A stretch of 28,668 nucleotides of DNA from an uncultured bacterium (GTDB lineage: Bacteria > CAIJMQ01), in the NCBI GenBank assembly GCA_964573245.1, contig CAZNJA010000011.1, forward strand, positions 8,637 to 37,304. Direction: 5' to 3'. This document shows positions 1 to 28,668 of the stretch, one piece after another; the stretch's first letter is position 1, and every line of letters begins with the position of its first letter. The translations under genes and the position numbers were made by a program. Below the pieces are notes generated by a model that was given only the letters and a program-made list of their open reading frames with translations, was not told where the DNA came from and made no database searches.

Positions 1-1016
1 CGCATTTCTTTAGCAACTTTATAATAAGGAAGATTATAATTATCCTGTATTTTTGATAATGAAGTTAAATAATATATGTAATCCTTTTTTATAATAGGCC
101 TATAAAGAGGAGATGTTAATAGATAACATAATAATCTTACATTCAAAGGATATTTCCAATCTTTTGGATCACCTAATGTTGCTTGTATCGTTATTAATCC
201 TGCCAGTTCTTTCCAGGAAACTTCACCTCGTATTAATTTCCCAAATCCCCAACCTCCAATAAGGACTCTTCCTCCATCCATACATTTAATAAAAGGTCCA
301 ATATCGTCATGATTAGAAAGTTCATTCATTATTAAAGTTATTTGTTCTGATGTGATACCTTTTGAATCCGCTATATCTTCAACGCATTCTATTATGATAT
401 TATCACAAGCAATTCTCATCAACTGTGAAATCAGGATTGGCTCGTCTTTCAGATGGTTAGCTATTTTAAAACCGACAGTAAGAGTATTAAACGCTTGTTC
501 TATATAACTTGATTCTGCTTCAAGTAAAGCTTTTATACAAAGCAATCTTTCTGCCTGTCGCATCGAGGAAAGATGTGGCAATGGCAATTCGGCACCTTTG
601 TCATACTCAAGATTGAAATTGCATTTAGGTTTTTGGGAACCTTCTTTAAGGAGAGAGTAAATTTCCTGCATTTCTTTGGAATTTACCAATTTAGGGATTT
701 CATTTTTTTGTTTATCAGTCCACTGAGAAATATCCGAGAAAGATTTAACATCCAAGATAGTCTCAATTGTTCTATTATAACTACCTCCCTCTCTTCCTGT
801 TTCCATAATAACAAATGCTTTGTTATAGAGGATCGCCGCATTTTCTTCGTCTGGAACCGGCGGGGAAATAATTTCGGCAATTGTAGTGGGTTTGCCTTGT
901 ACTTTCAGCTCATTAATCTTATTGTGAAGTTGGATGCTGAATGTAATATCAAGAATAATATATATTCCAATTAATACAGCTAATATAATACCCAATACTT
1001 TAAAAAACTTTTTCAT
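1..1016 (-). CDS. Membrane-anchored hypothetical protein, partial (3' end outside window)
   Basis: Hand translation from ATG at 1016 is open to the window edge (>338 codons): MKKFFKVLGIILAVLIGIYIILD...PPVPDEENAAILYNKA...CNFNLEYDKG..LPLPHLSSMRQAERLL...EPILISQLMRIA. One N-terminal TM/signal anchor. Absent from the ORF track because there is no stop in the window. Confidence 0.85.
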   Translation of the reverse strand, partial: MKKFFKVLGIILAVLIGIYIILDITFSIQLHNKINELKVQGKPTTIAEIISPPVPDEENAAILYNKAFVIMETGREGGSYNRTIETILDVKSFSDISQWTDKQKNEIPKLVNSKEMQEIYSLLKEGSQKPKCNFNLEYDKGAELPLPHLSSMRQAERLLCIKALLEAESSYIEQAFNTLTVGFKIANHLKDEPILISQLMRIACDNIIIECVEDIADSKGITSEQITLIMNELSNHDDIGPFIKCMDGGRVLIGGWGFGKLIRGEVSWKELAGLITIQATLGDPKDWKYPLNVRLLCYLLTSPLYRPIIKKDYIYYLTSLSKIQDNYNLPYYKVAKEM

Positions 1017-1034
1017 TGTTTATTTATCATTCCT

Positions 1035-1059
1035 GTCCGCCACTGAAACAACGGCGGAC
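1035..1059. repeat. REP-like GC hairpin
   Basis: gtccgcc-actgaaacaac-ggcggac, perfect 7-bp stem; shares ccgccact with the copies at 1087 and 2123. Confidence 0.6.
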
Positions 1060-1086
1060 TCGCATGTCTATCATTAAAGTTTATTG

Positions 1087-1114
1087 AGCCCGCCACTACT
1101 ACTTTGGCGAGGCT
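1087..1114. repeat. REP-like GC hairpin overlapping the larB stop
   Basis: agcccgccactactactttggcgaggct; nearly the same as 2123-2157; encodes the last larB codons (ASPK*). Confidence 0.7.
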
Positions 1115-1866
1115 GGAATGCTTGTCAGCATTCCAGCAAAATATCCCGCCCCAAATCCGTTATCAATATTGACAACAGTTATTCCCGGAGAACAGCTGTT
1201 TAGCATTGTAAGCAGAGCGGCTAAACCTTCAAAACTTGAGCCGTAACCTATACTCGTGGGAACTGCTATAACGGGTTTATCAACCAATCCCGCAACTACA
1301 CTGGGAAGGGCGCCTTCCATGCCCGCAACAACGATTAAGACACTTGCTTTGGACAACTTGTCCTGATGGTCTAAAACACGATGTATTCCCGCAACTCCCA
1401 CATCGTATAAACGTTCTACGCTATTACCCATAAGTTCCGCCGTAACTGCGGCTTCTTCGGCTACGGGAATATCGGCAGTTCCTGCAGTTATTACAAGGAC
1501 AGTTTTACTTGCCCGCCTTCGCTGAAGCTTCGGCGGACGAGGCGGGCACGCAACAATGCGTGCCTCCTCGAAATACACTGCATCGGGAATAACTTCTTTT
1601 ATTGCTTTAAAAACTTCTTTGCTTGCTCTTGCCGCCATAAGTTCTTTCTTATTGGTTTTGGCAACAATCTTCTTTATTTGTTCAATCGTTTTACCTTCGC
1701 AGAATATAACTTCGGGAAAACCCCGTCTTAAACTCCTATGAGTGTCAATCTTGGCAAAACCGAGGTCCTTATAAGGAAGAGATTTTAACTTACCAATAGC
1801 TTTATCAAGACTTGTTTTACCGCTCTTAACGTCTTGTAGTATTTTCCTTAGTTCCGATCTATTCAT
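1099..1866 (-). CDS. larB: Nickel-pincer cofactor biosynthesis carboxylase/hydrolase LarB
   Basis: GFAKIDTHRSLRRGFPEVIFCEGK, TAGTADIPVAEEA, DVGVAGIHR, VAGMEGALPSVV, PTSIGYG, MLNSCSPG, VVNIDNGFGAG; adjacent to larE. Confidence 0.95.
   Translation of the reverse strand: MNRSELRKILQDVKSGKTSLDKAIGKLKSLPYKDLGFAKIDTHRSLRRGFPEVIFCEGKTIEQIKKIVAKTNKKELMAARASKEVFKAIKEVIPDAVYFEEARIVACPPRPPKLQRRRASKTVLVITAGTADIPVAEEAAVTAELMGNSVERLYDVGVAGIHRVLDHQDKLSKASVLIVVAGMEGALPSVVAGLVDKPVIAVPTSIGYGSSFEGLAALLTMLNSCSPGITVVNIDNGFGAGYFAGMLTSIPASPK
1510..1548. repeat. REP-like palindrome inserted in frame in larB
   Basis: tgcccgcct-t-cgctgaagcttcggcg-gacg-aggcgggca; GC-rich island in an AT-rich gene, translated as CPPRPPKLQRRRA. 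Confidence 0.8.
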
Positions 1867-1875
1867 CTCTTCCTT

Positions 1876-1976
1876 AAATTAAATATTAAAAATTAAATAG
1901 CAAAATGACACTGCAAATTTTAATAATTTTAAATTTTAAATTGTAATTTTGATTTTTGCATTTTGATTTTTGATTT
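1876..1976. repeat. 7-nt periodic imperfect inverted repeat element
   Basis: Left arm aaattaa atattaa aaattaa atagcaa aatgaca; reverse complement of right arm aaatcaa aaatcaa aatgcaa aaatcaa aattaca atttaaa atttaaa; homologous to 9846-10141. Confidence 0.75.
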
Positions 1977-2797
1977 ATTATTCTATTCATACTCCCTGTT
2001 CTATATCCTTGTAAATCAAGAGTAATGTAATGGTATCCTAATTTGGTTAACTTCTCAATAATTTTTGTTCTGTTTTTCAGGACCAAAGGTATGTCTTTTT
2101 TTAATACTTCAATTCTTGCTGTAACCTGCCCGCCACTACCAACTGGCGAGGCAAGTTCTCTTAATCGAACTTGCCCTATTCCCAAACTCCTCAAAAATTC
2201 TTCCGCCTTTTCAATCCGTTTCAGTTTCGCTGTAGTAATCTTCACGCCATAGGGTATTCTGGATGCAAGACACGCATTAGATGGTTTATCCCATGTTGAC
2301 AGAGCTAATTTTTTAGAAAGTATTCTTATTTCTTCTTTTGTAAGTTTTACTTCAAGTAATGGGCTTTTTATATCCAGTTCAAGGAGCGCTTTTTTCCCCG
2401 GGCGGAAATCGTTCAAATCATCATAGTTTGAACCTTCTACAACATAGGATATACCTTTCTTTTTGGCTATTTCTTTTAACCTGGAAAATAAATCTTTCTT
2501 GCAGATATAACATTTATCCTGGGGATTTTTTACAAACTGGGGATTTGATAACGCGTTAACTGTAAGGATGATATGCTTTACACCTAATTTACGGGTCAGC
2601 TTTTTTGCGTCTTTAAGTTCAAACGCAGGATTAATCTGGGAATTCAAGGTCACTGCAACTGCTTTATCACCGAGAATATCTTTGGCGATTTTAAGTAAAA
2701 AAGCGCTGTCAACACCGCCTGAAAAAGCGACAAGGACACTTCCGTAACTTTTAAGAATTTGTTCTAAACGAACTTGTTTTTCGCGCAGGTTTTCCAT
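1886..2797 (-). CDS. larE: ATP-dependent sulfur transferase LarE (PP-loop)
   Basis: AFSGGVDS PP-loop, CYICK, EGSNYDDLNDFRPG, ACLASRIPYG, LDLQGYRTGSMN; the C-terminal ~30 aa derive from a repeat. Confidence 0.95.
   Translation of the reverse strand: MENLREKQVRLEQILKSYGSVLVAFSGGVDSAFLLKIAKDILGDKAVAVTLNSQINPAFELKDAKKLTRKLGVKHIILTVNALSNPQFVKNPQDKCYICKKDLFSRLKEIAKKKGISYVVEGSNYDDLNDFRPGKKALLELDIKSPLLEVKLTKEEIRILSKKLALSTWDKPSNACLASRIPYGVKITTAKLKRIEKAEEFLRSLGIGQVRLRELASPVGSGGQVTARIEVLKKDIPLVLKNRTKIIEKLTKLGYHYITLDLQGYRTGSMNRIINQKSKCKNQNYNLKFKIIKICSVILLFNF
2123..2157. repeat. REP-like hairpin inserted in frame in larE
   Basis: aacctgcccgccactaccaactggcgaggcaagtt; translated as ELASPVGSGGQV between VRLR and ARIEV. 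Confidence 0.75.
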
Positions 2798-2880
2798 TGA
2801 TTTTTATTGGTGATTAATATTGTATTGTTTTTTTCAGTAAGCGTCAAAAAATAGAGAAGAATAGATAAGGTTCTTGTTTT

Positions 2881-2918
2881 TGTAATCGCTGTAATCGTTT
2901 AGAAATCTCTGTAATCAT
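2881..2918. repeat. Short ~9-nt periodic tandem repeat
   Basis: tgtaatcgc tgtaatcgt tt agaaatctc tgtaatcat between the transporter ATPase and larE. Confidence 0.45.
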
Positions 2919-2928
2919 GTAATTATAA

Positions 2929-3654
2929 TTACTGCAGAGAATACGGCATTTCAAGCTCGTGCGCTTCCAACAAGAACTTATCACTCAGGAGAACCTTAGT
3001 GTTTCCCCGGGAAACGATAATGCCTTTATCCAGAATAATAACTTTAAGACAAGTTTCAAGCACTAATTCCAAATCATGCGTAGCGATTATTTTAGTATGC
3101 TTGGATTTTTTAATTAAATTGAGCAGTTTGCGCCTATGCTTGGGGTCGAGGTTGCTTGTGGGTTCGTCCATGGCAAGGATTTCCGGCTCCATAGAAAGGA
3201 CCGTTGCAAATGACACTCTCTTTTTCTCACCGAAGCTTAAATGATGAGCAAGTTTATCTTTGGCTTTCAGCATATCAACTTCATTTAGCGCTTTTTGGAC
3301 CAATTCAGGAAGTTTTTCTTTAGACACATTCATATTTATAGGGCCGAAAGCGACATCATCAAAAACAGTAGGCATAAACAGCTGGCTGTCGGGGTCTTGG
3401 AATATGAGCCCTACTTTACTGCGTATCTTGGACAAATTCTTCTCATTAATTTCCATTCCGCAAATTTTTACAACCCCTTCCCCCTGTAAAATGCCGTTCA
3501 GATGTAATAACAGGGTAGTTTTTCCGGCGCCGTTAGGGCCTATTATGCCAACAGATTCCCCTTCAAATATCTCAAGGTTAATTTTTGAAAGCGCAGTTGT
3601 CTTGTCGGGGTAAGAATAACTTAAATTTTTTATTTCTATAATTTTTTTAGACAT
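2929..3654 (-). CDS. cbiO: ECF transporter ATPase (NikO/CbiO)
   Basis: GPNGAGKT, FQDPDSQLFMPTVFDDVAFG, LSFGEKKR, DEPTSNLD, IATHD. Confidence 0.93.
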   Translation of the reverse strand: MSKKIIEIKNLSYSYPDKTTALSKINLEIFEGESVGIIGPNGAGKTTLLLHLNGILQGEGVVKICGMEINEKNLSKIRSKVGLIFQDPDSQLFMPTVFDDVAFGPINMNVSKEKLPELVQKALNEVDMLKAKDKLAHHLSFGEKKRVSFATVLSMEPEILAMDEPTSNLDPKHRRKLLNLIKKSKHTKIIATHDLELVLETCLKVIILDKGIIVSRGNTKVLLSDKFLLEAHELEMPYSLQ

Positions 3655-3655
3655 A

Positions 3656-4426
3656 TCACGCTATAAAAAATCTTATGCAGCCCAAGACAGTAAACATCAT
3701 AATGAACAAAGCAACATCAGATTTTTTTATACACATTTCGTCGATTGTTTTTATATCTCCATTGTAACCTCTTGCGCACATTGCAAGATAAACAACTTCT
3801 CCCTTTTCATAGGATTTCATAAAAAGAACACCCAGCATATTAGAGAGTGTTTTAATATGAAACCATCGCGAACCGCCGATAGAACGCGCTTTTTTTGCCC
3901 GCAGCATAATTTCGAATTCATCGGTAATTACAAAAATATAGCGGTACATAAAAGACAATATCATGACAAAGACCTGGGGAACTTTAAGACGCTCAAGCGC
4001 TTTTAGAAACTCTGTGAACTTAGTGGTAGATACAAGTAATGTAACCATAACGACGGATAAAAAAGCTTTAATTAAAACGTTCCAGAAAATGAATAGTCCG
4101 TCATATGTAACGGTTAAGTTTAAACTCCCGAAAGAATATGCTCCGGCGATTTGTCCTTTTTTCATGAAGGGTATGAATATGGCGACCATTAAAACAAAGG
4201 GGATAATTACTAATGAGCGCATTAGCATAAAACGTAAAGGCACTTTTGACAGAATTGTCAAAAGTGCCAGTAATATGCCGTATGCAACAAAAGCCCATAA
4301 TGAAGTCGGCGGTGTGAAGATAACAAAAAGAATAAAGCCCACAGAAATAATAATCTTTAGGCGGGGGTCAATATTATGTAAAGGGCTTCTTAAATCCCAA
4401 TATTTGTCAATATAGGAATGATGCAT
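3656..4426 (-). CDS. cbiQ: ECF transporter T component (NikQ/CbiQ)
   Basis: SPLHNIDPRLK, FMYRYIF, AKKAR and AMCARGY Arg motifs, several TM helices. Confidence 0.93.
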   Translation of the reverse strand: MHHSYIDKYWDLRSPLHNIDPRLKIIISVGFILFVIFTPPTSLWAFVAYGILLALLTILSKVPLRFMLMRSLVIIPFVLMVAIFIPFMKKGQIAGAYSFGSLNLTVTYDGLFIFWNVLIKAFLSVVMVTLLVSTTKFTEFLKALERLKVPQVFVMILSFMYRYIFVITDEFEIMLRAKKARSIGGSRWFHIKTLSNMLGVLFMKSYEKGEVVYLAMCARGYNGDIKTIDEMCIKKSDVALFIMMFTVLGCIRFFIA

Positions 4427-4440
4427 ACGGCATAGTCTCC

Positions 4441-4722
4441 TTATCTTTTTAACAGAGTTGCTACTCCATAACCCATGCCGAAAACGAACAGTGTGCCCAT
4501 GATTCCCGCTAAAGAAGTTGCTACTTTTTCGCTTTTAACTCCGGGCCAGGTATAATCGGGGATAGGAGAAGTAAGAGATGGTTGTACCTCTCCCTTTTCC
4601 AAAAACCCTTTATCTTCTGCTACTTTCTCCAAACCGTCAGGCCATGAAGAAGCAAAAGGAGAAAGTAATATTGCTAAAAGTAATGCCGTCAATAAACCAA
4701 AAATTATATTTTTTTTATTCAT
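4441..4722 (-). CDS. PDGLE-domain accessory subunit (NikN-like)
   Basis: ASSWPDGLEKVA motif, two TM helices, located between the M and Q genes. Confidence 0.88.
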   Translation of the reverse strand: MNKKNIIFGLLTALLLAILLSPFASSWPDGLEKVAEDKGFLEKGEVQPSLTSPIPDYTWPGVKSEKVATSLAGIMGTLFVFGMGYGVATLLKR

Positions 4723-4723
4723 C

Positions 4724-5365
4724 TTATTTCTCCTCTTTATAATTGAAAATCAAGTCGGGGCGCACCTTAAGGACAAATCCCACGACCAAACATGTAATTA
4801 TAGCTTCCCCTATTCCTATTAATATATGTACTCCTACCATAGCGGGAAGCGCAATATTAAGAGGCGATGTGCCTGAAAGCGCAAGTTCCAACGCGCATAC
4901 AATGGAAGCAAGCACTACTGAAAACCAACTTGCTACGGCAGCACCTGTCATAACACCTTTTGAACCGCCTATTTTTTTCGCTAACAGGCGATATATGAAG
5001 TAGCCAACAACAGCGCCGACAAATGCCATATTAAATATATTAGCTCCCAAAGTGGTAAGTCCGCCGTCCTGAAATATCAGGCATTGTATTATCAATACAC
5101 AAGATATTACAATTGCTCCGGCACAGGGTCCAAGTAATACGGCAGCAAGAACACCACCCAAAAGATGTCCTGAAGTCCCCCCAGCTACCGGGAAATTAAG
5201 CATTTGTGCCGCAAATATAAATGCAGACATAACACCCATTAATGGGACCATTTTATCTTTTAGTATCTGTCTTACTTTTTTAACACAGTATGAAAGTCCT
5301 CCGACAGAAAACAACCATGTAACACTCCACACCTGCGGAGATAAGAACCCATCCGGTATATGCAT
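4724..5365 (-). CDS. cbiM: ECF substrate-binding component NikM/CbiM, probably nickel
   Basis: N-terminal MHIPDG, FIFAAQMLNFP, GTSGHLLGG, FQDGGLTTLGAN; RBS AAGGAGG. Confidence 0.93.
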   Translation of the reverse strand: MHIPDGFLSPQVWSVTWLFSVGGLSYCVKKVRQILKDKMVPLMGVMSAFIFAAQMLNFPVAGGTSGHLLGGVLAAVLLGPCAGAIVISCVLIIQCLIFQDGGLTTLGANIFNMAFVGAVVGYFIYRLLAKKIGGSKGVMTGAAVASWFSVVLASIVCALELALSGTSPLNIALPAMVGVHILIGIGEAIITCLVVGFVLKVRPDLIFNYKEEK

Positions 5366-5404
5366 TTAACTCCTCCTTTATTAGATATTGGAAATTTCGG
5401 CGGG

Positions 5405-5434
5405 ATTATAGCACAAATGTTAAAATCGTGCTAC
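5405..5434 (-). promoter_or_regulatory. Promoter of the nik-lar operon overlapped by a candidate NikR operator
   Basis: TAGCAC-N13-GTGCTA perfect half-site palindrome (5409-5433) overlapping TG-N-TATAAT (5405-5410) on the minus strand; nikR lies ~5.6 kb away. Confidence 0.7.
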
Positions 5435-5567
5435 TAAGATTGAAAAGGGAGTTTAACAAACTAAAAAAGGGATTGCAAGGATTTTGAAGAAAAGATTATG
5501 GGAATAATAGTAACCCAAGCATAAAAAGAGAATCTGTGTTTCTATGACTCCATCACAAGTATTTGCT

Positions 5568-6569
5568 TTATATCTTAGTAACGCTATTATTAGAAGAAGG
5601 GAGAAAGAATTTTTTTACATACAACATATACACGATAATAACAAGAGCCCAGAACAGAGGGTACCATGTCATATTAAAGTTCTTGAGTATGCCTGTTTGT
5701 TTTATAAATTCTAGTTGCTGCTCGGGAAAGTTCATTTTTTGATACAACTCAAGCAAACTTATGCGAGAGAATGTAATTATTGTTGATAATGTCCCGATAA
5801 CGGTTACTGCAACTGCAGACCACCATGCTGTAATTCGGAGTTTATAGATACCTACTGCAATATATATAAGTAGTAGGAGAATAATAAAAAGAATCACTGC
5901 ACCAACAGCCCCGCTTATTAGGGAACCAAAAAACGCAACTAAAAAGTTATAAGATGCCATTTGTATTATTGAAATTGAGCTAACGGCAAAGAGAAAACTT
6001 AAACCCAGAACCGGTAATGGGCACTTGTCGGTCCAATCGGGAGCAGGGTTTCTTGACTGGCAAGTAGCTTTTACATTTTTGCTCCCATAGAAGAGAATAG
6101 TAATACCCGGAATAACAATATAAAAAATAGCCATAAATACTATTGTTACAATTTTCACAATAGTTATTGCAGCGGAGGGCATTTGTCCATTAACAGCTAT
6201 CTGGGAATACATCTTTGGCATAAAACCCAGCCAGAATATAAATCCCACTGTCCCGGATATAAACCAAAGCCATGATGAGATAAGCACAAGCGCTCTTGCC
6301 CATCTGCGCGCTTTAATAGAACCAATACCCATAGATATAAACCACGCAGCAAGTAAAAGATATAAAATAATAGCTTGAGCCATTATCTGAGGGGTAATCG
6401 GCATTGCATTAGACTTACCAGCCACAAATGAAGAAACCATAACACCAAACACTGCAAGAAGGCAAAACGAACTAAAAAGGATTTGAATTATTCCAAAGGC
6501 TATAAGCCAGCCTTTTCTATCCTTAAAACCAGGGGTTGAAGCATTTTCCGTCTTTTCATCCTCCGTCAT
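5568..6569 (-). CDS. Polytopic membrane hypothetical protein
   Basis: 333 aa, about 8 hydrophobic helices, RBS AAGGAGG. Confidence 0.85.
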   Translation of the reverse strand: MTEDEKTENASTPGFKDRKGWLIAFGIIQILFSSFCLLAVFGVMVSSFVAGKSNAMPITPQIMAQAIILYLLLAAWFISMGIGSIKARRWARALVLISSWLWFISGTVGFIFWLGFMPKMYSQIAVNGQMPSAAITIVKIVTIVFMAIFYIVIPGITILFYGSKNVKATCQSRNPAPDWTDKCPLPVLGLSFLFAVSSISIIQMASYNFLVAFFGSLISGAVGAVILFIILLLLIYIAVGIYKLRITAWWSAVAVTVIGTLSTIITFSRISLLELYQKMNFPEQQLEFIKQTGILKNFNMTWYPLFWALVIIVYMLYVKKFFLPSSNNSVTKI

Positions 6570-6598
6570 ATTTAACCCTCCTTAATGTTAGTTGAATT

Positions 6599-6886
6599 TT
6601 AACTGGGAATCCAAATGCTTTTTGCTTTAACAATTTCGGCGCCGGATAACATTAACTCAGTTTTGGATTTGGAGAAAAACACCAAACCTTTATAGCTCAT
6701 AAGATATTGATGATTGCCTGTAAAAAAATTTCCTTTGGCGTATACAACGAGAGGTTTTTCCATTTTCATAAGAATCTTCTGGAAATCTTGCGGCTCTACC
6801 TGGACAATTGCTCCCGAAGCTTTGATTGCATTTGCAATTGTTGCGTAATATGAAGCCACTCCCGCCGCACCTGCTCCATTAGACAT
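6599..6886 (-). CDS. Small hypothetical protein
   Basis: 95 aa ORF with G-rich RBS, co-oriented between ilvC and the membrane protein. Confidence 0.75.
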   Translation of the reverse strand: MSNGAGAAGVASYYATIANAIKASGAIVQVEPQDFQKILMKMEKPLVVYAKGNFFTGNHQYLMSYKGLVFFSKSKTELMLSGAEIVKAKSIWIPS

Positions 6887-6927
6887 GTATTCCCCCCTTT
6901 ATTCATAAAAGGAAATAACACTAAAAA

Positions 6928-8028
6928 TTAGTTGGATTTTCTTCCGCCAATACCTTTGGTTGCTTTAGAAATTTTCTTTGCAGGTTCTTTAGGTCTTAAA
7001 GCGCGGGTGGCTTTGCCAGCCAGCCACATTTCGGAATTGCCTATTACCTGTAATTCTTTTGTAAGTTGTTTTTGATAGTCGGGCTTACCGCATGCCGACA
7101 AAACCCTTGCAGTCTCCGCGCCGCTTGCCACTCTCTTATAAAGCTCATTAAAAACCGGCAATACCGCGTCTCTAAATTTTGGTTTCCAATCTAAAGCTCC
7201 GCGCTGTGCCGTAGCCGAACAGTTTGCATACATCCAATCCATACCGTTTTCGCTTACAAGACGGATTAAACTTTCGGTTAATTCCTCAACCGTTTCGTTG
7301 AATGCTTCACTCGGGCTATGCCCGTGTTTTCTAAGGACTTTATACTGCGCTTCCATAATGCCGGCCAAAGCGCCCATAAGAACACCGCGTTCGCCGGTTA
7401 AATCACTATACACTTCTTTTTTGAAAGTCGTAGGGAATAAATATCCTGCGCCGATGGCAATGCCTAAAGCCATACAACGCTCTTTTGCGTGACCTGTGAA
7501 ATCTTGTTCAACGGCAAAACTTGCGTTAATCCCCGCGCCTGAAAGGAAATTTCTTCTAAGCGATGTGCCTGAACCTTTAGGTGCAACCATAATCACATCA
7601 ACATTTTTTGGGGGAATGATTTTCGTCTGGTCCTTATATACAATGGAAAACCCGTGCGAAAAATATAAAGCATTGCCAGGATTTAGACATTTTTTTATAA
7701 CGGGCCAAATAGCTTTTTGCGCCGCGTCCGAAACCAGCATTTCGATGATAGTTCCTTTTTTTGCGGCTTCTTCCATATCAAACAAATTTTTCCCGGGTTT
7801 CCACCCGTCTTTTTTTGCTCTGTCCCAATCTTTCTTGAATTTTTTAGATTGTCCGATAATAACATTGAACCCGTTATCTTTCATATTCAGTGATTGCGCC
7901 GGTCCCTGAACTCCGTACCCTATCACTGCAATTGTTTCATTTTTTAGAATCCTGCGCGCTTTTGACATGGGAAATTCTTTGCGCATAACAACTTCTTCTT
8001 TTACTCCGCCAAAATTTATTTTTGCCAT
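6928..8028 (-). CDS. ilvC: Ketol-acid reductoisomerase
   Basis: IAVIGYGVQGPAQSLN, FSHGF, VAPKGSG, SDLTGERGVLMG, EAFNETVEE, CSATAQRGA. Confidence 0.96.
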   Translation of the reverse strand: MAKINFGGVKEEVVMRKEFPMSKARRILKNETIAVIGYGVQGPAQSLNMKDNGFNVIIGQSKKFKKDWDRAKKDGWKPGKNLFDMEEAAKKGTIIEMLVSDAAQKAIWPVIKKCLNPGNALYFSHGFSIVYKDQTKIIPPKNVDVIMVAPKGSGTSLRRNFLSGAGINASFAVEQDFTGHAKERCMALGIAIGAGYLFPTTFKKEVYSDLTGERGVLMGALAGIMEAQYKVLRKHGHSPSEAFNETVEELTESLIRLVSENGMDWMYANCSATAQRGALDWKPKFRDAVLPVFNELYKRVASGAETARVLSACGKPDYQKQLTKELQVIGNSEMWLAGKATRALRPKEPAKKISKATKGIGGRKSN

Positions 8029-8122
8029 AATATAGAACCTCCTTTTGTTTTTAAAATGTGTATAAAGTATATCATAATTTAGTTATGGATTAGAGTTTTT
8101 GTAATCGTTTAAGATGAAATTT

Positions 8123-9832
8123 TTAAAGGATAAAGTTTAATGTCCAACCGACTATCAGAACAGAGATTAGCATTATTGCGGTTGCTTTTAACATGTCTCG
8201 AAAACCCAATTCTTTCAGCAAGGTGACAAAAGAAGCTATGCAGGGGAAATACATTGTTAAAACCACGCTGGCTATTATAAGTTGTTTGAGGTTAAGATGC
8301 AGCGGCGCCAACATGCCTACAGCCACATCTTTGCGGAAAAAACCGACTAAAATCGCGCCTATGGCTTCTTTAGGCAAGCCAAAAACGCCGGAAACTACGG
8401 GAGCGGTAAACTTACCTATAAATTGAATTATTCCAAGTGTATATAAAATATTGACTATAAACACGCCCAAAAGCACAAAAGGAACCGCTTCTTTGAGAAA
8501 CCACTTCAGGCGAAGCCATATTTTCTTTGCTAAATCTTTAAAGTAAGGTCTTCTGTAGGGAGGTATTTCTACGAATATTTCGGGCGACTTGCCCCTTATA
8601 AAGCGCGCCATCAAAAGGCCTAATATTACCCACACGACAAAAAGTGTTGCGTAAACAACCGACAAACCGGCTACAAGATGTTTGCCGAGCAATCCTACGA
8701 TTACAGCCTGCATAGCCGCGCATGGAACGGCAATAGATAAAAGCGTGCAGGAGATGAAACGTTCTCTTCTAGTAGCTAAAATTCTTGTGGATAAAAGACC
8801 CGGCACATTGCATCCAAAACCTAACATCATAGGAACAATGGCTAACCCGTGTATTCCCATTCGATGCATAAGTCCGTCCACCAACACCGCCAATCGCGGC
8901 AGATATCCGCAATCTTCCAAAATGGACAAAACAATATAAAAAGCGAAAACATACGGCAGAACAACGCCTATGGGGATAAAAATACCCGTTGTCAATAGTC
9001 CGAAAGATTGGTTGTAATCTATTTGGCCGTTGAGCAACTTGCCGACCAAAATATCATGAATAATCCCCCCATGTCCTATCAAAGCGGAAAATTTCAAAAT
9101 CAAAGGAGACCATAGATTTTCAAAAATTGGTTGGAAGATATATGTGATAATACTTTCGCCGATAAATCTGACAACTACAAAAGTAAGAAATAAAATGACC
9201 AGAGCAAGCGGGATGCCTAAGGCGGGAATTACGGAAATATCACCCAACTTTTCCATAAAAGTATGGTCGTGATGAGTCAATACTTGAACTTTATTTATTA
9301 TATCGCCGATAACATTCCATTTTTCTTTTTCTTCATAATCTAAATCGGAAAATTTCGCCTCTTTAATCCTTTCGGTAAGCTCCTTAATTCCTTCCCCACT
9401 AACTGCGCATACGGGAACACACGGAACCTGCAGGATATCTTCTAATTTCTTAACATCGATGGAAATTCCTTTGTGTTTTGTTTCATCCCAGAAATTCAGA
9501 GCCACTATTAAAGGTTTATTTCTTCTTTTTATCAGCTGCAGAGTAAGATTTAAATTTTTTTCCAAATTGGTGGAATCCAAAACGCTGATAACTATATCGC
9601 CTTCTTCTAACATCTTTACGGCTACTTCTTCTGCCTTATCGCCAGCGTCCAGAGAATATGTTCCGGGAACATCTATCACCATCATCTCTTCTTTGTTTAT
9701 CCTCATTGTCCCTTCTGCGAAATCTATAGTTGTCCCGGGATAATTTGAAATGATAACATCCGCGCCAGTCAAGCGATTAAAGAGCACGCTTTTACCCGTA
9801 TTTGGATTACCGATAAGTAAAACCTTCTTCAT
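8123..9832 (-). CDS. feoB: Ferrous iron transporter FeoB
   Basis: GNPNTGKS, NYPGTT, DVPG, NFWD GTPase motifs; LEDCGYLPR, GFGCNVPG, YFPCIA. Start placed at ATG 9832 after an AAGAGG RBS. Confidence 0.95.
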   Translation of the reverse strand: MKKVLLIGNPNTGKSVLFNRLTGADVIISNYPGTTIDFAEGTMRINKEEMMVIDVPGTYSLDAGDKAEEVAVKMLEEGDIVISVLDSTNLEKNLNLTLQLIKRRNKPLIVALNFWDETKHKGISIDVKKLEDILQVPCVPVCAVSGEGIKELTERIKEAKFSDLDYEEKEKWNVIGDIINKVQVLTHHDHTFMEKLGDISVIPALGIPLALVILFLTFVVVRFIGESIITYIFQPIFENLWSPLILKFSALIGHGGIIHDILVGKLLNGQIDYNQSFGLLTTGIFIPIGVVLPYVFAFYIVLSILEDCGYLPRLAVLVDGLMHRMGIHGLAIVPMMLGFGCNVPGLLSTRILATRRERFISCTLLSIAVPCAAMQAVIVGLLGKHLVAGLSVVYATLFVVWVILGLLMARFIRGKSPEIFVEIPPYRRPYFKDLAKKIWLRLKWFLKEAVPFVLLGVFIVNILYTLGIIQFIGKFTAPVVSGVFGLPKEAIGAILVGFFRKDVAVGMLAPLHLNLKQLIIASVVLTMYFPCIASFVTLLKELGFRDMLKATAIMLISVLIVGWTLNFIL

Positions 9833-9845
9833 ATAAAAACCTCTT

Positions 9846-10141
9846 AAATTAAATATCAAATATTAAAAATCACCCCTAGAAATTGCAGGGCAATTTCAGG
9901 GACTAAGTCCTCGGAATTCTTCGAATTCCAGAGGAAAATTACATATTGAAATGTAAATATAATGTCCTGAACTATCAAGAAACAAGAGACAAGATACCAG
10001 TATCTAACAACCAACATTTTTAAAAATATTGTTTGGTTATTGAGAATTGGTAATTGATTATTATTTGGTTATTGTATCTTGGTGTTTGGTTATTTAGTTT
10101 TTGGTTTGTCATTTTGCACTTTGATTTTTGACTTTTACATT
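9846..10141. repeat. Nested composite repeat (7-mer element containing a double hairpin and a second 7-mer element)
   Basis: Outer arms 9846-9960 and 10107-10141 match 1876-1976; double hairpin at 9873-9934; inner arms at 9970-10095. Confidence 0.75.
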
Positions 10142-10148
10142 GGGTTTA

Positions 10149-10391
10149 TTACTCCATTTCCACCCATATTCTTCGAGCCATACTGAAACCCAAAGCAACC
10201 CGCATATTTCCAACCTTTAACATAACAGGCCCTCTCATCCATTGTCCTGTCACTTTCTGCACTTTACTGCCCATCCTGATACCCATTGAATCCAATCTGT
10301 TTAGCATGCCCAACCCACCGTCAATCTGTACTATTGTGCCTGTTTTGCCCACGGACATATTAAACAACGAAACACGATTTTCCGAACTCAT
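10149..10391 (-). CDS. feoA: FeoA family protein
   Basis: GTIVQIDGG..MLNRLDSMGIRMG...GPVMLKVGNMRVALG..MARRIWV; upstream of feoB. Confidence 0.93.
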   Translation of the reverse strand: MSSENRVSLFNMSVGKTGTIVQIDGGLGMLNRLDSMGIRMGSKVQKVTGQWMRGPVMLKVGNMRVALGFSMARRIWVEME

Positions 10392-10412
10392 TTAAAGCCC
10401 TTCCCTTTTTTT

Positions 10413-10510
10413 ACCCCGATAGAGATTCCTAATCCATTCGACAGAAACTTCAAATAAAACCCGAAATTTAAAAGCACTAAAATCTGCTCCAAGATTATCC
10501 CTAACGAGAC
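10413..10510. mobile_element. Degenerate MITE-like element
   Basis: Ends accccgatagagat / atccctaacgagac resemble the 14-bp TIRs at 16061-16184; supplies the fur stop codon. Confidence 0.6.
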
Positions 10511-10935
10511 TTACATTTATCACAATATCCCTTAATACCTAACCTATGTTCCACTGGTGTAAATTTATACTTTTTGCAAATCTTATCTTGTAATCGTTCA
10601 ATCCTTTCATCCCGAAATTCTATAATCTTTCCACATCCAATACATACCATATGGTCATGATGCTGTTGACCGAATGTGTGTTCATAACTTACCTTTTCCT
10701 TGTAGCGAAGCGCTTCCCTTACCAATCCGCTTTCAATAAGTAAAGGTAAAGTCCTGTAGATAGTAGCCCAAGAGATACCTTTTGCATATCGGTGAAGCTT
10801 TTTATACAATCGTTCTACATCAAAATGGGTGCGAAGGGAAAACACTTCATCCAAAATGATTTTTCTCTCAGGTGTAAATTTCATGCCCCTCTTTTGCAGA
10901 TAGTTTTTGAATTCTTCAGTATAACTTTTTTTCAT
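10501..10935 (-). CDS. fur: Fur family transcriptional regulator
   Basis: KFTPERKIIL, ATIYRTL, HHDHMVCIGCGKIIEF, GYCDKC. Confidence 0.93.
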   Translation of the reverse strand: MKKSYTEEFKNYLQKRGMKFTPERKIILDEVFSLRTHFDVERLYKKLHRYAKGISWATIYRTLPLLIESGLVREALRYKEKVSYEHTFGQQHHDHMVCIGCGKIIEFRDERIERLQDKICKKYKFTPVEHRLGIKGYCDKCKSR

Positions 10936-10937
10936 AA

Positions 10938-10954
10938 TTGCAATTAATTCTCAA
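10938..10954 (-). promoter_or_regulatory. Candidate Fur box
   Basis: TTGAGAATTAATTGCAA, an imperfect 17-bp palindrome of TGAxAAT-N-ATTxTCA type, between the promoter and the fur ATG. Confidence 0.6.
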
Positions 10955-10959
10955 TCTCA

Positions 10960-10987
10960 ATTATACGTTATAATTTTTTCTTGTCAA
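10960..10987 (-). promoter_or_regulatory. Sigma70 promoter of fur-feoAB
   Basis: TTGACA-N16-TATAAT on the minus strand. Confidence 0.75.
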
Positions 10988-11018
10988 GGAGTTAATGGAA
11001 AAAATAGAGAGAAAATTC

Positions 11019-11435
11019 TTAAAGAATACCTTTACCGGTAGTGGATGCGCTCAAATTTAGATATTTTACTCCCTTTTCCGACTGCATTCTTTGAGCCAAT
11101 TTGCGGATTTGTCTCGCTTTCCCCTTTACGATAACCACCTCAAAACAATTATCATGGTCCACATGAATATGTTGGGTGGAAACAACAAGATTATGGAATT
11201 CGTGTTGCACCTCAATCAATGTTTCCACCAGATCAGTTTTATGATGGTCATATACCAAAGAAATGCTTCCGATAACCAAAGATTCATTCTGCCATTGTTC
11301 TTTTACAAGGGCTCTTCTTATAAGGTCTCTTATTGCTTCAGAACGGTTGGAGTACTGTTTGCTTTTTATTATTTCATCAAATTTTTCCAAAAGTTTTTCG
11401 TCTATAGAAACCCCAAATCGAATTAGATGCGACAT
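11019..11435 (-). CDS. nikR: Nickel-responsive regulator NikR
   Basis: RFGVSID ribbon, YSNRSEAIRDLIR, LVYDHH, VQHE, QHIHVDHDNCFEV Ni ligands. Confidence 0.96.
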   Translation of the reverse strand: MSHLIRFGVSIDEKLLEKFDEIIKSKQYSNRSEAIRDLIRRALVKEQWQNESLVIGSISLVYDHHKTDLVETLIEVQHEFHNLVVSTQHIHVDHDNCFEVVIVKGKARQIRKLAQRMQSEKGVKYLNLSASTTGKGIL

Positions 11436-11460
11436 ATTTTATCCCTATTGTTACAGTGTT

Positions 11461-12204
11461 TTACTTTGTGGCGTTTTCCTTTAATTGTTTTACCCAGTTA
11501 CAATATTCGCAATTGTCAGAAGGTCCGGGAGGTGTTTGCTGCTTCAGCAAATCCAGGGCCTCATGAAAAATCTCAAGCGCCCTTTCAATGGAAGTTTTCA
11601 CTTCCATCATTTTTATATTAAAGGGAATACCTTCGTGCAGTTTCCCGAAACCTGGGACAAAATACATAAGGTATGCTAAGCTATTTGTTTTATAATTATT
11701 TTTTTCAAGAAGCAAAGTATACATGTCCATCTGCAGTTGATATGCAGGATGCACATTGGAAGGCAAAGAACCTCTAGTTTTATAATCCAAAGGCACATAC
11801 ATATTGCCCTGCATTATCAAACATTCATCAAGCATGCCCATCAAAGAAGCGTTTTTGGAAGTATCGTTGAAATATAATTTCTTGGGCAACTGCGGTATCA
11901 ATTTGCCTTCAATTTTACCTTTAAGCAAAGGCGGTAAAGTTCCCTGTTCCCTGTAAGTGTCAAAATATTCTTTTATTACTCTGTCCAATCCCGACGCAAT
12001 GGAAGGGAACGCGCCCCGCGGTCTTCTTATGTCATAATTCATTTGCAACCAAAAACAACGAGGACAATCCCTGAAAATATTCAAACTGCTTGGGGACAAA
12101 ACAAATTTATTTCTGCTGCTTTTTGCAACTTTATTACTATCTATCAGAGCCTGTAACGCCTGACTCCTGTTTTCTTTAAAGTTGAATATCGTCTGTTTTT
12201 CCAT
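11461..12204 (-). CDS. PD-(D/E)XK (RecB/Cas4-like) nuclease family protein
   Basis: LSPSSL..FRDCPRCFW, GMLDE, PLDYKT, YQLQMDMY, C-terminal CEYC. Confidence 0.85.
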   Translation of the reverse strand: MEKQTIFNFKENRSQALQALIDSNKVAKSSRNKFVLSPSSLNIFRDCPRCFWLQMNYDIRRPRGAFPSIASGLDRVIKEYFDTYREQGTLPPLLKGKIEGKLIPQLPKKLYFNDTSKNASLMGMLDECLIMQGNMYVPLDYKTRGSLPSNVHPAYQLQMDMYTLLLEKNNYKTNSLAYLMYFVPGFGKLHEGIPFNIKMMEVKTSIERALEIFHEALDLLKQQTPPGPSDNCEYCNWVKQLKENATK

Positions 12205-12211
12205 GATAACT

Positions 12212-13288
12212 TTATTTAAACCTAAACCCTCTTTCCTTAAAAAGATTTACGCAGGTATTAACCACCTTTGTGTCATAAAGCAACCCTTTTTTACTGGAAA
12301 TTTCTTCCAATGCTTTTTCAATTCCCAATGCCGGGCGATAAGGTCGAGCGGAAGACATTGCTTCAACCACATCAGCAACAGCTAATATACGCGACTCAAG
12401 AATAATATCCTTACTTTTAAGCCCATTTGGATAGCCCGAACCATTCATCCTTTCGTGATGCTGAAGTGCTATTTTGGCAAGTGGCCAAGGAAACTCTATC
12501 TCCTTCAATATATCATAGGCTACTTGAGGATGATTTTTTATCAGTTCAAATTCCAGTTTATTTAGTTTGGAAGGTTTCATAAGAAGTTCAGCAGGAATAT
12601 TGATTTTTCCGATATCATGCAAAAGCCCTGCCATATAAATCCCTGTAATTTTATCTTCTGGAAGATTCATTTCTTTGGCTATTGCTGAAGCCAACTCTGC
12701 CACACGGCGCTGATGACCCGCTGTAAACAAATCCCTTTTTTCAATTGTCAACGCTATTGCATGTATGGTTTCTTCAAGAACATTTTGAAGTTTACCCACG
12801 CTTTCATTAAGTTGATTTTTTATATTGTTATGTTCGGTAGTATCTTGTTCAGTGGAAAGAAAGCTTGTTATCTCTCCCTTGCCGTTTTTAAGAGCACGTA
12901 TTCTTACATGACTTGTAAATTTAGTGCCATCCTTTTTTTTGTTATTTATTTCTCCTTCCCAGTATCCCTTTTTCTTGAGAATTTCTAACGTATTCTTTAC
13001 AAACGTTTTTGAATCGGGTTCTTCTGCATTAAAAACCGTAGGGTCCTTACCAATCAATGCTCCTTTCTTATAACCAAAAAGTTGGTCCATTGCAGGATTT
13101 GTATAGATAATTTTGGCATCACTAGAAATAATAAATATAGCGTCTTTGGTAGTTTCAATTATTTTTGAAAGTTTAGCGTTTTCTCCCTGTAAAGTTCTAC
13201 ATTGAGCTTCCACTTTTTTAAATTCGGCAACCGTTTTACGCAATTTTTCCGTTTCTTTTCCCATCTTAATTTTTCCAACAGTTTTCAT
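12212..13288 (-). CDS. PAS + HD-GYP cyclic dinucleotide phosphodiesterase
   Basis: PAS (DAIFII..NPA...GY..WEGEI.NKKKDG), TAGHQRRVA, LLHDIGK, HHERMNGSGYP, ADVVEAM. Confidence 0.92.
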   Translation of the reverse strand: MKTVGKIKMGKETEKLRKTVAEFKKVEAQCRTLQGENAKLSKIIETTKDAIFIISSDAKIIYTNPAMDQLFGYKKGALIGKDPTVFNAEEPDSKTFVKNTLEILKKKGYWEGEINNKKKDGTKFTSHVRIRALKNGKGEITSFLSTEQDTTEHNNIKNQLNESVGKLQNVLEETIHAIALTIEKRDLFTAGHQRRVAELASAIAKEMNLPEDKITGIYMAGLLHDIGKINIPAELLMKPSKLNKLEFELIKNHPQVAYDILKEIEFPWPLAKIALQHHERMNGSGYPNGLKSKDIILESRILAVADVVEAMSSARPYRPALGIEKALEEISSKKGLLYDTKVVNTCVNLFKERGFRFK

Positions 13289-13386
13289 TTCAAGCTTATT
13301 TTACACATTTTGGAAGTATTTTCAAACTAAATCGACAACAATGAATGCAATTAACGCAGAAAAGGAATTTTTTTGACTTTCCAATC

Positions 13387-14061
13387 TTATGAATAATTTG
13401 TCGGGTCTTTTATACCTGCTTCTTGAAAACCGTTTTTTCTTAAAATACAGCTGTCGCATTTTCCGCACGCTAATCCATCTTTTGCAGAATTGTAACAACT
13501 GTGCGTAATCGAGTAATTAACCTTTAACTGTATGCCTCTTTTTATAATTTCGGCTTTACTTAAATTAATTAAAGGAGTATGAATCTTTATGGATCTGCCT
13601 TCAACTGCTTCTCTTGTAGCAAGGTCAGCCATCTTTTGGTACGCATTTATATAATCAGCTCTGCAATCGGGGTATCCGCTGTAATCAATTGCATTAACGC
13701 CTATAAATATATCATGGGATTTCAAAACTTCTGCCCACGCCAAAGCATAAGAAAGAAATATAGTGTTTCTTGCGGGAACGTACGTGGAAGGGATTTTCTT
13801 GCTTTTAAGGTTTCTGTTTCGCGGAACTTTCATATCGCCGGTCAAAGCAGAACCACCAAAACAGCGGAGATCTATTTTTATAATTTTATGCTTGGCGGCA
13901 TCAAAATATCTCGCGGCTTTCTTTGCACTTAATAATTCTTTTTTATGTCTTTGCCCATAATCAAAAGTCAAAGCGTAAAGTTTGAAACCTTTGCTTTTGG
14001 CAATGGCAAGAACCGTTGTTGAATCCAGCCCTCCACTTGTTAAAACAACTGCTTTTTTCAT
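13387..14061 (-). CDS. queC: 7-cyano-7-deazaguanine synthase
   Basis: SGGLDST, FDYGQRH, TYVPARN, DYSGYPDCR, THSCY..CGKCDSC.LR. Confidence 0.96.
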   Translation of the reverse strand: MKKAVVLTSGGLDSTTVLAIAKSKGFKLYALTFDYGQRHKKELLSAKKAARYFDAAKHKIIKIDLRCFGGSALTGDMKVPRNRNLKSKKIPSTYVPARNTIFLSYALAWAEVLKSHDIFIGVNAIDYSGYPDCRADYINAYQKMADLATREAVEGRSIKIHTPLINLSKAEIIKRGIQLKVNYSITHSCYNSAKDGLACGKCDSCILRKNGFQEAGIKDPTNYS

Positions 14062-14173
14062 AAAAGGACCCCGTTTTGAGCTATAAAAAACAAGAAATGG
14101 GAAAGATAAGAAAACGGTTATTTCGGAGATTCGTAATTTTTGATATTTTATATTTAATTTTTAATATAGTTTA

Positions 14174-14249
14174 TGGCGTCCCCAAGGGGAATTGAACCCC
14201 TGTTACCAGGTTGAAAACCTGGGGTCCTTGGCCTCTAGACGATGGGGAC
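14174..14249 (-). tRNA. tRNA-Glu (TTC)
   Basis: GTCCCCATCGTCTAGAGGCCAAGGAC-CCAGG TTTTCAA CCTGG-...GGTTCAATTCC..TGGGGACGCCA; cloverleaf with encoded CCA. Confidence 0.96.
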
Positions 14250-14251
14250 AG

Positions 14252-14324
14252 TAGGGCAAGGGAGATTCGAACTCCCGACTCACGGCTTAAAAGGCCGTTA
14301 CTCTACCAGCTGAGTTATTGCCCC
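14252..14324 (-). tRNA. tRNA-Lys (TTT)
   Basis: GGGGCAATAACTCAGCTGGTAGAGTA-ACGGC CTTTTAA GCCGT-..GGGAGTTCGAATCTCCCTTGCCCTA; no encoded CCA; 2 nt from tRNA-Glu. Confidence 0.95.
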
Positions 14325-14382
14325 GAAAATTACTTATAATTCAAATTTTATATCAGCTACCGCTACTGGTTTTAAAGCCGCC

Positions 14383-14412
14383 ATTGTACATTATTCTATA
14401 AAACCTCGTCAA
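14383..14412 (-). promoter_or_regulatory. Promoter of the tRNA pair
   Basis: TTGACG-N18-TACAAT followed by a GC-rich GGCGGC discriminator. Confidence 0.6.
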
Positions 14413-14502
14413 GACAAAAAAAGTGTTATGGCTATGAAAGCCGCTACCCGATTTAACTATTCATTGCTCAGGATAACGGTCTATTGTACTCAATTTCACC
14501 TT

Positions 14503-14560
14503 TGGTGTCCATATAGTGTCTATAATAAACACGAATTGGTATGAATGCGTATAAAAAGAT
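14503..14560. repeat. att-arm-like module, copy 1
   Basis: Gapless 41/58 match to 17173-17230, mismatches mostly transitions; tggtgtccatatagtgtct core. Confidence 0.7.
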
Positions 14561-14585
14561 TCTTTTAATATCTCTTGCAACAGTA

Positions 14586-14720
14586 TTAACGTTTAAGTGA
14601 ATTTTTAACAAAATCTCTAAAAAGAGGATGGGATTTATCGGGTTTGGATTTGAATTCGGGATGGAACTGGCAGGCGACGAACCAAGGGTGGTCTTTTAGT
14701 TCTATTACCTCTACCAGATT
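14586..14720 (-). pseudogene. pyrG: 3' fragment of CTP synthase
   Basis: Hand translation [44 protein letters not shown] matches the PyrG glutaminase-domain C-terminus (QFHPE); preceded by an in-frame TAG, no start codon. Confidence 0.9.
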
Positions 14721-14740
14721 CTACTTTTAAAATATAATAT

Positions 14741-14771
14741 AAAAACCCACAACCTTCACAACGTCGTGGGT
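14741..14771 (-). terminator. Intrinsic terminator after dapL
   Basis: ACCCACGAC-loop-GTTGTGGGT followed by TTTT on the minus strand. Confidence 0.7.
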
Positions 14772-14873
14772 GAAATGCTTCAAATTATTTGATGATATTG
14801 TACCATAAAAAACGTGGTAACTTAAGGAAATTTTTCCAAAAGCGGAGAAAAACTTCATTACTTGTTAAAGCTT

Positions 14874-16043
14874 CTACAACTTCAAACTTTTTATTCTATG
14901 ACAAGCTTCTTCTATCTGGGCAATTGCAGTGGTAAGGCTAATTCTGAAGTAGCCTTCGCCCTCAGCCCCAAAGCCAGTCCCAGGGGTAACTAGAACTCCA
15001 CATTCCTCAAGCAATTTTTCGCAGAAATCGGCAGATTTCATTTTTATAGGAATAGGTACCCAAAGATAAAATGTAGCCTTCGGACTTTTTATCTTAAAAC
15101 CAATTTTTGTTAATGCTTCAACTAAAATGTCTCTTCTTTGTATATATATGGGGAGTATCCTTTCTAAATTTTCAGGTATCGTTCTAATTGCTTCTACTGC
15201 TGCAAGTTGAATAACATTAAAAGCCCCGGAATCCAAATTCGTTTTCACTTTACCCAACCCAGCAATTATGTCTTTGTTCCCTACAATGAAACCTATTCTC
15301 CATCCTGTCATATTGCACGATTTTGATAGAGAATGGAATTCTACGCCAACATCTTTAGCACCTTTTGTGCTTAAGAAGCTTTTTGCTTTAAACCCATCGA
15401 AAGTAATTTCAGAATATGTTGCGTCATGGCATACAATAATTTTGTGGCGTTGTGCAAAATCCACAGTCTCTTCAAAGAAATCCTCATCTGCTACCGCACT
15501 AGTGGGATTGTTTGGATAATTTATATACATCATTTTACATTTCTTAAGTATTGATGAGTTTTTTTCAAGACTTGAGAAGTCAGGTAAAAAGTCATTCTCT
15601 TCACGTAAGGGCATAGTAAAAGGAATCCCACTTGCAAGGATTGTTCCGGCACGATAAACAGGATATCCAGGGTCAGGAACTAGCACATAATCTCCTGGAT
15701 TTACAAAAGCCAGGGGGATATGACCTATCCCCTCTTTAGCCCCTATGAGAATCAAAACTTCTCTGTCGGAATCAAGTTTTACGCCGAATCTATTTTCATA
15801 CCACTGGGCAACAGCATGGCGTAGTTCTCCGCTACCTTTATATGAAGGATATTTATGTATATTGGGGATTTCTGTCGATTTCTTTAATTTTTCTATTACA
15901 TTGGGAAGTGGTGGCAAGTCCGGGTCGCCAATTCCCAAATCAATAACTTTAATACCTTTTTTGATAACTTCTTTTTTCTTTCCATCAAGTTCTGCAAAAG
16001 GATATTCAACAAGTGATTTGAGTTTTTTGGAAATATCAATCAT
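14874..16043 (-). CDS. dapL: LL-diaminopimelate aminotransferase
   Basis: DLGIGDPD, LIGAKEGIGH, NYPNNPT, HDATYSE, SLSKSCNMTGWRIG; next to dapF. Confidence 0.88.
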   Translation of the reverse strand: MIDISKKLKSLVEYPFAELDGKKKEVIKKGIKVIDLGIGDPDLPPLPNVIEKLKKSTEIPNIHKYPSYKGSGELRHAVAQWYENRFGVKLDSDREVLILIGAKEGIGHIPLAFVNPGDYVLVPDPGYPVYRAGTILASGIPFTMPLREENDFLPDFSSLEKNSSILKKCKMMYINYPNNPTSAVADEDFFEETVDFAQRHKIIVCHDATYSEITFDGFKAKSFLSTKGAKDVGVEFHSLSKSCNMTGWRIGFIVGNKDIIAGLGKVKTNLDSGAFNVIQLAAVEAIRTIPENLERILPIYIQRRDILVEALTKIGFKIKSPKATFYLWVPIPIKMKSADFCEKLLEECGVLVTPGTGFGAEGEGYFRISLTTAIAQIEEACHRIKSLKL

Positions 16044-16060
16044 TTTATTCGTTCTCCTGA

Positions 16061-16184
16061 ACCCCGTTAGAGATAGGTCGCCTTATGGCGACCGTAAACT
16101 AAAATAAGGGCAAAGCATCCTTTATCTTTATTTTCTGAAATCATATGGCAAGTCATAAATTTTCCTTTTCATCTCTAACGGGGT
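16061..16184. mobile_element. MITE-like element with 14-bp perfect TIRs
   Basis: accccgttagagat ... atctctaacggggt; internal hairpin ggtcgcc-ttat-ggcgacc (16076-16093); no coding capacity of its own. Confidence 0.85.
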
Positions 16185-16996
16185 AAATATTTTGCTGAAT
16201 AGATTATTTCTACGGAACTTTCAAGATAAACATCTCTTATTTCGCCATTCTCCCGTTCTATTTCAACAGATAATTCTCCGCCTTTGGTTAGCACCTTAAT
16301 GCTTTTTGCTTGCAACAATCCTTTTAGGTATCCGATAATACTCGAAGCCAATGCCCCAGTACCACACGCATAGGTTTCACTTTCTACTCCTCTTTCATAT
16401 GTACGTATGGAAATAGAATCTTTACTCAACACTTGGACAAAATTAACATTCGTCCCTGCGGGTTGAAATTGTTTGTCATATCTTATTTTAGGACCGATTT
16501 TGAGAAGGTCTATTTTCTCTATATCGTCGACAAAAAATACCGCATGCGGCACGCCAGTATTAATAAAGCTGCCTTTGTAATCTTCGTTTTCTATTTTTAC
16601 GTGTATATCATCTTTGAAGTTTGTGGGGTTAGCTATTCTTATTTTTACATTATTACCTTTAACTTGAGCTATAATAATCCCGGAAAGCGTCTCCATTTGT
16701 ACATCACTTGAAGAAGTTAGTTTTTCTTCCATTAGAACTCTGGCGGAACAACGTGCTGCGTTTCCGCACATCTCTGCTTCGCTACCATCGGGATTGAATA
16801 TTCTCATCCAAGCATCTACTTTTTTAGATTTCTCCAGCACCACAAGTCCATCAGCACCTATGGAGAGATGACGTCTACAGATAATACGCGCCAAATTCGG
16901 CCAATTGTAGTTATATTCGTTTTTTAAATTCACAACTATAATAAAATCATTACCTGTACCAGATACTTTTAAGAAATTCAATCCACTAAAATTCAT
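16175..16996 (-). CDS. dapF: Diaminopimelate epimerase
   Basis: GTGNDF, IGADG, NPDGSEAEMCGNA, NTGVPH, GTNVNF, TYERGVESETYACGTG; ATG 16996 preferred as start. Confidence 0.95.
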   Translation of the reverse strand: MNFSGLNFLKVSGTGNDFIIVVNLKNEYNYNWPNLARIICRRHLSIGADGLVVLEKSKKVDAWMRIFNPDGSEAEMCGNAARCSARVLMEEKLTSSSDVQMETLSGIIIAQVKGNNVKIRIANPTNFKDDIHVKIENEDYKGSFINTGVPHAVFFVDDIEKIDLLKIGPKIRYDKQFQPAGTNVNFVQVLSKDSISIRTYERGVESETYACGTGALASSIIGYLKGLLQAKSIKVLTKGGELSVEIERENGEIRDVYLESSVEIIYSAKYLPR

Positions 16997-17172
16997 TTTA
17001 TTATACCTTCCATTCTGCAAAGATAGACACAATAAAGAATATCATTCTATCTATTTAACCTAATTTTGTATTTTACTCTTTTTCACACTAAAATCTAACC
17101 CTCTTTCTAACTTGGACTTAAACTCTTAAGACATTTTTCATGTTCCTTCCTGTTGATTTGCGGATTGAATGC

Positions 17173-17240
17173 TGGTGTCCAAATAGTGTCCATAACAGGT
17201 ACAAACTGATGCAAATCCATACAAATTGATACAAATAAAA
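17173..17240. repeat. att-arm-like module, copy 2
   Basis: GGTGTCCA-aat-AGTGTCCA direct repeat, then four phased decamers acaaactgat gcaaatccat acaaattgat acaaataaaa. Confidence 0.7.
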
Positions 17241-17311
17241 AAGAGGGCAAATCCAGTTTTAGCAACTCGAATCTGCCCCCTTGATTGCTGTTTTGTTTTT
17301 TTGCTTTTTTG

Positions 17312-17344
17312 GGCTTAAAAGGCCGTTACTCTACCAACTGAGTT
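17312..17344 (-). repeat. Duplicated 5' half of tRNA-Lys (att-like core)
   Basis: 32/33 identical to 14284-14316 (tRNA nt ~9-41: D arm and most of the anticodon arm), same orientation. Confidence 0.9.
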
Positions 17345-17408
17345 TAAGTACTTCTGAATTTTTAATAGGTCACGCATTCTTTTATTTCATCTCTATCATG
17401 TAAAAGAG

Positions 17409-18227
17409 TTATTGTTCCAATAAATATTTTTCCCATTCTTTCTCTAAATCTTTTATATCGCGTATAGAAGAATAAGAAAATTTGAGCGCTTCTTCTAAAG
17501 TTTTTCCGTCACGAAGCCGTCTACAAAAAGTAGTGAACTTGCCTGTTCCATATTTTCTAATTAAAAAATCAACTAAAGAAGCTGATTGTGCATAAAAAAT
17601 ACGAACCAATTCTTCGTCTTCAATTTTTCTGATATCTAACTCCATAATTGTCTTCAAAGGAATGAGTTTGCCGACTTTTAATAAGCTAACCGCCCTATTT
17701 TTAACTACATGAGGATTTGACCTTTCCTGCCACTGAGCTACTCCCTCATCCAACCATAAAGGGATCTCTCCTTTGAATCCCACAAAATCCCTAAAAATTA
17801 AATGTCCTAATTCATGAGGTAAAATTACATCAATAAATTTTTGGCTTCCTATATAACTAGATACTGTTTTGTCAATATAGTTAGCTTGGCCATGTGACCA
17901 GACAGGGCGGTTATTTGCTTTTACATAAGATTCGTGGTCTGAATAAAGATAAATCTTACATCTTTTGTCCCACAACCAAAAATCAGAATATCTCTGATAA
18001 CCCAAGTTAACAGCAATTTGTTTATAGTATATTTCTGCTTTGTCTAATACTTGTTTTGTAAATTTTTCTTCTTTGGTAGAATAAATTATAAAATGTTCAC
18101 CTTTAAGTTCTATCCATTCTTGCGAATATACGTCAGTTTGCAAACTCAAAAGATACAAGAAAGCTAAAAGAAAACCAAACGCATATTTCATATTAATTTT
18201 AGTGATTTTATTTCTAAAGGTTCCCAT
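17409..18227 (-). CDS. Secreted zinc metallopeptidase (peptidase MA-like)
   Basis: HELGH plus PLWLDEGVA and FYAQSASLVDFL; signal peptide if started at ATG 18191. Confidence 0.82.
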   Translation of the reverse strand: MGTFRNKITKINMKYAFGFLLAFLYLLSLQTDVYSQEWIELKGEHFIIYSTKEEKFTKQVLDKAEIYYKQIAVNLGYQRYSDFWLWDKRCKIYLYSDHESYVKANNRPVWSHGQANYIDKTVSSYIGSQKFIDVILPHELGHLIFRDFVGFKGEIPLWLDEGVAQWQERSNPHVVKNRAVSLLKVGKLIPLKTIMELDIRKIEDEELVRIFYAQSASLVDFLIRKYGTGKFTTFCRRLRDGKTLEEALKFSYSSIRDIKDLEKEWEKYLLEQ

Positions 18228-18233
18228 GTGGAT

Positions 18234-19445
18234 CTATTTAACCATTAGGTTTATTTGGAAAACAGGCAAAAGCATTGCAATTACTATAAAACCTATTACT
18301 GCTCCGACAACCAAAATCATTAAAGGCTCTAAAACTGCCGCCGACGTTGTTAACATCTCCTCAGTCTCTGTTTCATAGGAACTGGCGATTTCCGAGAAAC
18401 CTTCAGCAAATTTACCTGACTCTTCTGAAATAATTATGATATTAGTCATAAAAGTGGGAAATAATTTTAATTTTTTCAAAGCATTGCCGAAAGAGCCACC
18501 CTCTTCTACCTGTTTATGTCCTTGTTCAACCGCTTTTTTCAATACTTCATTATCAAAAATCGGGATTGCAATTTTGATAGCTTCTGAAATGGGAATACCG
18601 CTTACTACCAAAATTTCCAAGCTACGACAAAATCTGCCCAATTCCACTTTTAAGCTAAAATTACCCCATATTGGTATATGTAATTTAAGCTGGCTAAAAA
18701 CAGTCCTATGAATTTTTGTTCCCCGTTTAAAAACAAGGATTAACACAACTATTACTATTAATATCCATATCCACCATCGCTGTAATCCGGAACTTATAGC
18801 CAGAATAATTTGTGTAGGCAAAGGTAGTTCTTGACCTATATCAGAAAACATTTTTACAAGTCTAGGCATTACGAAAACAAACATAAACATTATGGTCAAT
18901 ACTCCAAGAATGGACATTAAAATAGGATATATGAGAGCACTGCGCACACGAGATAAAAATGCATTCTGTTTTTTTAAATGATCCGATATTCTAACCAATG
19001 CATCCGATAAATTACCGCTACTTTCCCCTGCTTGGACCATAGCTATATAAAGAGGAGAAAAAATCTTTGGATATTTTACCAGCACAGAAGAAAAGGATTC
19101 ACCATCTTTTATCTTTGAATAAATTTGCTCTAACAAAATTTTTAAATGAATGTCTTCTGTTTGTTCTAAAATTATAGTCAAACTTTTGGAAAGTTGAACC
19201 CCCGATTTTAATAAACTGGCTAATTGCCTGCTAAAAGTTATCACACTCTTTGTTTTTATTCTTCTATAGGAGACTACTGCAGTACCCAAAACAGATGTAA
19301 ATCCTTGAGGAATTTCTTCTATTTTAATTGGGAAACAGTTTTTTTGACTAAGTTTCTCAATTGCTTTTTCTCTACTCTCAGCTTCTATAACATCTTCTAT
19401 TATTTCTTTAGGGCTTTTTTTAGCCTGATATTTAAATAAAGGCAT
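18234..19445 (-). CDS. T2SS/T4P platform protein GspF/PilC
   Basis: FSRQLASLLKSGV, AGESSGNL, SALIYP, LPLPTQ, LEPLMILVVG..IAMLLPVF. Confidence 0.93.
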   Translation of the reverse strand: MPLFKYQAKKSPKEIIEDVIEAESREKAIEKLSQKNCFPIKIEEIPQGFTSVLGTAVVSYRRIKTKSVITFSRQLASLLKSGVQLSKSLTIILEQTEDIHLKILLEQIYSKIKDGESFSSVLVKYPKIFSPLYIAMVQAGESSGNLSDALVRISDHLKKQNAFLSRVRSALIYPILMSILGVLTIMFMFVFVMPRLVKMFSDIGQELPLPTQIILAISSGLQRWWIWILIVIVVLILVFKRGTKIHRTVFSQLKLHIPIWGNFSLKVELGRFCRSLEILVVSGIPISEAIKIAIPIFDNEVLKKAVEQGHKQVEEGGSFGNALKKLKLFPTFMTNIIIISEESGKFAEGFSEIASSYETETEEMLTTSAAVLEPLMILVVGAVIGFIVIAMLLPVFQINLMVK

Positions 19446-19449
19446 AATA

Positions 19450-19830
19450 TTACCATTCCCCCGTTACATACCTTGAAATCCTGTTTCTTTCTCTGTTGGA
19501 CAAGTCTAGGAAACACGCTCCCATTTCATAAGTTTTATTTTCCTCTATTTCCCTTATCCTCATAATCTTCACTAAACATTTTATTGGTTCTTCATTATCT
19601 AATAATTCCAAATTAATATGTAAGATTGTCCCTATAGGAAATTGCTGAAAAGCAATAAAAAGTATTCCTCCTGCACTAACATTTTTCAATATACTGAATT
19701 GTTCCGAAGAAGTTTTTTCTAAAGATATTTTTTGCGGTGATTTTACAACTTGATATTTAAGATTAAGTTTATTATTTAATCGGATAAAAAGTCTTCTATT
19801 ATTTTGGGAATCATCGCTCAAGGATACCAT
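19450..19830 (-). CDS. PilZ-domain protein
   Basis: RRLFIR (RxxxR) and NVSAGG (D/NxSxxG) motifs. Confidence 0.85.
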   Translation of the reverse strand: MVSLSDDSQNNRRLFIRLNNKLNLKYQVVKSPQKISLEKTSSEQFSILKNVSAGGILFIAFQQFPIGTILHINLELLDNEEPIKCLVKIMRIREIEENKTYEMGACFLDLSNRERNRISRYVTGEW

Positions 19831-19879
19831 ATTTGCGAAAATTACTAAGTTGATAATAATACCTAGGATAACTTATCTT

Positions 19880-21610
19880 TTAATTGCCTTTTTCCTCTTC
19901 CATCAAAGTGTTTTTCAGCACCTCTTCGGGCGTAGTTAAACCTTTAACTACTTTTTGCCACCCATTTTGACTTAAGGAATGCATTCCGTTTTCCAATGCG
20001 ACCTTTTTTATATTACTTGAAGATGCTTTTGATAAAATCAATTCTCTAATCTTTTCATTGATGATTAAAATTTCATATATAGCAGTTCTGCCATAATAAC
20101 CTGTAGAGTTACATTTTTTACAACCTTCTCCCTTGAAAATTTTAACTTCCGAATTTTGAATCCCAAGACTTGATGCAATCATTTTTTTTATTTCTAAAGA
20201 TTTGGTTTTATCCTCTTTCCTGCAATCCGGACAAATCAACCGCACTAATCGCTGAGCCATCAAAGCACTTACGCTTGAAGCAATAAAATAAGGTTCAACT
20301 CCGACATCTATTAATCTTGTAATCCCGCTTGCAGCATCATTCGTATGCAAAGTGGAAAGAACTAAATGTCCAGTCAATGCTGACCTCATAGCTATTTCAG
20401 CAGTTTCCAAATCTCTAACTTCTCCCACCATTATTACATCGGGGTCATGCCTTAATACACTTCTTAAACCCCTAGCAAAAGTCAAACCCGTCTGAGGAGC
20501 CACTTGTATTTGAGTTATGTTTTCAATCTCATATTCAATAGGGTCTTCTATTGTGATTATTTTACAATTCTCGGTGTTTAGTTCGTTCAAAGCAGCATAA
20601 AGAGTGGTAGTTTTACCGCTTCCGGTCGGCCCAGTAACGAAGATTATTCCATAGGGTCTTTTTATCAAATCTTCTACTGTCTTTAAATCTTGAGGAGAAA
20701 CACCCAATCCTTCTATGTTAAGTAGTAATTTCATTGGCAATATCCTAATAACCATGCTTTCTCCAAAAGGAGTGGGTAAAGTAGAAATCCTTAAATCTAA
20801 TGTTTGATTTTGAACTTTAACTATAGCCCGTCCATCCTGCGGAAGCCTTCTTTCCACAATATCCAAATTAGACATGATTTTTATTCTTGAAAATATCGGT
20901 TTTAAGAAATTTTTAAGTTGTACGGGGACATTAGATTTATACAAAATGCCATCTATCCGATAACGTAATCTAAGTTTATCCCTATAAGGTTCGATGTGTA
21001 TATCAGTAGCTCTTTTCTTAAATGCATCCAGAATTATTTGATTAACCAGCTTAACAACAGATGGCTCTTCGGTAAGTTTTTCGATATCTTCTACGTTCTC
21101 TTCCCTTACAGTTTCAGAAACAGCCATTTGTTCTTTAGGCGTCTTTTGGAGTATTTGGTGAACAGTAATAGCTCCTAACCCATACATCGCTTTCAAAGTT
21201 TCAATTATTTCATTTTCAAGAGCAAGAACCTGCTTAATCTCATATCCCAAATAGGTCCTAATTTCATCTTGGGCTTTTACAGACAAAGGATAAGACACGG
21301 CAATTGTCAATATTTTATTTTCTATTTTCAATGGAACAAATTTATAATAAGAAGGAATTTTGACCGGTATTTCGTCTATTAATGTTTTATCAATAGATAT
21401 CTCTCTTATATTTACAAAATCAAGATGTAATTGTTCAACCAAGATTTTCAAGATATCTTCCTCTGATATTATTGCCTTCTGGAGCAAAAGAAATCTGAGT
21501 TCCTGGTTGGAATTTTCAGCATCTTTTATTAAAGAATCTAATAACTGTTTTGAAATTAACCCTTTATCCAACAAAGACCGGCATAGGATAGAATCACTTT
21601 TATTAACCAT
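19880..21610 (-). CDS. T2SS/T4P assembly ATPase GspE/PilB
   Basis: ATDIHIEP, ERRLPQDG, GPTGSGKTT, TIEDPIE, LRHDPDVIMVGEVRD, STLHTND, CPDC/CKKC. Confidence 0.95.
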   Translation of the reverse strand: MVNKSDSILCRSLLDKGLISKQLLDSLIKDAENSNQELRFLLLQKAIISEEDILKILVEQLHLDFVNIREISIDKTLIDEIPVKIPSYYKFVPLKIENKILTIAVSYPLSVKAQDEIRTYLGYEIKQVLALENEIIETLKAMYGLGAITVHQILQKTPKEQMAVSETVREENVEDIEKLTEEPSVVKLVNQIILDAFKKRATDIHIEPYRDKLRLRYRIDGILYKSNVPVQLKNFLKPIFSRIKIMSNLDIVERRLPQDGRAIVKVQNQTLDLRISTLPTPFGESMVIRILPMKLLLNIEGLGVSPQDLKTVEDLIKRPYGIIFVTGPTGSGKTTTLYAALNELNTENCKIITIEDPIEYEIENITQIQVAPQTGLTFARGLRSVLRHDPDVIMVGEVRDLETAEIAMRSALTGHLVLSTLHTNDAASGITRLIDVGVEPYFIASSVSALMAQRLVRLICPDCRKEDKTKSLEIKKMIASSLGIQNSEVKIFKGEGCKKCNSTGYYGRTAIYEILIINEKIRELILSKASSSNIKKVALENGMHSLSQNGWQKVVKGLTTPEEVLKNTLMEEEKGN

Positions 21611-21619
21611 ATTCCACCT

Positions 21620-22090
21620 TTAATCTTTGGTTTTTTCGATTAAATTTCTTATAAACCTGTTTCTATACTGATGATACCGTTTGATGATTTCTGCCATATC
21701 ATCTCTGGAAGTAAGAACAATTTTTAATTTCAAGGGATTAACGATTTTTTCAATTTCCGCTATAGCTACGACATCCAAAAGATCAATAACAGCTATTGTT
21801 ATCGAATCAGCGTCTTTTTCTATTGGGAAACACTTATGTTTTGAGATTAAATAATATGGAAATTCTTTAACCAGAGCTACATCTATATATCTATCTTTAA
21901 TGCTAATATAGCTAATGTCAAACTGTTTCGACAAAATTTGCAATAAAGTTTTTTCCTCAATATACCTTCTACGCACCAGTATAGTGCCTATAAACTCTTT
22001 TGTTGTTTTCTGTTCTTCAAGAGCTTCTTGGAGTTGCTCCGAATTAATAAGCCCATTACCTACTAAAATCTCTCCTACACGTTTAGGCAT
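21620..22090 (-). CDS. Stand-alone MshEN/GSPII_N domain protein
   Basis: RVGEILVGNGLINSEQLQEALEEQ followed by a second half-motif FIGTILVRRRYIEEKTLLQILSKQ; no ATPase domain. Confidence 0.85.
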   Translation of the reverse strand: MPKRVGEILVGNGLINSEQLQEALEEQKTTKEFIGTILVRRRYIEEKTLLQILSKQFDISYISIKDRYIDVALVKEFPYYLISKHKCFPIEKDADSITIAVIDLLDVVAIAEIEKIVNPLKLKIVLTSRDDMAEIIKRYHQYRNRFIRNLIEKTKD

Positions 22091-22110
22091 TTCACTTTTT
22101 GTCCCGGTTA

Positions 22111-22139
22111 ATTATAAATTATACGTTATTCAAAAGCAA
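22111..22139 (-). promoter_or_regulatory. Sigma70 promoter of the T2SS/T4P operon
   Basis: TTGCTT-N17-TATAAT. Confidence 0.55.
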
Positions 22140-22143
22140 CCAT

Positions 22144-22172
22144 TTGATTTTCGCAAATTGCAATCTTATAAT
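22144..22172 (+). promoter_or_regulatory. Sigma70 promoter of the divergent operon
   Basis: TTGATT-N17-TATAAT, back-to-back with the minus-strand promoter. Confidence 0.6.
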
Positions 22173-22275
22173 ACTTAATAAAGAGTATCCTATTTAAGTA
22201 AAATATATAAAAAAGGAAGAAGATAAGATAGGATGTACAAGAAGGAAAAGCAAATATTAAGGAAACGATAAAATA

Positions 22276-23169
22276 ATGAGACACACTTTAAAAACCTGGC
22301 ATATAATTTATAGCATTATAATTAGCTTTCTAATAATAGCGGAAATGCTGATACCAGAAGCAATTGCCCAAGAAAGAGAAAATGTTTATATGAGGCTTTT
22401 GGCAGTCAATCCTTCAAAAGAAGAAACCCAGAGTGTAAGCATTAAAGAATATCTTCCCCAAGAAGTAACTCCTAAAGATGTTGTAAGCACAGGTGGACTA
22501 AATTTAGAATACGACACAGAACGCGGTTTATACTATGTTTATAAATCGAATATTAAACTGCCTGCAGGTAAAACTATGACTTTTTCCGTTGAATTAAAGG
22601 ATATTTGGTATATTTCCGAAGATAAGCTGAATACTTTAAAAGCTCAAGCAGAAAGTATTCTCAACTCTACGGAAAATACCGAACAATATTCTACAGTTAA
22701 AGAAATTGCCGATGAAATAGCTACCCAAATCGAAAAAACTATTACCTCCCAAAAAGAAGCTGAAGGACTTTCATTCAAACAAGAAGTAGCAACTTACCGT
22801 GATAATATGAACACCTTAAGCCATATTCAAGAAAATATAGAAAGAATGAGAAATTTTTGGGTAACAGCTGGAAAAGGTGAAAGCGGACATTCACAACGTG
22901 CAATGTTAGAAGAATCAAAATTGAAATCAGACATACCATCAAAAACAGCTACATGGATGGTAATCTTCATAATCATAACTTTTATTTTAGTATTGGGAGC
23001 CGCCTTTTTCTTCGCCTGGATTCGTTCAACCCGTTCTATCGAACAAACCACGTCTGAAGCAGCAGAATCCTCTTTCTCTGGACCTGAATTAGAAGATAAA
23101 GAACAAACACAAACTAAAACGCCAGAAGAAAAACAAGAAGAAACAAAAGAAGCAGAAGAAAATAAATGA
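22276..23169 (+). CDS. Exported single-pass membrane hypothetical protein
   Basis: Signal peptide (..EAIA-Q), beta-rich segment then helical/coiled region, TM near the C-terminus, acidic tail. Confidence 0.85.
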   Translation: MRHTLKTWHIIYSIIISFLIIAEMLIPEAIAQERENVYMRLLAVNPSKEETQSVSIKEYLPQEVTPKDVVSTGGLNLEYDTERGLYYVYKSNIKLPAGKTMTFSVELKDIWYISEDKLNTLKAQAESILNSTENTEQYSTVKEIADEIATQIEKTITSQKEAEGLSFKQEVATYRDNMNTLSHIQENIERMRNFWVTAGKGESGHSQRAMLEESKLKSDIPSKTATWMVIFIIITFILVLGAAFFFAWIRSTRSIEQTTSEAAESSFSGPELEDKEQTQTKTPEEKQEETKEAEENK

Positions 23170-23182
23170 ACGACTAAACCCA

Positions 23183-23425
23183 ATGATTAATGTAGTAGCT
23201 ATTACATCTCAAGAGATAGCTTTTAGAGGAAAAGCTCAAAGTGTAATTTTACCAGGGGAACAAGGCATGTTTGAAGTCCTACCATTTCACAAAAACCTTA
23301 TTAGCCGTTTAGTAAAAGGCAAGATTCAAATAGATGAAAGCACTTTTCATATCCTGCGTGGGATAGCCAAAGTAGAAAAAAACTATGTAACCGTAATTAT
23401 GGAAAAAGCGGAGAGCAAAAAATGA
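23183..23425 (+). CDS. ATP synthase epsilon-like protein (N-terminal beta-sandwich only)
   Basis: AFRGKAQSVILPGEQGMFEVLPFHKNLISRLVKGKI...GIAKV..NYVTVI resembles the AtpC LPG..G.FGIL.GH..L pattern; C-terminal helices absent. Confidence 0.8.
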   Translation: MINVVAITSQEIAFRGKAQSVILPGEQGMFEVLPFHKNLISRLVKGKIQIDESTFHILRGIAKVEKNYVTVIMEKAESKK

Positions 23426-23649
23426 GCCATAATATGGCAGTTGTGTTAATTATTTCTTTATCTGTATTGGGACCTTCAATAGTGTTTATAGCCAGTTCAT
23501 TCGCAAGTATTCAAGCTTTAGGCCGTAACCCTTCCGCCTCACCTAAAATTTTTACCGCCATGATAATCACTCTTGCTTTTACGGAGGCATTAGCATTTGT
23601 AGCTCTTTTAGTGGCATTTCAATTATTGGGCAATCAAATCGCCCCTTAA
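23422..23649 (+). CDS. ATP synthase c-subunit-like proteolipid
   Basis: Two TM helices, loop ALGRNPSA, conserved carboxylate FTEAL; lacks GxGxGxG. Confidence 0.82.
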   Translation: MSHNMAVVLIISLSVLGPSIVFIASSFASIQALGRNPSASPKIFTAMIITLAFTEALAFVALLVAFQLLGNQIAP

Positions 23650-24051
23650 ATGTATAAAAAAATGGGAAAAAACAAAGTTTTATTAGTTGATGATAACCCT
23701 GAATATTTGGAATTAACAAGTTTCTATTTAAAAAACCAAGGATATATGGTGGATATAGCTAATTCAGGAGAAGAAGCTCTATCCAAAATAAAAAAAGATA
23801 GACCTGCAATAGTATTTTTAGATCTACAAATGCCCAAAATAGGCGGATTAGAATTATTAAAACAAATCAAAGCTCTATATCCCGACCTTCCTGTAATTAT
23901 AGTCAGTGCGCACGGAGATAAGGAAAAAGAAGAACAGGCAAAAAAGGCAGGTGCCACGGATTTTTATTGCAAAGGTGATGATTTTACGAAAGCAGCTCAA
24001 CTTATTGAAATGACTCTATATGGAAAGCTGTCAGAATCAGAAGAAGGGTAA
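23650..24051 (+). CDS. Single-domain response regulator
   Basis: LLVDD, FLDLQMP, IIVSA, FYCK. Confidence 0.92.
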   Translation: MYKKMGKNKVLLVDDNPEYLELTSFYLKNQGYMVDIANSGEEALSKIKKDRPAIVFLDLQMPKIGGLELLKQIKALYPDLPVIIVSAHGDKEKEEQAKKAGATDFYCKGDDFTKAAQLIEMTLYGKLSESEEG

Positions 24052-25520
24052 TGCTTAAATCCATCTCATTTAGAACAATAATTGTATTTATTTTCTATAT
24101 AGTCTTGTACAATCAAGTTTATGCAACTGATGAACTAGCTAAAGAAACCAACAATTTCCCATTAATATTTTTTGTAGCAATTGTCATTGTTAGTTTATTA
24201 ATTGCCTTTATTTTGATTTTTTTTGCTAAACAACATGCTCAGATATCAGAACAATATATGCCCTCCAAAAAAGAGCCAATCGATTCAGTTATTTTCGAAG
24301 AAATAAATAGATTGACAAATTCCGAGGGTCATCAAAAAAAAGAAACTATTAAAAAAATTTCCAGTCTTTTTAAAGAAGAAATTCAAAAAAAGGTTGATAC
24401 GGTTACTCAGGAAATAAGCCGGAAATATGATACTACAATCAAAGAACAAAACCAAAACCTAACAATGGTTCAGCAAAAGTATACTAAGCTGGATTCGGAC
24501 AAAAAACAGACTGAATCAATTATTAGAAGTATTGCCGAAGGTTTGGTAGTCGTAAATAATAAAGGTGAGGTTCTTTTAATGAATCCCGTTGCAAAAAACC
24601 TTCTTGGAGTTAAAGAGGAAAAGAACAGACCTAATCTTAATAATCTCGGGGATGAGTATCTACTGTCTTTTAAAAAATCCACTGAAGAAAAGCAGGAAAT
24701 AGTTATTCAAAGTTCCAAAGATGAGACTAAAAAAGTTTTAAGGTCAAGTAGCGCTGTAATAGAAAATGAAAACGGGAAAACTATAGGGATGGTTTCAGTT
24801 TTGAGCGATGTTACTAAACAAAAGGAATTGGAAGAGATGAAATCAAGTTTTGTTTCCAGCATTTCCCATGAATTACGTACACCTTTGATATCTATCCAGA
24901 AATCGGTAGATTTAATATTAAGTAAAGCAGCTGGTCCACTCACTAAAGAACAAGAAAACTTTCTCAATATCACTGGGAATAATTTGAAGAGACTTACTTA
25001 TCTTATCAATGATATTTTAGACCTTTCTAAAATGGAATCAAAGAAGATGACACTGGAGTTAAAACCTACCCAGATAGAAAAAGTTATCAATGATGCTTGC
25101 GAGAGTTTGCAGGGTTGGGCAGATTCAAAATCCATTAAAATAGATAAAATAATTGCTGAGAATTTACCTGATGTTAACATAGATTCTTTCCGGGTAATCC
25201 AAATATTCAATAATCTACTTGGAAATGCTATGAAATTTACTCCCCAAAATGGTGTTATTAGCATTAAAGTTCAATTAATAGAACCAAAAAACAAGCTGGA
25301 GATCAGTGTAAGTGATACAGGTATAGGAATAGACGAAAAAGACATTGACAAAGTTTTTGATAGATTTCAACAGGGAGGCAATAGAGTGTCCACCGATATA
25401 AGCGGGACAGGCTTAGGTTTATTTATCACCAAAGAACTTGTCCAGCTACATGGTGGAAAAATTTGGGTGGAAAGCAAAAAAGCTCAAGGAACCAAATTCA
25501 CATTCAATCTCCCTCTTTAA
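24051..25520 (+). CDS. Membrane-anchored PAS histidine kinase
   Basis: Two N-terminal hydrophobic segments, coiled coil, PAS, SHELRTPL, NLLGNAMKF, DTGIGI, GTGLGL. Confidence 0.93.
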   Translation: MLKSISFRTIIVFIFYIVLYNQVYATDELAKETNNFPLIFFVAIVIVSLLIAFILIFFAKQHAQISEQYMPSKKEPIDSVIFEEINRLTNSEGHQKKETIKKISSLFKEEIQKKVDTVTQEISRKYDTTIKEQNQNLTMVQQKYTKLDSDKKQTESIIRSIAEGLVVVNNKGEVLLMNPVAKNLLGVKEEKNRPNLNNLGDEYLLSFKKSTEEKQEIVIQSSKDETKKVLRSSSAVIENENGKTIGMVSVLSDVTKQKELEEMKSSFVSSISHELRTPLISIQKSVDLILSKAAGPLTKEQENFLNITGNNLKRLTYLINDILDLSKMESKKMTLELKPTQIEKVINDACESLQGWADSKSIKIDKIIAENLPDVNIDSFRVIQIFNNLLGNAMKFTPQNGVISIKVQLIEPKNKLEISVSDTGIGIDEKDIDKVFDRFQQGGNRVSTDISGTGLGLFITKELVQLHGGKIWVESKKAQGTKFTFNLPL

Positions 25521-25554
25521 AATACCAGTCTAAACTAATTAAAAAATAGTTACT

Positions 25555-26508
25555 ATGGGTAAAAAAGCGAAATATATAATATTTTATGTTTTATTTTTAA
25601 TTATATACAGCAGCGGACTATCGCAAGAGGAAAAAGCTAAAAATTTATTGATTATTATGGATTCTTCAAGAAGCATGCTTCAACTAACTAGCGACGGCAA
25701 AGAGAAATTATGGGCAGCAAAAATGGCTTTGAACAAATTACTCGATAAACTGCCCGATGAGATAAATGTTGCTCTTATGGTTTTTGGACATAGAGAAAAA
25801 GATAAATGTGACGATATAGAAATAGTTTTGCCACTTGCTCCTTTGGATAAAACAGCTATAAGGAAAACATTAGAACCTTTGAAACCAACCGGAGTAACTC
25901 CTCTTATGGCTTCATTAGACCGAGCAGCTGAACACCTTGAGCAATTTAACGGTAAATCTACAATATTATTGTTGACTGATGGGAGAGAAACATGTGGCGG
26001 TAACCCTGTAGAATTAGTTTCTAATATATTAGATAAATACGGCATAATAGTAATAGTAGATGTTGTGGGACTTAATGTGAAATTAATTGAAAAAACCCAA
26101 TTAGAAGCTATAGCAAAAGCAGGAGGAGGCAACTATTATTCTGCAAATAGTTCATATGAACTTGCCTTTGTTATTACAGAAGCTGTAGAACAAAGAGTGA
26201 TAGAAATAGACGAAAATAAAAACCAAAAGTCAAAAGAACAAAAAGCAGAAAAAATAAATAATGGTAAACTTGGAACTTTATTGATAAACCACACTCATAT
26301 TTTAAACTCTATAGTTATTTATGACAATCAAACAGGCGAAAGAGTAGACGGACAAACCATGTGGATCCATTCAGAAAATCAGTATAGCACCCTTTTAGAA
26401 GAAGGATTATATAAGATTGACATATATAGTTCCTCTCAAGAAACTCCTATAAAGATTGAAAACGTAAGGATCAAACCCAATAAGAAAACTACAATAAACG
26501 TAAATTAA
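25555..26508 (+). CDS. Exported vWA-domain protein
   Basis: Signal peptide, MIDAS DSSRS..GVTPL..LLTDG, C-terminal beta domain. Confidence 0.9.
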   Translation: MGKKAKYIIFYVLFLIIYSSGLSQEEKAKNLLIIMDSSRSMLQLTSDGKEKLWAAKMALNKLLDKLPDEINVALMVFGHREKDKCDDIEIVLPLAPLDKTAIRKTLEPLKPTGVTPLMASLDRAAEHLEQFNGKSTILLLTDGRETCGGNPVELVSNILDKYGIIVIVDVVGLNVKLIEKTQLEAIAKAGGGNYYSANSSYELAFVITEAVEQRVIEIDENKNQKSKEQKAEKINNGKLGTLLINHTHILNSIVIYDNQTGERVDGQTMWIHSENQYSTLLEEGLYKIDIYSSSQETPIKIENVRIKPNKKTTINVN

Positions 26509-26538
26509 TTCCGTATCCCTTCAGGAAAATATAGCAAT

Positions 26539-26922
26539 TTATTGTTCTTTAAATTTTAAAGCTTTTTCTATAGTTTTAATAATAAAATCTGTTTGTGCAG
26601 GCTTTGTAATATAGTCTACTACTCCCACTTTATAAGCTTTAAGTTTATCTATATCCTTATCCAAAGCAGAAAGCACGATTATAGGAATTCGGCTACCCAC
26701 AGGATCTTCATTTAACATCTGACAAGCTTCTATGCCTCCTACCCCTGGCATAAGCAAATCAAGTAAAATAACATCAGGTTTAAAATCGTTTACTCGGGAT
26801 ATAATATCTTTAGCAATTGATAAGGTTAAAACATCGTATTCCCCGGTTTGTTCTAAATTCAACTTTAACATCTTCAAGAAATCCTCTTCATCATCAACAA
26901 TCATTATCTTTTTCTTTTCCAT
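26539..26922 (-). CDS. Single-domain response regulator
   Basis: IVDDEE, LLDLLMP, IVLSA, YITKP. Confidence 0.93.
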   Translation of the reverse strand: MEKKKIMIVDDEEDFLKMLKLNLEQTGEYDVLTLSIAKDIISRVNDFKPDVILLDLLMPGVGGIEACQMLNEDPVGSRIPIIVLSALDKDIDKLKAYKVGVVDYITKPAQTDFIIKTIEKALKFKEQ

Positions 26923-26924
26923 AA

Positions 26925-28136
26925 TTATTTACCTCCACGAATTTTTAATGTTATTATACATTTTGTTCCTTTATTTTCTTGACTTTGCACTCCTATCATA
27001 CCTGTATGCATTTCAATTATATTCCTTGTAACAGAAAGGCCCAAGCCCGCTCCTCCTCTGGGACCTTTTGTAGTAAAAAAAGGTGTGTAAAGTTTCTGCA
27101 GATTTTCCTTGGAAATACCGGCACCCGTATCCTCTATCTCTATAATAGCCGCCTTTTCGCCAAGTCCAAAATAATCACTTGCTCTTCTACCTACCCTATT
27201 CTCCAGCTTATCAAGTTTTTTTGTATAACCGCGTATAAAAATTGTTCCGCCATTAGGCATAGCTTGAACAGCATTCAAAAACAAATTAATAAATACTTGT
27301 TCCATTTTCGCACCGTCAATCAAAACTCTCGGAAAATTCTTTTTAAATTCTTTAACGATTTTAATATTTTCAAGTTTAACTCTGGGTTTTATTAAATCTA
27401 ACGAATGTATTATTGTAGGTTTTATATCTTGTGATTTTAATGTTAATTCTGATATCCTTACAAAATCAGAAAGAGTGCGGATAATATGGTCAGCTCTTTT
27501 TATATTATCCATTATCATATTAAGAGTATCTTGTATGTTTTTTTTAGGAGAATGAACATTCTCTTTTAAATATTCAGTTGCCTGCATAATGATCGCTAAT
27601 GGATTTTTAACCTCATGAGCTACACCACCCGCCAGTTGGACTATGGCATTGGCTTTCTCTGCTTGAATGAGTTCAACTCTTGCTTCACTGAGTTTGGAGT
27701 AAGCTTTTTTCAATTCTTCTTCTGTTTTCTTGTATTTGGTAATATCAATGGTAAATCCGATAATACCTATAATATCCCCTTTTTCATTACGGTACGGTAT
27801 TTTATTTGTCTGTACCCACAGTAAGCCTTTCTTAGTGCGCATTGTTTCAATAATGTCTAATTTCGGTTCTCCGGACTTTATAACTTCTTTATCATCTTTC
27901 CAGTAATGGTCAGCTTCTTCCTTGGGATAAAGGTCCCACAGAGTCTTACCTTCAATCTTTCCTTTTGAAAGACCATTTGCTTTAGCAAATGCGGCGTTGA
28001 CATATATAAAACGGTTTTTACGGTCCTTATAAAAAATCATTGTCGGCGAAGAATTGAAAATAATGTTAAGTTCATTGTATTTTTGATTCAATGTCTTCTT
28101 TATCTTTTTATTGATTTTTTTACTTTTCCCTGCCAT
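26925..28136 (-). CDS. Cytoplasmic PAS histidine kinase (NtrB-like)
   Basis: PAS/PAC, AHEVKNPL, NLFLNAVQAM, DTGAGI, PFFTTK, GAGLGL. Confidence 0.93.
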   Translation of the reverse strand: MAGKSKKINKKIKKTLNQKYNELNIIFNSSPTMIFYKDRKNRFIYVNAAFAKANGLSKGKIEGKTLWDLYPKEEADHYWKDDKEVIKSGEPKLDIIETMRTKKGLLWVQTNKIPYRNEKGDIIGIIGFTIDITKYKKTEEELKKAYSKLSEARVELIQAEKANAIVQLAGGVAHEVKNPLAIIMQATEYLKENVHSPKKNIQDTLNMIMDNIKRADHIIRTLSDFVRISELTLKSQDIKPTIIHSLDLIKPRVKLENIKIVKEFKKNFPRVLIDGAKMEQVFINLFLNAVQAMPNGGTIFIRGYTKKLDKLENRVGRRASDYFGLGEKAAIIEIEDTGAGISKENLQKLYTPFFTTKGPRGGAGLGLSVTRNIIEMHTGMIGVQSQENKGTKCIITLKIRGGK

Positions 28137-28159
28137 TTAAAAGCCCCCTTTTAATGATA

Positions 28160-28668
28160 CTATTTTACACTTAATTCTGATTTACTGGGTAAAATAAACA
28201 CTTTTGATATATACATATTACATCTGACAATATTGGTTTCTTCTTCCTTCGGCGTGATTAACATTCTTTCTACGCTTAATAATTGTTCGGAGTTTTCTAT
28301 TCTATAAAGAAAATCAAAAATATTTCCCATCGAAGCTTCACAATTTAAACTTATAAAATATTCTTTTATTGAATCATCTTCTTCTTGAGAAAGAGCTGGT
28401 TTTATATCCAATAATTCCACAGAAGAATTCTTAGTTAAATTTTCGATACTTGTTAAAAATGTAATTGGCTCTTCTTGTTTTGACTCTATTTTTTCAAAGT
28501 ATGGCGCATATTTATCATATTCAGTCATAATTTCGTCCTTACGCGATAATAAAAGAAGGTTCTTCCTGATGTTCTTCTCCTGTTCATTGGTCTCTTTATC
28601 CAGAAGCTCAATCTTTAAAATAGCAGGGTTTAAAATTAAATGGTTCATCGCTAAAGAGAAAACCAAAA
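28160..28668 (-). CDS. PilO/GspM-like pilus/secretion alignment protein, partial (5' end outside window)
   Basis: TM end, coiled coil, FL..IENL...S.VEL.DIKP, IFDFLYRIEN...LLSVERM.I pattern. Confidence 0.65.
   Translation of the reverse strand, partial: LVFSLAMNHLILNPAILKIELLDKETNEQEKNIRKNLLLLSRKDEIMTEYDKYAPYFEKIESKQEEPITFLTSIENLTKNSSVELLDIKPALSQEEDDSIKEYFISLNCEASMGNIFDFLYRIENSEQLLSVERMLITPKEEETNIVRCNMYISKVFILPSKSELSVK

What the first reader, a model, noticed from the sequence alone, without database searches (positions are those of the whole stretch)
22276..25520. Orphan ATP synthase c-like and epsilon-like genes translationally coupled to a two-component system, divergent from a T2SS/T4P operon
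Seen: the order is membrane protein, epsilon-like (beta domain only), c-like, response regulator, histidine kinase. Junctions are ATGA overlap (23422-25), TAA/ATG abutting (23649/50) and TAATG overlap (24051). No a, b, delta, alpha, beta or gamma genes are in the window. The c-like protein keeps the RNP loop and the ion-binding Glu but has lost the GxGxGxG ring-packing motif. Established: epsilon contacts the c-ring loop in F-ATPases, so the two retained parts are direct partners. Inference: a repurposed rotor fragment acting as an ion-motive-force sensor for the kinase, or as part of a divergent F-type motor linked to the pilus. I recall divergent pilus-associated F-type ATPase genes being noted in Omnitrophota but cannot verify that here.
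Basis: partly seen in the sequence, partly recalled or inferred. Interest (0 to 1): 0.8.

Follow-up and report, generated by a model that had tools for sequence, protein, structure and literature searches.

The report
Split pilus-linked F-type ATPase rotor genes
The "orphan" ATP-synthase epsilon and c genes are the front end of a known, non-respiratory F-type ATPase module that sits beside pilus/secretion genes in Omnitrophota, here carried in rearranged, two-locus form by a Ratteibacteria-like genome with a local sensor kinase pair attached.

Summary
Observation confirmed. The five ORFs, their junctions, the Pfam hits (epsilon beta-sandwich only; c-like), the RNP loop, Glu55 and the lost glycine motif are all real.

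"Orphan" holds only locally. The same genome encodes fused b-delta, alpha, gamma and beta on another contig, directly after a secretin cluster.

In 80 related loci, mostly Omnitrophota, the order is giant ORF/memb297 > epsilon > c > b-delta > alpha > gamma > beta > GspE > PilZ > GspF. b-delta follows c in 72 of 75 loci. RR/HK follows c in 1 of 75, the congener.

This is the "symbiotic" F-type ATPase/T4aP module of Seymour 2023. It occurs in 2 of 9 genomes of this small phylum, and its alpha nests inside the Omnitrophota clade. The housekeeping enzyme is V/A-type.

Apparently unreported:
- No subunit a in this genome, or in 34 of 49 other carriers.
- The carrier Glu of c is Q in 40 and E in 34 of 82 family members.
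- The 297-aa protein is the free-standing form of a giant ORF's C-terminal anchor.

The ion-motive-force-sensor reading is not supported.

The parts
17409..18227 (-). Peptidase MA-family protein, last conserved gene of the T2SS/T4P-like block
   Evidence: PF13485 E 1.1e-15. Homologues (28-59% identity) follow GspF in the related loci; blastp finds 42 family ORFs in the 80 loci.
18234..19445 (-). GspF/PilC platform protein
   Evidence: PF00482 E 4e-54. Present downstream of c in 49 of 49 loci with at least 9 kb of room.
19450..19830 (-). PilZ-domain protein (c-di-GMP receptor type)
   Evidence: PF07238 E 6.1e-14. Sits between GspE and GspF in the related loci.
19880..21610 (-). GspE/PilB-type secretion or pilus ATPase with an N-terminal MshEN domain
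   Evidence: PF00437 E 8e-134. TIGR02533 588.6 bits and TIGR02538 577.6 bits, both below cut-off. 80% orthologue in G003, no more than 47% in other congeners, 47-61% to Omnitrophota pilus-linked copies.
21620..22090 (-). Stand-alone MshEN (c-di-GMP-binding) domain protein
   Evidence: PF05157 E 1.7e-14 and NF053729 62.7 bits above its cut-off of 38. Homologues precede GspE in many related loci; blastp finds 33 family ORFs.
22276..23169 (+). memb297: conserved first gene of the F-type block, a free-standing version of the C-terminal anchor module of the giant ORFs
   Evidence: Present upstream of epsilon in 65 of 65 loci with room. In 39 of 71 family ORFs it is the C-terminal ~240 aa of an ORF longer than 345 aa; 33 of these exceed 1000 aa and 37 are cut by the locus start. 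AF2 model has pLDDT 83.9: signal/TM helix, beta-sandwich 37-107, three-helix bundle 115-197, TM helix 223-266. Invariant W227, I230, F236 and W248 lie in the TM helix.
23183..23425 (+). F-type epsilon subunit, N-terminal beta-sandwich domain only
   Evidence: PF02823 49.4 bits. TIGR01216 53.5 bits, below its cut-off of 67.25. It is the only epsilon hit in the genome. Directly upstream of c in 73 of 73 loci. Family median length is 77 aa.
23422..23649 (+). Divergent F-type c subunit: GRNP loop and Glu55 kept, glycine motif lost
   Evidence: PF00137 34.8 bits. TIGR01260 19.5 bits, below its cut-off of 43.95. Alignment to solved c-rings. Family of 317 loci in genome contigs.
23650..24051 (+). Stand-alone receiver-domain response regulator, a lineage-specific addition
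   Evidence: PF00072 E 1.2e-27. A homologue follows c only in L052, the congener.
24051..25520 (+). Membrane histidine kinase (two N-terminal hydrophobic helices read from the sequence, PAS, HisKA, HATPase_c), a lineage-specific addition
   Evidence: PF02518 E 8.8e-32, PF00512 E 1.9e-15, weak PAS hits. 63% orthologue in G003; best 30% in G001 and G002.
25555..26508 (+). Secreted or anchored VWA-domain protein downstream of the kinase
   Evidence: PF00092 E 2.1e-11. 65% homologue at the same place in L052. A VWA homologue (45%) lies between memb297 and epsilon in L113.
28160..28666 (-). u168, unnamed protein at the contig end, probably part of the pilus assembly platform
   Evidence: No Pfam hit. 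A 38% homologue in L053 lies directly downstream of a PilM-PilN fusion and GspK/J/G genes.

Best explanation
The epsilon-like and c-like genes, with the 297-aa membrane protein before them, are the rotor and membrane end of a non-respiratory F-type ATPase module genetically tied to a T2SS/T4P-like machine. This is the 'symbiotic' F-type ATPase/T4aP locus described for Omnitrophota. In Omnitrophota it is one co-directional cluster: giant ORF ending in the memb297 module, epsilon, c, fused b-delta, alpha, gamma, beta, (MshEN), GspE, PilZ, GspF, peptidase, pseudopilins. In this Ratteibacteria-like genome the module was probably acquired from Omnitrophota and then rearranged. b-delta, alpha, gamma, beta and a large ORF of the giant family now lie on contig C12 behind a secretin cluster. 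The GspE block is inverted to face memb297-epsilon-c. A response regulator/histidine kinase pair plus a VWA protein were placed directly after c and are translationally coupled to it. Proposed working (inference): alpha3beta3 is catalytically intact and hydrolyses ATP, turning gamma, the short epsilon and the c-ring against the b-delta stalk. With no subunit a, and with a carrier residue that is freely E or Q across the family, the ring carries no ions. It acts as a membrane-embedded mechanical element that works with the conserved TM helix of memb297 or the giant protein, alongside the pilus/secretion ATPase. The RR/HK pair is a local regulatory add-on co-expressed with the rotor genes, not the reason the rotor genes are there.
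For: Shown:
- All F-type subunits except a are present once each in the genome. Epsilon and c are in the window; b-delta (PF00430+PF00213), alpha, gamma and beta are on C12 after AAA_22/T2SS-C/secretin/TPR genes.
- Conserved order in 80 loci: epsilon before c in 73 of 73, memb297 present in 65 of 65, b-delta next after c in 72 of 75, beta and GspE downstream in 48 of 49. 15 of 17 metagenome family loci show the same.
- Within the phylum (9 genomes) epsilon, c and F-type alpha occur only in G000 and G003. The linked GspE and HK also have close orthologues only in G003.
- Alpha tree: 69 pilus-linked plus 2 Ratteibacteria alphas form a clade (SH-aLRT 95) apart from 28 housekeeping alphas (93), and the Ratteibacteria pair nests inside it.
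- V/A-type I, K, E, C, F, A and B subunits are present in G000.
- Non-chemiosmotic signs: PF00119 gives no hit at E<=1 in G000, G001, G002 or G003 and none at E<=0.001 in 34 of 49 other carrier genomes. In 4 of 4 inspected genomes that do have 'a', it sits in a separate canonical operon with a 41-43% alpha. No unassigned conserved gene lies between memb297 and beta.
- The carrier column of c is Q 40, E 34, A 5, other 3 of 82, with at least 13 E/non-E switches on the alpha tree.
- Beta Walker A and GERxREG are invariant in 61 of 61.
- Literature: Seymour 2023, passages.
Against: - Alpha and beta score above the housekeeping atpA/atpD equivalog cut-offs (546.3 vs 484.45; 538.9 vs 462.85), so the head alone is not distinguishable from a synthase.
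- The window's own c keeps Glu55, as do its closest relatives, so ion binding in this lineage is not excluded.
- Absence of 'a' rests on MAGs: G000 is 93% complete, G003 is 81%, and completeness of the 49 others is unknown.
- No expression data: no RNA run holds the region.
- Physical contact of memb297 with the ring is untested.
- The housekeeping sample in the tree (28 genomes) includes no Omnitrophota respiratory alpha and no Mycoplasma type 2/3 sequence.
- Vertical inheritance from a common ancestor with Omnitrophota, followed by many losses, is not formally excluded.
Confidence: 0.8

Rival explanations
1. Repurposed rotor fragment: epsilon and c, cut off from any F1, sense ion-motive force or membrane state and pass the signal to the adjacent intramembrane histidine kinase.
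For: Tight translational coupling epsilon>c>RR>HK. The HK has only a very short loop between its two N-terminal hydrophobic helices (read from the translation), as in kinases that rely on membrane partners (recalled). The arrangement is conserved in the congener.
Against: The rest of the F-type set is in the same genome and co-occurs with epsilon and c in exactly the same 2 of 9 genomes. RR/HK follows c in 1 of 75 loci and 0 of 17 metagenome family loci. The carrier Glu is dispensable across the family. There is no subunit a to give the ring an ion path.
Confidence: 0.05
2. Ordinary housekeeping F1Fo ATP synthase whose operon happens to be split over two loci.
For: They are the genome's only F-type epsilon and c. 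Alpha and beta pass the atpA/atpD equivalog cut-offs.
Against: No subunit a. A V/A-type enzyme is present here and V/A-type A/B-like hits occur in 8 of 9 genomes of the phylum, while the F-type set is in 2 of 9. Gamma, epsilon and c fail their equivalog cut-offs. Alpha lies in the pilus-linked clade, not with the housekeeping alphas. Both halves sit beside secretion or pilus genes.
Confidence: 0.04
3. An ion-pumping F-type ATPase (N-ATPase-like) that uses an unrecognised replacement for subunit a, at least in the Glu-bearing lineages such as this one.
For: Glu55 is kept in the window and its nearest relatives. F1 is catalytically intact. memb297 is a conserved membrane protein of unknown role.
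Against: Alternate-F1Fo models are not met: c 15.9 vs 130.85, alpha 496.7 vs 750.5, beta 487.7 vs 752. memb297 has at most two TM helices and a periplasmic domain, unlike a five- to six-helix channel (the helix count of subunit a is recalled). E and Q alternate at least 13 times within one clade, which is hard to reconcile with an essential ion site.
Confidence: 0.1
4. Decaying remnant: after rearrangement the rotor genes are no longer used and are on their way to loss.
For: Patchy distribution, 2 of 4 genomes of the genus. An IS200-type transposase lies beside the C12 block. L160 shows a relative in which epsilon is missing between the memb297 tail and c.
Against: All ORFs are intact and translationally coupled in two species. 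c is 93% and epsilon 62% identical between them with no stops. All parts of the module are retained somewhere in the genome.
Confidence: 0.04

Closest known systems
Omnitrophota 'symbiotic' (non-respiratory) F-type ATPase / type-4a pilus loci (Seymour et al. 2023, Nat Microbiol, PMC10066038; passages read)
   Same: F-type alpha, beta and gamma genes co-located with GspE/GspF/pilin genes. Alpha forms a clade apart from housekeeping alphas. The window's c, epsilon, memb297 and GspE are 53-74%, 38-57%, 31-47% and 47-61% identical to the Omnitrophota copies.
   Different: Host is a Ratteibacteria-like genome, not Omnitrophota. The cluster is split over two contigs, the GspE block is inverted, and RR/HK/VWA is inserted after c. 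The paper's main text has 0 occurrences of c-subunit, c-ring, two-component or histidine kinase. In the passages seen it does not note the missing subunit a, the E/Q carrier site or the fusion of memb297 to giant ORFs. Its Supplementary Table 8 was not read.
Mycoplasma type 2 / type 3 F1-like ATPases (M. mobile gliding motor; search listing and abstracts only)
   Same: An F1-type alpha/beta/gamma head used for something other than chemiosmosis, in a small, host-associated bacterium. Association with very large surface proteins (Gli proteins; recalled, not from a call).
   Different: The NCBIfam models for these families are not met: MMOB1660 389.5 vs 600, MMOB1670 432.7 vs 850, MSC_0619 298 vs 520, MSC_0618 380.9 vs 570. 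This system keeps a c subunit, epsilon and a b-delta stalk. Lack of a c-ring in the Mycoplasma systems is recalled, not tested.
Canonical bacterial F1Fo ATP synthase
   Same: Alpha and beta pass the atpA/atpD equivalogs with intact Walker A and catalytic Glu. Gamma, epsilon, c, b and delta homologues are all recognisable.
   Different: No subunit a. c has lost the glycine packing motif and across the family its carboxylate. Epsilon lacks the C-terminal helical domain. b and delta are fused, with only the C-terminal part of the delta (OSCP) profile matched (positions 100-167 of 172). The genes lie inside a secretion/pilus cluster.
N-ATPase (alternate F1Fo, TIGR033xx models)
   Same: A second, accessory F-type enzyme acquired horizontally.
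   Different: All alternate-F1Fo models score far below their cut-offs. N-ATPases have a subunit a and a sodium- or proton-binding c (recalled).

Membership tests
Canonical (housekeeping) F1Fo ATP synthase | Subunit a (ATP-synt_A, PF00119) providing the ion path | tested here: not met
   0 hits at E<=1 in G000 (93% complete), G001, G002 and G003. The control search rings in 9 of 14 reference genomes.
Canonical (housekeeping) F1Fo ATP synthase | c subunit with conserved carrier carboxylate and glycine packing motif, scoring as atpE equivalog | tested here: not met
   The window has Glu55, but the family column is Q 40, E 34, A 5, other 3 of 82. Helix 1 is SLSVLGPSIVFI against GLGAIGPGVGIG. TIGR01260 scores 19.5 bits against 43.95.
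Canonical (housekeeping) F1Fo ATP synthase | Two-domain epsilon scoring as atpC equivalog | tested here: not met
   80 aa, beta-sandwich only. TIGR01216 scores 53.5 against 67.25. Family median length is 77 aa.
Canonical (housekeeping) F1Fo ATP synthase | Catalytically competent alpha3beta3 (atpA/atpD equivalogs, Walker A, catalytic Glu) | tested here: met
   atpA 546.3 vs 484.45 and atpD 538.9 vs 462.85. Beta GGAGxGK[TS] and GERxREG are invariant in 61 of 61.
Omnitrophota-type pilus-linked ('symbiotic') F-type ATPase module | F-type genes within 10 kb of T4aP/T2SS genes | tested here: met
   memb297 starts 186 bp from the divergent MshEN-GspE-PilZ-GspF block. b-delta starts just past the end of the TPR gene, directly behind the secretin/T2SS-C genes on C12.
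Omnitrophota-type pilus-linked ('symbiotic') F-type ATPase module | Alpha subunit in a clade distinct from housekeeping alphas | tested here: met
   The clade of 71 has SH-aLRT 95 and the housekeeping 28 have 93. The Ratteibacteria pair nests within it. The tree has no Mycoplasma or Omnitrophota respiratory alphas.
Omnitrophota-type pilus-linked ('symbiotic') F-type ATPase module | Contiguous order memb297/giant ORF > epsilon > c > b-delta > alpha > gamma > beta > GspE (defined here from 80 loci) | tested here: not met
   All parts are present but split. c is followed by RR/HK in the window, and b-delta to beta lie on C12. In related loci 72 of 75 are contiguous. L053 is another split example.
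Mycoplasma type 2 / type 3 F1-like ATPases | Alpha/beta scoring above the NCBIfam MMOB1660/1670 or MSC_0619/0618 cut-offs | tested here: not met
   389.5 vs 600, 432.7 vs 850, 298 vs 520, 380.9 vs 570.
N-ATPase (alternate F1Fo) | Subunits scoring above the TIGR03322/03324/03305/03321 cut-offs | tested here: not met
   c 15.9 vs 130.85. Alpha 496.7 vs 750.5, beta 487.7 vs 752, b 43 vs 224.7.
Two-component system (RR + HK) | Receiver domain; HisKA plus HATPase_c | tested here: met
   PF00072 E 1.2e-27, PF00512 E 1.9e-15, PF02518 E 8.8e-32.

The most novel reading that the evidence does not exclude
An a-less F-type rotary motor whose c-ring has given up ion transport (carrier E/Q interchangeable, glycine packing motif lost). 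The ring is instead mechanically coupled, through the strongly conserved C-terminal TM helix of memb297 or the giant surface protein, to the cell envelope. ATP hydrolysis in F1 would then move or twist a giant adhesin-like protein next to a T2SS/T4P machine. This would tie three separately reported Omnitrophota 'symbiosis signatures' (giant ORF, F-type ATPase, pilus/T2SS genes) into one apparatus, transferable between phyla as in this Ratteibacteria genome. The topology of memb297 (periplasmic domain, single C-terminal TM helix, short cytoplasmic tail) recalls the accessory subunits that sit inside V-ATPase c-rings; that resemblance is recalled, not tested.
Probability: 0.25. Interest if true: 0.9.

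Novelty: new variant of a known kind. Interest (0 to 1): 0.6.

Why it matters
It removes a false lead, since this is not an orphan rotor fragment acting as a sensor. It places the genes in a published but barely dissected system.

The follow-up adds testable detail to that system:
- It has epsilon, a c-ring and a b-delta stalk but no subunit a.
- Its c-ring carrier site is dispensable.
- Its first gene is the membrane anchor of the giant proteins that characterise Omnitrophota.

If the ring really is a mechanical part, this would be a second, independent case, after the Mycoplasma gliding motor, of an F-type ATPase turned into a force generator for cell-surface machinery. It would also be the first to retain the membrane rotor.

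The Ratteibacteria copy matters for two reasons. It shows the module can move between phyla and still keep all its parts when scattered. It also offers a small version, with a free 297-aa anchor in place of a multi-thousand-residue protein, that would be easier to express and study.

Tried and rejected
- Complex prediction with four copies of c plus memb297 residues 200-297 gave no verdict: score 0.00 against a mark of 0.32, and controls were not run. It says nothing either way, and a full ring could not be modelled within the chain limit.
- Foldseek of the memb297 model against PDB gave no match at E<=0.001, best 0.012. VIA-align wide gave only generic three-helix-bundle matches, Z<=10.2 over residues ~109-204, below the ~13 caution level for helical bundles. 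The beta-sandwich was barely tested.
- The protein atlas gave only unnamed clusters, commonest in Omnitrophota.
- No RNA holder is listed for window 22100-25600, so co-transcription could not be tested.
- Promoter-like and terminator-like sites are at chance level: 22 vs 17.7+/-4.9 and 3 vs 3.2+/-1.9.
- The search of earlier findings returned nothing for this genome.
- L160, the closest metagenome relative of c (82%), is a 2.4-kb contig with neither epsilon nor RR nor b-delta next to c. It is too short to interpret.
- I considered memb297 as a replacement for subunit a and rejected it as the main reading, because it has at most two TM helices.
- I considered the 202-aa protein after beta on C12. 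It has no Pfam hit, and its only homologue in the 80 loci is in L053.

Full report
**What is in the window**

The junctions are as described: a 13-nt gap between the membrane protein and epsilon, ATGA at 23422-23425, TAA then ATG at 23647-23652, and TAATG at 24049-24053.

Pfam recognises the 80-aa protein as the beta-sandwich domain of F-type epsilon (PF02823, 49.4 bits, cut-off 27). It recognises the 75-aa protein as an ATP-synt_C hairpin (PF00137, 34.8 bits, cut-off 24). Both fall well below NCBIfam's equivalog cut-offs: epsilon 53.5 vs 67.25 and c 19.5 vs 43.95.

Aligned to solved c subunits, Glu55 falls on the canonical carrier Glu and GRNP on the cytoplasmic loop. Helix 1 reads SLSVLGPSIVFI where references read GLGAIGPGVGIG. 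Epsilon aligns only to residues 7-82 of 134-138-aa solved chains.

Upstream and divergent lie an MshEN-only protein, GspE/PilB, PilZ, GspF/PilC and an MA-family peptidase. Downstream lie a receiver-only RR, a PAS-HisKA-HATPase_c kinase and a VWA protein. None of the 32 window ORFs scanned is another F-type subunit.

**The genes are not orphans in the genome**

The window is contig C11:8637-37304 of a 1.46-Mb, 110-contig, 93%-complete assembly. The only epsilon hit in the genome is the window's. The only other c hit is a duplicated proteolipid next to a V_ATPase_I gene on C16.

Two alpha/beta pairs exist. One is a V/A-type A/B pair on C5; together with I, K, E, C and F on C16 it gives a near-complete V/A-type enzyme. 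The other is an F-type pair on C12.

C12 reads: AAA_22 protein, T2SS-C-like, secretin, TPR protein, fused b-delta (235 aa), alpha (495 aa), gamma (284 aa), beta (463 aa), a 202-aa unknown, an IS200-type transposase, a 185-aa unknown, and an ORF of at least 2541 aa that runs off the contig.

So every F-type subunit except a is present exactly once, split between two loci that both adjoin secretion or pilus genes. PF00119 (subunit a) finds nothing at E<=1 in this genome or in its three congeners.

**Related loci show the unsplit form**

The c protein has homologues at 58-75% identity labelled Omnitrophota/Omnitrophica and a 92% copy labelled Candidatus Ratteibacteria. A scan of genome contigs with the family alignment found 317 encoding loci, and I examined the best 80.

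I ran tblastn with 23 proteins from the window and C12 against those 80 loci. This gave one dominant co-directional order: memb297, epsilon, c, b-delta, alpha, gamma, beta, (MshEN), GspE, PilZ, GspF, peptidase-MA.

The counts are:
- Epsilon is directly upstream of c in 73 of 73 loci with at least 400 bp of room.
- memb297 is upstream in 65 of 65 loci with at least 1.5 kb of room.
- The next gene after c is b-delta in 72 of 75 loci. The exceptions are alpha in L118, RR in L052 and an unrelated gene in L053.
- Beta and GspE lie downstream in 48 of 49 loci with at least 9 kb of room, and GspF in 49 of 49.
- RR/HK-like hits occur anywhere in only 3 of 80 loci. They are adjacent to c only in L052, which is the congener G003.

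Fifteen of 17 metagenome family contigs also have b-delta after c. Further downstream come pseudopilin/pilin genes. In L053 there are GspG, J and K and a PilM-PilN fusion.

**Distribution and origin**

The phylum of the window's genome holds 9 species genomes in the collection. Epsilon, c and the F-type alpha occur only in G000 and G003. V/A-type A/B-like hits occur in 8 of 9.

The linked GspE has an 80% orthologue in G003 but only paralogues of 47% or less in the other four genomes searched. The HK has a 63% orthologue in G003 and at best 30% in G001 and G002.

In an alpha tree the 71 pilus-linked sequences form a clade (SH-aLRT 95) apart from the housekeeping alphas (93). The tree was built with IQ-TREE quick, LG+G4, on 103 rows: 69 pilus-linked, 2 Ratteibacteria, 28 housekeeping alphas from unrelated genomes, and 4 betas as outgroup. 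The Ratteibacteria pair nests inside the Omnitrophota-dominated clade, beneath branches at 95 and 97.

I read this as acquisition of the whole module from Omnitrophota, followed by rearrangement. The IS200-type transposase on C12 is compatible with that. The tree lacks Omnitrophota respiratory alphas and Mycoplasma sequences, so the direction of transfer is inferred, not proven.

**What is published**

Seymour et al. 2023 (PMC10066038; passages read) describe a non-respiratory F-type ATP synthase homologue next to type-4a pilus clusters in Omnitrophota. It occurs in 56 of 111 Velamenicoccia species, and in 57 of 66 contigs the two sets lie within 10 kb.

The main text has no occurrence of c-subunit, subunit c, c-ring, two-component or histidine kinase, and it treats giant ORFs as a separate feature.

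The giant-gene preprint (10.1101/2023.11.21.568195; passages) links giant genes to T2SS-like loci and pilZ genes. It has 0 occurrences of 'ATP synthase' or 'F-type', and it reports no protein of 5000 aa or more in 34 Ratteibacteria genomes.

A 2026 preprint (10.64898/2026.06.07.730766; passages) scores F1Fo as incomplete in most Omnitrophota and does not connect it to giant genes.

I did not see supplements of any of these. Seymour's Supplementary Table 8 and Supplementary Fig. 13 may hold gene-level detail.

**Features that argue against chemiosmosis**

- No subunit a in G000-G003. Of 49 other genomes carrying the cluster, 34 have none at E<=0.001, although their completeness is not reported. 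The other 15 have one strong hit each. In 4 of 4 inspected, that gene sits in a separate canonical operon whose alpha is only 41-43% identical to the window genome's. The 29 remaining loci were not searched.
- No unassigned conserved ORF lies between memb297 and beta in the 80 loci.
- At the carrier position of c the family (81 ORFs plus the window) has Q 40, E 34, A 5 and three others. On the alpha tree the E/non-E state needs at least 13 changes over 70 rows. Only L109 has two c genes, and both carry Q.
- Invariant instead are the loop ALGRNPS..PKIF and Q67. In F-ATPases the loop is the surface that meets gamma and epsilon (established knowledge).
- Epsilon is short throughout the family: median 77 aa, and 72 of 76 are 86 aa or less.
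- F1 looks active. Beta Walker A and GERxREG are invariant in 61 of 61, and alpha and beta pass the atpA/atpD equivalogs. Gamma (102 vs 194.45), epsilon and c do not.

By HMM score the head is closer to genuine atpA/atpD than to the Mycoplasma gliding, MSC_0618/0619 or alternate-F1Fo families. All of those cut-offs are missed.

**What the 297-aa protein is**

In 39 of 71 family ORFs the memb297-homologous ~240 aa are the C-terminal end of a much longer ORF. Of these, 33 exceed 1000 aa, and 37 of the 39 are cut by the 10-kb flank, so they exceed about 3000 aa.

Of the separate ~230-345-aa genes, 24 are directly preceded by a same-strand ORF that is either at least 1000 aa (17) or cut by the locus start (7). 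Four are preceded by a small complete ORF. One giant-ORF sequence family accounts for 26 of these loci.

The AF2 model, built from a 27-row alignment, has pLDDT 83.9. It shows a signal/TM helix, a seven-strand beta-sandwich (37-107), a three-helix bundle (115-197), a long TM helix (223-266) and a disordered acidic tail. The TM helix carries invariant W227, I230, F236 and W248. That suggests specific contacts within the membrane, which is inference. No informative structural relative was found.

The window's genome also keeps a homologue of the giant family on C12. It is at least 2541 aa, about 30% identical over roughly 2000 residues, and internally repetitive. So all parts of the module are present in scattered form.

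**How it most likely works**

Shown: the identity of the parts, their conserved order elsewhere, the accessory distribution, the missing subunit a and the dispensable carboxylate.

Inferred: F1 hydrolyses ATP and turns gamma, epsilon and the c-ring against the b-delta stalk. The ring is a mechanical element, not an ion carrier. Its partner is the conserved TM helix of memb297 or the giant protein, and the output serves the T2SS/T4P-like apparatus and giant surface protein in cell-cell attachment, as Seymour et al. proposed for the ATPase.

The RR/HK pair, co-translated with c in the two Ratteibacteria species only, is best read as a local regulatory addition. It might sense the state of the membrane complex, but nothing here tests that.

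A job to predict c x4 with the memb297 TM segment gave no verdict. No RNA data were available.

**Verdict**

The 'orphan rotor fragment / IMF sensor' interpretation is not supported. The 'divergent pilus-linked F-type motor' alternative is supported and corresponds to a published Omnitrophota system.

The window adds a cross-phylum, split and TCS-coupled variant. The follow-up adds several family-level features that I did not find in the texts searched.

Noticed in passing
L055-L131 (e.g. L065:3-9755, L076:1-9771, L112:3-5657): A giant same-strand ORF ends in, or directly precedes, the memb297 module and so lies immediately upstream of epsilon-c-b/delta-alpha-gamma-beta. At least 1000 aa is shown in 50 of 70 loci with memb297 (33 fused, 17 preceding); 13 more are cut by the locus start. 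In the passages read, neither Seymour 2023 nor the two giant-gene preprints state that giant genes abut the F-type ATPase genes.
   Followed up: partly
G000 contig C12: L256:3786-11408 (+), runs off the contig end: The window's own genome has an ORF of at least 2541 aa homologous (~30% over ~2000 aa, internally repetitive) to the Omnitrophota giant-ORF family. It lies downstream of beta, a 202-aa unknown and an IS200-type transposase. A preprint reports no protein of 5000 aa or more in 34 Ratteibacteria genomes; this ORF's true length is unknown.
   Followed up: partly
L012:5639-6346 (b-delta of G000) and 73 homologues in the loci: b and delta are fused in the whole family (216-282 aa). Only the C-terminal part of the delta/OSCP profile is matched (profile positions 100-167 of 172), so the part of delta that canonically caps alpha may be missing.
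   Followed up: no
L053:7505-13668: The closest Omnitrophota relative of the window's c (74%) is also split. The order is giant ORF, a 228-aa memb297-like protein, a u202-like protein, memb297, epsilon and c, then a 329-aa unknown and an 831-aa HEAT-repeat protein, with no b-delta or alpha. The block converges on a GspF-peptidase-GspG-J-K-PilMN-u168 operon.
   Followed up: partly
L160:1-800: In the closest metagenome relative (c 82% identical), an ORF ending in the memb297 tail motif is followed by a ~300-bp spacer containing a direct repeat, and then by c with no epsilon gene.
   Followed up: partly
L109:988-1450: Two tandem c genes (60% and 42% identical to the window's c), both with Q at the carrier position. 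This is the only locus of the 80 with a duplicated c.
   Followed up: no
window 19450-22090 (-): Three c-di-GMP-type receptor modules sit in a row: a stand-alone MshEN-domain protein, a GspE with its own MshEN domain, and a PilZ protein. This suggests the pilus/secretion ATPase is under c-di-GMP control.
   Followed up: no
window 26539-28136 (-): A second RR/HK pair (PAS-HisKA-HATPase_c) lies convergent with the VWA gene and is conserved at the same place in the congener (76% and 62%). Similar pairs lie ~9 kb downstream of c in L062 and L101.
   Followed up: no
L113:8785-9700: A VWA-domain homologue (45% to the window's VWA protein) sits between memb297 and epsilon in one locus labelled Planctomycetota, hinting that the VWA protein may belong to the module in some lineages.
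   Followed up: no
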